Positions 1-64,000 of a DNA stretch of 64,000 nucleotides are shown piece by piece. Each line of letters begins with the position of its first letter. Position 1 is the first letter of the stretch. The translations under genes and the position numbers were made by a program. Source of the DNA: Candidatus Xenobia bacterium. GTDB lineage: Bacteria > Vulcanimicrobiota > Xenobia > Xenobiales > QWHO01. The notes under the pieces are model-generated. The model worked only from the letters and a program-made list of their open reading frames with translations. It had not been told where the DNA came from and ran no database searches. The stretch is taken from assembly GCA_045863235.1 (NCBI GenBank), contig BTUM01000002.1:96001-160000 (forward strand), read 5' to 3'.

Positions 1-1
1 G

Positions 2-442
2 GTCACCAGCGACCTGACCAATGAAGAGATGTGGAATCTGATCCACCTGGGCTACATGCCCATCCAACTGGTGCTCGGAGTATCAGTCTACTCGCTGGGT
101 CTGGCCGGCGGAATCATGGCCGCCTTCAAGTCCCTGGTCAGGGGAGAGATCTCCGAGCTCACCACCATGATCTACGATGCTCGCGAGAATGCCGTGGCCC
201 GGGTAGCGCGAGATGCGGCCGCCTGCGGAGCCGACGACGTGGTGGGCTTGAAGACCTACGTCTACCAGCTGGGGGGCGGAATCATCGAGCTGATGGTGCT
301 GGGCACAGCCGTCAAGAAGATGGAGGGGATCAAGACCCTCAATGACTCGCTACCCCCTCAGGCCATCATCAAGGACAAGGACACCTTCTTCAACGCCTCG
401 GTGCTGAGCACGGCCAGCAACCTGAACCAGGGCACCGGCTGA
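2..442 (+). CDS. YbjQ/UPF0145-family (heavy-metal-binding-like) protein, 5'-truncated by window edge
   Basis: Frame is open from base 2 (VTSDLTNEEMW...). GEISELTTMIYDARENAVAR...GADDVVG...VLGTAVK fits the YbjQ pattern. Confidence 0.7.
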   Translation, partial: VTSDLTNEEMWNLIHLGYMPIQLVLGVSVYSLGLAGGIMAAFKSLVRGEISELTTMIYDARENAVARVARDAAACGADDVVGLKTYVYQLGGGIIELMVLGTAVKKMEGIKTLNDSLPPQAIIKDKDTFFNASVLSTASNLNQGTG

Positions 443-1510
443 TCACTCATACATCCACAGGCAGCCCTGCTTGAGCAAGGCGAGCACACGGCGATAGAGC
501 TCGTCATGAACCACCTCGAAGCCGCTCACGTCGAGGTTGAGGTCTTGAGCGCTCACCACGGCGATCAGGCCGTTTCGCTCCAGGACGTTGCGCTCGATCG
601 AGATCACCACCCCGTGGCGCACCCAGTGCAGCTCGGAATGGGACTTGCCGGTCATGGTCAAGATGGCGTGACAGGCCAGCAAGGGCTCTCCTTGAGCCGA
701 CCAGGGGGTGAGGTGGAGAGGGGGGTCACCTGGCTCGGCTGGAGGATCGGCCAGCAAGCCCTCCATCACCTGGTAGCGCCGCAGTCGGCAACGGCTGCGG
801 CGAGGAACGGCCAGCAGGCCGGGAGCGGCCTGGGGGGCGACCAGATACCACTCGGCCCGGCCCAAAGGCGCCGGACAGGCGCCCAGATCCCAGTAGCCGG
901 GTCGGAAGTCGGCGCTTTGCGAGCGCCCGAAGTAGGGACGATTGACCAGGTTGCCGTTGAGCGTGATGGGGATGCCGGCGAAAGCCAACCGACTCACGTC
1001 CAGCCCGGCCAGCGCTCCCGGTCCGAGGTCGATGCGGGTTAATGGCTGCAGGTTGTCCATGGGTTGGGTATCGGCCAGCAACTGGCCGTTCTCGAGCCGA
1101 AAGCGCAACCCCTCGGGAGACCGGCCCGACAACACTTCCAGGCTGCGACCCGTCTCGGCCACGGCGTTGAAGCCCATGGAGAAGCGCCGCAGGTAAGGCT
1201 CGCAGGACTCGAGCGGGTGCATCAGCACCCGGGCCAGGCGATCGGGCTCCACCTCGCTGAGCGGGGTGCCGTCGTGGGTGAGCTGATAGGAGGTTCGAAA
1301 CAGCTTGCGCCTCTGGCGCAGCTCGACCCGGGTGGCTCCTCCCACCACCCCGGACTGGACCAGGCAGAGCATGCTCTGGGAAGGGTCGCTCAGGGCAAAC
1401 CGGGCCAGCTTGTGGCGCGCGCTGAGAAAATCGAGACTGAACTGACCTTGAGAATCCAGGCTGCCTTCCTGGCGCAGACTGGTCAATAGATCCTGCAACT
1501 CGGTTTCCAC
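443..1510 (-). CDS. Hypothetical protein with a possible degenerate GHKL/Hsp90-like N-terminal domain
   Basis: 355 aa ORF. GQFSLD...KLARFALSDP...LCLVQSGVVGGATRV...THDG resembles the Hsp90/GHKL N-terminal layout. Confidence 0.5.
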   Translation of the reverse strand: METELQDLLTSLRQEGSLDSQGQFSLDFLSARHKLARFALSDPSQSMLCLVQSGVVGGATRVELRQRRKLFRTSYQLTHDGTPLSEVEPDRLARVLMHPLESCEPYLRRFSMGFNAVAETGRSLEVLSGRSPEGLRFRLENGQLLADTQPMDNLQPLTRIDLGPGALAGLDVSRLAFAGIPITLNGNLVNRPYFGRSQSADFRPGYWDLGACPAPLGRAEWYLVAPQAAPGLLAVPRRSRCRLRRYQVMEGLLADPPAEPGDPPLHLTPWSAQGEPLLACHAILTMTGKSHSELHWVRHGVVISIERNVLERNGLIAVVSAQDLNLDVSGFEVVHDELYRRVLALLKQGCLWMYE

Positions 1511-1682
1511 CGGCCACAGGTTCGCCGAGGCTCCGGCTTTCCCCGGTCAAACCGAAACAGTTTACAAGAATGTTGCGGGCGTGAACAGTTTGTAAACTTC
1601 CATGCCCCCCCTTGACCACATGGAAGAGGTCCGTGATAAACCCCACAGAAGTTGCGCCTGATAACTGGAGGAGGATTCGAAA

Positions 1683-2723
1683 ATGCCACTGCCCGCAATC
1701 GCTGGAGGACTTCTTATCGGTGGGCTCGTCGCCCTGTTCAGCGGCAAGGACAAGAGCCAGGAATCACAGTACTGTCAACATGCGGGTCAGGGCTCCAACC
1801 ACCTGCTGGGAACCCTGGGCGGTGGAGCTGCCGGCGCGGTGCTCGGCTCGATGGTCTGCCCCGGGCTTGGCACCGTCATCGGCGGCGTGCTCGGCGCGCT
1901 GTTCGGCCGCGAGGTCTCCAAGCAGTTCTCGCAGGACCAGTGCTGCCCGCAGCCTCAGCATGGCAACTATCCTCCTCCCGGCCAGGGCTGCTGGGGTCCC
2001 CAGGTTCCTCAGGGCAACTGGTGCAACCCGGGCTACCCGCAGTACGGTGGACCGCAGTTCGGTGGCTTCCCTCAGACCGGTGGCTACTGCTGCCCACCCC
2101 AGCCCCAGTATTGTCAGCCCCAGCAGTGCTGCCCGCCTCAAAATTGCTGCCCGCCTCAGCAGGGCCAGCAGGATATCAACTGGGGCGGCACGCTCCAGCA
2201 GGACTGCAAGGGCAAGCCGGCCACCTATACCACCAGCGGTGGCTACAACATCACCATGAACGGTGACCGCGTCTCGATCACCGACTGCGAGGGCAACAAG
2301 GTCGAGCATTGGGGCGACCCCCACGAGAACGTCAACGGCAAGCACGTGAAGGACTGGAACGAGAAGACCCGCACCCTGATCCTGGCCGATGGCACCAAGG
2401 TCACCATGAACGCGACCGGCCCTCAGGGGGTTACCGAGAGCACCAGCATCTACGATGGCGCCCAGAACATCCAGTTCAACAACAAGACCAATACCGTCGA
2501 GCACCGCTCCTTCGACCCGTGGGATACGGCCGGCCGCGAGCGCACCCAGGCCGACGGCGAGACCTCCTATATGGGGTACGCCCGCAACGGCGACCTGATC
2601 TACCGCAACATCTACACCCAGAAGGACAATCTCCAGGTGATTCCGAGCTTCCAGGACCTGGCTCGCGTGCACAACGGACAGGTGACCGACCTGTTCGACG
2701 ACCCGCGCCTCGGCCACACCTAA
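1683..2723 (+). CDS. Glycine-zipper, Cys/Pro/Gln-rich protein with a C-terminal WGDPH (DUF1521-like) domain
   Basis: Strong RBS GGAGGAGG, hydrophobic Gly-zipper N-terminus, CCPPQ repeats, HWGDPHE motif, followed by a terminator. Confidence 0.7.
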   Translation: MPLPAIAGGLLIGGLVALFSGKDKSQESQYCQHAGQGSNHLLGTLGGGAAGAVLGSMVCPGLGTVIGGVLGALFGREVSKQFSQDQCCPQPQHGNYPPPGQGCWGPQVPQGNWCNPGYPQYGGPQFGGFPQTGGYCCPPQPQYCQPQQCCPPQNCCPPQQGQQDINWGGTLQQDCKGKPATYTTSGGYNITMNGDRVSITDCEGNKVEHWGDPHENVNGKHVKDWNEKTRTLILADGTKVTMNATGPQGVTESTSIYDGAQNIQFNNKTNTVEHRSFDPWDTAGRERTQADGETSYMGYARNGDLIYRNIYTQKDNLQVIPSFQDLARVHNGQVTDLFDDPRLGHT

Positions 2724-2743
2724 ACTGGCCCGGGAGCCTGCTC

Positions 2744-2777
2744 GAGCCGCCCCTCGCGGGCGGCTCTTTTGTTTGTT
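2744..2777 (+). terminator. Rho-independent terminator
   Basis: GAGCCGCCC-ctcgc-GGGCGGCTC followed by TTTTGTTTGTT, just after the stop at 2723. Confidence 0.85.
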
Positions 2778-2871
2778 CGCCAGGCATGATCAGGCCTACC
2801 CGCTCCCCAACAAAGGAACGAGCCAGGGGCTCTTGAAAGTGAGGGGCAAATTTTTGTTCTTGGGAGTGGTG

Positions 2872-4497
2872 ATGACGCAAGGAACCCAACAAAAGGCACT
2901 GGTCATGCTGGTCTCCGAGGTCATTGAGGGCAAGGCCAATCCGGCCGAGCTCGAGGTGGCGCTGGTCATCGCCAGGCAGGGCCTCGAATCCATGCAAGAG
3001 GAGTGGGAGGAGACCGTTGACAACCTCCCTCCCGAGGCCCAGGAGAAGTGCGAGGATATCATCGAGCAGATCCACACGACTTTCGGCCTGTTCAAGCACG
3101 GGCTCGATCTTCTGGGCGTGGCCGTGGACAATCGCCGGACGGAGGAGCTCTTTCAGGGCGGAGAGCTGGTGCGCCGCTGCTCTCATCAGCTCGACGTGCA
3201 GTTCTCGATGTATCGCAACCTGGCGCTCCTGGCCCAGGGACCGACCGACATTCCCAGCTTGAATCTGCTGATCAGAACCCTGGAGCAAGTCCGCTCCAAC
3301 CAGACCCAGATGCAGACGTTCCTGAGCGTTGTGAACGCCGAGCGTCTGACCACGCTCAAAGCCCTCGACGACCTGGCCGGAGCTCCCGAAGAAGGCGAGT
3401 ACGGGGCCGTGCGACGAGCCTTCGACGACCACCTTCGCTGCATGAACCGGCTGGCCAGGGCCATCGAGGCAAACGACGACTACCTGGTGGACGAGGAGAT
3501 GAAGAAGGCCGAGAAGACCTTCCGCTACCTGCAGGAGTTGATCCCGCTTGCCAGTTTGCGGGCCCGGACCTCCGGTCCCACCAAGTCCCAGCTGGTCAAC
3601 CTGGTCATCCACATGGCCTACGACGTCGCTCAGGGCGCCTGCCACCAGGATCTGCTGGCGGAGCACCTGGAGAGGCTCAAGAAGGACATTCTTCCCCTGG
3701 CCACGGCGGTCAAAGCGGCCGCCCCGGTGGCCTCGGTCATGATGCAGCAGGAGGCGACCCGGGCTGTGGCAGCCCTGAAGGGCTACGAGGAGGCCATCCT
3801 GGGCTTCGAGCAGTTCTTCGAGACCCGCGATGTGCTGCTGCTGCAGGCGGCCTCGAACCGGTTGCGAGAGTCGGCCGACGAGTTGCACGCCTGCTGGGAG
3901 ACGCTGCAGAATCTGGCCGACCGGGAAGGCAAAGTCTGTTGTTTGCGCTGCAACTTCTACAACTCCCCCGATCGGCGCAACTGCGCCAAGTGCGGTGGAG
4001 CACTCCCCATCCTGGTGGAGAAGTCCGTGTCCACCTCGACCTTCTCGGTGGAATCCGAGGGGGTGCGGCCGGCGGCCGAGGAGCCCGTTTCCAGCTCCAA
4101 CCTCGAGCGGATGTACAAAGCGGTCGATGCCATCCGGACCAAGAGCATCTCCAAGGACGAGTTCGAGTCCGAGCTGACCTGGTTCGAGGGACTGATCGAC
4201 CAGCAGGAGAAGTCGGTGGGTCAGGCTCCGGAGACGAACCTGGAGGGTCTTTCCGACGAGGAGCGCGAGGAGGCGGTCAAGCGGGCCGAGCTGGTGCGCG
4301 AAACCGAGCAAGCCTTCCAGGGCGGAATTCAAGACTGGCGGGAGGCCATCCAGGAGTGGCGCAACTACCTCGACACGGGCCAGCGCGAGCTGCGCTTGCT
4401 CGAGCACGGCAAGGAGCTCTGTGACCAGGGAGCCCGCAAGCTGCTGAGCCTGGCTCTGGCTTCTCAGGCCGCTGCCGGCGCAGGAGAATCGAATTGA
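2872..4497 (+). CDS. Helical-repeat hypothetical protein with an internal zinc ribbon
   Basis: Long ORF with high-GC codon bias and CLRC...CAKC zinc ribbon. Start placed at ATG 2872 after GGGAG. Confidence 0.7.
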   Translation: MTQGTQQKALVMLVSEVIEGKANPAELEVALVIARQGLESMQEEWEETVDNLPPEAQEKCEDIIEQIHTTFGLFKHGLDLLGVAVDNRRTEELFQGGELVRRCSHQLDVQFSMYRNLALLAQGPTDIPSLNLLIRTLEQVRSNQTQMQTFLSVVNAERLTTLKALDDLAGAPEEGEYGAVRRAFDDHLRCMNRLARAIEANDDYLVDEEMKKAEKTFRYLQELIPLASLRARTSGPTKSQLVNLVIHMAYDVAQGACHQDLLAEHLERLKKDILPLATAVKAAAPVASVMMQQEATRAVAALKGYEEAILGFEQFFETRDVLLLQAASNRLRESADELHACWETLQNLADREGKVCCLRCNFYNSPDRRNCAKCGGALPILVEKSVSTSTFSVESEGVRPAAEEPVSSSNLERMYKAVDAIRTKSISKDEFESELTWFEGLIDQQEKSVGQAPETNLEGLSDEEREEAVKRAELVRETEQAFQGGIQDWREAIQEWRNYLDTGQRELRLLEHGKELCDQGARKLLSLALASQAAAGAGESN

Positions 4498-4691
4498 AAC
4501 GCTGGCTGCATCGAGTGCTGACGGTCGTCAACCAGGAGGACCCGGGCTCCTGGCCTTCGGACTTCGAGCTGCAGGCCGCTCTCAATCACGCGGGCGACGA
4601 AGGCTTTGGCATCGACTCGGTGGAGTACCTGCAGTTGAGTGAGGAGACAGTCGGGGTTCAGGTCGTGATGTCTCGGATCGCCAAAAAGTGA
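4494..4691 (+). CDS. Small DUF4177-like protein
   Basis: Overlaps both neighbours by 4 nt. MKRW...LQAALNHAGDEGF resembles DUF4177 (LN.LG.EGWE). Confidence 0.55.
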   Translation: MKRWLHRVLTVVNQEDPGSWPSDFELQAALNHAGDEGFGIDSVEYLQLSEETVGVQVVMSRIAKK

Positions 4692-5722
4692 AGCTACGCC
4701 TGCTCCTTGTCTTTGTCCTGAGTGCTCTTGTCCTGGCCCAGAGCGCTCTGGACGGGATTCTGGTCCAGATGCTGAACGCCAAGAGCGAGCAGTGGGATGT
4801 CATCCTCACCCGCAACAAGGCCGCCCTCAATCGCGAAGAGGTCGTGCCAGCCATCCGCCAGGCAATGCAGCTCGCTGTCAAGGGCCGTGACAAGGAAGCC
4901 GGCGACCTGCTGCGAGCCATCGACCACGCCGACTGGTTCTTGACCGAGAAGAAGGAGTATCGGGCCCTGGGCCAGCTGACGCTGGCCACCTACTATATCC
5001 AGCAGGGCGTCCCGGCCAAAGCGGGCCCGGTGGTCGACTGGCTGATCGAGACCCATCCAGACCTTTCCGACGCCTTCATCTTGCAGGGTCATCTCTATAT
5101 GGAGAGCGATCCCAACAGGGCCATCGCCATGTTCTTGAAAGCCGCCGAGTTGACTCCCACCTCGGAAGGAGCCTACCTGGGCCTTGGCCAGGCCTATTTT
5201 CTGGTGACCCGCAAGGCGGACGCCATCAAGGCCTACAAGAAGGTCCTGGAGCTGAACCCGGATAACCCCACCGCCAAGGACGCCATTCGTTACCTGCAAG
5301 ACCCCAACGCGGGCAAGATCACGGCCGCCACGGCCGCGGCCGGCCAGCACTTCCAGAGGGCCGAGGAGTTGTTCGCCCGGGGCAAGTACCTCGAGGCCAT
5401 CAAGGAGTATGACCTGGCCATCAAGGCCGACGTTCGCTTCTCCAAAGCCTGGGTCTACAAAGGCGATGCCTACCTGCAGCTAGGCCAGCTCGAGCGGGCC
5501 ATCACCTGTTATCGCCAGGCCATCAAGTTCGACGGCCGGGACAAGCAGGCATACCGCTTCCTGGGTGCGGCCCTGGAGCGCAAGTTCGCCGAGCTCTCCA
5601 AGGACCCCAAGGACCTCGAGGAGGCGATCAGCTCTTACCAGAAAGCCCTCGAGCTCGACCCCGAATACGCCTCAGCCCAGCAAGATCTGGCCCGAGCACT
5701 CAAGCTGCGCGATCAAAAGTAG
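4688..5722 (+). CDS. Secreted tetratricopeptide repeat protein
   Basis: Signal peptide MKLRLLLVFVLSALVLA and several TPRs (AYLGLGQAY...AIKAYKKVLELNP; AWVYKGDAY...). Confidence 0.85.
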   Translation: MKLRLLLVFVLSALVLAQSALDGILVQMLNAKSEQWDVILTRNKAALNREEVVPAIRQAMQLAVKGRDKEAGDLLRAIDHADWFLTEKKEYRALGQLTLATYYIQQGVPAKAGPVVDWLIETHPDLSDAFILQGHLYMESDPNRAIAMFLKAAELTPTSEGAYLGLGQAYFLVTRKADAIKAYKKVLELNPDNPTAKDAIRYLQDPNAGKITAATAAAGQHFQRAEELFARGKYLEAIKEYDLAIKADVRFSKAWVYKGDAYLQLGQLERAITCYRQAIKFDGRDKQAYRFLGAALERKFAELSKDPKDLEEAISSYQKALELDPEYASAQQDLARALKLRDQK

Positions 5723-7107
5723 TCGACCTCGACCACTTTCAGCTTGAGCCGGCCCACCAGGTTGATCCAGGCCAGATCGCGGGGGTCATTGTTGAGCTTG
5801 ATGTGGGTGCCATCCACGGGAAGCTCGTCCCAGGTCGGGTCCACGCTGACCCAGTGGTGAGCGTCGTGGAACTCGGCCCAGGCGTGCCAGGCGAACCCCC
5901 CGTCCCGGGCGTAGGCCAGACCTCCCACCTCGCGGGCCGGAATGCCCGCCGCCCTGAGGAGTGCGACCAGGAGCAGGGAGTGCTCGGTGCAGTCGCCGGC
6001 CCGGTTGTGCAGCACGTCATGAGCCGTGAATGCGTTGCTAGCTCCCGTCTTCTCCAGCCGGTGGAACACCCACGACTTGAGGCGCTCAGCCTGCTCACGG
6101 GGCTCCGAGCCGCGCCCGTGTCGCCTGGCCAGCTCTCGCATCTTCGAATCGACCTGAATCTCGGGGGTGGAAGCGAGGTAGCGTGTGCGCTCGTCGGCTG
6201 TCAGCGATCGGCCCATGTCGGTGGGTAAGTCCTCGCCGGTCACCAGCAGCAAGCGCTGATCCTCGCGCCGAAGGCGCTGACGGTGCGACTCGGGCAGGGG
6301 GAAGTCGTCCAGGCCTTCCACCTCCATCGTCAGGCCCCGTACCGTGCGGGCCTCGCCCAGCTCGCGGCCACCCTGCACCATCATCAAGTCCAGCATCTCT
6401 CGCGGGGGATCGAGCTGGCGGGCTTGAGCTTCCCCCTCGGCCCGCAGCTCCACTCCCGTGCCGATGCTGACGCGCTCGGCCGAACCATCGGGACGGGCCA
6501 GCATCTCTCCCCGGGCGCCCTGCTGGGTCAACTGCAGCAGGAAAAACGGGGGCTGGCTCTCTCGAAACGTCAGGCGAGTCTCGCTGTCGCACTCCTGGGC
6601 ACTCCAGTCGCAGGACCAGTCGGAGAACTGATCTCCGGGCCGAGCACCAGCCAGCCACCGTTCCAACCTCTGGCTTTCGGCCAGGTTGTCGCGCACCTCT
6701 TCAATGGTACGAATGGTCTCGCCCGCCGGGCTGTAACGCTCGATCCGCAATCCGTCGGCGCGGCGCTGCACCTGAATGGTGCTTTCCTGGCCGTCCTCGA
6801 GAGACCACTCCTGGCAGGCCAGGACGGGTCCCTCCCCCGTCAGGGCGTAATAGGTGACGCTCTTGCCGTGACTGACGGTGCGCTCGCCCATCATGAGCAT
6901 CTCGGTCCAGTCTTCCTCCGAGGACACGGCCACCGGCTGGCCCAGATAGTTGCCCGGACGCGACTCGACCAGGCTCCACCCAACCTTCTGGCCCAGCATG
7001 TAGACCCCATAGGCCTGCCGCCCGGCCGTGCGCTGGACGAACTGAGCCAGCGACTCGGTCTCGGTCCCGGCCAGGGCGGCCGAGACCGTCAGGACGAGGG
7101 AGAGCAC
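5713..7107 (-). CDS. Secreted transglutaminase-like domain protein
   Basis: Catalytic triad motifs GDCTEHS, WHAWAE and VDPTW, plus an N-terminal signal-like segment. Start uncertain (ORF open to 7203). Confidence 0.85.
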   Translation of the reverse strand: MLSLVLTVSAALAGTETESLAQFVQRTAGRQAYGVYMLGQKVGWSLVESRPGNYLGQPVAVSSEEDWTEMLMMGERTVSHGKSVTYYALTGEGPVLACQEWSLEDGQESTIQVQRRADGLRIERYSPAGETIRTIEEVRDNLAESQRLERWLAGARPGDQFSDWSCDWSAQECDSETRLTFRESQPPFFLLQLTQQGARGEMLARPDGSAERVSIGTGVELRAEGEAQARQLDPPREMLDLMMVQGGRELGEARTVRGLTMEVEGLDDFPLPESHRQRLRREDQRLLLVTGEDLPTDMGRSLTADERTRYLASTPEIQVDSKMRELARRHGRGSEPREQAERLKSWVFHRLEKTGASNAFTAHDVLHNRAGDCTEHSLLLVALLRAAGIPAREVGGLAYARDGGFAWHAWAEFHDAHHWVSVDPTWDELPVDGTHIKLNNDPRDLAWINLVGRLKLKVVEVDYF

Positions 7108-7284
7108 GACCGCTTCCCCATACCCCCCTGGCACGATTGCCCAACGGGGAGTCTGGCGGGGTTCGGTCCGAGACCACAGTGAGGTTTGTGGCCAGCGCAG
7201 CACCCGATCCTCTTCCCCAGGACCTGGTGGAAGCCTGCGCCGAAGACGACATTACCTGTCGTTCGACCCGGCTACACTCGACTC

Positions 7285-10284
7285 ATGGAGCTGCTTGATG
7301 AACGTCCCGACCTGGCCCTCGGAACCCTGCCGGCACTGGTCATGAACGATCCCTTCCTGGCCCAACTGGCCGACCTTTGCGCGCATGAGCCAGGTGCGCC
7401 CAAATGGGTGATCGTGCCCTCCCCGGCGGTCGGCTGGACGCTGGCCGAGCGGCTGGCCCTGAGCGGAGTCGCCTGGGCCAACCTCCGCTTTGCGACCATG
7501 CACGACCTGGCTCGCGATCTGGCCGCTCCTCACCTGTTGGAAGCCGGCCTCGACCCGGTGCCGGACGGTCTCTCCGCCTCGCTGCTGCTCCGCCTGTTGC
7601 TGGATCTGAGCGATGCCGAGGAGGGATACTTTCGTCCGCTGGCCGAGCAACCGCGCATGGCGGACAGCCTCTGGGCCTCATTGCTCGAGCTGCGGCTGGA
7701 AGGCTTCCAGGCCGAGAGCTTTCCCTTCGAGCAGCTCAAGCCGCCTCGAAAGGCGGCCGAGCTCCGCACTTTGCTGCTGGCTTACGAAGACTACCTGGGC
7801 CAGCACCGCCTGGCTGATCAGGCCGATCTGTATCGGGCGGCCGTCCAGCGGGTCGCCGAGGCCCCCATGGCCGACACCGACCCCCTGCTCGTCCTCCCGG
7901 GGCTCCGGCTACCCCGTCTGGCGCGGAAGTTGCTCTCATGCCTGCCTGGTCGGCGCCTGCCCGGTCGTCGACCCGAGCTGCCGGGCTGGGACCTGCCCTC
8001 CGGCTGGCCGGCCGACCAGGAGGTCGCCGGAGGCGCGAGTTTGCGCTGGCTCACCCGGCCCGTCCAGGTCCCCGGGGTCCAGACCCTGGCCGCCGGCGGA
8101 CGCGACGCCGAGTTGGAGGAAGTCTTCCGGCGGGTGCTCGAGCAGGGAATTCCGCTCGACCAGGTGGAGCTGGTGGCCTCTCAGCCCGAGCTGCGCCTCG
8201 AGCTTTGGGAGAAGGCCTGTCGTCTGGGCCTGCCCGTCTGCCTGTCCGATGGCCTGCCGGCAGCCCGCACCCGGGACGGGCGGGCCGTTCTGGGCCTGCT
8301 CTCCTGGATCGAGAGCGATTTCTCGGCCAGCCAGCTGCGCTCGCTGATCCTGGCGGGCGACCTGGTGCCGCCTGACGGTCTGGTCAACGGGGCGGTGGCT
8401 TCGATCCTCGCGCATTCGCACCTGACCTGGGGCCGCGAGACCTATCGACGTGGCCTGGGGGGCGCCAGCCTGAGGTTGCGAGCCCAGGCCGAAGAGGAGC
8501 ACGACCACGCTGAGCTGCGGCTAGCCCAGGCGGAGCGGGTGGAGACCCTGCAAGGCTGGATCCAGAGGCTGCTCGACCGTCTTCCCACCGAACAGGGCAA
8601 CCAGCTCGAGTTGGGGGCACTGATCGAGGCTTTGCTTGCCCTGCAACGGCCTCAGGCCGATCCGGCCATCACCCGGGCCCTGCGAGAGCTGCTCAGTCTG
8701 GCTCCTTTCTGGCGCCCACGGGCCCAGATCCTGCGGCTGGTGCGCGAGCGGCTCGAACGACTGCGCCTGGGTGCTTCCCGAACTCGGCCTGGCTGTCTCT
8801 ATGTGACCGGTCTGCAAGGCGCCGGCCGCTCAGGGCGGCGTTACCTTTCTTTGCTCGGATTGGAGGAAGGGCGGGTCTTCAGCCCTCCCATCGAGGATCC
8901 GGTGCTGCTCGACTGCGAGCGCTCCGCTCTGGGCCTGCCCACCTCGCTGGAGCGCATTCACGAGCAGGTCTCCGAGGTCTTGCTGGGGCTGGCCAGCTGT
9001 GAAGCCGAGCAGGTCGTCTTCAGCTACTCGGTGCGCGATCTGCGCGAGAATCGCGAGACGGTCTCTTCCTGGCTCTTCAAACAGGCCCTGCGCCTGGAGC
9101 GCGGTCCCGAGGCCGATTCGCAAGAGCCCGACCCCGTCACGGTGGTGGCCACCAGGGCCGGCTCGGCACCCTCGGTCAGCTCGTGGTGGCTGGCCCGGCT
9201 GGTCCCCACGGGCCCGGCGGCGGCCCGCTGGGTCTTGCAGGCCTATCCCTGGCTGGCCCGAGGCCAGAGGGCGGTCCAGGCTCGGGAAAGCGCGCTTTTC
9301 ACCGAGTATGACGGCCTGGTCATTCAGGCCAGCGAGCTGGATCCCCGTCGCACCGGCCGGCCTGTCTCGGCTACCGCGCTCGAGACCCTGGCTGCCTGCC
9401 CCTTCCGCTGGTTCCTCGAGCGAGCTCTGGGCCTGACTCGCCGCGAGCTCGTCTCACCCAACCCCGACCAGTGGCTGGACGCGCTCTTGCGGGGTAGCCT
9501 CATGCACGACCTTCTGGCGCTCTTCTTGCGGCGCTTGCGCTCGGCCGGTCAACGCCCGAGCCGGCGCGAGCACGAGCAAGAGCTGCTGGATCTGCTCGAG
9601 AGGAGGCTCCAGGAGCTGCGCAAGCGCATTCCGCCGGTGTCTGAAGCTCTCTATGAAGAGGAGGCCGAAGGCCTGCGCATCGATCTGGGCAAGTTTCTGG
9701 ACCACGAGGAGCGATTGACGGGACACACACCGGTGGCACTCGAGGTTACCTTCGGTATGACCGACAACGAAGGCGAGCCCCTGGATCGGGCCGAGCCAGT
9801 CAGCCTCGAGCTCGGTCCATCGGGAGTGCTCAACCTGCGCGGTCGCATCGACCGGATCGACCGGCTGGCGGACGGAACCTACCAGGTGATCGACTACAAG
9901 ACCGGGGCCCGCCCCCCGCACCCGGCTCGGGCCGTCTTCGCTTTCGGCCGTCAGCTTCAGCACGCCCTCTACGCCCTGGTAGCCGAAGAGCTCCTGGGCG
10001 GCCGGGTCAGCTCGGGAGCCTACTTCTTCCCCTCGATTCGAGCCGCCGAGGATCACTTCCACATCGAGAGGCCCGATCAGAAGCAACTCTTTGAACTGAT
10101 CGGCGAGTTGCTGGCCATCGTGGAAGGGGGGGCCTTCGTGCATACCCCCGACCCGAACCACTGCCGCTGGTGCGATTTTCGGGCAGCCTGCCACCACCAG
10201 ACCGAGCGTCACGCCCAGGTCAAGCTCGAGAACAGGGCCAATGAGATGCTCGAGCCCTATCGCAGGCTGCGCGCCTACCCCTGA
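7285..10284 (+). CDS. AddB/RexB-like PD-(D/E)xK nuclease with Fe-S staple cysteines
   Basis: SATALETLAACPFRWF, LRGRIDRID, VIDYKTG, QLQHALYA and CRWCDFRAAC, preceded by a long inactive-helicase-like region. Confidence 0.8.
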   Translation: MELLDERPDLALGTLPALVMNDPFLAQLADLCAHEPGAPKWVIVPSPAVGWTLAERLALSGVAWANLRFATMHDLARDLAAPHLLEAGLDPVPDGLSASLLLRLLLDLSDAEEGYFRPLAEQPRMADSLWASLLELRLEGFQAESFPFEQLKPPRKAAELRTLLLAYEDYLGQHRLADQADLYRAAVQRVAEAPMADTDPLLVLPGLRLPRLARKLLSCLPGRRLPGRRPELPGWDLPSGWPADQEVAGGASLRWLTRPVQVPGVQTLAAGGRDAELEEVFRRVLEQGIPLDQVELVASQPELRLELWEKACRLGLPVCLSDGLPAARTRDGRAVLGLLSWIESDFSASQLRSLILAGDLVPPDGLVNGAVASILAHSHLTWGRETYRRGLGGASLRLRAQAEEEHDHAELRLAQAERVETLQGWIQRLLDRLPTEQGNQLELGALIEALLALQRPQADPAITRALRELLSLAPFWRPRAQILRLVRERLERLRLGASRTRPGCLYVTGLQGAGRSGRRYLSLLGLEEGRVFSPPIEDPVLLDCERSALGLPTSLERIHEQVSEVLLGLASCEAEQVVFSYSVRDLRENRETVSSWLFKQALRLERGPEADSQEPDPVTVVATRAGSAPSVSSWWLARLVPTGPAAARWVLQAYPWLARGQRAVQARESALFTEYDGLVIQASELDPRRTGRPVSATALETLAACPFRWFLERALGLTRRELVSPNPDQWLDALLRGSLMHDLLALFLRRLRSAGQRPSRREHEQELLDLLERRLQELRKRIPPVSEALYEEEAEGLRIDLGKFLDHEERLTGHTPVALEVTFGMTDNEGEPLDRAEPVSLELGPSGVLNLRGRIDRIDRLADGTYQVIDYKTGARPPHPARAVFAFGRQLQHALYALVAEELLGGRVSSGAYFFPSIRAAEDHFHIERPDQKQLFELIGELLAIVEGGAFVHTPDPNHCRWCDFRAACHHQTERHAQVKLENRANEMLEPYRRLRAYP

Positions 10285-11459
10285 CCCAACAAGCTCTTGC
10301 CTACCGGAGGCGGCTCCACCCCGAACACCTCGGCCAGAGTCGCCCCGATGTCGGCAAAGGTCTCTCGAATGCCGTAATCGCGTCCTCCCGCGAGCGAGGG
10401 ACAAAAGAGCAGCAGGGGAGCATACTCACGGCTGTGGTCGGTGGAGGGGGTGGTAGGATCGTTGCCGTGGTCGGCGGTCACGATCAGCAAGTCTTGCGGA
10501 CCCAACCGGTTGAGAATCTCGCCCAGGTAGCCATCGAAGGTCTCCAGGGCGGCGGCAAAGCCGGGGCAGTCATTGCGATGTCCGTAGAGCATGTCGAAGT
10601 CTTCGAAGTTCACGAACAGAAAGCCCAGATCGCTGCGGTCGGTCAGCGCCTCGAGAGTCGCCTGATAGTGATCTTCGTTGGACTGGGTGCGGCGAGCGAA
10701 GGAGAATCCGCGGCCATCGAACAGCTCGGGGACCACACCGATGCCACCCACCTTGACCCCGGCCGCGGCCAGACGGTCGATGACATTCTCGGGTGGCGAG
10801 AGGGGAAAATCCTTACGGCGCTCGGTGCGCCGATAGCCCCCCTCAGCCGTCCCTTCGAAGGGGCGTGCGATGACGCGCTGCACCGAGTGCTCCCCCTTGA
10901 GGAGGCCGCGGGCGATCCGGCAAAGCTCGTAGAGGCGCTCGATGGGAACCACTGCCTCATGGCAGGCGATCTGAAAGACGCTGTCAGCGCTGGTATAGAC
11001 GATGGGATGGCCGGTGGCCTGGTGCTCCGGGCCAAGACGCTTGAGGATCTCGGTGCCCGAGGCAGCGCAGTTGCCCAGCACCGGAGAGCCGATTGCCGCG
11101 CAAAAAGGCTCGATCACCTCGGGCGGAAAGCCCTGTGGGTAGGTGGGGAAGGGGCTCGTGGTCACGACTCCCATCATCTCCCAGTGGCCGGTGACGGTGT
11201 CCTTTCCGCCCAGCGAGCGCTCGGTCAATCGGCCGTAGGAGCCGCGAGGGTGCTCGACCGGCAGGGCCCCGGGCAGAGCCAGGAAGTTCCCCAATCCCAA
11301 CGAGCGCAAGGTCGGAATGCGCAAACCGCCCACCTTCCGGGCCAGGTGAACCAGGGTATCTCCAGCATTCTCTCCCACGTCGCCAAAAAGCTCGGCGTCA
11401 GGCGCCGTGCCGGCCCCACAGCCGTCCATCACGATAACGAGCACTCGTTGCAGCTTCAT
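10275..11459 (-). CDS. deoB: Phosphopentomutase
   Basis: IVMDGCGAG, GKDTVTGHWEM, YTSADSVFQIA, DFDMLYGHRND, TADHGNDPT, TDHSRE. Confidence 0.95.
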   Translation of the reverse strand: MKLQRVLVIVMDGCGAGTAPDAELFGDVGENAGDTLVHLARKVGGLRIPTLRSLGLGNFLALPGALPVEHPRGSYGRLTERSLGGKDTVTGHWEMMGVVTTSPFPTYPQGFPPEVIEPFCAAIGSPVLGNCAASGTEILKRLGPEHQATGHPIVYTSADSVFQIACHEAVVPIERLYELCRIARGLLKGEHSVQRVIARPFEGTAEGGYRRTERRKDFPLSPPENVIDRLAAAGVKVGGIGVVPELFDGRGFSFARRTQSNEDHYQATLEALTDRSDLGFLFVNFEDFDMLYGHRNDCPGFAAALETFDGYLGEILNRLGPQDLLIVTADHGNDPTTPSTDHSREYAPLLLFCPSLAGGRDYGIRETFADIGATLAEVFGVEPPPVGKSLLGQG

Positions 11460-11557
11460 CCGGGTCCCTTCCCGCCCCCTGCAGACGGATCCTGGGAAGG
11501 CAAGATCGGGTCCAAGAGGGAATGCAGGCTCTTCACTTTCATTGTCGGAGGTTTCTC

Positions 11558-12760
11558 GTGGCCGATCGCAAGGTAACCTTTCTCTGCATGGCGAGCTTTT
11601 TCAAAGGCACCGCCTTCATCGAGGAGTGCCGCGCCCTCGGCTGCAACACCTTGCTGTTGACCAACGAGCACCTCAAGGAGAAACCCTGGCCCTGGCAGGC
11701 CATCGACGAGCGTTTCTTCATGCACGACATCTATCGCCAGCCCGATGTCACCAGGGCGGTCAGCTATCTGGCCCGCACCCGCGAGATCGATCGCATCGTG
11801 CCCCTGGACGACTTTGACGTCGAGGTAGCGGCCTCGCTGCGCGAGCACCTGCGCTCTCCCGGGATGGGCGACACAACCGCCCGATTCTTCCGCGACAAGC
11901 TGGCCATGCGGGTGCAGGCTCGGGACGAAGGAATTCCGGTTCCCGAGTTCGTGCACGTGCTCAATCACAAGCAGATCGACGAGTTCAGCCGCAAAGTGCC
12001 CGGGCCCTGGATGCTCAAACCCCGAAGCCAGGCGGGAGCGGTTGGCATCAAGAAGATTCACAGCGCAGAAGAGCTGTGGCGTCGGGTCCACGAGTTGGGC
12101 GACGAGCAATCCTACCACCTGCTCGAGCGCTGCGTGGCAGGCGACGTGTTCCACGTCGATTCGATCGTCTACGACAAGAAAGTGCTCTTCCAGGTCGCCT
12201 CGCGCTACGGGACCCCGCCCTTCAACATCTGGAACGAAGGAGGGGTGTTCCTCAGCCACACCGTGAACCCCAAGAGCTCACTCAATCGCGAGCTGCTGGC
12301 ACTCAACGAGAAGCTGATCAAGGCCATGCGGCTGGTGCGAGGAGTCACCCACGCCGAGTTCATCAAGGGCCATGACGGCCAACTGTACTTCCTGGAGCTG
12401 GCTGCCAGGGTTGGCGGCGCCAACATCGACCGGCTGGTGGAAGAGGCCTCGGGGTTCAACCTCTGGCGCGAGTGGGCCCGCCTGGAATACGCCTACTGCG
12501 TCAAAAAGCCCTATGAGCTTCCCAAGCCCAAGAACCTGCACGCGGGGCTCTTGATCTGCCTGTCACGAGCCGAGAAGCCCGATCTGTCCCGGTTCAACGC
12601 GCCCGAGGTCGTCTGGCGCCACGCCGAGGATCATCATGCCGGACTGGTTGTGGCAGGCAAGGATTATGATCGGGTCAACGAGCTCCTGGGACGCTATCAA
12701 CATCAGCTCACCAAAGAGATTCTGGCCGTTCAGCCCCCGACCGACAAAGCGATTCATTGA
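11558..12760 (+). CDS. ATP-grasp domain protein
   Basis: FRDKLAMR, MLKPRSQAGAVG, THAEF, FLELAARVGG. GTG start after GGAGG. Confidence 0.85.
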   Translation: MADRKVTFLCMASFFKGTAFIEECRALGCNTLLLTNEHLKEKPWPWQAIDERFFMHDIYRQPDVTRAVSYLARTREIDRIVPLDDFDVEVAASLREHLRSPGMGDTTARFFRDKLAMRVQARDEGIPVPEFVHVLNHKQIDEFSRKVPGPWMLKPRSQAGAVGIKKIHSAEELWRRVHELGDEQSYHLLERCVAGDVFHVDSIVYDKKVLFQVASRYGTPPFNIWNEGGVFLSHTVNPKSSLNRELLALNEKLIKAMRLVRGVTHAEFIKGHDGQLYFLELAARVGGANIDRLVEEASGFNLWREWARLEYAYCVKKPYELPKPKNLHAGLLICLSRAEKPDLSRFNAPEVVWRHAEDHHAGLVVAGKDYDRVNELLGRYQHQLTKEILAVQPPTDKAIH

Positions 12761-12889
12761 ATCAGACCGGGGCCGGGAACTGCGCCCCCCGTCACGGATC
12801 CTTCGAAAACCTGCTTATCGAGGCGCGCCGCAGGACGCCCGGAGCGACCCGAGAACAGTCACCGAACCTCTGACGATCCTGGAGCAAGG

Positions 12890-15406
12890 ATGTTTACGGA
12901 CGCAGCAATCCAGCGCACGAGCTCGATCCTGATCGCATTCGTCCTGACCCTATGCCTGCTGTCCATCGCCTGCGCGCTCTATGCCCGGAAGATTCAGGCC
13001 AGCGAAGTGCAGGCCCAACAAAGTCAGCGAACTGCTTTCCAGGCCACCGATCAGCTGGCTCTCAGCGACTTTCGCAGGAGCGATTCTCTGCGCGCTCTGG
13101 CTGCAACCGGAGAGGTCAGGTACCTGAGCGCTCTCGAGCGGTCGAAGACCGACCCGGCCCGGACCGAATCCATCCAGAGCTTGAAGCGGCTGGCACTGAC
13201 CTCTGAGGAGCAACGGCTCATCACCCAGGCCGGACAGAAGGCTGACTCTCTGGCCCAGCTTGAGCAAGATGCTCTGGATGCGGTCGCGAAGAAAGACCTG
13301 GCCCGCGCCATCGCGATCGTCCACAGCCCGGAGTATGAGAGTGCCAGGGCCTCGGTGACGGAACCAATCGCGCAGTTGAGGCAAGCGCTGGACAGGCGCT
13401 CGAAAGAGCAGGTCGCCAGGCTTTCAGAAAGCTCCACTCTGCTCGGCCAACTCGCTTTGGGCACTCAAGTGCTGACCGTGCTGACGGTGCTGGTCGCCCT
13501 GGTCTTTTTTTATCAAAGGCGGGTGGTCGGCCCGGTCGTGGCTCTGAGCAGGTCCATCCAGGCCCTGGTTTCGGGTCAGAGCGCCACTGACATCGGCTAC
13601 CAGCGGGACCGTTCGGAGATCGGGGGGCTGGCCCGAGCGATGGAGCAGCTCAGGCAGACTCAAAGAGAAGCGGAGCATCGGCGTTGGGTGGCCGCCAGTG
13701 TCACCGAGCTGACCGAAGACCTGCACGGGGCGGAGCAACCCGACGAGTTTGGCCGGCGAGCGCTCTCCCGGCTGGTCCCACTGGTAGGCGGGGGATATGG
13801 CGCCTTTCACCTGCTCGACGAGGCCGATGGGCGCTACCACCTCACAAGTGGGTATTCGATCCCACCGGGCCAGCCTGACGGAGCGAGTTTCGCCCCGGGC
13901 AGCGGGCTCGCCGGTCAGGCAGTTCTCGACCGCAAGAGCCTGGTGCTGAAAGACCTTCCCGCCGACTCTGTCAGCATCGTCTCGGGCCTGGGCCAGGCCC
14001 GGCCGCAAAGCCTGGCAATCATTCCCATCCAGACCCAGGAAAGGGTTGTTGCCGCGCTCGAGATCGCATCATTGTCCACGCTGACCCCAGAGCACGTGAC
14101 GCTGCTCGAGGAGTCAGCCGGGCGTATGGCTCTCCAGCTGGAGATCATGCAACGAAATCTGCGCACTCGCACTTTGCTCGAGCAGGTGCGGCTGAGCGAC
14201 GAGCGCACCCGGCTGCTGCTCGATTCCACCAGTGAAGGAATCTTTGGCGTCGACATCGAGGGGCGTATCGACTTCGTCAATGCCGCTGCCTGCGACTTGC
14301 TCGGCCACACTGCCCGGGAGATGCTCGGTCAGGGCTCTCACGCTCTCATGCACCACCATCATGAGGATGGCAGCGAGTATCCGGTCCACGAGTGTCCCAT
14401 GTATGCCGCCTACACCCGCGGCGAAGCCAGCCGCGTCGACAATGAAGTTCTGTGGCGAAAGGACGGCACCAGCTTCCCGGTCGAGTATGGGGCCACGCCG
14501 ATCCGCAAGGAAAATTCGCTCTGCGGCGCCGTGGTCAGCTTTACCGATATCACCGAACGCAAGCGGATGGAGAAAGAACTGCGCCATCAGTTCTTCTTAT
14601 CCGATTGCGCGCTTGACCTGACCCGGGCAGGTCACTGGCACGTACCCCTGGACGGCTCCGGATGGTACAACTCCTCCGAGCGAGCTGCTCGCATCTTCGG
14701 CGATCTTCCAAGCCCCGGCTACCGTTACCGGGTTGACGAGTGGGCCGCCCACGTGTTTGAAGGCGACGAGGCTGCCGCCAAATTGACGATGGAGAACTTC
14801 AATGCGGCCGTGGCCGGGACGATTCCCGTCTATGACGCTATCTACGCTTACAAACGCCCGTTGGACGGCGAGATCGTATGGATTCACGCCCTGGGCCACG
14901 TGGTCAAAGATTCCGATGGTAAGCCCACCGACATGTACGGGGTGACGCAAGACATCACTCGAATCAAACGAGCCGAGTTCGAGCTCAAAGCAACCGAAGA
15001 ATTCTACCGCAGCGTGCTCGAGGGCGCGCCGGACGGCTTGATGGTGGTGGACCAACAGGGCGTGATCCGGCTGGCCAACCTCCAGAGCGAAAGACTTTTC
15101 GGCTACGAACCTGGGGAGTTGGTCGGCCTGCCGGTGGAGCGCCTGGTTCCGCACGAGGCTCAAGCCGCGCACCCGGGGCTGGTCCAAAGCTTCTTTCGAG
15201 ACCTGAAAGCCCGCGAGATGGGCTCAGGGCGCGAGCTCAGAGGACTGCGCAAGGACGGAACCACATTTCTGGTGGAGATCGGACTGAGCCCCCTGCCGGT
15301 CCATTCAGGAAGGGGGCAACAGGTGGCCGTTTCGATCCGTGACGTGAGCCACAAGAGAGCGTTTGTCGCCAGAGCAGCGAGTTCGGGGCAAGAACCCGGC
15401 GCCTGA
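12890..15406 (+). CDS. Membrane sensor (2 TM, HAMP, GAF, 3 PAS) lacking an output domain
   Basis: Two TM segments, HAMP (RSEIGGLARAM), GAF (GSGLAGQA), PAS/PAC motifs (RKDGTSFPVE, DITERKR, RKDGTTFLVEI). No HisKA or GGDEF domain follows. Confidence 0.8.
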   Translation: MFTDAAIQRTSSILIAFVLTLCLLSIACALYARKIQASEVQAQQSQRTAFQATDQLALSDFRRSDSLRALAATGEVRYLSALERSKTDPARTESIQSLKRLALTSEEQRLITQAGQKADSLAQLEQDALDAVAKKDLARAIAIVHSPEYESARASVTEPIAQLRQALDRRSKEQVARLSESSTLLGQLALGTQVLTVLTVLVALVFFYQRRVVGPVVALSRSIQALVSGQSATDIGYQRDRSEIGGLARAMEQLRQTQREAEHRRWVAASVTELTEDLHGAEQPDEFGRRALSRLVPLVGGGYGAFHLLDEADGRYHLTSGYSIPPGQPDGASFAPGSGLAGQAVLDRKSLVLKDLPADSVSIVSGLGQARPQSLAIIPIQTQERVVAALEIASLSTLTPEHVTLLEESAGRMALQLEIMQRNLRTRTLLEQVRLSDERTRLLLDSTSEGIFGVDIEGRIDFVNAAACDLLGHTAREMLGQGSHALMHHHHEDGSEYPVHECPMYAAYTRGEASRVDNEVLWRKDGTSFPVEYGATPIRKENSLCGAVVSFTDITERKRMEKELRHQFFLSDCALDLTRAGHWHVPLDGSGWYNSSERAARIFGDLPSPGYRYRVDEWAAHVFEGDEAAAKLTMENFNAAVAGTIPVYDAIYAYKRPLDGEIVWIHALGHVVKDSDGKPTDMYGVTQDITRIKRAEFELKATEEFYRSVLEGAPDGLMVVDQQGVIRLANLQSERLFGYEPGELVGLPVERLVPHEAQAAHPGLVQSFFRDLKAREMGSGRELRGLRKDGTTFLVEIGLSPLPVHSGRGQQVAVSIRDVSHKRAFVARAASSGQEPGA

Positions 15407-15413
15407 ATTCACA

Positions 15414-16907
15414 TCAGAACATGAATTGCGACTCGCCTGGCACCACCTCGGGCCTGGCCGGGGCCGGGATGGCGCCATTGGCATAGTTGGACTTGACGAC
15501 CAGAAAGACCGGGTAGTTGGAGCCCGACTGGGGAAACGTCTCGATGCGGACCTCGCGCTGCTCCCCCGGCTCGAGCTCCCACTCCCCCACCTTGATCTCG
15601 CTGGCCGAGTTACCCATGTCGGTTTCCACCCTCTGGCCGTCGACATACAGGCTGCCCCGCGCTGGCCCTGCTCGAGGCACGAAGTCGATCCAGGCTTTGC
15701 GGGGAACCGCGTCAGGGTTGATCAGAAGCACTCGCACCCGATAGACCATTCCGAAGTGGCCGTAATTGGTCTCGCCCGTGCCCGGCTCCACTTCGAAGGG
15801 AGCCTCGCCCAGAGGCATGTAGGTGAAGGGACCGCCCAGGTTGTGGGCGTGGGCCACGTCCATCGCCGCTGGGAAGAGTCCGCGACCGGTCCGGCCCCCC
15901 GTATCCGGCGCCTCCTCGCTGGGAATGCTGCCCCGACCGTGCTCGCTGGCCCGGACCAACACTCGCAGCTGGGATCCGTCCAGAGGCTCGAGCCAGCCCA
16001 TGCCACTGACGGTCTGACCCGATTTGAGCAGCTTGCGGTCGAGCACCACCTCCTGCCCCGGTCCCACCCGCAAAAAGAAGCTCTCTGCCTTCTCTTGCTG
16101 GTCGAGCAGCAGCTGGGCGGCCTTGTGGCCGGCGAAGATCTCGTCGTTGCTCGGACCCACGCTGGCCACCGCCACTCGGACTCTGGCCGGTGTCGCATTC
16201 ACGTTCTTGAGCAAGACCTCGAGCTCTTGATGAGGAGCGTCCGGACTGCCTCTATGGTGGTAGAGCAAGCGGCTTGGTCCGGGTGGCAGGGGGCGATCGA
16301 GCAACATGCCGGGAGCGAGCACCAGCTCGGGACGGTTGCTGACCACCAGTGTGCGAGCCGGGGTAAAGGGCAGTTGCTGCAGGGAGACATCCACCGCGAT
16401 GGTGCGGCTGACCGGCAGCAGCCCCGGACCGCTGGCGCTCACATCCACCAGCAGAGCACCATTTGCGCGACGCGGCTGCAGGCTCAGCTGAGCTCGCGGG
16501 TCGAGCCCGGTCTGGGCATCCATGGCCACCCGCAGCGCCTGGGAGAGGACGGTGTGGGAAACGCTCTCTCCGGTCAGGCTGACGGACAGGCGAGCGGGCA
16601 GACGAGCGGCTGGAGTGCGCACCTGGATTGGCAACCCGACTTCACGAGAGCCAAAGCTGAGGCTGACCAGAGCATCGCCTTCCGCGAGGCCGCGCACCAC
16701 CACCCGGTTTCCCTCCAAGCGGGCCTCGGCCACCTCGGGGTCGGACACGATCACCTCGGGCCGACTCGGGCCCTGCCAGGCAGCGCTTCGCGCCTCTCCC
16801 AGAGGGACCACGAGCCGGGTCGGCCGGACGCTGATGGGGGGCGCGGCCAGGGCTGCCAGCATCAAGCAGGCCAGCAGGCAAAGGCCCCAAAGGCTGGAAC
16901 GGCGCAC
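15414..16907 (-). CDS. Secreted protein with an N-terminal Ig-like (pilus-assembly N-terminal-like) domain
   Basis: Signal peptide followed by VIVSDPEVAEA...VVVRGLAEGDALV, typical of pilus-N/Ig-like domains. Confidence 0.6.
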   Translation of the reverse strand: MRRSSLWGLCLLACLMLAALAAPPISVRPTRLVVPLGEARSAAWQGPSRPEVIVSDPEVAEARLEGNRVVVRGLAEGDALVSLSFGSREVGLPIQVRTPAARLPARLSVSLTGESVSHTVLSQALRVAMDAQTGLDPRAQLSLQPRRANGALLVDVSASGPGLLPVSRTIAVDVSLQQLPFTPARTLVVSNRPELVLAPGMLLDRPLPPGPSRLLYHHRGSPDAPHQELEVLLKNVNATPARVRVAVASVGPSNDEIFAGHKAAQLLLDQQEKAESFFLRVGPGQEVVLDRKLLKSGQTVSGMGWLEPLDGSQLRVLVRASEHGRGSIPSEEAPDTGGRTGRGLFPAAMDVAHAHNLGGPFTYMPLGEAPFEVEPGTGETNYGHFGMVYRVRVLLINPDAVPRKAWIDFVPRAGPARGSLYVDGQRVETDMGNSASEIKVGEWELEPGEQREVRIETFPQSGSNYPVFLVVKSNYANGAIPAPARPEVVPGESQFMF

Positions 16908-16984
16908 AGAAAGTGCTTCCCGGCCAGGCAGGCCGGTCCTGCCCAAACAGGAATTCGCAGGCCCGAGCAGAACGTTTCGAGCTT

Positions 16985-18145
16985 ATGTCGCGGTCTTTGA
17001 CCATTGCGGTGGACGCAACGCAGCTACCGCGGGTCCGTCGAGGGGCGGGACGGTTTACGCGCAATCTGCTCGAGGTTTGGAAACGGAAGAGCGGGGTGCT
17101 GTCGCATCGCGTTGTTCTGGTGGCCCGCGAGCGCCACCAGCTCGCTCCCCTGCAAGACGAGCTGGGGTGGGATTTCGAGTGCACCTGGGCCGGCGCTGGC
17201 TCGCGCTTCGACGTGGCACTCTTCCCCTTCGCTCGGGTCGACTGGGATCCTGAATGCCCCCGGGTGGTCTGGATCCACGATACCGCCTGCTTCGGCCCGC
17301 TGGCTTCCGCCAAGCCGGACGCCGAGCGCGAGCGAATGCGCATGGCGGCACAGGTGGCCGACCGGGTGGTGGTTCCCTCGGAGTTTTCTCGACGTGAGCT
17401 GGTGAGCGCTCTGGAGCTCCCCCTGGGCAAGGCCGAGGTGCTGGCCCCGGGAGTCGATCCCATCTTCACCCCTCCCGGCCACGATCCGCGCTTGCGCAGC
17501 GAATTCCTGGAAGAGAGCACGGGGGGCATTCCCTATATCCTGTTCGTGGGCTCGACCGAGCCTCGCAAGAATCTTTGCGGTTTGCTGGACGCCTTCACCT
17601 GGCTCTCGGGCCAGATTCCCCATCGCCTGGTGCTGGTTTGCCGCCGCCCCCGTTTAAGCCTCACTCAGCGCTTGATCGGACGGGCCTGTCCGGTGATCGA
17701 CCGAGTTCGAGCGCTGGGCAATCGGGTCGTCTTTCTGGAGGAGGTTGAGCCCGAGCGGCTGGTGCGGCTCTACCAATACTGCGATCTGTTCGTGATGCCC
17801 TCGCTGCACGAGAGCTTCGGCCTCCCGCTGCTCGAGGCCATGGCTTGCGCCGCCCCCTGCTGCGCCGCCCGGACCAGCGCTTTGAGCGAAGTTGGCGGGA
17901 CCGCGGTGCGCTGGTTCAATGCCGAAGAGCCGGTCGAGATGGCTCAGGGAATCCTGGAAGGCCTGGGCCAGGCTGAAACGCTGCGCGAGCTGGGCCCGAC
18001 TCAAGCGGCCCAGTTCGACTGGGAGCGAGCGGCCCACCGCATGCTCAAGCTCTTGGAGCGCGAGTGCGCTCCTGCGAGCAACGGCCAGGCAGCGCCCAAG
18101 ACCAACGGCTCAGCCTTTTCCCGGCGCCTCTCGACGGCGGGCTGA
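16985..18145 (+). CDS. Glycosyltransferase family 4
   Basis: ILFVGSTEPRKN and FVMPSLHESFGLPLLEAMAC. Confidence 0.9.
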   Translation: MSRSLTIAVDATQLPRVRRGAGRFTRNLLEVWKRKSGVLSHRVVLVARERHQLAPLQDELGWDFECTWAGAGSRFDVALFPFARVDWDPECPRVVWIHDTACFGPLASAKPDAERERMRMAAQVADRVVVPSEFSRRELVSALELPLGKAEVLAPGVDPIFTPPGHDPRLRSEFLEESTGGIPYILFVGSTEPRKNLCGLLDAFTWLSGQIPHRLVLVCRRPRLSLTQRLIGRACPVIDRVRALGNRVVFLEEVEPERLVRLYQYCDLFVMPSLHESFGLPLLEAMACAAPCCAARTSALSEVGGTAVRWFNAEEPVEMAQGILEGLGQAETLRELGPTQAAQFDWERAAHRMLKLLERECAPASNGQAAPKTNGSAFSRRLSTAG

Positions 18146-18148
18146 GAC

Positions 18149-18583
18149 TCAGTCGGCCGCCCGCCGACCTCCCCAGCGATTGCGAATCTCATCGTCGTAG
18201 CGATCAGCCAGACTGGAGATCGAGCGGACGGTGGCCTCCAACTCCGGCTTGTCGCAAGTCGAGCCCACGATCGAGTGGAGAAAGAAGATCTCGTTGTCCG
18301 ACTCGATGCCGAAGGCCCCGAAGCGGATCACCGAGTTCTGGCGAAGTAGATACTGCAGCAATTCGGGGCTCAAAGTCACCCCGTGAATGACCCGGGCCCG
18401 GGCGCAGACCACCGATTCGTCTTCCTTCCAGGGAAACACGCCCACTTCGGTCACGGCCGACCCCACTCGGACGTCGAAGACCGGCTCGCCGGCACGAGCG
18501 ACGGCCGCTTCGCCGAACAGCTCGTTGATCCAGGGAGTGATCTTGGCAAAACAAGCCTCTTGGGCTGGGGTGGTAAACAGCAT
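18149..18583 (-). CDS. YbjN / T3SS-chaperone-like protein
   Basis: LLRQN..IRFGAFGI...HSIVG...ADRYDDEI..RWGG fits YbjN/CesT-like chaperones. Confidence 0.7.
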   Translation of the reverse strand: MLFTTPAQEACFAKITPWINELFGEAAVARAGEPVFDVRVGSAVTEVGVFPWKEDESVVCARARVIHGVTLSPELLQYLLRQNSVIRFGAFGIESDNEIFFLHSIVGSTCDKPELEATVRSISSLADRYDDEIRNRWGGRRAAD

Positions 18584-18645
18584 GAGGGCTCGTTTCCTCC
18601 TCTCGCAGGCTCGCTCCTCTTTGTCGTCGAAGCCGAGGGCCCGCG

Positions 18646-20412
18646 ATGACACGTCGTTTCTGGGCCATCTGGGCGGTCATGCTGGGGACCATGACCCTGG
18701 CGCTGGTTGCCGCCATGCCTTATCACCAGTTTGGTGGGTTCAACGACGATGCCTGCTACCTGATCGGCACCGAGCGACTGCTGGAGAGCGGCCGTTTGCT
18801 GGCCACCCGCGAGCAAGATGGTGGCTCGGCTCAGTATTTTCCGGGCTTCTCCATCATGCTCATTCCAGCCTACCTGCTGGGCGGAGGCTCCCCCGTCGCC
18901 CTGCAAGCCTTCTGCCTGTTGCTGACCCTGATCGGAGCCACGCTGGTGGTGCTGCTGGCTTTTCCCCGCCTGGGTCCGCTCGCAAGCACGCTCCTGGGCT
19001 TGACCTACGCCCTCACTCCGGCCGGACTGACCTTCGGCACCAGCGTGATGTCCGACATCCCTTTCAGTTGCCTGTTCCTGGCCGCTCTGGTGTGGGGTCG
19101 TCACGAATTCGACCTCAAACGCGACTGCCGCTGGCACTGGATCGGTCTGTTCGTCAGCTTTCTCTACCTGGTCCGCCTGCCCGGAGTCATGCTGGTACCG
19201 GCCTTCACTCTGTCCCTGGCCTTGCAGCGTCGCTGGAAGGCCATCGGACTCTTTGTGCTGGGGAGCCTGGCGGCGGCCCCCTATACCTTCTTCTCGATCC
19301 TGCTCTCGACCGGTTCGGGGAACTACACCAATCAGGCGGGAAGCTTTTACAAGACGGCCACAGTGGTGGACCAGTTCTTCACCTTCTGGGCTCAACTTCC
19401 GAGCTTTCTCGGGAGCGAGTTCTTGGGCCTGGGACAACCGGGCGCCTGGCTGGCCATCGCGGTGCTCCTGGGCGCCATCCCCACCCTCTGGCGCACCCGC
19501 AGCGAGCCCGTCACTTTAGGATTTCTCGGCTATCTCGCCTTTCACAACCTGTGGCCCTTCGTCTATGGCCGTTACTGGTTACCCGGCTGGCCGCTGGTGC
19601 TCTACTTCGCCCTTCAGAACCTGCCCCGGCGAGCTGCCAGCGTGGTCCTGGCCTGTCTGCTGACTCTTGCCCTGCCGCGCGACCTCGAGCTGGTGCGGCT
19701 CGGACAGTTGGCCGAGCAGCAATGGCAGGTTCGCCGTCAAGCCTATCGATGGATTCGCGACAATACTCCGCAAGACACGCTGATCTCAGCCATGATGACT
19801 TGCTGCCTGGAGTACTACACCGGCCGCAAGGTGGCTCAGGCCGGCTCGACCCGCTCCTGGAGCAGCTACCTCTTTGCCGCCGTGGCTCCCCGGGCCGACC
19901 TGATGGTGCTCGAGCCCGACGACGGCGTGGCCACCATCTTCGGACGAAAGCACGACGACATCCCTCCCCACGTGGAGCGCTGGGCCGATCACAGCAGCCT
20001 GGTCGAGAGCGTGCATCGCTCTCCCCTGGTGCTTGTCTACCGCATCAAGCCCGCCGCCATCGGCCTGGAGCTGGCTACGCCGCTCTTTCTGGCCCACTTC
20101 AGCCAGAGTGATCCCGCCCGTCAGGAGAAGCTTCTCGTTCAAGCCCTGCGGCACTGTCCCGATTACCCGGACGCCATCAATGCCCTGGCCGTTCTGTGGC
20201 TGAAGAGGGGAGATCCTCGCGCCATCCCGCTGCTCGAGCGCGAGGTGGCTCAGTATCCGTTCGACCTGGCGGCCGCTCACAACCTGGGACTGGCTCTCAA
20301 GAAGCTGGGCCAGACCGCTCGAGCGCGTGAGGTATTGGAACGAGCGATCCAGGAGGCTCGAGCCCTGGGCGAGCCGACGGCCCCGCTGGAGGCACTTGTG
20401 CAGGGTCTGTGA
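18646..20412 (+). CDS. Multi-TM GT-C-like (ArnT/PMT-type) glycosyltransferase with C-terminal TPR
   Basis: Acidic NDD motif after TM1, YFPG, VMSDIPF, many TM segments, TPR tail (AHNLGLAL). Confidence 0.65.
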   Translation: MTRRFWAIWAVMLGTMTLALVAAMPYHQFGGFNDDACYLIGTERLLESGRLLATREQDGGSAQYFPGFSIMLIPAYLLGGGSPVALQAFCLLLTLIGATLVVLLAFPRLGPLASTLLGLTYALTPAGLTFGTSVMSDIPFSCLFLAALVWGRHEFDLKRDCRWHWIGLFVSFLYLVRLPGVMLVPAFTLSLALQRRWKAIGLFVLGSLAAAPYTFFSILLSTGSGNYTNQAGSFYKTATVVDQFFTFWAQLPSFLGSEFLGLGQPGAWLAIAVLLGAIPTLWRTRSEPVTLGFLGYLAFHNLWPFVYGRYWLPGWPLVLYFALQNLPRRAASVVLACLLTLALPRDLELVRLGQLAEQQWQVRRQAYRWIRDNTPQDTLISAMMTCCLEYYTGRKVAQAGSTRSWSSYLFAAVAPRADLMVLEPDDGVATIFGRKHDDIPPHVERWADHSSLVESVHRSPLVLVYRIKPAAIGLELATPLFLAHFSQSDPARQEKLLVQALRHCPDYPDAINALAVLWLKRGDPRAIPLLEREVAQYPFDLAAAHNLGLALKKLGQTARAREVLERAIQEARALGEPTAPLEALVQGL

Positions 20413-20484
20413 CCGACCGCGGGGAACAGTGCGAGCTTGCGAGCGTCGCCCACCTGGCAAGCGCGCTTGAAGAAGAGGAACCTC

Positions 20485-22233
20485 ATGAACAGAAGCCTTC
20501 CGCTCGACCAGCTCACCACTTTGATCACCGCCGCCCGGGGCGATGTCACCATCGACCTTCTGCTGACCAACGCCAGGGTGGTGAACGTATTCACCGGAGA
20601 GGTCCAGAACAGCTCGGTGGCAGTCCATCAGGGCTTCGTCGTCGGCCTTGGGGACTACCCCGCTCTCCAGACCGAGGACCTGCAAGGCAGCTACGTGGCC
20701 CCTGGTTTCCTGGACGCGCACATGCACCTCGAGTCGAGCATGGTGAGCCCGGCCGAGTTTGCCCGAGCGGTGGTGCCGCTGGGCACCACCGGTGTGTTCG
20801 CGGACCCTCACGAGATCGCCAATGTTTGTGGGCTGGCTGGAATCGACTACATCCTCGGCTTCAACGGCAAAATCCCGCTGGACATCTATGTCAACCTCAG
20901 CTCCTGCGTGCCCGCCACCAACCTCGAGCACTCGGGAGCCAGCCTGTCGGCTGAAGACCTGGCCACCCGATTCGAGCGGCCGGGCGTCTGCGGACTGGCC
21001 GAAGTGATGAACTTTCCCGGGGTCTTTCTGGCTGACCCCGAAGTGCTCAAGAAAATTCTGGCTGCTGGCGAGCGGCCCATCGACGGCCACTGCCCCGGTC
21101 TGAGCGGCAAGCTCCTGTCGGCCTATGTGGTCGCCGGCATCGGCTCCGACCACGAATGCACCACTTACGAGGAGGCTCTCGAGAAGCTGCGAGCCGGCCT
21201 CTCGATCATGATTCGCGAGGGCAGCGTGGCCCGTAACCTCGATGCCCTGAGCGCCCTGATCACTCCCGACCGCCTCAGCCGCCTGATGCTTTGCACCGAC
21301 GACCGCGAGCCCATCGATCTGGTCGAGCAAGGACATATCAACTATCTGATCCGCCGAGCGGCCGGGCGGGGTTTCGACCCCATCACCTCCATTCGGCTGG
21401 CCACCATCAACGTGGCCAACTACTTCGGCTTGAAACGCCGGGGGGCGGTGGCACCGGGCTATCTGGCCGATCTGGTGGTGCTGGAGGATCTCTTCTCCAT
21501 GAAGCCATCGCGCGTCTACAAGGCGGGCAAGCTGGTTGCCCGCGACGGCGAGGCTCTCTTCGAGGCCGCTCACGTAGACGACAGCCAGGTCGTGGGCACC
21601 ATGCGGATGGCCCCGCTCAGCGATGACTCTTTGAAGATCCCGGCTCGGGGCACAAGGGCGCGGGTCATCGAGCTGGTGCCGCGCCAGATCGTCACACGCC
21701 AGGCGGTGGAAGAGGTGCGCCAGGAGGACGGCCAGGTGGTGGCCGATCCCAAGCGCGACATCCTCAAGCTGGCCGTGATCGAACGTCACAAAGCCAGCGG
21801 GCAGATCGGACTGGGGCTGGCCCGAGGCTTCGGGCTCAAGCGGGGAGCGCTGGCGTCGACCGTGGCTCACGACTCCCACAATCTGGTCGTTGTGGGCGCC
21901 AACGACGCCGACATGAAGCTGGCCGCGGAGGAAGTTCAGCGCATCGGAGGGGGCCTGGCGGCCGTGGGTGACGGGGAGGTTCTGGCCAGTCTGCCGTTGC
22001 CGATCGCGGGGCTGATGTCCGACCGTCCCCTGGCCGAGGTGAAGACGCAGTTGGAAGCGATGTATGCGGCCGCGAAGAAACTTGGAGGAACGGCCGAGCA
22101 CCCCTTCATGTCCCTGGCCTTCCTGGCCCTGCCCGTGATTCCGTCACTCAAACTGACCGACATGGGGCTGGTGGACGTAGACGCCTTCCAACTTGTGGAT
22201 CTGTTCGAGGACCAGCCAGTAGCAGCTGGCTGA
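20485..22233 (+). CDS. ade: Adenine deaminase
   Basis: PGFLDAHMHLESS, DPHEIANV, LAEVMN, DGHCP, SDHE, CTDD, AHDSHN. Confidence 0.95.
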   Translation: MNRSLPLDQLTTLITAARGDVTIDLLLTNARVVNVFTGEVQNSSVAVHQGFVVGLGDYPALQTEDLQGSYVAPGFLDAHMHLESSMVSPAEFARAVVPLGTTGVFADPHEIANVCGLAGIDYILGFNGKIPLDIYVNLSSCVPATNLEHSGASLSAEDLATRFERPGVCGLAEVMNFPGVFLADPEVLKKILAAGERPIDGHCPGLSGKLLSAYVVAGIGSDHECTTYEEALEKLRAGLSIMIREGSVARNLDALSALITPDRLSRLMLCTDDREPIDLVEQGHINYLIRRAAGRGFDPITSIRLATINVANYFGLKRRGAVAPGYLADLVVLEDLFSMKPSRVYKAGKLVARDGEALFEAAHVDDSQVVGTMRMAPLSDDSLKIPARGTRARVIELVPRQIVTRQAVEEVRQEDGQVVADPKRDILKLAVIERHKASGQIGLGLARGFGLKRGALASTVAHDSHNLVVVGANDADMKLAAEEVQRIGGGLAAVGDGEVLASLPLPIAGLMSDRPLAEVKTQLEAMYAAAKKLGGTAEHPFMSLAFLALPVIPSLKLTDMGLVDVDAFQLVDLFEDQPVAAG

Positions 22234-22333
22234 TAGATGCCAATCACGCAGCACGACCCCTGGCCTTCCAGTCTGATTGACAATACAGAAATTAATTACC
22301 GATGATTTATCACGGAGCGGGATTGTTGTTCGA

Positions 22334-22362
22334 TTGACTCCAGGCCGCATGTTTGCTATACT
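22334..22362 (+). promoter_or_regulatory. Sigma70-type promoter (extended -10)
   Basis: TTGACT-17 bp-TATACT with TG upstream of the -10, in an AT-rich patch. A second TTGACA lies at 22277-22282. Confidence 0.75.
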
Positions 22363-22367
22363 CTAGA

Positions 22368-22535
22368 TGGTTGATGTTCACTTCTTCCTAGATTGATCAG
22401 GGCTCGTGGAGTCCGGAAGTGTTATTGTCCCCGAGGGGACAGAAGAGCTTCGCTAAGACCGAATTGATCGGGACAGTGTGGGAAGAACGGGAACGTGACG
22501 CCAGGGCCGGCCATGACGCCGGCCTCTCTCATTTT
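22368..22535 (+). ncRNA. Candidate rod-shaped small RNA (6S-like or unknown)
   Basis: Nested end-to-end pairing (ATGTTC/GAACGT, TTCTTCC/GGAAGAA, TTGATCAG/TTGATCGG, GAAG/CTTC, TGTCCC/GGGACA) between a promoter and a terminator. Confidence 0.55.
22504..22535 (+). terminator. Probable intrinsic terminator of the candidate sRNA
   Basis: GGCCGGC-catgac-GCCGGCC followed by TCTCTCATTTT. Confidence 0.55.
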
Positions 22536-22584
22536 ACGGGGTCCCCACCAGGGCTGACTCCAGCCTGGTGCGAAGCAGAAGGAC

Positions 22585-23151
22585 ATGAGATGTTTGCTCC
22601 TGAGTGCTTTGTTGATTGGCGCGGCCTGGGCCGCTGATGGAGAGGTGGTGCAGACCCTCAAGGTCGACCTGAACGGTGACGGCAAGTCCGAGTCGATCGT
22701 GCTCAAACGGCTCGGCGAGCAATCCCGACTGGTGGTGCTCGACAGCCAGGGCCGAACCCTCTGGGAGGCTCCGCGCAGCGAGTTGTTCTTGTTCGGCGGT
22801 CCCCTGGACGGGGGCGATTTGCAGGCTGCCGGCGACCTGGACGGGGACAAACGGATCGACCTGGTGGGCACTTACCAGAAGAGCGACGTCAGCCCCACCC
22901 GTTTTCGCTGGTTCCGCTGGACGGGCTCCGAGCTCGAGCTGGTGAGCCAGGGCTATCTCTGCCCACTGAACCAGCGGCCGGGCACGTTCAAGCTTTCCGA
23001 GAGCCAGGGATCGCCCTATTGGGTTGAGCGGGTGCTGGCCATCGAGCCAGGTCGCATGAAGGTCGAGCTGTTCGACTCGGTCACCGATGAGCGCAACCAG
23101 ACCGTCTGGCTGCGCACCGATCGCAACGGTGAGTTTGTCATTACCCAGTGA
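22585..23151 (+). CDS. Secreted protein with FG-GAP/VCBS-like DxDGDG motifs
   Basis: Signal peptide, DLNGDGKSE and GDLDGDKRID. Confidence 0.7.
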   Translation: MRCLLLSALLIGAAWAADGEVVQTLKVDLNGDGKSESIVLKRLGEQSRLVVLDSQGRTLWEAPRSELFLFGGPLDGGDLQAAGDLDGDKRIDLVGTYQKSDVSPTRFRWFRWTGSELELVSQGYLCPLNQRPGTFKLSESQGSPYWVERVLAIEPGRMKVELFDSVTDERNQTVWLRTDRNGEFVITQ

Positions 23152-23152
23152 T

Positions 23153-24355
23153 TCAGGGAAGGTAGACTTCCAGGCCGGTCACGGTCACGACCGGCAGGCG
23201 AAACTGTGGATCCACGTGGCGCGTCAGCTCGAAGCGCAGACCGCCCACGTCGGCCATCCCCACCGAGACCTCGGTCCCGTCCTCGCGCAGGCTGGGTGGG
23301 CCATACTTCCCCCTGGCCCGAGGGTACACTTCCTGGACCTCCTGGAGCAGGCTGCCAACGCCCAGCGCCCCTTCCTGCAAGCGGTAAAACTCCGAGTGAG
23401 TGGTGGCGCTCACAATCTGGCGCGAAACCGGATCGATACCAATGTGCACGTCGTAGAGATCTTTGATCCGCACCACCTCGACCTCGGTCCCCTGATAGCT
23501 GGGGAACGGCTCGGGCCAGAACTGGGCGAAGAGACGGCCGGCCGGGGTGCCCATGACCACTCCACCCAGCGCGACCCCGGGGATGACTACCCCGTTCATC
23601 TGCACCATCCGTCGGGGATTGGCATTCTCCATTCGCTCGCGGAGGGCACGCTGCGCTTCCAGCTCGCGCTGCTCGGTATCCAGCGAGGTCAGCCAGCGGC
23701 GGGCATCGGGGGGATACTCCAGGCTGGGAGCCAGATCGAGCGCTCTCGACAGGAGAGCGTGGGCCCGCGAGCCCGGGTGCCGTTCGGGCTCGCGCAAGTG
23801 CAGCAAAACCAGGGCCAGGTGGACGGCCGCCTGGGTATCCTCGGGATTGCGCAGAACGTACGACTCCATGCGCTGGATGCCCGCCTCAGGATTGCTCGGA
23901 TCAATGCTGCGCAGGGCCGCCTCGCGACTCTCCATAGGAAGCAGTACCGAAAGTCTCTTGACCAGCACGTAGCGACCGTCGCGGTCCTCCACCAGCGACC
24001 CACCCATCCCGACTCCGGCCGGGCCCAACTGGTCACGCAGGGTCACCGGGGCCAACAGGGGGTCAAACATGACCTCCAGATCGAGCGGCTGGCCGCCCGG
24101 GGCCCGGGTCACGTCCAGGATCAGGTAGTAGCGACCGCGCCTGACCTCCCCCCGAGCCCGGGCCACCGACAGGCCATCCTCGGGAGTGGACAAGATGGCC
24201 TCGATCGGAGCTCCTTCGGGCAGATTGGAGCGACCCTCGACGGTCAGGGTGCGATTGGCATCGTTGGTCAACTGGACGGAAAGATCATAACGGTGAACCG
24301 GGGTAATGGTGCACCCGGTCAACAGCCACAACAGAAGTATCCAGCGTCTGGCCAC
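23153..24355 (-). CDS. Hypothetical lipoprotein
   Basis: Lipobox-like LLTGC after a hydrophobic stretch; lies directly downstream of rpe. Confidence 0.6.
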   Translation of the reverse strand: MARRWILLLWLLTGCTITPVHRYDLSVQLTNDANRTLTVEGRSNLPEGAPIEAILSTPEDGLSVARARGEVRRGRYYLILDVTRAPGGQPLDLEVMFDPLLAPVTLRDQLGPAGVGMGGSLVEDRDGRYVLVKRLSVLLPMESREAALRSIDPSNPEAGIQRMESYVLRNPEDTQAAVHLALVLLHLREPERHPGSRAHALLSRALDLAPSLEYPPDARRWLTSLDTEQRELEAQRALRERMENANPRRMVQMNGVVIPGVALGGVVMGTPAGRLFAQFWPEPFPSYQGTEVEVVRIKDLYDVHIGIDPVSRQIVSATTHSEFYRLQEGALGVGSLLQEVQEVYPRARGKYGPPSLREDGTEVSVGMADVGGLRFELTRHVDPQFRLPVVTVTGLEVYLP

Positions 24356-24392
24356 TAATAGGTAGTTTCCGTGAGGGCGGGGTGAGCCCCTC

Positions 24393-25037
24393 TCAGCCCC
24401 GCAGGTCGGCAATCGCGCGGGCGTAATCGCTCTGGCCGAAGATGGCGGTGGCGGCGATCAGGACATTGGCGCCGGCTTCGCGGCAGGCCGGCGCGGTCTG
24501 GGGCGCAACCCCACCGTCCACTCCGATGTCGATGGGGCGACCGGCCACCAGCTCGCGCACGCGACGCACCTTGGCCATGACCGCCGGCAGGAACCGCTGG
24601 CCCGAGAAGCCCGGGTTGACGGTCATCAGCAACACGTGATCAAGGTCATCCAGCACGTACTCCAGGAAGTCGACCGGAGTGGCCGGATTGACCGCCACGC
24701 CCGCTCGCATGCCGGCTTCTCGAATCTGGGCCAGCACCCGCTGCAGGTGGATACAGGCCTCGACGTGCACCGTCAGAAGCTGGGCTCCAGCCTGGGCAAA
24801 GGGCTCCACGAAACGACCAGGGTCAGCCACCATGGCGTGCACGTCGAAGGGTTTGTCGGTCACCGGCCGCAGGGCCTTGACCAGAACGGCACCAAAGGTC
24901 AGGTTGGGCACGAAGGCGCCGTCCATCACGTCGAGATGGATCACGTCCGCCCCGGCCGCGTCCACGGCCTGAACCTCCTCGCCCATGCGGGCAAAGTCGG
25001 CTGACAGGATGGAGGCTGATACTTGCAGCGGCCTCAA
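24393..25037 (-). CDS. rpe: Ribulose-phosphate 3-epimerase
   Basis: SILSADF, HLDVMDGAFVPN, MTVNPGFSGQ, VDGG. Confidence 0.95.
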   Translation of the reverse strand: MRPLQVSASILSADFARMGEEVQAVDAAGADVIHLDVMDGAFVPNLTFGAVLVKALRPVTDKPFDVHAMVADPGRFVEPFAQAGAQLLTVHVEACIHLQRVLAQIREAGMRAGVAVNPATPVDFLEYVLDDLDHVLLMTVNPGFSGQRFLPAVMAKVRRVRELVAGRPIDIGVDGGVAPQTAPACREAGANVLIAATAIFGQSDYARAIADLRG

Positions 25038-26080
25038 AGCTTCTCGCGCTTGGTCAGCTTGTCGTTGATGTAGACCTCGACCTCCGAGCCTGGCAGCCCG
25101 GAAACCAGCAGCTTCATGGTATCTCCCGAGGCCTGGCGCCCATCAAAGACCGTGTCGGTGCCCACCCCGTTGTTCAAGAGCACGCTGACGCGCTGAGCGT
25201 CGGCCCCGGTGGGCACATCGATGGCCAGCTGCCGGGAGCGATAGGCACGACCCTCGGGCGGGCCGGCGCTCACCTCGAATTCGACCGGAGTGCGAGCCGA
25301 TACTTTGCTGCCGGGTGGAGGCCCCTGCTCGATCACCTCGCCCCTGGCCGCGACCTGGTGAAACTTCCAGGTGATCCCGCCCATCTGCAGGTCAGCCTTG
25401 GACAGGGCCGTGCTCACCGTGTAGATGGGCTTGCCTTTCAGGTTGGGCACCGGGGTCATGGCTTCGGGACCACCGCCCTTTTGCATCTTGACGTCCACCG
25501 TGGTGCCCTTCTTCACCTTCTTGCCGGGAGCGGGCTCTTGCTTGAGGACCTCCTCGGGCTTCTCCGGGTCGGGCTTGCTCCAGGTGACCTTCCCCAGCTT
25601 CAGGGCGTTGTTGGCCAGCTCGATCTCGACCTCGCGCAGCGACTTGCCCACCAGGTCAGGGACCTCCATCAGCTCCGGACCGAGGCTCACGACCACGAGA
25701 ATCTCGTTGCCCTCGCGCACCTTGCGCTTGGGAGCCGGGTTCTGGGAGATGATCTCTTTCTCGGGCTTGCCTGTGTAGCGCGACTCGTGAACCTGCAAGC
25801 GCAGCCCGATCTTGGCCAGCATTTCGTTGGCCTCCTCGACGGTCTTGCCGGTAATGACCGGCACTTCGACCTCCTCGGGGAGCTTGAAGTAGCTCTCGTA
25901 GATGGTCCAGCCGTAGATGAGCGAAAAGACCAGCGTGATGCCTACAGCCAGCACCAGGGCTATGGTCTTTAACGTTCCCACGGCAAACTCGGCCGGGGTT
26001 TCTTTCTCGAAAGGGATGCGTGGATCGAGCAACGGCCCCTGCTCGGCACCCCCCGAGGGCTGTTTCGGCTCGCTAGCCAA
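25034..26080 (-). CDS. Membrane-anchored PASTA-domain protein (3 PASTA)
   Basis: Single TM followed by VPVITGK, VPDLVGK and VPNLKGK PASTA starts. Confidence 0.85.
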   Translation of the reverse strand: MASEPKQPSGGAEQGPLLDPRIPFEKETPAEFAVGTLKTIALVLAVGITLVFSLIYGWTIYESYFKLPEEVEVPVITGKTVEEANEMLAKIGLRLQVHESRYTGKPEKEIISQNPAPKRKVREGNEILVVVSLGPELMEVPDLVGKSLREVEIELANNALKLGKVTWSKPDPEKPEEVLKQEPAPGKKVKKGTTVDVKMQKGGGPEAMTPVPNLKGKPIYTVSTALSKADLQMGGITWKFHQVAARGEVIEQGPPPGSKVSARTPVEFEVSAGPPEGRAYRSRQLAIDVPTGADAQRVSVLLNNGVGTDTVFDGRQASGDTMKLLVSGLPGSEVEVYINDKLTKREKL

Positions 26081-26161
26081 GATCAATCCTCCGGTTCAGG
26101 CAACTGTGAATGGACATTCTCCCTGTTGATGCGGTCTCCTGGCAGGAGCTTTGAATTTCTT

Positions 26162-28225
26162 TCAGCGAGGAACCCAGGGCGGCGCGGGCGAGGCCGGGGA
26201 TGGCTCAACTGGCGTCAGAACGGGATCGGGAGTGGGCAGCGGAGCACTCGGGTCGGAGACGTAGAGGTGCACCTGGGTGCCCGGAGACACCTCCATGCCC
26301 GAGTCGGGCTCCTGCCCGACCACCTCGCCCTCCGGGGCGGCCGAGTTGATCCGGCGCGTCTCCCCCAGCTTCAATCCGAGCTCCTCGAGCTGGTTGCGAG
26401 CATCGTCCTCGCCCAGGCCGCTGAGATTGGGAACCACCACGCTGGGATTGGTCTTGACCGTCACCGTGCTGCCCTTGAGCGGATCCCCGGGCAACGGATC
26501 CTGGAAGACCACCGAATCCTGGGGACTGCTCGGGCCTTCCACGACCAGTTTGAGGCCCGACCGGCGCGCGATCTCCTCGGCTTCCTTGAGCGACTTCCCC
26601 TCCAGATCGGGGGCTGTCATTCCCAGGGAGCCAGCCGACAGGATGACGGAGACCTTGCGGCCTTTCACAGCCAGCGTTCCAGGCGAGGGGAGCTGCTCGA
26701 GGATCGTGTCTTCGGGAGCGCTGGCATCCTGGCGGGTCCCCCCCACCACCAGGGTCATCTCCAGGCTCTTAAGCAGGAGCTCGGCCTCCTCGCGGCCCAT
26801 GCCGACCAGGTTGGGGACGGCCGTCTTGGCGGCCCCGGTCGAAATGTAGACCGTCACCTGGCTGCCGCGAGCGAGCTCTGCCCCGGCCGACGGGTCCTGG
26901 CGGATCACCCGGCCTCCCGGCACCGAGGCGCTTTCCTCGCGCTCGAGCAGCACGCGAAAGCCCAGGGTCTCAAGCGCCTCGACCGCCTGAGGCTCGGTTT
27001 TCCCCGCCAGGTCGGGCACGGTGACCCTCTCGGGCGCCTGGCTCACCACCACCCGGACGAAGTCACCTTGCTTGCGCAGTTCGCCGGGAGTCGGGTCCTG
27101 CTCGAGAACAGTGTCTTGCCCGGCCGCGGCGTCGGGACGACGCTCGGATACTTCCAGGCGCAAGCCGAGAGCCTCCGCCTTCTGGCGAGCGGCCCGGAGC
27201 TCGAGCCCGACCAGATCGGGCACCACCACGCTGGGGGGTGGCATCAGCAACATTCCGATCAGCACCGATACGACCGCCAGCAAGGCCAGCGCGCCAAGAA
27301 GATGGGGAGTCCGCGAGGGTGCCGCGGCACGAGGCTCGACGGGTGGGCGCACGGCCGGCTGGCGGACCCGGGTATGCTCGAGAATGGGGCCGGGTACGGG
27401 GGCCGAGCCCTCCTGGAGGGCCCGAGCCATCTCGCTGGCAGAATTGAAGCGATCCTCGGGACGCTTGGCCAGGGCCCGCAGGATGACCTGATCCAGCCCG
27501 GGAGGCACGGCAGGATTGATCTGCGAGGCGCTGGGAGGGCTCTCCTGGATGTGCTTGAGGGCCACCTGCACCGGGGTATCGCCGGTAAAGGGCAGCCGGC
27601 CGGTCAGCATCTCAAACAACAGCACTCCGGCTGCGTAGAGATCCGTGGGCGGGCCCGAGTCCTTCCCTTGAGCCTGCTCGGGAGACATGTAGCTGACCGA
27701 GCCGAGCATCTCGCCCGTCCGGGTCAAGGTATGGTCGCCCAGTGCCTGAGCCACGCCGAAATCCGAGACGCGAGCCGAGCCGTGGGCATCCAGCAGCACG
27801 TTGCGAGCCGACAGGTCGCGATGGACGACCCCGTTGGAATGGGCACACTCGAGAGCGGAGAGCACCTGGACCATCATGGCCACCGCCTGGGGGGGAGGCA
27901 GCGGGCCACGCTGCAGGCGCTGGCGCAAATCCTCGCCCGGAACCAGCTCCATGATCAAGTAGGGCTCATCGGGCTCATCGGAGGAGTCGTAGACCTGAAC
28001 GATGTTCGGGTGGTTGAGCTTGGCGGCGCTCTTTCCCTCGCGCACAAAACGCAGCCGCGCATCCTGGTCGCGAGCGATCTCAGGGCGCGGGATCTTGATG
28101 GCAACCTCGCGTCCGAGTTTGAGATCGCGACCGCGATAGACCTGAGACATCCCGCCCTCACCGAGCAGGCCCAGAACTTCATATCGGCCGCCCAGACGGC
28201 GCGGCTCCTGGTTTTCGCCAGCCAT
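26162..28225 (-). CDS. pknB: Stk1/PknB-type protein kinase with 5 PASTA domains
   Basis: LGEGGMSQVY, VAIK, HRDLSARN, DFG, YMSPEQ, then a TM and five PASTA repeats. Confidence 0.85.
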   Translation of the reverse strand: MAGENQEPRRLGGRYEVLGLLGEGGMSQVYRGRDLKLGREVAIKIPRPEIARDQDARLRFVREGKSAAKLNHPNIVQVYDSSDEPDEPYLIMELVPGEDLRQRLQRGPLPPPQAVAMMVQVLSALECAHSNGVVHRDLSARNVLLDAHGSARVSDFGVAQALGDHTLTRTGEMLGSVSYMSPEQAQGKDSGPPTDLYAAGVLLFEMLTGRLPFTGDTPVQVALKHIQESPPSASQINPAVPPGLDQVILRALAKRPEDRFNSASEMARALQEGSAPVPGPILEHTRVRQPAVRPPVEPRAAAPSRTPHLLGALALLAVVSVLIGMLLMPPPSVVVPDLVGLELRAARQKAEALGLRLEVSERRPDAAAGQDTVLEQDPTPGELRKQGDFVRVVVSQAPERVTVPDLAGKTEPQAVEALETLGFRVLLEREESASVPGGRVIRQDPSAGAELARGSQVTVYISTGAAKTAVPNLVGMGREEAELLLKSLEMTLVVGGTRQDASAPEDTILEQLPSPGTLAVKGRKVSVILSAGSLGMTAPDLEGKSLKEAEEIARRSGLKLVVEGPSSPQDSVVFQDPLPGDPLKGSTVTVKTNPSVVVPNLSGLGEDDARNQLEELGLKLGETRRINSAAPEGEVVGQEPDSGMEVSPGTQVHLYVSDPSAPLPTPDPVLTPVEPSPASPAPPWVPR

Positions 28226-28532
28226 GGCGGCGCCATGTTCTGATCTTGAGCGATGAGTCCTCCCTCGCCCACGCACTCCAGCCCCCTGTAAGGTCTGTAC
28301 ACTTCTTGCAGGACCAAGGAAGGGGGAGAGGCTCCCTCGGTCAAACAGGGGGGCGGGGGAAGGACCCGCCGCGTACGGGTCGCGATCAGGCTTGTGTTTG
28401 GAGTAGCGCAGTGGCAGGGAGGTTCCCGGCAGATCCCGAACTTACTCAGCGGGGGAGAATGGCCAGCATTCTTCCTCTTATGTGCACCATGAAACTTGGC
28501 GGGCAGGCCCCCGCCTCTGGAAGGGAGATACG

Positions 28533-30671
28533 GTGACTCCCAAGTTTGGCTCTGGAAATCAGCAGCACAAGCCGCAGCTGCCCGCCAAAGGCACGGGTGG
28601 CTCTGGCCAGACGCCCACCGAAGGTGGGAAGCCCGGCGCTGCAACCTCCGGTCTGGTCCGAAAGGATGTTCCCTCGAAGAATCCCATGGCCGTCGAGGAG
28701 GGCGATAAGCCCATTTTCGGCGACATCCCCAAGGAGAATCTCGAGGAAGCTCTGGCCGAGGTGGATGCGGCGCTCGAGCAAAACCCCGACGACAAAGAAC
28801 TCCACATCCGCAAGTATCGCATCCTACGCAAGTCCAACGACCGCCCCGCAATGCGCGCCGCTCTGCAACAAGCGGCTCGGGTTTGCGGCGACTCCTTCTT
28901 CGGCGTCAAGCTGGCCGAGGCACTGGAAGAAGAAGGCTCTTTCACCAAGGCTCTCGAGTGGCGTCGGTGGGTGGCTCAGTTCACCCCCGAGGACCCCGAG
29001 ACAATCCGCCGCCTGGCGGCCACGGCCGTGCGAGCCGGGGCCCTGAAGACGGCCGAAGTCTCCTACACCAAACTGCTCGAGCTTCGGCAATCCGACGAAG
29101 CTCCGCTGGGCGGCACGTTCTACGAGGAGATGCTGGGCAAGGGACTGGAGACCGAAAAGCGCATCCAGCTCCACCAGATGGGCATCCGGCTGCTGGCCAA
29201 GGCGCTCGAGACCCGAGCCGACTCGCCTGCCCTGCTCGATTCGGCGGCTCGATTGAGCTACCGGGTCAAGGACATGGACGCCGCTCGGCTGTTCTTCGAG
29301 CGCTCTTTGAAGACCAACAGTGATCACAAGAATGCCCGCCAGTGGAAGGTCGAGCTGCTGCGGGTCTACTCCAACAAGGGCATGGTCAAGGAATGGCGTG
29401 CTCTCAACGACAGCATGATCGCCGAGTTGAAGGAGTATGTCAAAACCTATCGTGGCGACACGCGAGCCTGGCAGATCCTCACCAGCCAGTTGATTCAAGC
29501 GGGTGAGTTCGACGAGGCGATCCACTACCTCAAAGAAGCCCTGCTGTCCGACTCCAAGAACGCCCAGGCCCTGTGGGAACTGGGTCGACTCTACGTGCGT
29601 ATGGGCCGCTCCCAGGACGCGGTGGACTATTACGAAGAGATCATCAACGACCCCAACGAAAAGAAGTCGGTGCGCCGAGCCATCGAGCGCGCCCTGGCCG
29701 ATCTGTTCTTCAAGCTCGGTCGCTATCGGGAGGCCCTGGCCATCTATGATCGCGATCCCGAGGGCAACCTGCGCATGATTGCGCCCATCTACGAAGCCGT
29801 GGGGGATCTCGCCGAAGCCGAGAAACTGTACGTCAAGTCCGTCAAGCAGGCACCACGCGATGCGCGTTGCCACCTGGGGCTGGCCGAGTTCAAGGTTCGC
29901 CAGGAAGATTGGGCGATGGCCGCTGAAGCCGGTCGAGAAGGCCTGCGCTGCAGCTATGCCAACGAGGAAGTGCACTCCAACCTGGCGGTGGCTCTGGCCA
30001 CCGCCCAGATGAAGCTGGGTCAGGTCGAGGATGCCTTCAAGACCATGGAGGAGATCTGCGAGGCCTACCCTGACTCGATTCACCAGGTGTTCCGCAAGGT
30101 CAAGCTCATGGTGCGCCTGGGACGCAAAGAGGAAGCCCTGGAGCTGGCCGAGGAGGTACGCACCCAGGCTGAGCATCAAACCGGCTGCGCCCCGGCCTCG
30201 TCGGCCCTGTGGAGCCTGCTGGGCGACTGCTGCTCGCTGCTGGGCAACATCGGCGCGGCCGAGGAGGCTTATACCAACGCCTTGCGCTACGACTTCATGG
30301 ACTCGGTGGCCGTGCGCGGGCTGGGGATGGTGGCCGAGAAGCGCAACGACCTGCGCCGGGCGCTCGAGCTCTATCAGCGCTTCGTGGTGCTCGATCCCCT
30401 CAACCTGGCCGTGCCCACCATCAAGGGACGGATCGAGGAGCTGGTTGAAAAGGTCGGCCCACTGCCCGTCCCCGAGACGGCCGAGGAAGCCGCCGACACG
30501 ATGAGCGCCCAGGAAGATACCTGGACCCCACCGGCCCGGCCCGAAACGCCCGAGCCGGCTCCGGCGCCACCGCCGGCGCCCAAGCCCAAGCCTCAGCCTC
30601 CCCCGCCGCCCGATAACGCGACGCCCGAGGGATGGATGGGGACGGGCGAGGTGGACTGGTACCAGCAGTAA
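28533..30671 (+). CDS. Large tetratricopeptide repeat protein with Pro-rich tail
   Basis: Many TPR units (ALWELGRLY..., LWSLLGDC...). GTG start after GGGAG. Confidence 0.85.
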   Translation: MTPKFGSGNQQHKPQLPAKGTGGSGQTPTEGGKPGAATSGLVRKDVPSKNPMAVEEGDKPIFGDIPKENLEEALAEVDAALEQNPDDKELHIRKYRILRKSNDRPAMRAALQQAARVCGDSFFGVKLAEALEEEGSFTKALEWRRWVAQFTPEDPETIRRLAATAVRAGALKTAEVSYTKLLELRQSDEAPLGGTFYEEMLGKGLETEKRIQLHQMGIRLLAKALETRADSPALLDSAARLSYRVKDMDAARLFFERSLKTNSDHKNARQWKVELLRVYSNKGMVKEWRALNDSMIAELKEYVKTYRGDTRAWQILTSQLIQAGEFDEAIHYLKEALLSDSKNAQALWELGRLYVRMGRSQDAVDYYEEIINDPNEKKSVRRAIERALADLFFKLGRYREALAIYDRDPEGNLRMIAPIYEAVGDLAEAEKLYVKSVKQAPRDARCHLGLAEFKVRQEDWAMAAEAGREGLRCSYANEEVHSNLAVALATAQMKLGQVEDAFKTMEEICEAYPDSIHQVFRKVKLMVRLGRKEEALELAEEVRTQAEHQTGCAPASSALWSLLGDCCSLLGNIGAAEEAYTNALRYDFMDSVAVRGLGMVAEKRNDLRRALELYQRFVVLDPLNLAVPTIKGRIEELVEKVGPLPVPETAEEAADTMSAQEDTWTPPARPETPEPAPAPPPAPKPKPQPPPPPDNATPEGWMGTGEVDWYQQ

Positions 30672-30674
30672 GCG

Positions 30675-30705
30675 GGAGACGGGAGCAATCCCGTCTCCTT
30701 CTCTT
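30675..30705 (+). terminator. Strong hairpin / probable terminator
   Basis: GGAGACGGGA-GCAA-TCCCGTCTCC followed by TTCTCTT. Confidence 0.7.
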
Positions 30706-30743
30706 ACAGGGCAAGCTCCCGGGGCGCGCGAAGCGAGCCTGCC

Positions 30744-32645
30744 ATGGCCCTGCAACCCGACGCCGCCGAGCGCATCCAGGAGATCGAGAAGCGCCTCAAG
30801 GACGAGCCTAAGAATGCCGAACTGGCGGTTACGCTGGGGGAAGCCTATCTGCGCATCGACCGGGTGGAGGACGCCGCCGCCGCTTACGCCCGCTCGGCCG
30901 AGCTCGACCCGCGCTCGGAGCTCAAGTCTCTCTACTGGGAGTGGCTGGGTGGTGTGCGCGAGGCCCGCGGTGAGCTGGAGGAGGCTCTGGAGGCCTACTT
31001 CAACTGGGCTGAGGCAGAGCCGGCCGGGGTCGAGCCACTCGATCGAGTGGGCACCCTGCTCGTGCGCCTGCAACGTTGGACCGACATCGTGCTGCTGCGG
31101 CCCCACTACCTGCGCCGGCGCGAGCAGCAAGGCGGCTCGGACCCACGCCTGAGCGAGTCGCTGGCTCTCTACGGGTTCGTGCTCGACCAGCTGGGCAGCC
31201 CGGAAGAGACCACTCCCCTGGAGCGCACCTACGGCGCGCTCGAGGAAGACGCACGCAGCGTGTCCATGCGCTACCTGCTGGGAGTGCTCTTCTATCGCAC
31301 CGAGCATCTGGAAGCGGCCCGGGCAGAATTCGAGCGCGTGCTGGAGCTGGATGTGGACGGCACCTGGCGCGAGGACCGCTTCTCGCTGCAATGGGACGCC
31401 TCGGCCGCGCGCCTCATGCTGGCTCGTATCGCGCGCCTGCAGGGCGATCCGGAGGAAGCGCTGAGTCAGCTCTCCGAGTCGCTCAAGACTCGAGACGACG
31501 ACGCCGAGCGTCTGGAAGAGGTCGCCTCGCTGCTGCTCGATTATCGCCGCTATCAAGAGGCTTTGAGGATTCTGCCCGAGCTTGGCGAGCAGGCCCCCGG
31601 CTGGGTGCACTCTTACCAGGCGGAAAGCTTGCTGGGCCTCGGCCGCATCCGGGAGGCCGAGGCAGCCTTCTTGAGCCAGCTCGAAGGCCCCACTGAAGAA
31701 GAGGACGAGCCCGAGCGCGCCATCGAGGCCGGCAACGGCAAGCACCAGACGGCGCTGGCCCGAGCCGAGGAGGAATTTGCCCGAGGCAAGCCGGCAGCCG
31801 CACTCAAGCTGTTTACCAGACTTCTGGAGGGAGGGGCGGCCTGGCCGGCCCTGTGGGGCGAGGCACGCTGCCTGGCCGAGTTGGAGCGATGGCCCCAGGC
31901 GCTGGAGAGCCTGGAGAAACTGCTCGCTCTTCGGCCCGGCCTGGAAGAGGGCTGGAGCTTGTTGGCCGAAGCCGCCCGCCACACCGGTCAGCCCCGCTTG
32001 ACCACCCTGGCCCGGGTGCAACGCGAGCGCCTGCGCTCTGAGCCGGAAGTGTCGCCGGGGCTGGTTTACCCGGTGGGATCCGAGCGGGTGGTCGGATTCC
32101 TGGTGCAGGCTCGCTCGCTGCCCGGTCGAGGCGAGCTGATCGTGACCGGCGAAGGGGGCAAGCTGGCTGGAGAGCTGGCGCGCCTGGCTCTCTCCTTGCT
32201 GCAGATCCGCTTCGACGAGCTCGGGCTGGACGATCCGACCTATCGAGTGCTGCATCTGCACATTTCGGCTCTCTACCCGAGACTGGACGAGCCAGCCAAG
32301 GGTGACGAGAAGGAAGAGAGGCCCAGCCTGCGCGAGGATGCCGGAGGAGCGGTCATGGCCGCCCTGGCCATGGCGCTGCAGAACCAGGACCCGGCCCCGG
32401 GCCAGGTGGTGCTGGGCCGCATCGACCTGGAGGGACGTCTCTCGGGGCCGGTGGATGCAGGCGGCTCGCTGGCCCAGCTTTCCAGCGAGGGCTTCCCCTA
32501 CCGCCGGCTTCTCTTGCCGCGAACCAGCGCTTCCGAGCTGCTACGCCTGCCACCTGCCCTCTGGCTGTTGCCTGAGGTCACCCTCGTAGAGCGGGTGGAG
32601 GATCTGCTCGAGGGCATTGCGCGCCAGCTTCCGGAGGAAGGATAG
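30744..32645 (+). CDS. TPR protein fused to a degenerate Lon protease C-terminal (S16) domain
   Basis: TPRs, then PGRGELIVTG...LHLHI...EDAGGAV...GRIDLEGRL, which aligns with Lon_C (GKG.L.LTG, HIH, PSAG, TGEI.L.G). Confidence 0.7.
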   Translation: MALQPDAAERIQEIEKRLKDEPKNAELAVTLGEAYLRIDRVEDAAAAYARSAELDPRSELKSLYWEWLGGVREARGELEEALEAYFNWAEAEPAGVEPLDRVGTLLVRLQRWTDIVLLRPHYLRRREQQGGSDPRLSESLALYGFVLDQLGSPEETTPLERTYGALEEDARSVSMRYLLGVLFYRTEHLEAARAEFERVLELDVDGTWREDRFSLQWDASAARLMLARIARLQGDPEEALSQLSESLKTRDDDAERLEEVASLLLDYRRYQEALRILPELGEQAPGWVHSYQAESLLGLGRIREAEAAFLSQLEGPTEEEDEPERAIEAGNGKHQTALARAEEEFARGKPAAALKLFTRLLEGGAAWPALWGEARCLAELERWPQALESLEKLLALRPGLEEGWSLLAEAARHTGQPRLTTLARVQRERLRSEPEVSPGLVYPVGSERVVGFLVQARSLPGRGELIVTGEGGKLAGELARLALSLLQIRFDELGLDDPTYRVLHLHISALYPRLDEPAKGDEKEERPSLREDAGGAVMAALAMALQNQDPAPGQVVLGRIDLEGRLSGPVDAGGSLAQLSSEGFPYRRLLLPRTSASELLRLPPALWLLPEVTLVERVEDLLEGIARQLPEEG

Positions 32646-34136
32646 ATGTACTTTCAGGCTCACGACGTGGTCCAGGCCCTGGCCCTGGCACGCAAGGCCT
32701 GCCTGGCCATGGGTCACGCCTATCTTTGTCCCGAGCACCTTCTCATCGGGTTGGCCGAGGAGGATAGCGGGGAAGGCGGGCGTTTCCTGCGCCGCCGGGG
32801 CATCACCGCCAGCAAGGTGAAGAAGGCCGTGCTGACCCTGGTCGGTAAAGGCAAGGGAAGCGTGGAGGAGGACTGGGTGCCCCCTCCCAGCCTGCGGGCC
32901 CTGGGGGCGCTGCGGCTGGCCGAGGACATGGCCTCGAGCTACTCGCGGCCCGTCAACTCGATCTACCTGCTCTGGGCCGTGCTGCAAGATCGAGACAGCG
33001 ATGCCGCCAGCCTGCTGTTGAGCCGGGGGGCCGACCTGGTGAGCTGGTCGGCGGCCCTGGAAGAGCTGATGGGCGAGCCCACCCGTCGCCGCCCGCGCGT
33101 CTTCTCGCTGGCCTCCGGGCCCGAGCGCCCCGGCCAGCTGGCCGAGGCCAAGCGCTGGCGCGAGCGACTGAAGGCTTCAGCCCAGACGCTGAAGGACAAG
33201 ATCATCGGTCAGGACGCCGCCGTGGATCGGGTGGCCGCGGCGCTGGTGCGCTCGTGGGCGGGCCTGTCCGAGGCCGGTCGCCCCCTGGCCAGCTTTCTCT
33301 TCGCCGGTCCACGGGGGGCCGGCAAGACCACCCTGGCCGTCAGCCTGGCCGAGTTCTTGTTCAACGACCCCGAGCGGCTCATCCGCCTGAACCTGGACGA
33401 GTTCTCCGACGAGCTGCGAGCCATGCGCCTGGCCGGCCATGCTGGCGGGTCGCCCCAGGAGCAGGAGGGCGTGCTCACCATGCTGGCCCAGGAGTATCCC
33501 TACTCGGTGCTCTACCTGGAAGACGCCGACCGCGCCCATCCGCGTGCGCTGGATGTGATCCACCAGATCCTGGCCCGGGGCCACGTGATCGACGGACGCG
33601 GGCAACGGGTGGAATTTCGCGACAACGTGGTGATCCTGTCGGTGGTGGTGGACGCCGACATGTTCGAACGCGAGCAACCGGTGGGCTTCCGCCTCTCCGA
33701 CCGCCACCGGCTCTCAGCCCAGGACAAGCTCGAGCGCGCCCTCTTACCCGAGCTCGAGCGAGCCCTCAGCTCGGAAGCCCTCGAGCAGGTCGACGACGTG
33801 GTGCTCTTCCCCCCCCTGGGCCGCTCGGACATGGCCGAGCTGGTGGAGAAGTGGACCAACGACCTGGCCCGCCACCTCAAGCAGCGCCGCGGGGTCAAGG
33901 TGACGGTGCGACCGGAGGTCCACGAGTTCTTGATCGGCAAGGCCGAGGGCGGCCCCGAGGGTGCCGGCACGCTGCGCCGCCTGTTCACGCGCGAGGTGGA
34001 GAACCGATTGGCCCACGCCATGCTGGAAGAGCAGTACCACGAGGGCGACTGGGTGGAGGTGCAGACCGAGAAAGGCGAGCTGGTGGTGCGCCAGAAGAAG
34101 CGCACGCCGACCAGGCGAGAAGCCAAGAAGGGCTGA
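32646..34136 (+). CDS. Truncated ClpA/ClpC-like protein: Clp N-domain plus only the second AAA+ module
   Basis: GHAYLCPEHLLIGL (Clp repeat), IIGQDAAV, RPLASFLFAGPRGAGKT, DGRGQRVEFRD, GAGTLRR. D1 module absent. Confidence 0.8.
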   Translation: MYFQAHDVVQALALARKACLAMGHAYLCPEHLLIGLAEEDSGEGGRFLRRRGITASKVKKAVLTLVGKGKGSVEEDWVPPPSLRALGALRLAEDMASSYSRPVNSIYLLWAVLQDRDSDAASLLLSRGADLVSWSAALEELMGEPTRRRPRVFSLASGPERPGQLAEAKRWRERLKASAQTLKDKIIGQDAAVDRVAAALVRSWAGLSEAGRPLASFLFAGPRGAGKTTLAVSLAEFLFNDPERLIRLNLDEFSDELRAMRLAGHAGGSPQEQEGVLTMLAQEYPYSVLYLEDADRAHPRALDVIHQILARGHVIDGRGQRVEFRDNVVILSVVVDADMFEREQPVGFRLSDRHRLSAQDKLERALLPELERALSSEALEQVDDVVLFPPLGRSDMAELVEKWTNDLARHLKQRRGVKVTVRPEVHEFLIGKAEGGPEGAGTLRRLFTREVENRLAHAMLEEQYHEGDWVEVQTEKGELVVRQKKRTPTRREAKKG

Positions 34137-34186
34137 CTTTGAGGTAACCGAAGGTCCGCTCCAGCTGACCACGAATCTCCTCAATC

Positions 34187-34633
34187 GTGAGAAAACGAGT
34201 CGTTTTGTTGTTGCTGTTGTTGCTCCTGCCGACCCTGGCCGACGACGCCAGGAGCCTGGCCACGATGAAGAAGGCCTATGCCACGGTGCTGGCCTCCGAA
34301 AAGAAGGCTCTGAATATCAAGAAACCGGCCGGGACCAGTCCCGCCGAGATCGCCCAGATCGAGCGCGACGACCTCGTTCTGGAGGGGCTGAAGAAGGAAC
34401 TCTACCAGGTCCAGAAAGGCCTGGGTCCCGAGCCCGACAAGCAAGAGCTCAAGGTGGTCCACAGCAAGCTGCGCGACCTCATCAACTACGAGGTCGACTG
34501 GATGTCTCGCGAGCAGAACTACCTGGCCATCGGCCCCAGGGGCAATCCGGAAGCGGTGCGCCGCGCAGCCGACCAGGCTTACGCCGAGTACAAGACCCGG
34601 CGCGACGAGCTGGCCTCTCAGCTCAAGAAGTAG
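34187..34633 (+). CDS. Secreted helical hypothetical protein
   Basis: Signal peptide MRKRVVLLLLLLLLPTLA; good codon bias. Confidence 0.65.
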   Translation: MRKRVVLLLLLLLLPTLADDARSLATMKKAYATVLASEKKALNIKKPAGTSPAEIAQIERDDLVLEGLKKELYQVQKGLGPEPDKQELKVVHSKLRDLINYEVDWMSREQNYLAIGPRGNPEAVRRAADQAYAEYKTRRDELASQLKK

Positions 34634-34880
34634 GGCGTTCTTCCTGACTCGGGGGCGAGGGGGGCGTCAGGCCCACCAAGCCCAGGAAGTCAGGCAGTTT
34701 GAGCTTGCCCTGCTGGGCCATCTTGCAGACCCCGGCGGCTACCGTGAAGCCGATGGTCAGGGCCAGTCCGGCCTTGCCCATAGCCTCGAAAGCCTCGCCC
34801 AGCGCCTGCCAGTCGTCGGGGCGGCGGGCAGCCAGGGCGGATTGGGTCTCGCGGTTGGCGATCTGCTCTTCGGAATCCAT
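34623..34880 (-). CDS. Small membrane hypothetical protein
   Basis: 85 aa with one TM, starting 6 nt after the NHL gene stop. Confidence 0.5.
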   Translation of the reverse strand: MDSEEQIANRETQSALAARRPDDWQALGEAFEAMGKAGLALTIGFTVAAGVCKMAQQGKLKLPDFLGLVGLTPPSPPSQEERPTS

Positions 34881-34886
34881 CCTGAG

Positions 34887-36026
34887 CTATTTCTCTTTCT
34901 TATCCTTCTTGTCCTCGGGCGGCGGCTCGGGAGGCTTGGGCTTGGTGGGGGCCCAGATAAAGATGCTCTTGGGACCACGCAGCAAGTTGTTGGGATTCCG
35001 GCCGGGCTGGTACTCCAGCCAGCCGGCCCCGGTGGGGTCGTCGATGCGCACGATCCGGTCGTTGCCAGAATCGGCGATGTAGATGCGACCCTGGCTGTCG
35101 AGGGCCATCCCCTCGGGACGCATGAAGCGGCCCAGTCCGGAGCCGTAACTGCCGATCTCGCGGGTCGCACGACCGGCCGCGTTGTCGGTGGCGGTCAGCC
35201 GGTTGGAGCTGGAATCGATGGACAGGATGCGGTTCTTGCGCAGCACCGCCTGGCGCGGCTGATAACCGGTCGGACGCAGCCCCACTCCCTGGTAGGCCTC
35301 CCACTCCTTGGGCTTCTGGTCGGTGCCGGGCGCAATCATCACTACCGAGCCGCCCGGCGGGTACTCGCCGCAGCACACGAACAACCGGCCGGTATCATCG
35401 AACCAGAGCTTTCCCGGTTGCTTCAGCATGGGGTCTGTGATGGTGCGAATCGGGTCACCCTGCCCGTCCTTGTAAACCACCAGCCGGTTGGCCCCGGTCT
35501 CGGAGACGAAGACCTCATCGCCCCAGACGGCGACGCCTTCAGGCTTATTCAAGTCCTTGAGCTCGGTCCATACGGGCAAACCCTCTTCGGGCTTGAGATC
35601 GAGCTTGACGATCCGATCGTTGCCCCGGTCGGCCACGTAGAGATAGCGATCTTGATCCACCCACACCTGGCCCGGATCGAGGAACTTGCCCGGGCCCCGC
35701 CCGGCTCCCCCCAGTCCCTTCAGATTGGTGCCCTTGAGGTCGTCCATGATGACGATGCGACCGTTCTCGCTGTCGGAGACGTAGATCTTGAAAGGCGAGG
35801 CGCTGGGGCTGGGCGACGGGGTCGGAGTCGAGACTGGCTCAAGAGAGGGTGAGGGCGACGGGCTGGTGTCGCCGGGGCTGGGGCTCAGGCTCGGACTGGG
35901 GCTGGTGTCGCCGGGGCTGGGGCTGGGGCTCGCCTCGCTGGAGGGCTCCTGAGCGGTCAGCGAGAGGCTCAAGAAGAACAGCGTGATGAGCAGAGTGAAG
36001 GTAAGGGAAAGGGCTCTATGTCTCAT
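34887..36026 (-). CDS. Secreted NHL-repeat (beta-propeller) protein with Ser/Pro linker
   Basis: [44 protein letters not shown]. Confidence 0.85.
35860..35930 (-). repeat. Intragenic tandem repeat encoding [10 protein letters not shown] x2
   Basis: GGGCTGGTGTCGCCGGGGCTGGGGCT occurs twice, 39 bp apart. Confidence 0.7.
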
Positions 36027-36078
36027 GAGGTCTGAGGGGAAGGTCTTCTTGTCCACCCCCTGGAACCCTGCCCTGGTC

Positions 36079-37080
36079 ATGGAAGTTTTGCATCGCCTTC
36101 AAGAACGAGCCCGAGCAAACCCGCGATTTATCTTGCTTCCCGAGGGAGAGGATGAACGTGTGCTGCAGGCGGCACGCTGGATCACCGAGCGGGGCCTGGC
36201 CCGGGTGGGCGTGTTGGGTCGTCCGGAGGCGCTGGCGCAGCGGGCCTCCCGGGCCGGAATCGAGTTGACCGGGGTGGAGCTGGTCGACCCCAAAGGCCAT
36301 CCCGATCGGGCCCGCTACGTGAGGGAATACTTTCAATCTCGCCGCCACCGCGGCCTGACCGAGATGGAGGCCGAGAAGGCCCTGGAGGACCCGCTCTACT
36401 TCGCTAACATGATGGTACGCCTGGGCGAGGCTGACGGCACCGTGGCCGGGGCGACCAACACCACCGCCCACACCGTGCGGTCCGCCCTCCTCTGCCTGGG
36501 TCTCAAGGCAGGAATCAAGACCGTCTCGAGCTTCTTCTTGATGGTGCTCAAAGATGGCACTCCCCTGCTCTTCGCCGACTGCGGGGTGGTGGTCAACCCC
36601 ACCGCTCCCCAACTGGCCGAGATCGCCTCCTGCACGGCCGACACCTGTCGCGCCTTCCTGGAGGTGGAGCCTAAAGTCGCCATGCTGAGCTTCTCCACCA
36701 AAGGGAGCGCCAAGGATCCACTGGTGGACAAGGTGGTGGAGGCCGTCCGCACGCTGCAGGCCCGCCGGCCCGAGCTGGCCGTGGATGGTGAGCTGCAACT
36801 GGATGCGGCCCTGGTGCCCGCTGTGGGGGCCAGCAAGGCCCCCGGCTCACCCGTCGCAGGCCAGGCCAACGTGCTCATCTTCCCCGACCTGCAATCGGGC
36901 AACATCGGCTACAAGCTGGTGGAGCGCCTGGCCGGGGCCACCGCCATCGGGCCCATCCTGCAGGGGCTGGAGCAGCCCTCCAACGACCTGTCGCGAGGCT
37001 GCAAGGCAGAGGACATCGTGCAGGCCACCGTGATCACGGCGGTGCAGGCTCAGCAGCGAAGCTCGACTTCGGTCCCGTAA
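36079..37080 (+). CDS. pta: Phosphate acetyltransferase
   Basis: [53 protein letters not shown]. Confidence 0.95.
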
Positions 37081-37112
37081 CGACCTGACAGGACCCCGAG
37101 GCCAGGCATGCC

Positions 37113-37652
37113 TTACTGGTGTTCTTTGTCGCCCTCGTCGGAAATTTTTCCGATGTCGTCAAAGCGAATGGCTTTGAACCCCTGGCCGTCCCAGAAGAGC
37201 ACCGCTTCGGCCTCCTGAAAGCTGAAGGCCCAGCATTGCTCCGGGTCGACCCCGGCCTTCTGAGCAAAATGGTCAGCCCGATCAGCGAAGATCTCGCGAG
37301 CCGTCCCGAAACTGCCCAGCTTGCCCAGCTTCTCCACCCCGCTGACCGAGATTTCCCCCCGCTCGAACGAATTCTGCAACTCGGGCCCGAGCTCTTCGGG
37401 AGGCATTCCTTTGGGGATCATCACGAGCGCACTGGCTTCCTCGACCTTGCCGGCCTCGATGGCCTGTGCCAGAGCCATCAGGACGCTCAAGGCTGCCTCC
37501 TTGCTCGGCGCCGAAGTGCTCGCCGAGGGACTGGCTGTGGCGCTGACCGTAGCCGTGGGTGTTGGGCTGGTGCTCGTCGGGGCTGGAGTCGAGCAACCTG
37601 CGGCCAGGCCGAGCAGCCCGGCAAGGAGCAGAGACAAGAGATTCTTCGACAT
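37113..37652 (-). CDS. Lipoprotein, hypothetical
   Basis: MSKNLLSLLLAGLLGLAAGC lipobox, then a Ser/Thr/Pro linker. Confidence 0.7.
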   Translation of the reverse strand: MSKNLLSLLLAGLLGLAAGCSTPAPTSTSPTPTATVSATASPSASTSAPSKEAALSVLMALAQAIEAGKVEEASALVMIPKGMPPEELGPELQNSFERGEISVSGVEKLGKLGSFGTAREIFADRADHFAQKAGVDPEQCWAFSFQEAEAVLFWDGQGFKAIRFDDIGKISDEGDKEHQ

Positions 37653-37769
37653 CCCCAGTCCTTCGACCCGAAAAAGGTTACAGTCCTGTTTCCAACTTTT
37701 TTCAGTCGGCCACGGCATACTTGCCTGGAACAGATCGATCCATTTGTCTGGAAGGAAGGACGAGAGACG

Positions 37770-39254
37770 ATGACCGTGCAGACCCTGACCGCGGCCACCC
37801 AATCCTTTGTAGCTCGACCCCAGAGCGCATGCGGCTCGTGCGCATCCCACGGGGACCAGGTCGAGATCGGTGGCCAGCGGCCGGCTCAGAACCTGAAGCA
37901 GCAACTGCTGACTGCGGTTCAAGGCGAGCCCCACCTGGCCACCACCACGCTGACCGCCGACCAGGTGGCCAACCCGGAAGCCCTGGCCGCCACCACCAAA
38001 GTCCTGATCGAGCAGATGGACCGCTATCCCACCTTCAAAGCTGTGGTGGGAGTCATGCCAGCCGAGGGCGACCAGACGAAGACTGTGGTCATCAGCCGCC
38101 CGAACGCGGTCAACGCAGCCAGCCTGGAGGGAGCTTTCGAGGTCAACCAGCGCTTCGGCTCGAGCGATCTCATCAAGGAGATGGCCGGCAAGTATCCTGT
38201 CAGCTATGAGAAGGTCCAGCAGGTCGACTCTCAGGGCCGCGCCCACGTGCTGCGCCTGCCCGGCGCCCTGGACGAAGCCGACGTAGCCCAGGCGTTGGAT
38301 GAGGGCCGCACTCACAATCAGTACGAGCAACTCGAGGCGCTGGTGAAGGGACTGCCCCAGGGCGAGCGGGTGGTGATCCTGGTGGGCGGACCCTCGGCGG
38401 CCGGCAAGTCCACTCTGATCCGCGAGATTCAGAAATTCGCGGGCGACCGCCCGGTGACGACCGTGATGGGCGACATGTATTTCAAAGACGTCGATCAGCC
38501 CGGCTATCCGCAGGCTGCAGACGGCTCCTACTACTGGGATCACGCCGACTTTATGGACATGCAGAAGCTCAAGGAAGACCTGAGCACCCTGGTGCAGACC
38601 GGAGCGGCCGACCTGCCCGTCTACAACTTCCAGGACATCCGCCCCGGCGGCTGGCGCATGGAAGGCGTGAAAGTGACGGGCTTTCGTGAGGAGAAGCCCA
38701 ACCACGTGGAGGTGGGCTCGGACAGCATCATCGTGCTGGACAGCATCCACGCCACCAACCCGGCCGTGGTGGAGCACTTCGAGAAGCTGGGCCTGCCCTA
38801 CAAGGCAGTCTACCTCGACAGCCCCAGCGCCGACGACCGCCTGCTGCGCCGCCTGGTGCGCGACTACGAGGAGCGGGGCGGCCGCACCCCGGCTGAAACC
38901 TTTAAGATCTGGGATCTGACCACGTTCCGGGGCGAGACCGAGTTCATCCGGCCCACCATTTTGGATCTCGACCCTGCCCGCGACGTGTTCCTGGTCGCCA
39001 AGTTCCCCAAGGACCTGGGTCTGGGTCGCGAAGAACTGGAAGCCCGCGCCGATGCGATGGCGAAGTACGGAGTGCAACCGAGCTATCCGGCCTTCTCCAC
39101 CAAACCCGAAGCCATGGGTGCCTTTGCCAAAGCTGAGGAATCCCGCTACCAGACCATTGTGAACGATCCGGCCGCCAAGGCCGAAGACAAGGCCCACGCC
39201 GAGAAGGGCCTGAAGCTTCTGCGCGAGGCTCCTGGCTACCAGAAGAAGAAGTGA
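37770..39254 (+). CDS. Uridine kinase-like P-loop nucleoside kinase with N-terminal extension
   Basis: GGPSAAGKST, DMYF, LPVYNF, RLLRRLVRD..ERG. ATG follows GAAGGA. Confidence 0.75.
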   Translation: MTVQTLTAATQSFVARPQSACGSCASHGDQVEIGGQRPAQNLKQQLLTAVQGEPHLATTTLTADQVANPEALAATTKVLIEQMDRYPTFKAVVGVMPAEGDQTKTVVISRPNAVNAASLEGAFEVNQRFGSSDLIKEMAGKYPVSYEKVQQVDSQGRAHVLRLPGALDEADVAQALDEGRTHNQYEQLEALVKGLPQGERVVILVGGPSAAGKSTLIREIQKFAGDRPVTTVMGDMYFKDVDQPGYPQAADGSYYWDHADFMDMQKLKEDLSTLVQTGAADLPVYNFQDIRPGGWRMEGVKVTGFREEKPNHVEVGSDSIIVLDSIHATNPAVVEHFEKLGLPYKAVYLDSPSADDRLLRRLVRDYEERGGRTPAETFKIWDLTTFRGETEFIRPTILDLDPARDVFLVAKFPKDLGLGREELEARADAMAKYGVQPSYPAFSTKPEAMGAFAKAEESRYQTIVNDPAAKAEDKAHAEKGLKLLREAPGYQKKK

Positions 39255-39292
39255 GAGTAATCGGAGGCTCCCGTTGGGAGCCTGCTCATGAC

Positions 39293-39324
39293 AAAGGCCC
39301 CCGTCATCTGGCGGGGGCCTTTTT
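39293..39324. terminator. Bidirectional terminator between the kinase and tRNA-Asn
   Basis: AAAGGCCCCCGTCA-tc-TGGCGGGGGCCTTTTT. A second hairpin AGGCTCCC-gtt-GGGAGCCT lies at 39265-39283. Confidence 0.8.
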
Positions 39325-39327
39325 CGA

Positions 39328-39402
39328 TGGCTCCGGAGGTAGGGTTCGAACCTACGGCCAACCGGTTAACAGCCGGTTGCTCTACCACTGAGCTACTCCG
39401 GA
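39328..39402 (-). tRNA. tRNA-Asn (GTT)
   Basis: TCCGGAGTAGCTCAGTGGTAGAGC...CTGTTAA...GGTTCGAACC...TCCGGAGCCA forms a cloverleaf with encoded CCA. Confidence 0.97.
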
Positions 39403-39411
39403 ATGTCCCGC

Positions 39412-39440
39412 ATTATAGCATGGCTCTCGGGGCTGATCAA
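39412..39440 (-). promoter_or_regulatory. Sigma70 promoter of tRNA-Asn
   Basis: TTGATC-17 bp-TATAAT (extended TGC-TATAAT) on the minus strand. Confidence 0.75.
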
Positions 39441-39505
39441 GGTTTTTCAGCCCATGCCCTGGCAATGCGGATCCGCCCTCTTGCGCCGTTAGGGTCACGA
39501 GGAGT

Positions 39506-40282
39506 ATGGTTCCCGATCGGCGAACCGAGGTCGCCGTGGTGGGGGCGCGCGCATTTACCCTGATCGAGCTAATGATCTGCATCGCCATTCTGGCGATCTT
39601 CTCGGCCATCCCCCTGGCCGCCCGAGACGGTCTTCGGGCGGTCAATCGTGAGGCTGACTTCGGATCCGCGCTGCGCAATGCCCGAGGGCATCTCGCTGAG
39701 CTGCGCTCGGCCCCCTATGACGGCCTGCCCCCCCGCCGCCTGCGTGTGCCCGCATCCGCAAAAGTCCAGCTCACCTCTGATCTGGTTGTGGGCTCGGTGC
39801 AAGCCTTCGACCTCGAAGGCCGACCCCTCGCCGCTCCGGTCAGCGTGGACGCCATCAGCGGGTTGGTGCAGCTCGAGAGCGGTCTGGCCGGCCGCGAACT
39901 GGTCTTGCAGTTCGCCTATTATGCTCCCGACAGGGGCGAGGCCCACACCGTGCCCCCCACCGCGCCCTACCGAATTCGCCTCGAAAACCAGCCGGTCCAG
40001 CGCATTCAGCAGGTCCGTCTGGCTCAGGGAGACCGGCTCACGCTGATCACCTCCCGCTTGCTGAGCGACGGGCTCCTGGAGCTGCCGGCCAGCGCCGCAG
40101 GCAAAGTGGTGGAGGTCAGCTACCGGGGAGGGCGGATCGCCAACCAGATCAGCGGCCGCTTCCTCGACCAGCGACTGCGTCCGTCGACCCGGCCCGGCCG
40201 TTACAAACTGCTGGAAATCAAGGAGAACTACGGCGAGACAGCCCAGGTCATGCGGCTCACTTTACTGCGAGGAGAGCCGTGA
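39506..40282 (+). CDS. Type IV pilin/pseudopilin-like protein
   Basis: RA|FTLIELMICIAILAI class III signal peptide. Confidence 0.8.
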   Translation: MVPDRRTEVAVVGARAFTLIELMICIAILAIFSAIPLAARDGLRAVNREADFGSALRNARGHLAELRSAPYDGLPPRRLRVPASAKVQLTSDLVVGSVQAFDLEGRPLAAPVSVDAISGLVQLESGLAGRELVLQFAYYAPDRGEAHTVPPTAPYRIRLENQPVQRIQQVRLAQGDRLTLITSRLLSDGLLELPASAAGKVVEVSYRGGRIANQISGRFLDQRLRPSTRPGRYKLLEIKENYGETAQVMRLTLLRGEP

Positions 40283-40734
40283 TGAAGCGCCGGGCCTTCA
40301 CGCTGATCGAAGTCACAATGGTGCTGGCCGTCATCACGATCGTGTCCGGGCCGTTCTTCATGCTCTTCTTGTCGGAATATCGCCAGTTCGCCCGATTCTC
40401 GCGCAAAGCTGATCTGACCAACGAGGCTGCCCGGGCGGCCTACTCGGTGTTTGGACTGGCCTCCCGAATGCCCGATTTCAAGCTCGACCCGGACAACCAC
40501 GGGTTGCGCTTTGCCGATGGCTCGCATGTGGTCTATCGCGGTGGTCGCCTCGAACTCGAGCGAGCGGGAGGGCGACGCCCGCTGACTCGAAGCCGGGTGG
40601 TAGACTTCACAGCCATACGCCACGGCGACCGCCTGACCCTGAACCTGGCTCTGGAATGTCCACCCGACCAGCCCGGAATGCCGCTCCTGGTGGTGCGCTC
40701 GATCTTCGAACAGCCTGAGAGGCAAAGACCATGA
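40279..40734 (+). CDS. Minor pilin/pseudopilin (GspJ/PilW-like)
   Basis: KRRA|FTLIEVTMVLAVI; overlapping start/stop with both neighbours. Confidence 0.8.
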   Translation: MMKRRAFTLIEVTMVLAVITIVSGPFFMLFLSEYRQFARFSRKADLTNEAARAAYSVFGLASRMPDFKLDPDNHGLRFADGSHVVYRGGRLELERAGGRRPLTRSRVVDFTAIRHGDRLTLNLALECPPDQPGMPLLVVRSIFEQPERQRP

Positions 40735-41039
40735 GGCGAGGTCTGACCCTGATTGCGGTGGTGTGGTTCCTGGCCATGGCGACTGTCTTTTTCATGGGGA
40801 GCCGGGCTCTCGTGGACCAGTTCCGATATCGGCAGGCCAGCCAGAAGTATCGCTTGCAGGCCAGGGCCATGGCCGAATCAGGCCTGGAGTTCGCTCGACT
40901 GGAGCTGCGAGCAGGTCGCTGGCAGGGCCAGCGATTCCGGTCACCCAACCTGGAAGGCGGTTGGTTCGAGATCTGGCGGGAGGGCGATCAGATCCGGGTC
41001 AAGGGCTGCTCGGGGCGGGCCGTGGTGGAACTGCCATGA
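40731..41039 (+). CDS. PilX/GspK-like minor pilin
   Basis: RRG|LTLIAV (no Glu5) and QARAMAESGLE motif. Confidence 0.7.
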   Translation: MRRGLTLIAVVWFLAMATVFFMGSRALVDQFRYRQASQKYRLQARAMAESGLEFARLELRAGRWQGQRFRSPNLEGGWFEIWREGDQIRVKGCSGRAVVELP

Positions 41040-42235
41040 TCGGCTCGGCTCCTCCGACCCGAGTGGTGGCGCCGCCCCTGGAGCGGGTCTCCTACTGGAT
41101 GGTGGCCATGGGAATTCTGGGCACGGTGCTGGGGGGGTTGACCGGCTCGGTCCTGAGCGCCGGGATCGGCTTCAAGCTCTGCCTGGTTGGGCTCTTTCTC
41201 ATGCCTCTGTACAACTGGTTGCGCGGGCGCAACGAGCGCGATGATCGGGCGGTCATCGCAGCCCAGTTGAGCGCCCTGCTCGAGCTCAAGATTCCCCTCG
41301 ATCAGGCGCTGCGCGTCCTCAGCGCCGATGGAGGCCGCTCCATAACCACCTCGCTCTCGAGGCCCTATGCTGCTCTGTGCATCGTGGCCGACGAGGTAGC
41401 CTGCGGAGCCCCCCTGGGACGGGCCATCGAGACCACTGATGCCTTCGGCCCCCTCTGGCCCGCTCTGCTGACGCCCAACGACGAGAATCTGGCCGCCACC
41501 TTGCGGAGAATCAGCCGAGCCGAGAGCGACTCCCTGGAGTTGCCGGCCAGCCTGGCAGTGCGCTATTTCCTACAGTTTCCCTTAATTCTGGGGGTGGTCT
41601 TTTTCCTGCGCAGCTACATCCTGCCCACCTTCCTGCAGATCTTCGAGGGGATGGACTGGCGACTTCCACTGGCAACCGTGGCGATAATCTCGCTCAAGAG
41701 CTGGATTGAAGTTCCCCTTGGGCTCCTCTCGATGCTCATCTTCGGCAGCCTGATTCGCCCCGTCCGAGCCTGGATGTGGCGATTGCTGACGCGCTTGCCA
41801 GGGGTCTGGGCCATTACGAAGCTCAGCGAGCAAGCTCGTTTCTGTCAGGCGGCCGCGGCCGCAAGCTTACTGGGCTTGTCAAGCGACCGGGTCCTGGCCT
41901 GCGCCTGCGCTGCCACCCGTCACCCGGTCTACCGCCAGATCCGCTTCGGCCCCTCGGACTCTCTGGCCTCCGCCCTGCGCGCTCGCCCGGACCTTTTCGA
42001 GACCCGGCTGGTCTGGTTGGTCGAGCAGGGCGAGCGCCACCAGAACGTCCCGGAAGCGTTCGAGCTGGCGGCCAGCTTCATGCAAGACGAATTCGACGCC
42101 GGCCAGCGTCGCCTGGTGCACCAGCTGGACACAGCCCTGCTCTTGATGCTGGGGCTGCTCACCTGTATGGTGTCAGTGGGCCTGATGACTCCCATCATGC
42201 AGCTGAATCAGGCTCCCCTGGAGGGCCTGTGGTGA
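41036..42235 (+). CDS. GspF/PilC-family platform protein (1), with extra N-terminal TMs
   Basis: QLSALLELKIPLDQAL, ILPTFLQIFEG..LPLAT, LVEQGE. Confidence 0.75.
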   Translation: MIGSAPPTRVVAPPLERVSYWMVAMGILGTVLGGLTGSVLSAGIGFKLCLVGLFLMPLYNWLRGRNERDDRAVIAAQLSALLELKIPLDQALRVLSADGGRSITTSLSRPYAALCIVADEVACGAPLGRAIETTDAFGPLWPALLTPNDENLAATLRRISRAESDSLELPASLAVRYFLQFPLILGVVFFLRSYILPTFLQIFEGMDWRLPLATVAIISLKSWIEVPLGLLSMLIFGSLIRPVRAWMWRLLTRLPGVWAITKLSEQARFCQAAAAASLLGLSSDRVLACACAATRHPVYRQIRFGPSDSLASALRARPDLFETRLVWLVEQGERHQNVPEAFELAASFMQDEFDAGQRRLVHQLDTALLLMLGLLTCMVSVGLMTPIMQLNQAPLEGLW

Positions 42236-43185
42236 GAGGGGACCGTTTGCTCTTCGACCTGGCGGGCCTGCTCGAGATCGGCTTCAACCTGACCGATTCC
42301 CTCCAGCGCCTGCGGCAGAATGCTCCGCCCGCCCTGGCCGCCGAACTGGCAGACAGCGAGCGCCGCGGCACCCTCGAGCAGGCCAGTTGGGTCGACCCCA
42401 GCGTTCGACCTCTCCTCGGCTCCCAACCTGAGGACCTCTCAGAAGCGCTGCGATTGGCCTCCCGAATGCTCCGCGAGAAAGAGCGGCGCCAGATCGAGAT
42501 GAACCGCACTCTGAGTCAGCCCCGCCTGGTGTTGCTGGTGTTCGCGGTGACTTTCGCGGCCCTGCTCCTTCTGGTGATCCCGACCTTTGAGCGAATCTAC
42601 ATCGAGTTCTTCATGGCCCTACCTTTGCCCACGCGCTTGCTGCTCTGGTTGGCCAACAATCCTCTGGTGCCCGCGCTGGGCACGCTGGTGACCGCGGGCG
42701 GGTTGTTCGTGCTCTCCAGCCATCCTCGGGGTGACGCGGTGCGAATGCGTCTGCCCTGGATCGGAAGCCTGCTGGGCCTGCAGCAAAGTCTCCTCTGGCT
42801 GCGCTGGCTCAACGCTCTTCTGGCCCGCGGTCTGCCGCTCGGCCAGGCGGCCCGGGAGGCAACCGCAGTATGCCCTTCCCCCACCTTTCGGGGTTCCATG
42901 GCCGGAGTGGCCGACTCCATCGAGAGAGGCGGCTCTCTGGGGCCTGCCCTGCTCAAAGTGCGGCTCTTCCCCCCCCTGACGGCCTGGATGGTCCAGCAGG
43001 CCGAAGCTGCCGGCTGCAGTTTCGAGCCCATCGCCGCAGCCCTCGAGGTGCAGGGCCAGCGCTCATTCTCGCGAGGCCTCCCCCTGCTGGAGCCGTTCTT
43101 GATCGTCAGCCTGGCTGTACTTCAGTTGTGGGTCGTCGTGAGCTTGTTCCTCCCTATCTACCAGTTGATCGGCGCTCTGGGATGA
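42232..43185 (+). CDS. GspF/PilC-family platform protein (2)
   Basis: LAGLLEIG, VIPTFERIY...LPLPTR, IERGGSL, LEPFLI, LFLPIYQL. Confidence 0.8.
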   Translation: MRGDRLLFDLAGLLEIGFNLTDSLQRLRQNAPPALAAELADSERRGTLEQASWVDPSVRPLLGSQPEDLSEALRLASRMLREKERRQIEMNRTLSQPRLVLLVFAVTFAALLLLVIPTFERIYIEFFMALPLPTRLLLWLANNPLVPALGTLVTAGGLFVLSSHPRGDAVRMRLPWIGSLLGLQQSLLWLRWLNALLARGLPLGQAAREATAVCPSPTFRGSMAGVADSIERGGSLGPALLKVRLFPPLTAWMVQQAEAAGCSFEPIAAALEVQGQRSFSRGLPLLEPFLIVSLAVLQLWVVVSLFLPIYQLIGALG

Positions 43186-44054
43186 AGCCTGTCCAGCTCA
43201 TCGACCTGACACGCCACCTGGCCCTGATGGCCCGCCTGGGCTATCCCCTGGCCGAGGGGCTGGCGATGGCCACCGACCGCCCCGAGCTGATCGAATCGAT
43301 CCGGCGCGGCGACAGCCCCGGCCAGGCCCTGCGCCGCTGGCCGCGCATCTTTTCGCCCTTCTACCGCGAGATGGTAGAAGCGGCCGACAGCTCTCCCCGG
43401 GCGGCCGAAATCCTGAGCGACCTGAGCCGCTGGCTCGAGCGCCAGGAGTCCTTGCGACTCGCTCTGGCGGGCGCTCTGGCCTATCCCCTGCTCACCCTCA
43501 ATCTCCTGTTGCTGCAGGTCAGCCTGCTCTTCTGGCTGGCTCCCATGAACCTGGGTCTGGGGCCGTTCGCCCACTGGCTGTCCCTGGCCGCTCTAGTCGG
43601 CTTCGCGCTGACACTTCTCCCGGCGGGACTCGATTACGTGTCCGGGTTGTTGCCCGGAACCCGACGCCTGCGCCGGCTGATCGAGGAGAGCCTCTGGTGT
43701 CGCGCCCTTGGGGTCCTGCTGGGAACCGGTCTGGATTTACCCCGGGCCCTGGAGCTTTGCGGCAGCCTTGTTGCGCGGCACGCCTCTCTGGCCGAGAAGG
43801 TGCGCTCGGGAAGCTCCCTGGCCACCGCCCTCCAGCCGGCCAACCCTACAGTGATCTGGGCTGCCGAGGCTGCCGAGCGAACGGAGGAGCCTGCCGCAGC
43901 CTTGCTCTTTGCGGCTGACCAGCTCGAGCAACAAGCCGATGACCTGCGCGAGCGGATCATTCGTTCGGCCGAGCCCCTGGCGACTCTGGCAGTGGGAGTC
44001 CTGGTAGCGCTGGTCCTGACCTCGTTCTGGAGTGCCTTCTACGGCTCCGTCTGA
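43182..44054 (+). CDS. GspF/PilC-family platform protein (3)
   Basis: HLALMARLGYPLAEGL, FSPFYREMV, ALAYP, LGVLLGTG, AEPLA. Confidence 0.75.
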   Translation: MKPVQLIDLTRHLALMARLGYPLAEGLAMATDRPELIESIRRGDSPGQALRRWPRIFSPFYREMVEAADSSPRAAEILSDLSRWLERQESLRLALAGALAYPLLTLNLLLLQVSLLFWLAPMNLGLGPFAHWLSLAALVGFALTLLPAGLDYVSGLLPGTRRLRRLIEESLWCRALGVLLGTGLDLPRALELCGSLVARHASLAEKVRSGSSLATALQPANPTVIWAAEAAERTEEPAAALLFAADQLEQQADDLRERIIRSAEPLATLAVGVLVALVLTSFWSAFYGSV

Positions 44055-44088
44055 AGGCCGGCCTGGAGCACCCGCGGAAGTGCCTGGC

Positions 44089-45267
44089 ATGTCCCAGATT
44101 CCGCACGAGCTGGCCAGACTGCTCGACCCTCCCGATGACTACGACGCGCGGCCCGTGGTGGAGTTGCTGGTGCGCCTGGCCCGCGAGGCTCAGGCCAGCG
44201 ACCTGCACCTTCGCCCCACCCTGGGCGAGGTGGAGGTGCTGCTGCGCTGCGACGGCGTGCTCCAGCCCCGCTTCCGCCTCCCCGAAACCGTCTATCCGCG
44301 ACTGCTGGTGGGCCTGAAGAACATGGCCCGGCTGGCCAGCTATCGCCGCTCGGTTCCCCAGGATGGTCAGTTCCAGTTCGAAGGCCAGGACGTTCGCGTG
44401 GCCACCGCCCCCAGCCACTTCGGTGAAAAGGTGGTGCTGCGGTTGATCCAGCCGGCCACCGGCTTGCGCCGGCTGGAAGAGCTTGGATTAACCCCCACCG
44501 ACCGCCGGCGTCTCGAGACGCTGGTGCGCCAGCCCCAGGGGCTGGTGCTGGCGGTAGGTCCGGCTGGCAGCGGCAAGACCACCACCCTGTTCGCCGCCCT
44601 GGAGTGGCTCTATCGCACCCGCCAGCACCAGGGCATCCAGCTCAACGTGGTGACGCTGGAGGACCCGGTGGAGATCGTCTGGCCAGAGTTCACCCAAACG
44701 CAAATCCAGCCGGCCGCCGGCATGACCTTTGCCAGCGGGCTGCGTTCGATTCTACGCCAGGATCCCGAGGTCATCCTGGTGGGCGAGATTCGCGATGCCG
44801 AGACGGCTTCGGCCGCAGTCCAGTGCGGCCTGACAGGCCACCTTGTACTCTCCACGCTGCACGCGCGCGACAGTGTAGGGGCCATTCCCCGCCTGCTGGA
44901 GCTGGAGATTCAACCTTATCTCCTGGGGGCAGCGCTGCTGGGGGTGATCTACCAGCGCCTGCTTCGCCGTCTCTGCCCCCAATGCCACGGCGGGCGCTGC
45001 CCTGCGTGCGTCCAGACCGGATACAGGGGGCGGCTGGTGGTGAGCGAGGTGCTGGAAGTCAACGAGGAAATTCGCCAAGCCATCCTCGATCGCCAACCTC
45101 TGGAGCGGATGCGCGAGCTGGCAGTGGAGAACCAGATGGTACCGCTGGAACAGACGGCGGCGCGGCTGGTGGCCGAAGGGCTGACCGACGCTGAGGAGGT
45201 GGAGCGAGTCATTCCGGGGGCCTGTAAATGGCATGCACCCCGCGCCGACCGTTCACCAGCTGAGTGA
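44089..45267 (+). CDS. GspE/PilB-family secretion/pilus assembly ATPase
   Basis: ASDLH, PQDG, GPAGSGKTTT, TLEDPVE, LRQDPEVILVGEIRD, TGHLVLSTLH, tetracysteine motif. Confidence 0.92.
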   Translation: MSQIPHELARLLDPPDDYDARPVVELLVRLAREAQASDLHLRPTLGEVEVLLRCDGVLQPRFRLPETVYPRLLVGLKNMARLASYRRSVPQDGQFQFEGQDVRVATAPSHFGEKVVLRLIQPATGLRRLEELGLTPTDRRRLETLVRQPQGLVLAVGPAGSGKTTTLFAALEWLYRTRQHQGIQLNVVTLEDPVEIVWPEFTQTQIQPAAGMTFASGLRSILRQDPEVILVGEIRDAETASAAVQCGLTGHLVLSTLHARDSVGAIPRLLELEIQPYLLGAALLGVIYQRLLRRLCPQCHGGRCPACVQTGYRGRLVVSEVLEVNEEIRQAILDRQPLERMRELAVENQMVPLEQTAARLVAEGLTDAEEVERVIPGACKWHAPRADRSPAE

Positions 45268-46111
45268 AGCGAAGGTCCACGAAAACGCTGGCCAGGGCCA
45301 GTGCCCGGGCCCGACCCACGCCGTGGAGGCGCATCAGCAGGTCGAGCATAAGATTGAGCGCCTGGGCCAACGCATCGTCGAGGTCCTCGGCGAAGCCCAG
45401 TGTAACCCACCGCTCGCCCCGGCGGATGTGCGGACCGGGCACCGAGGGCTCATCCACCAGCTCCAGCTCGAGCTCGATGCGCTCGAAGGGACACTCGATG
45501 GCCGTGCCGGACAGCTCCCCTTCGCCCTGGGCGGCGTGACCGTCTCCCACCGAGAGAAGGGCCCCCTCCACCAGCACGGGCAGGTAGAGCGTGGCCCCCA
45601 CGGTCAGCTCGGGGCAATCCATGTTGCCGCCCCCGGCATGCGGAAACCAGCCTTGCAGGGGCTCGGGGCCGGCCACCCCCAGGATACCCGGAAACGGCCG
45701 TAAGGCCGTGCGATAGCCATCCTGGTCCACGCCCTGGTCGCCTTCGAGCTGCCAGCGCACCACGATGCGGGGCTCATCGGCCACGCCCAGCCTGCGATTG
45801 AGGTCCTGGTTGAGAAAACCCGGACCACCGCTTAGAGTCCAGCCCCAGCTCGCGGTGCGGATCTCCTTCACGGTCACCGCCAGAGTGTCTCCGGGACGCG
45901 CTCCCCGCACTGCCACCGGGCCGTGCAGGCAAGGCCCCTCCTCACTCATCGCAAAGCGGGTGCGGCGCTCGTCCATGGGTCCGAGACCGGCGCCCACGTC
46001 CAGTGTGCGAAAGCGGACCGTATCCCCCGAATCCACCGTCAGGCAGGGGGCTCGATCAGGGCGAAACCAGCCGTGCAGGGTGCCCTCGCCGGGCTCCAGG
46101 GAGTGTTGCAA
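45209..46111 (-). CDS. Acetamidase/formamidase family protein
   Basis: GPVAVRGARPGD, GGNMD, LSVGDGHAAQGEGE..GTAIE. Confidence 0.9.
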   Translation of the reverse strand: MQHSLEPGEGTLHGWFRPDRAPCLTVDSGDTVRFRTLDVGAGLGPMDERRTRFAMSEEGPCLHGPVAVRGARPGDTLAVTVKEIRTASWGWTLSGGPGFLNQDLNRRLGVADEPRIVVRWQLEGDQGVDQDGYRTALRPFPGILGVAGPEPLQGWFPHAGGGNMDCPELTVGATLYLPVLVEGALLSVGDGHAAQGEGELSGTAIECPFERIELELELVDEPSVPGPHIRRGERWVTLGFAEDLDDALAQALNLMLDLLMRLHGVGRARALALASVFVDLRFTQLVNGRRGVHAIYRPPE

Positions 46112-46259
46112 GGATCCTCCAAAGTTTGAGCAAGTTCACCAGAGGAGGTTTCCCGATGTCCGCACAGGCTCCCGTCTGCGCCGGGTTGGCTGAGCTGGTG
46201 GAGGGCACCCATCCCTGAGCTTTCAGGGAGCCTTCAGTGAGACCGTTTACGCTGCCAGC

Positions 46260-46964
46260 GTGAAGATCGAGCCCACTCGGTCCTACCTGACATTGAGCGC
46301 GCCTCCCCCGAAAGCCGCTCCGCTGGACCGTTTCGTGCGCTCGGCCCGGAGCGCCCTGCCTGTTGTTGGCACAGTAACAAAGCTGGCGCTGGTGCCTCCC
46401 CTGGTGTACGCCGGGGCCATGGGTGGAGCCGCCCTGGCCGTCGCTGCGACCGCCGGGATTGCACCCCTGCAAGCAGCCCTGGGTTCCGGAAGCCTGGAGG
46501 CCTTCGGCCAGTTGCTGAGCCTGGCGCCCACAGCGGGAAAGGCGGGGCTGGTGTTGGGAAGCCTGCCCGTCATCGGTCTTTTTGTGCCGCGGGGCCCCCG
46601 CCCGGGGAACCTGAGCTCCCTGCTGGCCGGACTGGGAATGGCTGCCTGCGCAACGGGCACGGGTTTGCTGGCCCACTCGGGAGGATTGGGCCTACCCGCG
46701 GTCGTGGCCCTGACCACTCTGGCCGGCGGGTCCGGAGCCATCGGTGGCTTCCGGCTGGGCGGTGGGCTGGGGGCCGTGCTCAAACGGTTCTTTCCCAACC
46801 GGATCCCTGAAGAGCAAGCCGCGGACCCACGACAGGTCGTCAGCGACCTGGCCAGGGGCCTGGTGGCCAGGGAGGCGACCCTGGTTCAGGAGAGCGAGCG
46901 CCTGGTCGTTCTCGGAGGGGTTACGGTGCGACGGCGGCAGGCGGCTCCGGGGGGAGCGCACTGA
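46260..46964 (+). CDS. Gly/Ala-rich multi-TM hypothetical protein
   Basis: 234 aa with several hydrophobic glycine-zipper-like helices. Confidence 0.55.
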   Translation: MKIEPTRSYLTLSAPPPKAAPLDRFVRSARSALPVVGTVTKLALVPPLVYAGAMGGAALAVAATAGIAPLQAALGSGSLEAFGQLLSLAPTAGKAGLVLGSLPVIGLFVPRGPRPGNLSSLLAGLGMAACATGTGLLAHSGGLGLPAVVALTTLAGGSGAIGGFRLGGGLGAVLKRFFPNRIPEEQAADPRQVVSDLARGLVAREATLVQESERLVVLGGVTVRRRQAAPGGAH

Positions 46965-48168
46965 TGCGACCGCAGGCCCACCAGCCCAGACCCGCCAGCA
47001 GGGTGAAGGCGCCCACCCCGTAGAGGGTGTAGGCCCGGGTCACCGTCTCGACGGACTGGCCCAGGATGGGCGCAAACACCAGCGCCAGGCCGGCGATGTA
47101 GGCCAGCCTCCAGAGCAAGAGCAGCCAGTTGGCCTGTCCGGCGGCAAAGGCGTAGGAAACGCTCTCTACCGCGAAGCAGGCCACCATCCAGAGCGAAAGC
47201 CAGCGCGCCAGCTCGCCGGCCGGGCCCCACTCAGGGCCGAACACCAGCTTGAAAAGCCAGGGCCCGGCCAGCAGCACGGGCAAGACCAGCCCACCCATGA
47301 AGAGCACCGCAATCGCAAGCTGGCGAAGATAGAAGGCTTTGCGATCGGGCCGGCGGCCCAGCTCGCGGTTGACCAGCTGGCCGAATACCTGGCTGGTCAC
47401 CTGAAGCGGTGACCAGAGGGCCCGGAAAGCCAGCGCGAACTGGCCCACGTCGGCAGCGCTGAAGAAGGCGCCCAACACGAAGAAGACTCCCGTGTCAGAA
47501 AAGATCTTCAGCACGCCGGCAGGTGCCTGGTAGAGCGGGAAGCTCTGATAGGCTCGGGCGACCTGCAGCAGTTGGGGAGGCTCCCTCCTGGGGGCGCCCC
47601 GCTTGAAAAGAGCCCACTCCAGCCAGAGACTTCCAATCACCCAGCCCAGCACGCTGCCGAGCACCAGGCCAGGGGCCGACCATCCCAACAGACCGAAGAC
47701 GACCCAGCAAAGAGCTGCCACCAGAACCTGCACCACCCGCGAGGAGGCCAGCAGACGATACGCTTCCAACCGGTTGAACCAGAAGGTCAAGATGGAAAAG
47801 AAGCCCGTCGCCAGCAGGAACGGAGCCAGAAAAGGCAAGAGTCTGGCCAGCTCCGGGTGACCGAAGCGACTTGCCAGAGCCGGTCCCACCAACCAGGCCA
47901 ACAGGCCTGCAGCCAGCGAGAACACCAGGCAGAACCGACGCGAAAGACGCACCAGGTCGTAGGCTTCCTCGTCTTTGTCGGGGAGCATGACGGCATATTC
48001 GTAGCGTCCGGTGGAGGGAGCCATGAAGACCGTCACCAGCACCGTGAACAACGTGAACAAGCCGAACTGATCGGGCGTGTAGAGCTTGGCCACCAGCAGC
48101 GTGGCCAGCAGGTTGATCGCCTGGGCCAGCCCTCCCCCGCTGAGCAGGGTGAGAAAATTCTTCCTCAG
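46921..48168 (-). CDS. Wzx-type oligosaccharide flippase / polysaccharide biosynthesis protein
   Basis: NFLTLLSGGGLAQ, YTPDQFG, GRYEYA, about 12 TMs. Start uncertain (possible CTG). Confidence 0.8.
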   Translation of the reverse strand: MRKNFLTLLSGGGLAQAINLLATLLVAKLYTPDQFGLFTLFTVLVTVFMAPSTGRYEYAVMLPDKDEEAYDLVRLSRRFCLVFSLAAGLLAWLVGPALASRFGHPELARLLPFLAPFLLATGFFSILTFWFNRLEAYRLLASSRVVQVLVAALCWVVFGLLGWSAPGLVLGSVLGWVIGSLWLEWALFKRGAPRREPPQLLQVARAYQSFPLYQAPAGVLKIFSDTGVFFVLGAFFSAADVGQFALAFRALWSPLQVTSQVFGQLVNRELGRRPDRKAFYLRQLAIAVLFMGGLVLPVLLAGPWLFKLVFGPEWGPAGELARWLSLWMVACFAVESVSYAFAAGQANWLLLLWRLAYIAGLALVFAPILGQSVETVTRAYTLYGVGAFTLLAGLGWWACGRISALPPEPPAAVAP

Positions 48169-48614
48169 AGCTTGCGGCGCCGTGCCAGAGCTCGGCTGGC
48201 CTGCCTTCCGGCCTGAACGTACTTCTCCAGGTGGGTCAGGTGGCGAGCCACCAGTTTGTGCAGGTCTTCGGGCGACTCGATGGCGTGCTCGTGAAAGGAG
48301 AATCCGCACTGCGTGCACTCGCGAAACTCGTGGGCCCAGGACGAGTCGTCGGCATTCTCTTCCTGCACCAGCTGGGCGCTGCACACCGGACACAGGCCCT
48401 GCTCGGCCAGCGACTGCTCGCGCTCGGGAGTGAGCCGGTCGAGCAGGGTGGAGTGGGAGGCCGCAGTCAGCGCCTGCGGTGAGATGAGCCAGGTGGAGCC
48501 TTGCTTGCGGGCCTCCAGCTTGCCGGCGCGCAGCAAACGATAGATACGGCTCAGCGACATGGATAGCTGCTGAGCCGCCTGCTGCGCGGTCAAATAAAGA
48601 TCCTGGCCCTCCAC
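48165..48614 (-). CDS. Excisionase-like HTH (HTH_17) plus zinc-ribbon protein
   Basis: YLTAQQAAQQL..S..RIYRLL..GKLEARK.G..WLI, followed by CPVC...CTQC. Confidence 0.7.
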   Translation of the reverse strand: MEGQDLYLTAQQAAQQLSMSLSRIYRLLRAGKLEARKQGSTWLISPQALTAASHSTLLDRLTPEREQSLAEQGLCPVCSAQLVQEENADDSSWAHEFRECTQCGFSFHEHAIESPEDLHKLVARHLTHLEKYVQAGRQASRALARRRKL

Positions 48615-48669
48615 AAAATTTGAATTCTCCACAAGGCCAGAACAGACCTCTTGTCGAAGGAAGCTCTTC

Positions 48670-49146
48670 GTGCAGACCAGACCCGCTCGCCGCGAGGACG
48701 CCAGCGTCATCGCCAGCATCTACAACCAGGGCATCGAAGATCGACTGGCCACCTTCGAGACTCGTCTTCATAGCCCCGAAGAGGTGGCAGCCTGGTTCGA
48801 CGAGAGCCACCCCATCATCGTGGTCGAGGCGGATGATCGCGTGGTGGCTTACGCAGCCACCTTCTCCTATCGACCGAGAGACTACTATCGCGGCGTAGCT
48901 GAGTTCTCGGTCTACGTGGACCGCGACTTCCGGCTCCAGGGCGCCGGACGGATGGCCATGGAGGCGCTGGTCCACGCCGCCCGCCAGGCCGGGCTGTGGA
49001 AGCTGGTCTCGCGCATCTTCGTCGAGAATCTGGGCAGCCGCCACCTGCTGGCCTCGCTCAGCTTCCGCGAGGTGGGCGTCTACGAGCGCCACGCCCGACT
49101 CGACGGAGAGTGGCGCAACGTCGTGATCGTGGAACGACTGCTCTGA
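48670..49146 (+). CDS. GNAT N-acetyltransferase (phosphinothricin/ArsN1-like)
   Basis: IYNQGIEDRLATFE, EFSVYV, GAG, IFVENLGS, VGVYERH. Confidence 0.85.
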   Translation: MQTRPARREDASVIASIYNQGIEDRLATFETRLHSPEEVAAWFDESHPIIVVEADDRVVAYAATFSYRPRDYYRGVAEFSVYVDRDFRLQGAGRMAMEALVHAARQAGLWKLVSRIFVENLGSRHLLASLSFREVGVYERHARLDGEWRNVVIVERLL

Positions 49147-49189
49147 GCTGACAGGGGCCCGGCCCGGGGGAGAGAAGGTCAGCCCTGCG

Positions 49190-50779
49190 ATGGTCCGCGT
49201 CAACAATCCCCAGGGGAAGTCGATCCTGCCCGATGGAGCCGTCGTGCGGGGCTACACCCTGACCTACAAGGCGATGGGGGGCATGAGCGCCGTCTACCAC
49301 GGGCGTAAGGACGACAAGAGCTACATTCTCAAGGAAGCCCCCGCCAGCGAGCCGGCCCAGGTCCTGGCCCTGACCCAGGAGAAAGGCTTGCTCGAGCGCC
49401 TCCAGCATCCCGGCATCGTTCGCTTCGTCAACCTCTTCGAAGAAGCCGGGTATTACTACATGGTGCAGGAGCTCATCGACGGGATCACCCTGGAAGAGGT
49501 CAAGCAGTCGCGTCTTCCGAGCGAGGCCGAGGTGCGTGACTGGGGCCTGCAGTTGTGCGACGTGCTGGAATACCTCCACCAGCAGTCTCCGCCCATCGTC
49601 TACCGCGACCTCAAGCCGGCCAACGTGATGCTCAGCGGCGACCGGATCCGCATGATCGACTTCGGCATCGCCCGACTGCATAAGGGCGACCGCAGCGAGG
49701 ACACCGAGGCCCTGGGCAGCTTCTTCACCGCCTCCCCCGAGCACTTCGGAGCGGCTGAGACGGACGCCCGCTCGGACGTGTTCTCGCTGGGAGCCACTCT
49801 GCATGACCTCCTGGCGGGCCCCGACTATCGCATGGAGATGCCGTTCCAGTTTCCCCCCATCCGCAAGCTCAACCCGGCCGTCTCCAATGAACTGGAGGCT
49901 GTACTGCTCAAGGCCACAGCCTTCGAACCGGCTGACCGCTACCAGAGCATGGCCGAGATGCGGGCAGCACTGGGAGGCCGAAAAGCAGTGCCGGCTCCTC
50001 CCCCGCCGGCTCCGGTCGCCACCCGCCCGTCCTCTCGTGGCAAGATTGCCGCTGCTCTCTTGCTGGTGGTGGTCAGCTTCGTGGCCGCGCTGGCCTGGAC
50101 ACGCTCGGGCGACTCGCATGGACACGCCCACGACACCGGACTTCGAGGCGACGTCTTCGGTGTGCGTGCGGAAAACGATTCGGCCGTGGTCACTCTGGGC
50201 GAGGACATCGGCCTGTTCCGAGTCCAGGCCGCCTTCGGACAGAAGGCCCCTGAGCGCGCCGAAGCTCTGGCCCAGCGGTTGAACAAGCTCTATCACGAGC
50301 AGTGCCCCACCTGCGGGGTCTTCAAGCTCGAGCCCGATGGCTTTCGCATCGCTCGCTACGTGGACAAGAAGGTCGGCCTGGATGAGACGGTGCTCTTTTA
50401 CAGCCACCGCGACGGCGACCAGTACCGCTCGCCCCTGCTGTTGGCCGTGCTGAGCAAGCAAGAGGCCCAACGCCTGGGGACAACACCTCGTTACGCGGCC
50501 GGCTACTGGCGCAACCTGACCCGCGACCTGGTGGAGCTGTCGCGCGGGCGAGCCACCCGGAGCTCGCCCCTGGGCGAGCAGCTGCAGCAAGAGCTGCTCA
50601 CTGCTCGCAAGAAGATGCAAGAGGACGCCACCATCGAGAACCTGAACCGGCTACTCGAGGAGATCGACAGCCAGAAGGCTTTGCAGCTGCGCGAGATGTT
50701 CGAGAAGATTCCCAAGGGCTTCAAGTGCGACATCGATCGCTTCGAGCCCACCGGCAACTACAAGCCGCTCAAGGGCTGA
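49190..50779 (+). CDS. Membrane Ser/Thr protein kinase with an extracytoplasmic domain
   Basis: GGMSAVY, LKE, YRDLKPAN, IDFG, SPE, then a TM and a C-terminal domain containing CPTC. Confidence 0.85.
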   Translation: MVRVNNPQGKSILPDGAVVRGYTLTYKAMGGMSAVYHGRKDDKSYILKEAPASEPAQVLALTQEKGLLERLQHPGIVRFVNLFEEAGYYYMVQELIDGITLEEVKQSRLPSEAEVRDWGLQLCDVLEYLHQQSPPIVYRDLKPANVMLSGDRIRMIDFGIARLHKGDRSEDTEALGSFFTASPEHFGAAETDARSDVFSLGATLHDLLAGPDYRMEMPFQFPPIRKLNPAVSNELEAVLLKATAFEPADRYQSMAEMRAALGGRKAVPAPPPPAPVATRPSSRGKIAAALLLVVVSFVAALAWTRSGDSHGHAHDTGLRGDVFGVRAENDSAVVTLGEDIGLFRVQAAFGQKAPERAEALAQRLNKLYHEQCPTCGVFKLEPDGFRIARYVDKKVGLDETVLFYSHRDGDQYRSPLLLAVLSKQEAQRLGTTPRYAAGYWRNLTRDLVELSRGRATRSSPLGEQLQQELLTARKKMQEDATIENLNRLLEEIDSQKALQLREMFEKIPKGFKCDIDRFEPTGNYKPLKG

Positions 50780-52043
50780 AGCGAAGCTCGCGCTCCCTGA
50801 GCTGGAGGGTCCACACCAGCTGTCCCCGCGAATCCTTGCAATCGAGGGTCAACAAGCGATGCCCGCTGGGGCCGCTGACCCGGGCCAGGCCATAGTTGCG
50901 CCGGTCGCTGAACCAGCTGCCGCTCACCCGCGCGGGATTGTCCTTCTCCTCGGGAGTCATCGGGTGCAGCGACGAGGTGAGCGGGCTGGAGGTAAATTCG
51001 TAGAGGGGATAGCCCCCCTTCGGATGCAGGCGGATCAACTCGGCGCAATGCCGGTCGCCGCTCAGGAAGACCACTCCCTCGATTCGCTCGTGCTCGATGA
51101 AGTCGAGCAACTCCTGACGCTCGCGCGGATAGACAGCCCAGGCCTCGTAGGGGGCCACCGGGTTGAGCATCTGGCAGCCTCCCACCACCATTTTGAAGGG
51201 GGCTTGCGAGCTCAAGAGCTGCTGCTTGAGCCAGGCCATCTGGGCGGGTCCGTACATGGCCTCCCTGGTTCGATAGTAGCGATCGTCGAGCATGAAGAAA
51301 TCAACGTCGGCCCAGCTGAACCGGTAGAACGCGCCGGGGATCCGATCCTGCCCGTAGGTTCCGCCCGGCCAGACCTGGTGGAAGACCTCCAGGGCCTCGT
51401 CCTTATGGGGGAAGCTCGAGTCGGCGTTGTTGGGGCCGAAGTCGTGATCGTCCCAGATGGCGTAGTTCTGGGCGCCGGCAAAGAGAGGCCAGAGGTTGGG
51501 CAGGCGCAGGCGGTCCTGGCGAGTCCGTTCCCGCATCGCCTCGGCCGAGTCCCAGTCGCCGGGGCGGTAGTAGACGTTGTCGCCCAGCCAGAGCATCAGG
51601 TCGGGCGCATCCCTGGAGATCTGATCGAAGATCTCGTACTCGCCGCCGTTCTCGCCTTTGGGGATGGCGGGATCGTTGACGTAGACGCAGGAGCCGAAGG
51701 CGAAAGTGAAATCGCGCGGCTCGGAGGGCACAGTCTGGAAACTTACCGGGACGGGGTTTCCCTGGAACCAGAGGGTCCCGCAGTAACGAGCTCCCGACTC
51801 CAGGCCGGTAAGGTACAGGCGCTCGATCAGGTGGCTGTCGGCCCTGGTTCGACCGATGGCTCGAGCAACACGATCTCTGCGGGGATGCTGGTGATAGAGC
51901 AACTCGACCGGACCAGGGCGGTCGGTCTGCACCCACAACACCACCGAATCCGTCGTGGCCGGACCGACGATGACCAACGGCGGCTCCTCGGCCCCGGCCA
52001 GGCGCACGCCCAGGCCGAGCACCAGCAACAAGCCGGCTACCAT
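50769..52043 (-). CDS. phoD: Alkaline phosphatase D family protein
   Basis: FGSC, WLGDNVY, IWDDHD, LDDRYYR, LSGDRH. Start uncertain. Confidence 0.85.
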   Translation of the reverse strand: MVAGLLLVLGLGVRLAGAEEPPLVIVGPATTDSVVLWVQTDRPGPVELLYHQHPRRDRVARAIGRTRADSHLIERLYLTGLESGARYCGTLWFQGNPVPVSFQTVPSEPRDFTFAFGSCVYVNDPAIPKGENGGEYEIFDQISRDAPDLMLWLGDNVYYRPGDWDSAEAMRERTRQDRLRLPNLWPLFAGAQNYAIWDDHDFGPNNADSSFPHKDEALEVFHQVWPGGTYGQDRIPGAFYRFSWADVDFFMLDDRYYRTREAMYGPAQMAWLKQQLLSSQAPFKMVVGGCQMLNPVAPYEAWAVYPRERQELLDFIEHERIEGVVFLSGDRHCAELIRLHPKGGYPLYEFTSSPLTSSLHPMTPEEKDNPARVSGSWFSDRRNYGLARVSGPSGHRLLTLDCKDSRGQLVWTLQLRERELRFSP

Positions 52044-52096
52044 CAAAAGGCGAGGCCATGGTTGGACTCCGCCCAGACAGGGCCAGCCGCTGCTCC

Positions 52097-53803
52097 TTAC
52101 TTGCCGACTTGTTTGGCCCATCCCGAGCGCAGGGGAGCGATGCGGTTGAAGACCTGCTTGCCGGCAGTGCTGTCGGAATCCACCATGAAGTAACCCTGGC
52201 GCTCGAACTGGAAACGCTCTCCCACGGCGGCTTTGCCCAGACCCGGCTCCACCACGCCCTGCAGCACGGTGAGCGAGTCCGGGTTGATCAGCTCTCGGTA
52301 GTCACGTTTCTCGGCGTCGGGTCTCTCCACGCTGAAAAGCGGCTCGTAGAGCCGAATCTCGGCCTGGACCCCGTGACGGGCGCTGACCCAGTGCAAGGTG
52401 CCCTGCACCTTGCGCCCGTCGGGCGTGTTGCCGCCGCGGGTCTCGGGATCGTAGGTGCAGTGAACCTCCACCACCCGGCCCTCGGCGTCCTGCACCACGC
52501 TTTCGCACTTGACGATGTACGCGCGGCGCAGGCGCACCTCGCCTCCCGGCTTGAGCCGGAAGAACTTCTTGGGCGGATCGAGCATGAAGTCGTCCTGCTC
52601 GATGTAGATCTCACGCCCGAAGGGCACCTTGCGGCTGGCCGGGTCGGGCGCGCCCAGCCCGCGCTCGGTGCGCAGCTCCAGGGCGTCGTCGGGGAAGCAG
52701 GGCACCTCCACCTCCTCCACCTGGTCTTCGGGCCAGTTGGTGATCACCAGCTTGAGCGGGCGCATCACCGCCATCATACGGGGGGCTTTGGGGTTGAGGT
52801 CGTTGCGCAGGGCGTCCTCGAGGATGCTGGGGTCGATCCAGGCGTCGGCCTTGCCCACTCCCACCGTCTCGATGAAGTCGCGGATCGACTCGGGGGTGTA
52901 GCCCTTACGCCGGAAGCCTGCCAGGGTGGGCATGCGGGGATCGTCCCAGCCGCGCACCGTCCTGGTGGTCACCAGCTCGAGCAGTTTGCGCTTGCTCATC
53001 ACCGTATAGGTGAGATTGAGACGAGCGAACTCGATCTGCTGGGGATGACAGGGCACGGGCACGTTGTCCAGCACCCAGTCGTAGAGCGGACGATGGTTCT
53101 CGAACTCGAGCGAGCAGAGCGAGTGGGTCACCCCTTCCAGGGCGTCGTTGATCGGATGAGAGTAATCGTACATGGGGTAGATGCACCAGTCGTCCCCGGT
53201 GCGATGGTGATGCACCCGCCGGATGCGATACAGCGTCGGGTCGCGCATATTCATGTTGGGCGAGGCCATGTCGATCTTGGCCCGCAGCACCCGTGCCCCA
53301 TCGGGAAACTCGCCGGCTCGCATGCGGCGGAACAGGTCCAGGTTCTCCTCCACGCCGCGGTCGCGATAAGGGCTGTTCTTGCCAGGCTCGGTGAGCGTGC
53401 CGCGGTGCTCGCGAATCTCCTCGGCGGTCAGGTCCTCGACGTAGGCTTTGCCGGTCTTGATCAGGTGCTCGGCCATCTCGTAGAAGCGCTCGAAATAGTC
53501 CGAGCAGAAATAGAGATGATCGCCCCATTCGAACCCCAGCCAGCGAATGTCGTTCTGGATGGAGTTGACGAACTCGGTCTCCTCCTTGGCCGGGTTGGTA
53601 TCGTCGAAGCGCATGTTGCAGCGTCCACCGAACTCCTTCGCCAGGCCGAAGTTGATGCAGATCGCCTTGGCGTGCCCGATGTGGAGATAGCCGTTGGGCT
53701 CGGGAGGAAAGCGCGTGATGACGGTCTTGTGCTTGCCGCTGCGCAGGTCTTCCTCGATGATGCTCTTGATGAAGTTGGTGGGAGTGGGGGGCTCGACGGT
53801 CAT
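52097..53803 (-). CDS. glnS: Glutamine--tRNA ligase
   Basis: [43 protein letters not shown]. Confidence 0.96.
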
Positions 53804-54066
53804 AGCGCTGGAAATTCAAGCCGTGGGCCATTCCCCCTGCTCGAATCAAGCTCACCGACTCAACGAGGTAACAGCGGCCGAGCCCGCCCGAGTAGCGAAC
53901 ACACGTTCGTTTCCGCCGGAAACGAAAACCTTCCGAACACAGGTCCGAAAGGCCGGTCAAATCGATCTGTGAAGGCTTTCACGGAGGCGAAACTCCTGCC
54001 GAACGCTCGCGCTCTGGCTGCAGCACGACAACCAGCGGCTCGGGTGGACAGTCGTGAGGCCGTGGT

Positions 54067-54897
54067 TCAGGCCCGCACCACCGGGTTGCGCAGCCGACCG
54101 ATGCCCTCGATCTCGCACTCGATCACGTCTCCGTCTTGCAAGAACACCGGGGGCTTGCGGAAGACGCCTACCCCGCCCGGGGTGCCGGTGGCCAGCACGT
54201 CCCCGGGCTCGAGGTCCTGGGCGAAAGAGAGCAGCTCGATCAGCTTCTCCACCGAAAAAATCAGCTCGCTGGTGCGCGATTCTTGCTGCAGCTGGCCGTT
54301 GCGCCACAAGCGCAAGGGGGCGTCGCGATGGTCGAACTCGTCGGGCGTGACCACCACCGGGCCCATGGGGCCGAAGGTGCGAAACGATTTGGCCCGGTAG
54401 AACTGCTTGTCCTCGCGCTGCGCCTGGCGGTCGGAGACGTCATTGACGATGGTGAAGCCGAGCACATGCTCGAGGGCGTTCTCGGCCGTGAGGCTGCCAC
54501 CCGGCAGGGCAAAGACAACGCCGAGCTCGACCTCCACGTCGATCTCCATGCGGCCGCGAGGCAGCTCGATGCGGTCGCCCTGGCCCACCACCGAGTTGCG
54601 CGCCTTGGCAAAGAACATCGGAAAATCGGGTGGCTGCTTGTTCTGCTCCAGGGCGTGGTCGCGATAGTTCAGCCCCACGGCCACGAACTTGGGCGGACGG
54701 GGGACGGGGGCCAGCAATCGCACCGACGAGAGCGTCCGGCGCGAGCCCTCCAGCGTGGCGATGCGGGCCGGAGGCATCGCCGCGACCAGCTCGCGCAGAT
54801 CGGCGAAGCGTCCGTCCTGGGAGAGATCCACCACCTCGTCGCCTTCCAGGCGGCCCGGGGCCGAGCGACCCTGGCTGTGAAACGTGACCAGCCTCAT
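54067..54897 (-). CDS. Fumarylacetoacetate hydrolase family protein
   Basis: VGLNYRDH, EVELGVV, NDVSDR, AKSF, GDVLATGTPGGVG. Confidence 0.92.
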   Translation of the reverse strand: MRLVTFHSQGRSAPGRLEGDEVVDLSQDGRFADLRELVAAMPPARIATLEGSRRTLSSVRLLAPVPRPPKFVAVGLNYRDHALEQNKQPPDFPMFFAKARNSVVGQGDRIELPRGRMEIDVEVELGVVFALPGGSLTAENALEHVLGFTIVNDVSDRQAQREDKQFYRAKSFRTFGPMGPVVVTPDEFDHRDAPLRLWRNGQLQQESRTSELIFSVEKLIELLSFAQDLEPGDVLATGTPGGVGVFRKPPVFLQDGDVIECEIEGIGRLRNPVVRA

Positions 54898-56381
54898 CGG
54901 GCCGCCAGGCGCCACAGCGCCGCCTCTTCCTGGCTGCGGGCCACCAGCTCGGCCCGGCGGTCGCCGCCCTGGCGGTGCAAGCTCAGAGCCGCGGCCAGAG
55001 CGGCCAGCTCGCGCTCTTCGTCGCTGAAGGTGGGCTTGAGGTCGCCCATGTGCTCGGCCAGGAAGTGGGTGGAGAGGTTGCCGCGGCGGAACTCGGGGTG
55101 CTCGAGCAAGGCCCGGTGGAAGGGGATCGAGGTGCTCACGCCGGCTACCACCATCTCATCCAGGGCTGCCAGCATGCGCCGGCAGGCCTGCTCGCGGTCC
55201 GAGCCCCAGACGATCAGCTTGGCCAGCAGCGAGTCGAAGTCGCGTGGCACCACGTAGCCGGGATAGAGATGGGAATCCACCCGCACCCCCGGTCCGGCGG
55301 GCAGGTGGACGGCCTGAATCGGCCCGGGATCGGGCCGAAAACCATGGTAGGGGTCTTCGCAGGTGATGCGGCACTCGATGGACCAGCCGTGCAGCCGGAG
55401 CTCTTCCTGCTTGAGCGAGAGGGGCTCGCCGGCGGCGATGCGCAGCTGCTCCTGCACCAGGTCCACCCCGGTGACCAGTTCGGTCACCGGATGCTCGACC
55501 TGCAGGCGCGTGTTGACCTCCAGGAAGTAGAAGCTCCGGTCCTTGTCCACCAGGAATTCGAACGTGCAGGCACCCGCATAGCCAGCCTTGAGCGCTCCGC
55601 GCACGGCCGCTTCGCCCATGGTGCACCGCAGATCCTCATCCAGGAAGGGTGAGGGGGCTTCCTCGAGCATCTTCTGGAAGCGACGCTGGATCGAGCACTC
55701 GCGCTCGAACAGGTGAACCGCGTGCCCGTGCTGGTCGGCCAGCACCTGCACCTCGATGTGACGAGGCTGCTCGAGGTAACGCTCGAGAAAGAGCCGCGAC
55801 GAGCCGAAGGCGGCCTGCGACTCGCTGGCCGCCTGGGCAAAGCTGCGCTCGAGCTCGGGGCGGTCGGCGCACTTTCGCATGCCGCGTCCCCCTCCCCCAC
55901 CCGCCGCTTTGATCAGCACCGGGTAGCCGATGCGCTCGGCCTCGCGCAGGGCCTCCTGAACATCGGCCACCGGCTCCACCGTGCCCGGCACGACCGGCAG
56001 GCCGGCCTGGGACATCAGTTTTCGGGCCTCGGTCTTGTCGCCCAGGGCGGTGATGGCTTCCGGACCCGGTCCCACGAAGACCAGCCCGGCCTCGGCGCAG
56101 GCCCGGCTGAAGGCGGCGTTCTCAGACAGGAAGCCGTAGCCCGGGTGCACCGCCTCAGCGCCGGCCGACAGTCCGGCCTCCACGATGCGGGGGATGTCCA
56201 GGTAGGCCTGGCGACCGGCCAGGCCCCGCAGCACCAGGACCTGGTCGGCCATGCGGGCGGGCAGCGAGTCGCGGTCGACCTCGGCGCAGATCAGGGCCGT
56301 CTCCACCCCCAGCTCGCGACAGGCGCGCAGAATGCGGACGGCGATCTCGCCCCGGTTGGCCACCAGCACACGCTTGAACAT
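54894..56381 (-). CDS. accC: Biotin carboxylase subunit (acetyl/propionyl-CoA carboxylase)
   Basis: ANRGEIA, HPGYGFLSEN, GGGGRGM, ECSIQRR, FLEVNTRLQVEH. Confidence 0.9.
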   Translation of the reverse strand: MFKRVLVANRGEIAVRILRACRELGVETALICAEVDRDSLPARMADQVLVLRGLAGRQAYLDIPRIVEAGLSAGAEAVHPGYGFLSENAAFSRACAEAGLVFVGPGPEAITALGDKTEARKLMSQAGLPVVPGTVEPVADVQEALREAERIGYPVLIKAAGGGGGRGMRKCADRPELERSFAQAASESQAAFGSSRLFLERYLEQPRHIEVQVLADQHGHAVHLFERECSIQRRFQKMLEEAPSPFLDEDLRCTMGEAAVRGALKAGYAGACTFEFLVDKDRSFYFLEVNTRLQVEHPVTELVTGVDLVQEQLRIAAGEPLSLKQEELRLHGWSIECRITCEDPYHGFRPDPGPIQAVHLPAGPGVRVDSHLYPGYVVPRDFDSLLAKLIVWGSDREQACRRMLAALDEMVVAGVSTSIPFHRALLEHPEFRRGNLSTHFLAEHMGDLKPTFSDEERELAALAAALSLHRQGGDRRAELVARSQEEAALWRLAAR

Positions 56382-56416
56382 AAGCCGCGCTGTTTTGCGT
56401 CGAAGCGGGCTTTCCT

Positions 56417-57295
56417 TCAGGCCTGGCGGCGATTCACCCAGTGACCCAGGCGAGACATTGCTTTGGAGACCCAGGTGCGGGTCTGACCGGCCAGCGAGAG
56501 CAAGCGTTCTTGCACCTCGCGGGCGGTGGCCGGGCGGTCGGTCGGCTCGACGGCCAGCAGGCGATCGAGCAGGTCGCCCATGCCGGGCGAGATGTCCGGA
56601 TTGACGCTGCGAGCGGGGCGATGCTCGAAGTCGAAGGGCTTGGGCTCGACCCGGGTGAGAAGCTGGTAGAGGGTCGCTCCCAGCGCGTAGAGATCGGACT
56701 GAGGCACAGCCCGGCCCATGTACTGCTCGGGAGGAGCGTAGCCGGGAGTGCCATAGGCGGTGGTGTCGCCCGCCTTGCCCGTGCTCATGGCCCGGGCGAT
56801 GCCAAAGTCCACCAGCTTGATGGCCCCTCCGCGCACCATTACCATCACGTTGGCGGGCTTGAGGTCGCGGTAGATCACGGGAGGGTCGAGGCTGTGCAAG
56901 TAATCGAGCACCTCGCACACCTGGGCTCCCCAGCCGGCTACCTCGTTCTCCTGAAGCGACTTCTGAGTGCGGTAGATGTGCTCCAGAGTGGGTCCCTCGA
57001 CCCGCTCCATCACCAGGTATTCGCGCTCGTCGAGGTGGAAGCGATCCACCACCCGAGGAAGGTAGGGATGGCTGAGGCGCACCAGGATGGCGGCCTCGCG
57101 GTCGAACAGCTTGCGGGCCTCGTCGCGCTCGTCCAGCGGCACGGTGGAAAAGTCAAGCTCCTTGAGGGCCCAGGTGCTGCCTTTCTGACGGGTGTCGCGC
57201 ACGAACCAGACAGTGCCGGCCGCCCCCTCTCCAAGCAGGCGCTCGACCTGGTATCGACCTGCCAGCAGGCTCCCGGGACCGGTCTTGGCGGCCAC
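56417..57295 (-). CDS. Cytoplasmic Ser/Thr protein kinase
   Basis: LGEGAAG, ALKE, YRDLKPAN, DFG, GTPGYAPPEQ. Confidence 0.9.
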   Translation of the reverse strand: MAAKTGPGSLLAGRYQVERLLGEGAAGTVWFVRDTRQKGSTWALKELDFSTVPLDERDEARKLFDREAAILVRLSHPYLPRVVDRFHLDEREYLVMERVEGPTLEHIYRTQKSLQENEVAGWGAQVCEVLDYLHSLDPPVIYRDLKPANVMVMVRGGAIKLVDFGIARAMSTGKAGDTTAYGTPGYAPPEQYMGRAVPQSDLYALGATLYQLLTRVEPKPFDFEHRPARSVNPDISPGMGDLLDRLLAVEPTDRPATAREVQERLLSLAGQTRTWVSKAMSRLGHWVNRRQA

Positions 57296-57298
57296 GGC

Positions 57299-58138
57299 TT
57301 AGATGAGGTGCGTCCGCTCCAGCGCGCGGATAGCTTTGCGGCGGCAAGAGGAGGCGATCCAGAAGTACAGGGGCAGGGCCAGCAACGCCCACCAGCGCAC
57401 CAGCATGTAGGAGAACGGATCAGGTTGATACAGGTCCGACTTCCCCCAGAAGGCCAGGCTCAGAGCCACGTAAGGGTGGACGATCCAGAGCGGGAAGGCC
57501 CAGAAGCCCGCGAAGACCATCAGGAAGGGAGCGATCAGGATGAAGAAGAGGGCCTGGATGGTGGCCTTCTGGGTGGCCTGCTGGGTGCTGGTGCTGCCGG
57601 CCGAGATCCACACGCCGACATAGCCGAAGATGACCGCCATCAAGACCGAGACGGCCCAGAGCATCAGGATGGAGAAGAGGTCGGCCCCGGCGAACCAGCC
57701 GATCAGGCCGGCCAATGGCATCAGCACGGTGATCTCGCGGACCACCGGGCGGATCCCCGCGGCCACGATGCCGTCGGCGTAGTCGGCCGAGTTGACCTGG
57801 GTGAGGGCCAGCGAGAGCAAGGTGCCGCGCTGGCGCTCGTTGACCACGCTGGCGGCGGTCTGCACCACTGCCTTCAGGGCCACGTAGAGCACCTGGGCAA
57901 AGGCCAGCAGCACCACGATGAACTCCACCATGCTGGCCGGCCTGCCCAGGCCGAAGTTGCGCACGGCGCTGACGCCGAGGAGCAGCGGAATGACCAGGAG
58001 GGCGCTGTAGAGGCCGTAGCCGGTCCAGAAGCGCTTCCAGATGGTCTGACGGCTTTCGGACTGGCGCTGGCAAACCACGAATGGGTTCTCGCGCAGGCCC
58101 AGGGTCCAGCTGACAAGGCGGCGGAATCGTTTCAGCAT
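57299..58138 (-). CDS. ABC-2-type permease-like membrane protein
   Basis: ENP motif, SVVNERQRGTL.SL.LT, about 6 TMs. Confidence 0.7.
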   Translation of the reverse strand: MLKRFRRLVSWTLGLRENPFVVCQRQSESRQTIWKRFWTGYGLYSALLVIPLLLGVSAVRNFGLGRPASMVEFIVVLLAFAQVLYVALKAVVQTAASVVNERQRGTLLSLALTQVNSADYADGIVAAGIRPVVREITVLMPLAGLIGWFAGADLFSILMLWAVSVLMAVIFGYVGVWISAGSTSTQQATQKATIQALFFILIAPFLMVFAGFWAFPLWIVHPYVALSLAFWGKSDLYQPDPFSYMLVRWWALLALPLYFWIASSCRRKAIRALERTHLI

Positions 58139-58147
58139 CGCGTCCTC

Positions 58148-58978
58148 CTAGGCGACCCGGGCCTCTTCGGCTTTGCGCCGAATCGACCACCACAAGATGG
58201 AGCAGAGCACAGCGTAGAGCAGGAAGGTCCAGGCCCAGGCCCACTGCCAGGCGGCTATCGGCCCGACGTCGGACAGGCTCAGCACCGACCAGGCAGCCAC
58301 CATCGGGCTGCTGACCGTGGCCACGGGAACGTAATAGGACCCGCCCGGCCCGATCAGGCCGTAGAGCAAGAAGTCCACCATCGGACCCATCAAGACGAAG
58401 CCCAGGGCCAGGAACATCGCCTTACGGCTGGCCTGCTGGCTGGAGACCGAGGTGTAGGAAGCCCAGGTGCCCAGCAGCCCGAACAGACTGACGCAGGTGA
58501 CCGCCAGGCAGACGAAGAGCACGGACTGCAGGGCGTGGCCCGAGAGGATGCCCAGTCCAACCGCGATCGGAGCGGCCGCCATCAACTCACGGGTGATGGG
58601 CCAGAGGTGAGCGGCCAGTTTGCCTGCCAGGACTTCCTCCGAGCGCAGGCGCGTGGCCAGCAGGCACTCGTAGGTCTTCTGCTCTTTCTCGAGCGAGATA
58701 GCCCCCGCCGTGGCGCTGACCGCGCGCATGGTCACGTAGAGGATACCCAGAAAGGCGGTGAAGCCGACCACCGAGCCGAGCCAGGTATGGACCCACTTCT
58801 CCGGGTTTACCAGAAGCTCGCCGGCGGTGAAGAACATCGTCACCGCCAGGGGGCCGAGCACGAGCGCCATGCCTCCCCCGAAGCGGGTCACGAAAGCCTG
58901 AAGTCCCTTGCCCTGGCGTCGTGCCTCTACCTGGCGCGCCCTCACGAAGATCGGATTTTCCCACAGTTGTGTGAGCAT
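58148..58978 (-). CDS. ABC-2-type permease-like membrane protein
   Basis: ENPIF, AISLEKEQKTYECLLAT.L....VLAGKL. Confidence 0.75.
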   Translation of the reverse strand: MLTQLWENPIFVRARQVEARRQGKGLQAFVTRFGGGMALVLGPLAVTMFFTAGELLVNPEKWVHTWLGSVVGFTAFLGILYVTMRAVSATAGAISLEKEQKTYECLLATRLRSEEVLAGKLAAHLWPITRELMAAAPIAVGLGILSGHALQSVLFVCLAVTCVSLFGLLGTWASYTSVSSQQASRKAMFLALGFVLMGPMVDFLLYGLIGPGGSYYVPVATVSSPMVAAWSVLSLSDVGPIAAWQWAWAWTFLLYAVLCSILWWSIRRKAEEARVA

Positions 58979-59111
58979 TTCCGGGCCTCCTCACCGAGAT
59001 CAGGACCCCCTGTGCAATCCATGTCGCAAAGCGACCGGGGAGATCTTCCCCGCCCCCCTGGCCGAATCCTCGCATCCAGGAAGTTTCTGCTCAGAGGAAA
59101 ATAGGGCATCC

Positions 59112-59957
59112 GTGGTGCCGCGACTCCTTCTCATCCTGCTCTTGACCCTGGCGGCGGCCGCTCAGCCGAGCGAGAGTGAGCTTGACGAGCTGCTCGACTG
59201 GCAGGATCAGCAGATCGTCGAGCGCTTCTCCGCTGACGGCTCGGCCGATCACCGCTGGGACGCCCTTTTGCAGGCACTGGCCGAGCAGCTCGTGGTGGGG
59301 GTGAGCCAGGTGTTCCCCAGCCAGGGTCAGCCGGTCAGCTTTCGGGTCTTTCGCCAGAAGCTGGGCTTCAACGCGGTGTGCTGGCACCGGGTGGTCATCG
59401 TGGACAGCCTGCTGATGGAGGGGCTCGAGCGACTCTCCCAGGGCCAGGCCGTGTATGGCAAGCTGGACACCCCCTACACCGAGTCCATCCTGCGGCAGAT
59501 CGGGATGGAGCGCCCCGAGCTGCCACCTCCCCCCGGCCTGAACTGGGAGCGCGAGCAACAAGCCCGCAAGCTCTTCGAGGAGGTGCTGGCGGCCTGGATC
59601 TGCCACGAGGTCAGCCACGCCTACCTGGGCCACGCGCGCGAGCGCTTGCGCCAGGCGCGCCGGCTCGAGCAGGGCAATTCCCAGATGAACCCCCTGCTGC
59701 TCGATCAACAGATCCGCAATCACCTCGACTATCGTCTCGGCCCCACCAACGAGCTGGAAGCGGACCGCTACGGCGCTCGCCTGGCCCTGCGCTCGGGTTT
59801 CGGGCTGGAGGGCTATCGGAGAGCCCTCTGGATCATCGCCCGCCTCGAGAAGCTGTCCGGAGCCGACGCCAGCTTCTATCGCACCCACCCCCAGCCGGAA
59901 GACCGAACCCGCGTGCTGGAGGAGGTCGAGGCGGAGGAGTCCCAGGGGCGGTCTTGA
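59112..59957 (+). CDS. Secreted M48-family zinc metallopeptidase
   Basis: Signal peptide, CHEVSH (HExxH), NELEAD, THP. Confidence 0.8.
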   Translation: MVPRLLLILLLTLAAAAQPSESELDELLDWQDQQIVERFSADGSADHRWDALLQALAEQLVVGVSQVFPSQGQPVSFRVFRQKLGFNAVCWHRVVIVDSLLMEGLERLSQGQAVYGKLDTPYTESILRQIGMERPELPPPPGLNWEREQQARKLFEEVLAAWICHEVSHAYLGHARERLRQARRLEQGNSQMNPLLLDQQIRNHLDYRLGPTNELEADRYGARLALRSGFGLEGYRRALWIIARLEKLSGADASFYRTHPQPEDRTRVLEEVEAEESQGRS

Positions 59958-61294
59958 ACCTTGTTCGTGCGGTGCTGAACAACGGCGACACACTCGCCTC
60001 GCGCTATCAGGTCGAGAGAGTGCTCGGCCAGGGGGGCATGGGGGCGGTCTACCTGGCCCGCGATCTTCGCATTCCCTGCCAATGGGCTGTCAAGGAGATG
60101 ACCGCCGAGCCCGAAGCCGAGGCCATGTTCCGGGCTGAGGCCGAAGTGCTGTGCAGCCTCAAGCATCCCAACCTGCCCCGCATCACCGACTTCTTCGGGG
60201 AAGACGGCAAGCAGTACCTGGTCATGGACTACGTGGAGGGCCCCACCCTCGAGCAAGTCCTGAGCCAGCGTCAGCTCACCCTGGCCGAGGTGATCGATCT
60301 GGGGCGTCAGCTGAGCGAGGTGCTGGAGTATCTGCACGGGCTGGCTCCCCCACTCATTTTTCGTGATCTCAAGCCGGCTAACATCATTATGGCGCCGGGC
60401 GGCACGGTCAAGCTGATCGACTTTGGCATCGCCCGACACTTCCAACCAGAAAAGGCCAGCGACACCCGGGCCCTGGGCACCCCCGGCTACGCCGCTCCTG
60501 AGCAATACGGCCACGGACAGTCGGACGAGCGGACCGATCTCTACGCGCTGGGAGCCACGCTCTATCACGCGCTGAGCGGCCGTGATCCGGGCCAGGCTCC
60601 TTTCCAGTTCCCGCCCCTCGGCCTGGCCGAGCCGGGCCTGGAGGCGCTGGTCCTCAAAGCCGTCAGCCTGGAGCCCGTCAACCGTTTCCAGTCGGCCCGA
60701 GAGTTGCGCCTGGCCCTGCAGGCCCTGGGCGGGGGCCAGCAGTTGCCCACCCAGGTGCTGCATAGCTCGCCGGCCGGCTTCGACCCTCGTGAGGTGCGTC
60801 TGGGAGTGGTGCGCCGGGGCCAGTCGGTCAGGCGCAAGATCGTCCTGAAGGGCGACTGGAATGCCCGTCTGGTCAGCAACCAGCGCTGGCTGCAGGTCGA
60901 GCCCGAGCACGTGCAGGGAAAGGACGTGCGGGTCGAGCTGATCGCCCATACCTCCGGGCTCAAGGAAGGGGGCCATTTTCAGGCCGAGCTGACGGTGCAG
61001 GGCCAACAGGGAATTCGGCCGATGTCTGTGGAAGTGGACGTCGAGCGCGCCCACGTCAGCTTCTTCAGCCAGGCGTTGAGTTTTCTGCTGTGCCTGGCCA
61101 GCGTGCTGCCGGGAATCGGGTTCGTGGCCACCGGAGTTCTCGGTGTGGCCTACCTCTCGACTCCACGCCGCGAGCGCGCGGCCATGAGGATCTTCGTGGC
61201 CGTCGCCACGCTGCTGAGCACGCTCTGGTTGGGCTTTTTCACCCTGGTGGGGGTGGGACTCTACCAACTGCCCTGGGATCGGTGGCTGCAATGA
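59954..61294 (+). CDS. Ser/Thr kinase with Ig/BACON-like domain and C-terminal TMs
   Basis: LGQGGMGAVY, AVKE, FRDLKPAN, DFG, GTPGYAAPEQ, WLQVEP, hydrophobic C-terminus. TTG start overlaps the upstream stop. Confidence 0.88.
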   Translation: MNLVRAVLNNGDTLASRYQVERVLGQGGMGAVYLARDLRIPCQWAVKEMTAEPEAEAMFRAEAEVLCSLKHPNLPRITDFFGEDGKQYLVMDYVEGPTLEQVLSQRQLTLAEVIDLGRQLSEVLEYLHGLAPPLIFRDLKPANIIMAPGGTVKLIDFGIARHFQPEKASDTRALGTPGYAAPEQYGHGQSDERTDLYALGATLYHALSGRDPGQAPFQFPPLGLAEPGLEALVLKAVSLEPVNRFQSARELRLALQALGGGQQLPTQVLHSSPAGFDPREVRLGVVRRGQSVRRKIVLKGDWNARLVSNQRWLQVEPEHVQGKDVRVELIAHTSGLKEGGHFQAELTVQGQQGIRPMSVEVDVERAHVSFFSQALSFLLCLASVLPGIGFVATGVLGVAYLSTPRRERAAMRIFVAVATLLSTLWLGFFTLVGVGLYQLPWDRWLQ

Positions 61295-61307
61295 GAAAGG
61301 GAGGCGC

Positions 61308-62999
61308 ATGAACTGTCCCACCTGCGGGAGCGAGAACGCCCCCGACTCTCGCTTCTGCGAGGATTGCGGGGCCCAGCTGACCGTCTCGCAAGAAGGCATG
61401 GTCGCGGTGGCCGTGCTGGAGGGGCCTCTTGCCCCGGGACGGGTGCTGCAAGAGCGCTGGCGCGTGGACGAGCTGCTCGAGGAAGGGCGCATCAACCGTT
61501 ATCTGGCCGCCGACCTGCAATCTGACGAGCAGCCGGTTCTTCTGCTCGAATGCTCCGATGCCAGCCTGCTGGGCGCCCAGCACGACCTGGTGCGTTCGCT
61601 GGAAGCTCCCTTCATCTGGACAGGAAACCAGCGCTTTGAGGAGGAGGGGCGACTCTACCTGGCCGGACCTCGTCCCGGCCTGACGCGCTTTGAGCAAGAG
61701 ATCGCCGGCGAGCCCTCCCCCGAGCGGGTGGCCCGGGTAGGGGTCGACCTTCTGCGCGGGCTGGAGGCTCTGCACCAGCACGGTTTGCTGCATCTGGCCC
61801 TGCAACCCTCGCGCATCTGGACAGGGGGCGAGCAGGCCGTACTCGATCCCTACGAGCGGCTCTGCCGGGCCCAGTCTCCCGAGGAGAGCTACAGCGTGAC
61901 GCCGGGCTACTCCTCTCCCGAGGCTTACGGCATGCAGGGCGGGGTGCTCGATCCCCGCTCCGACCTGTTCAGTCTGGGCGCGGTGCTCCACTTCGCCCTC
62001 AGCCGCCAGCGCCCCGATCTCGAGTCGCGTGAGAGCTTCTTCAGCTTCCCTCGATTGAGCGGCGGGAAGATCGGCGAGGTTATCATGCGGGCCGTGTCCA
62101 AGGCTCCGGCCGACCGCTTTGCCAGTGCCGGTGAGATGCTGCACGCACTGGAAGACTGCCTGGCCGATTCGGGTCAGGTCCCCGCCACCTCCCCGGTGGT
62201 CGCGGGCTACGAGATCGCGATGAAGACCGACATCGGCTGCGTGCGCTCGATCAATCAAGACGCCTGTGCCGAAGTGCAGTTCGTGGTCTGGGAGAAGGAC
62301 GTGCCCACCCGGGCCCACCTCGTCGTGGTGGCCGATGGGATGGGCGGTGAGGCCGAAGGCGACAAGGCCGCCTCCCTTGCGGTGCGCTCGCTGGCTCGCG
62401 AGGTTCTGACCTCGGTGTTGCACTTCCAGGTGGCCGGAGAGACAAACCGCCTGCTCCCCACCGACCCCATCGAACGAGCCCGGGTGTTGCTCGAGCGCGG
62501 CATCGAAACGGCCAATCGCTCCATCCACGACTACGCCGAGCTCGACATGTCCAGGCGCGGCATGGGTTGCACCATGACCGCTGTGCTGCTGGTGGGCGAC
62601 ACTGCCGTGCTGGGCCACGTGGGCGACACACGCGGCTACCGCTTCCGGGGCCAAGAGCTTGACCTGGTCACCACCGACCACTCACTGGTGGGGCGGCTGG
62701 TGCAGATGGGCCAGATGAGCCGCGAGGAGGCCCGCAACTCACCCCAACGTAGCATTATCTACCGGGCCCTGGGCACCAATCCCGAGGTGGAGGTGGATCT
62801 CTACGAGCGCCGTCTGGCGGCCGGAGATTACCTGCTGATCTGCTCCGATGGCGTCTGGGAGTATTACCAGGACGAGGAGCTGAGCGAGTTCTTCGCACGC
62901 GGTCCCAACGCGGCCGAGGCGGCCAACTGGTTGGTGGCCACCTGTCTCGAGCGGGGAGCCGACGACAACGCCACCTGCGCCATCATCCGTCACCTCTGA
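61308..62999 (+). CDS. Zinc ribbon - pseudokinase - PP2C phosphatase fusion
   Basis: CPTC..CEDC; kinase-like fold (TPGYSSPE, SDLFSLG) without HRD or DFG; PP2C motifs NQD, VADGMGG, HVGD, CSDG, DDN. Confidence 0.85.
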   Translation: MNCPTCGSENAPDSRFCEDCGAQLTVSQEGMVAVAVLEGPLAPGRVLQERWRVDELLEEGRINRYLAADLQSDEQPVLLLECSDASLLGAQHDLVRSLEAPFIWTGNQRFEEEGRLYLAGPRPGLTRFEQEIAGEPSPERVARVGVDLLRGLEALHQHGLLHLALQPSRIWTGGEQAVLDPYERLCRAQSPEESYSVTPGYSSPEAYGMQGGVLDPRSDLFSLGAVLHFALSRQRPDLESRESFFSFPRLSGGKIGEVIMRAVSKAPADRFASAGEMLHALEDCLADSGQVPATSPVVAGYEIAMKTDIGCVRSINQDACAEVQFVVWEKDVPTRAHLVVVADGMGGEAEGDKAASLAVRSLAREVLTSVLHFQVAGETNRLLPTDPIERARVLLERGIETANRSIHDYAELDMSRRGMGCTMTAVLLVGDTAVLGHVGDTRGYRFRGQELDLVTTDHSLVGRLVQMGQMSREEARNSPQRSIIYRALGTNPEVEVDLYERRLAAGDYLLICSDGVWEYYQDEELSEFFARGPNAAEAANWLVATCLERGADDNATCAIIRHL

Positions 63000-63018
63000 G
63001 CCAGAGGATAAAGGACAG

Positions 63019-63483
63019 CTACTCTTCGGGCGGGGTGGTGGGCTCGCCGCCCAGCGTACGCTCGCGGCGCCGCCGGTCGTTGGGCTTGATGGCCTCGGCC
63101 ACCACGGCCAGTGAGCGCTTGTGCTGACCGTCCACCAGGATCTCCACGCTATAGGTCCCGGCCACGGGAATGCTCATCGACTGCAGCGAGATGCTCATCG
63201 GCATGATGATGCGCTCGCCCGGCTTGGCGTGGTCGGGGATGCGGTTGAGCTGGAAATCGGCATCCATCTCGGCCAGGCGCTTGCCGTCCTGGTCCTGCAG
63301 CACAATGGTCATCCGGTGGTGCCGAGAGGCCTCGATGGGATGCACCTCCAGCACCATCGCCAGGCTGACACCCATGGCGGCCGGAAAGCGGTCGCGCCAG
63401 AGCCGGTTGATCCCCCCGCCGAGAACGTGCAACAAGCCCTCGCGGACCGTGGCAAAATCGCAGAGCATGGCATCAATATGCAT
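63019..63483 (-). CDS. DUF6941-like hypothetical protein
   Basis: LCDFATVREGLLHVLGGG...GTYSVEILVDG pattern. Confidence 0.6.
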   Translation of the reverse strand: MHIDAMLCDFATVREGLLHVLGGGINRLWRDRFPAAMGVSLAMVLEVHPIEASRHHRMTIVLQDQDGKRLAEMDADFQLNRIPDHAKPGERIIMPMSISLQSMSIPVAGTYSVEILVDGQHKRSLAVVAEAIKPNDRRRRERTLGGEPTTPPEE

Positions 63484-63597
63484 GGGGCGGGCTTCCTGAG
63501 GCACGGCAAACTTCCCTGCCGCCAGCTTCGGGCCGCCTCTGCAAAACTTCCTTCTCTCAGGGCGGGCTCTGGAGATGGAACTCTAACAGTTCTCCAG

Positions 63598-63626
63598 TTG
63601 TGCCAGCAAGCCGCTCATGGTATCCT
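63598..63626 (+). promoter_or_regulatory. Probable sigma70 promoter of tmRNA
   Basis: TTGTGC-17 bp-TATCCT with extended TG. Confidence 0.55.
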
Positions 63627-63645
63627 CTGCATGCAGACAAGACCC

Positions 63646-64000
63646 GGGGGTGACCGGATTCGACGGGAAGCTGATCGGGCCGAAGATGCGAGCCGAGTTG
63701 CCGAATCACTCGTTAATCAAGTCGGAAACAAAACAAACGCCAACAAGAACGTTATCCCGTTCCCGGCTCGCCACCAGGCGAACCTGGCGCTGGCCGCCTA
63801 AACAACGGCCGTGTCCATCCGCCCTCGCTGATCGGGGCGGAACCGGGCATCACCTAGAGCAGCTACCCAGATAGGGCTACGCACCTGGCCCCGAGGGGAA
63901 TCAGTTGGGTGCTCAGGTTGAGCGGATCCTGTCCGGAGGAGTCGAGCAACCTTAAATAAAATCCGGAATACGCTCGTAGAGTCAGCGGCTAAATCCTTTT
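63646..64000 (+). ncRNA. ssrA: tmRNA, 3'-truncated by window; tag ANKNVIPFPARHQANLALAA at 63739-63801
   Basis: 5' GGGGGTGACCGGATTCGAC consensus and a tag reading frame ending ALAA-stop. Confidence 0.93.

Follow-up and report, generated by a model that had tools for sequence, protein, structure and literature searches.

Two adjacent genes on the forward strand of the window (the whole stretch of 64,000 nucleotides analysed here), gene 1 (30744–32645, 633 aa) and gene 2 (32646–34136, 496 aa), constitute a real, conserved and lineage-restricted pair that is apparently undescribed and whose mechanism we infer from conservation. Gene 1 encodes a TPR-pseudo-Lon protein, as indicated by profile, sequence and structure matches, and gene 2 encodes a ClpC-derived N-domain followed by a single AAA+ module (D2) that is predicted to be a pseudo-ATPase. 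The pair might be a lineage-specific regulator of ClpP proteolysis composed of two pseudoenzymes, a non-catalytic, ClpP-docking gene 2 protein and its TPR-pseudo-Lon partner; judging from sequence conservation, we give this reading even odds (a probability of about 0.5). The most informative feature of the pair is the retained ClpP-docking loop of gene 2, which is missing from an earlier, sequence-only reading of this DNA. The adjacency reported there was confirmed together with both reading frames: gene 1 ends at 32645 and gene 2 starts at 32646, leaving a gap of 0.

Distribution and evolution of the pair

The pair is restricted to a single uncultured bacterial order. A gene 2 profile made from 26 sequences matches 34 of the 251 genomes of the phylum at an E-value of 1e-75 or better; these are 34 of the 40 genomes of its own Eremiobacterota order, and none of the 211 other genomes of the phylum gave a match in the profile search (best six candidates per genome). 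The six genomes of the order that lack gene 2 make up one genus in which ClpC and ClpP are still present, and the intact ClpC and ClpP of this pair-less genus count against a role of the pair in ClpP regulation. Among 41 relatives, gene 1 has the same distribution as gene 2. In all 34 carriers (30 loci measured by script, the genome of origin and three loci read from match coordinates), the two genes lie next to each other in a constant order, and neither is found alone; the intergenic gap is between -4 and +49 in 29 of the 30 scripted loci and 253 in the remaining one. The trees of the two genes are largely congruent by eye. The dN/dS values are 0.01–0.18 in all four domains (11 within-genus pairs with unsaturated dS), and both genes are under purifying selection.

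The probability that the two genes are merely decaying fragments of lon and clpC is negligible. Such decay could be suspected from the low identity of the pair (35–57%, compared with 82–87% for ClpC, in genome pairs that reach beyond the genus and with genus g3 excluded), but the frames are open across 8 genera, the pair is kept in genomes of 2.2–2.9 Mb, and the low dN/dS, the order-wide conservation and the shared distribution of both genes refute this explanation. Intact genes of both parental types are also present elsewhere: the host genome carries an intact clpC near mcsB, a clpB, two lonA and two clpP genes. Recent decay, which the sequence-only reading had tied to a lack of conservation in relatives, is contradicted by the synteny in 34 of 40 genomes.

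In wider searches, gene 1 yielded, among the best 8000 candidates (lengths 326–1386) from 5.8 billion proteins, 23 family matches, after which the score falls from 563 to 131 bits and generic TPR proteins begin. The gene 2 profile, compared with 1.84 billion representatives, returned nine family-type proteins (469–515 aa) in its first 13 matches, and three of these nine are more diverged. Named records that are 90–99% identical to gene 2 include Candidatus Eremiobacteraeota and Vulcanimicrobiota MAGs as well as others labelled Burkholderiales, and a few homologues carry other labels (Nitrosotenuis, Armatimonadetes, Burkholderiales); misbinning is suspected behind these odd taxon labels. Searches for hidden, diverged copies with the gene 2 family profile (best six candidates per genome) came up empty in genus g4 and elsewhere in the class; none were found in five genomes with the gene 1 alignment or with P0133, a diverged gene 2 member, and none in the neighbour block of four genomes. 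All homologue counts given here describe a family and carry no statistical test because kin are not independent.

Genomic context

A hairpin with an 11-bp stem and a GCAA loop (30674–30699, forward strand) is located 3' of the TPR gene that precedes gene 1 and is a possible terminator. In the sequence-only reading, this was a strong hairpin that insulates the pair. The hairpin is real, but the insulation is not borne out: the whole intergenic stretch that contains it has a folding z of only -1.8 (13 of 200 shuffles are equally good), a terminator scan made no call at 30674–30699, and the upstream TPR gene lies immediately 5' of gene 1 in its own genus only. Because the scan made no call and the other genera have a different upstream gene, the hairpin is best placed outside the conserved system. 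It is near-identical in three genomes of the same genus and changed in a fourth; a repeat element is ruled out, given that a search allowing up to 4 mismatches detected a single copy in the genome. Contigs from four RNA libraries of four studies overlap parts of gene 1 and gene 2, although such contigs say nothing on level, strand or co-transcription and may contain DNA. Two of them stop at 30667–30668, just 5' of the hairpin, a weak hint at termination, and one contig spans the hairpin.

The steady neighbours of the pair encode an NHL protein, a phosphotransacetylase-like protein, a TPR protein and a PASTA kinase. Neither clpP nor clpC, lon or mcsB adjoins the pair, and this distance counts against a regulator of ClpP. 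The neighbour block is also found in the genus without the pair, so that the gene order may simply be ancestral. When compared with known anti-phage defence systems (PADLOC), gene 1 has no match and gene 2 gives weak, partial AAA+ matches only (20–29 bits).

Gene 1: a TPR array with a dead Lon fold

The protein product of gene 1 shows many TPR family matches and, at residues 452–623, a match to Lon_C (PF05362; 29.4 bits, cut-off 21.1); its sequence also matches Lon protease structures. Profile matches, the AlphaFold model (pLDDT 84.7) and the alignment delineate a TPR solenoid at residues 7–431 (30762–32036), and profile, alignment and structure match place a Lon protease-fold domain at residues 433–628 (32040–32627). 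The model of this domain matches the protease domains of B. subtilis and E. coli Lon with Z of 21.3 and 20.8, respectively (rmsd 2.6 Å over about 177 residues), and the Lon-like domains of BrxL, RadA and ComM with Z of 16–21. The C-terminal domain thus aligns with Lon_C as originally proposed, both by the profile score above the cut-off and by Z of 20–21 for the model. The AAA+ module of Lon is absent, and the TPRs stand before the Lon domain. The catalytic Ser and Lys are replaced by D532 and S575, respectively; among 48 distinct homologues, the Lys is never present and the Ser is found in 8, so this protein is, by sequence, a pseudoprotease that has lost the Ser-Lys dyad.

Most of the near-invariant residues in the 48 homologues belong to the N-terminal part of the TPR array (first 240 residues). 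The array includes an insertion with the motif WxExRFxLxW (residues 208–217, 31365–31394), in which W208, E210, R212, F213, L215 and W217 are each conserved in at least 95% of the aligned homologues; this insertion is a candidate partner-binding surface. Conservation is lower in the Lon-like domain, where four residues reach 95% or above. The ESM Atlas returned generic TPR and Lon clusters only, with feature scores of 0.82 throughout.

Gene 2: a ClpC derivative without a motor

The domains identified in gene 2 are Clp_N (twice; 32646–33071), AAA_2 and ClpB_D2-small, and neither the first AAA+ module (D1) nor the M domain was found by domain profiles or structure-sequence matches. The model (pLDDT 82.4) matches ClpB NBD2 at TM 0.9 and has a complete D2 fold. 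Hence the half-Clp architecture recognised earlier holds: a ClpC N-domain is joined directly to the second AAA+ module, without D1.

The motor residues were compared between 54 distinct gene 2 homologues longer than 440 aa (fragments dropped) and 118 double-ring control proteins of 750–900 aa, drawn from the gene 2 profile search of the representatives. Every motor residue is present in 110–118 of the 118 controls. The Walker B DE, the arginine finger, the sensor 2 Arg and the pore Tyr, each found in 115–117 controls, are each absent from all 54 family members; the Walker B position of the window copy (33519–33524) reads ED. Sensor 1 Asn is kept in 11/54, Walker A Lys in 44/54 (Arg in the other 10) and Walker A Thr in 13/54. 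Altogether, 35 of the 51 positions that are at least 90% conserved in the controls drop below this level in the family, and among the 16 kept positions are two residues of the ClpP loop, its Gly and its Phe. Five residues that are absent from the controls (W171, W204, R244, W403 and F447) are fixed across the family and point to a new interface.

On this evidence, gene 2 is predicted to be a pseudo-ATPase rather than a working motor, and the remodelling activity suggested in the sequence-only reading is contradicted by the loss of the hydrolysis and threading residues throughout the family. It is accordingly very improbable that gene 2 functions as a catalytically active, single-ring remodeller of the ClpX or Skd3 type, targeted by gene 1. 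Such an activity would agree with the complete D2 fold and with the Walker A motif, GPRGAGKT (33306–33329), which is intact in this copy and could allow nucleotide binding to persist in some members, but this motif is eroded across the family, with the Lys-to-Arg replacements and the rarity of the Thr, and the four elements listed above are missing from every homologue.

With respect to the origin of gene 2, its family profile recognises ClpC as the top match in the host genome (328.8 bits), followed by ClpB (265.4 bits). In a D2 tree from a quick IQ-TREE search, which included 20 of the 54 family rows and every third control row (four Bacillota rows being apparently mis-cut), the family is a single cluster, set on a very long branch whose placement lacks resolution. 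Derivation from a clpC duplicate by loss of D1 and M is suggested by two lines of evidence, the profile score and the presence of GFR in the loops of both proteins.

The N-domain pocket

The N-domain of gene 2 keeps E30 and S82-x-R84, the counterparts of ClpC E32, T81 and R83. In ClpC numbering, E32 and S/T81 are present in all 54 homologues and R83 in 53, and E106 is present in none and R9 in 4. We take T81 and R83 to belong to the E32 pocket, by repeat symmetry. In ClpC, E32 marks pocket pArg2, and T7, R9 and E106 form pocket pArg1 (PMC12583610). Gene 2 thus seems to have kept one of two phosphoarginine-type pockets and to have lost the one on the E106 side. The 72 N-domain controls were picked on the EH motif, which makes their E32 figure circular; R83 is kept in only 34 of them.

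McsB was found in none of the 19 genomes of family f3, all of which keep the gene 2 pocket, so the ligand is probably not phosphoarginine made by McsB. The pocket probably binds something else, for example, a partner residue that is acidic or phosphorylated; in mycobacterial ClpC2, a pocket of this kind accommodates an acidic helix (PMC13345244). A decoy for phosphoarginine degrons is weakened as the main reading by the absence of McsB from these pocket-keeping genomes, with some room left for it by the presence of phosphoarginine in mycobacteria without a known McsB (PMC9604228).

One alternative that can be tentatively entertained, although it is appreciably less probable than ClpP regulation, is that the pair forms a scaffold or signalling complex independent of ClpP, in which the dead folds are interaction platforms, the loop and the pocket recognise gene 1 or some other partner, and there is possibly a tie to the PASTA kinase. 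The pocket is kept not only where McsB is absent but also in genus g3, where the canonical ClpC has both pockets eroded (4 of 4 sequences examined) and the pseudo-ClpC keeps one. Furthermore, the family has acquired new invariant residues, the PASTA kinase gene is present in 13 of the fetched loci, and plant SMXL proteins provide a precedent for repurposed Clp ATPases. The kinase, however, is part of the neighbour block that might reflect plain ancestral gene order, and a scaffold of this kind leaves unaccounted for the exact hydrophobic-Gly-Phe pattern that all 54 homologues show at the ClpP-docking position.

A doubtful alternative is that gene 2 acts on ClpC, either as a dead subunit in or capping ClpC rings or, similarly to ClpC2, as an N-domain competitor for adaptors or substrates, with gene 1 perhaps poisoning Lon or bridging to it. 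The small-domain Arg R445, kept in 53 of 54 homologues, fits such a scheme, as it does ClpP regulation: it is presumably equivalent to E. coli ClpB R819, mutation of which is reported to block oligomerisation. The single retained pocket, as described for ClpC2 (PMC13345244), and the two intact LonA genes of the genome also fit. Conversely, gene 2 lacks the D1 and M domains with which it could pack into a two-tier ring, the AAA+ module of Lon is missing from gene 1, and the retention of the pocket is uncoupled from McsB.

The ClpP-docking loop and a proposed mechanism

The evidence that favours regulation of ClpP comes primarily from the motif VGFR (residues 346–349, 33681–33692), which is located in a flexible loop of low pLDDT at the position of the ClpC IGF motif. 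All 54 homologues have [VLM]G[FL]R in this loop, which aligns with IGFR of the host ClpC; the host ClpB lacks it. This loop marks the Clp ATPases that bind ClpP: it docks ClpC on ClpP and sets ClpC apart from ClpB, and its mutation abolishes the binding of ClpC to ClpP (PMC10149685; 10.1101/2025.06.06.658286). ClpP itself is present in 44/44 genomes of the class. Against docking, a motif of three residues within a flexible loop could now serve another pocket, and Arg349, invariant in the family and present in 5% of the controls, is not a general feature of ClpP docking, although the ClpC of this order mostly has GFR too.

Under the ClpP-regulator reading, the VGF loop of gene 2 would dock in the hydrophobic sites of ClpP, and, being unable to unfold or thread substrates, gene 2 would compete with ClpC and ClpX for ClpP or change the ClpP gate. 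More loosely, gene 1 might bind gene 2 via the conserved half of its TPR region and might, through the dead Lon fold, provide oligomerisation and thus the multivalency needed for loop docking; a conserved ring interface in gene 1 is unsupported, given the lower conservation of the Lon-like domain. Inhibition or sequestration of ClpP is a more conservative guess than ATP-independent activation. Activation is conceivable because ADEP fills the H-sites of ClpP without a motor and opens it (PMC9035409). An elaborate version, which we regard as unlikely, is an ATP-independent ClpP cap: the gene 1 pseudo-Lon ring would replace the D1 tier in trans, TPR arms would hold six gene 2 subunits whose VGF loops open ClpP in the manner of ADEP, and the N-domain pocket would select a ligand other than McsB-made phosphoarginine. 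If this were true, the cap would activate ClpP as a protein-encoded factor with no motor, in analogy to ATP-independent proteasome caps. The idea of a non-proteolytic, repurposed system, perhaps inhibiting Clp or Lon or serving as their decoy, put forward from the sequence at the outset, fits for its Clp part; no link to Lon was found. The ClpP-control reading can be tested directly with purified proteins, no host culture being needed.

Comparison with known systems

In the literature found, which covered few subscription papers and no supplements, the pair, a dead D2 with a ClpP loop and a TPR-pseudo-Lon fusion are undescribed; within the same bounds, no described system with this layout turned up, as the sequence-only reading had supposed. 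Each ingredient, in contrast, has a precedent: ClpC2 as a non-catalytic ClpC, SMXL as a repurposed Clp, and RadA and ComM as dead Lon scaffolds.

Gene 2 shares the double Clp_N, the D2 fold and the ClpP loop with ClpC, the class I Hsp100/Clp unfoldase that is the partner of ClpP. It differs in the lack of D1, M and the catalytic and pore residues and in the loss of one N-domain pocket; with no D1 and no motor, it is not a ClpC, just as gene 1, with no dyad and no AAA+ module, is not a Lon. Mycobacterial ClpC2 is likewise a non-catalytic ClpC derivative with one phosphoarginine site (PMC13345244). It is, though, a small repressor that binds DNA and has neither an AAA+ module nor a ClpP loop, whereas gene 2 keeps a whole dead D2 with the loop and has a dedicated partner gene.

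Similarly to gene 1, RadA/Sms, ComM and BrxL employ the Lon protease fold outside proteolysis, the likeness to BrxL consisting of the fold match. In these proteins, the fold is joined to an active, DNA-directed ATPase; in gene 1, its only fusion partner is the TPR array. The dead Lon-like domains of RadA and ComM are hexamer scaffolds (PMC11612176). Plant SMXL proteins are Clp ATPases repurposed for regulation (PMC9133912) and, unlike gene 2, generally retain both D1 and D2. The combination of a repeat domain (ankyrin) with a lone NBD2 in Skd3/CLPB, also a gene 2 match, resembles the association of a TPR protein with a D2. For neither Skd3 nor SMXL is a pseudo-Lon partner described in the literature found. 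Skd3 is an active disaggregase.

ADEP-type activators would occupy the same H-sites of ClpP as proposed for gene 2, without a motor (PMC9035409), but are small molecules; literature searches returned no protein-encoded, dead AAA+ equivalent. The ClpP partners in the literature found are AAA+ proteins with an active motor, adaptors that operate via such motors, and small-molecule mimics. A dead AAA+ protein that keeps the docking loop would, if the proposed reading is true, represent a new form of ClpP control, either as a natural inhibitor or as a motor-free activator, and the pair is a clean natural experiment on which surfaces of ClpC can be separated from its motor.

Gene neighborhood of the pair

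The pair of the TPR-pseudo-Lon and ClpC-derived genes is embedded in a block (window positions 25034-30671 and 34887-37080) that encodes a PASTA kinase, a PASTA protein, a 729-aa TPR protein, an NHL propeller protein and a gene that, judging by eye, is named phosphotransacetylase-like. This block is conserved across the order, with rearrangements, and is still present in the one genus without the pair. Elsewhere in the window, inspection by eye suggested a cluster of prepilin-like and GspF/PilC-like genes (39506-44054), as well as a translated frame that resembles the antisense of a tRNA gene (39300-39400).

McsB, ClpC and other Clp-like proteins

The class-wide search detected McsB in none of the 19 genomes of family f3. 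Both pArg motifs of the N-domain are eroded in the four ClpC sequences examined from g3, whereas the two ClpC sequences from g8 retain these motifs without McsB. In the source genome (L129:2852-8529, on G000:C14), the run of mcsA-like, mcsB and clpC genes is interrupted by a 510-aa gene, located between mcsB and clpC, whose product by eye looks like a cytochrome P450.

The same genome carries additional Clp-like AAA+ genes that are atypical in that the first module is degenerate (G000:C1:95833-100847 and C9:72236-74503); an LGL loop motif is found in two of the three frames. An unrelated 532-aa protein from the gene 2 profile search (P0185) combines a ClpC N-domain, a remnant of the M-domain and a degenerate D2, and lacks D1. 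Thus, judging from this single protein, loss of D1 also occurred elsewhere.
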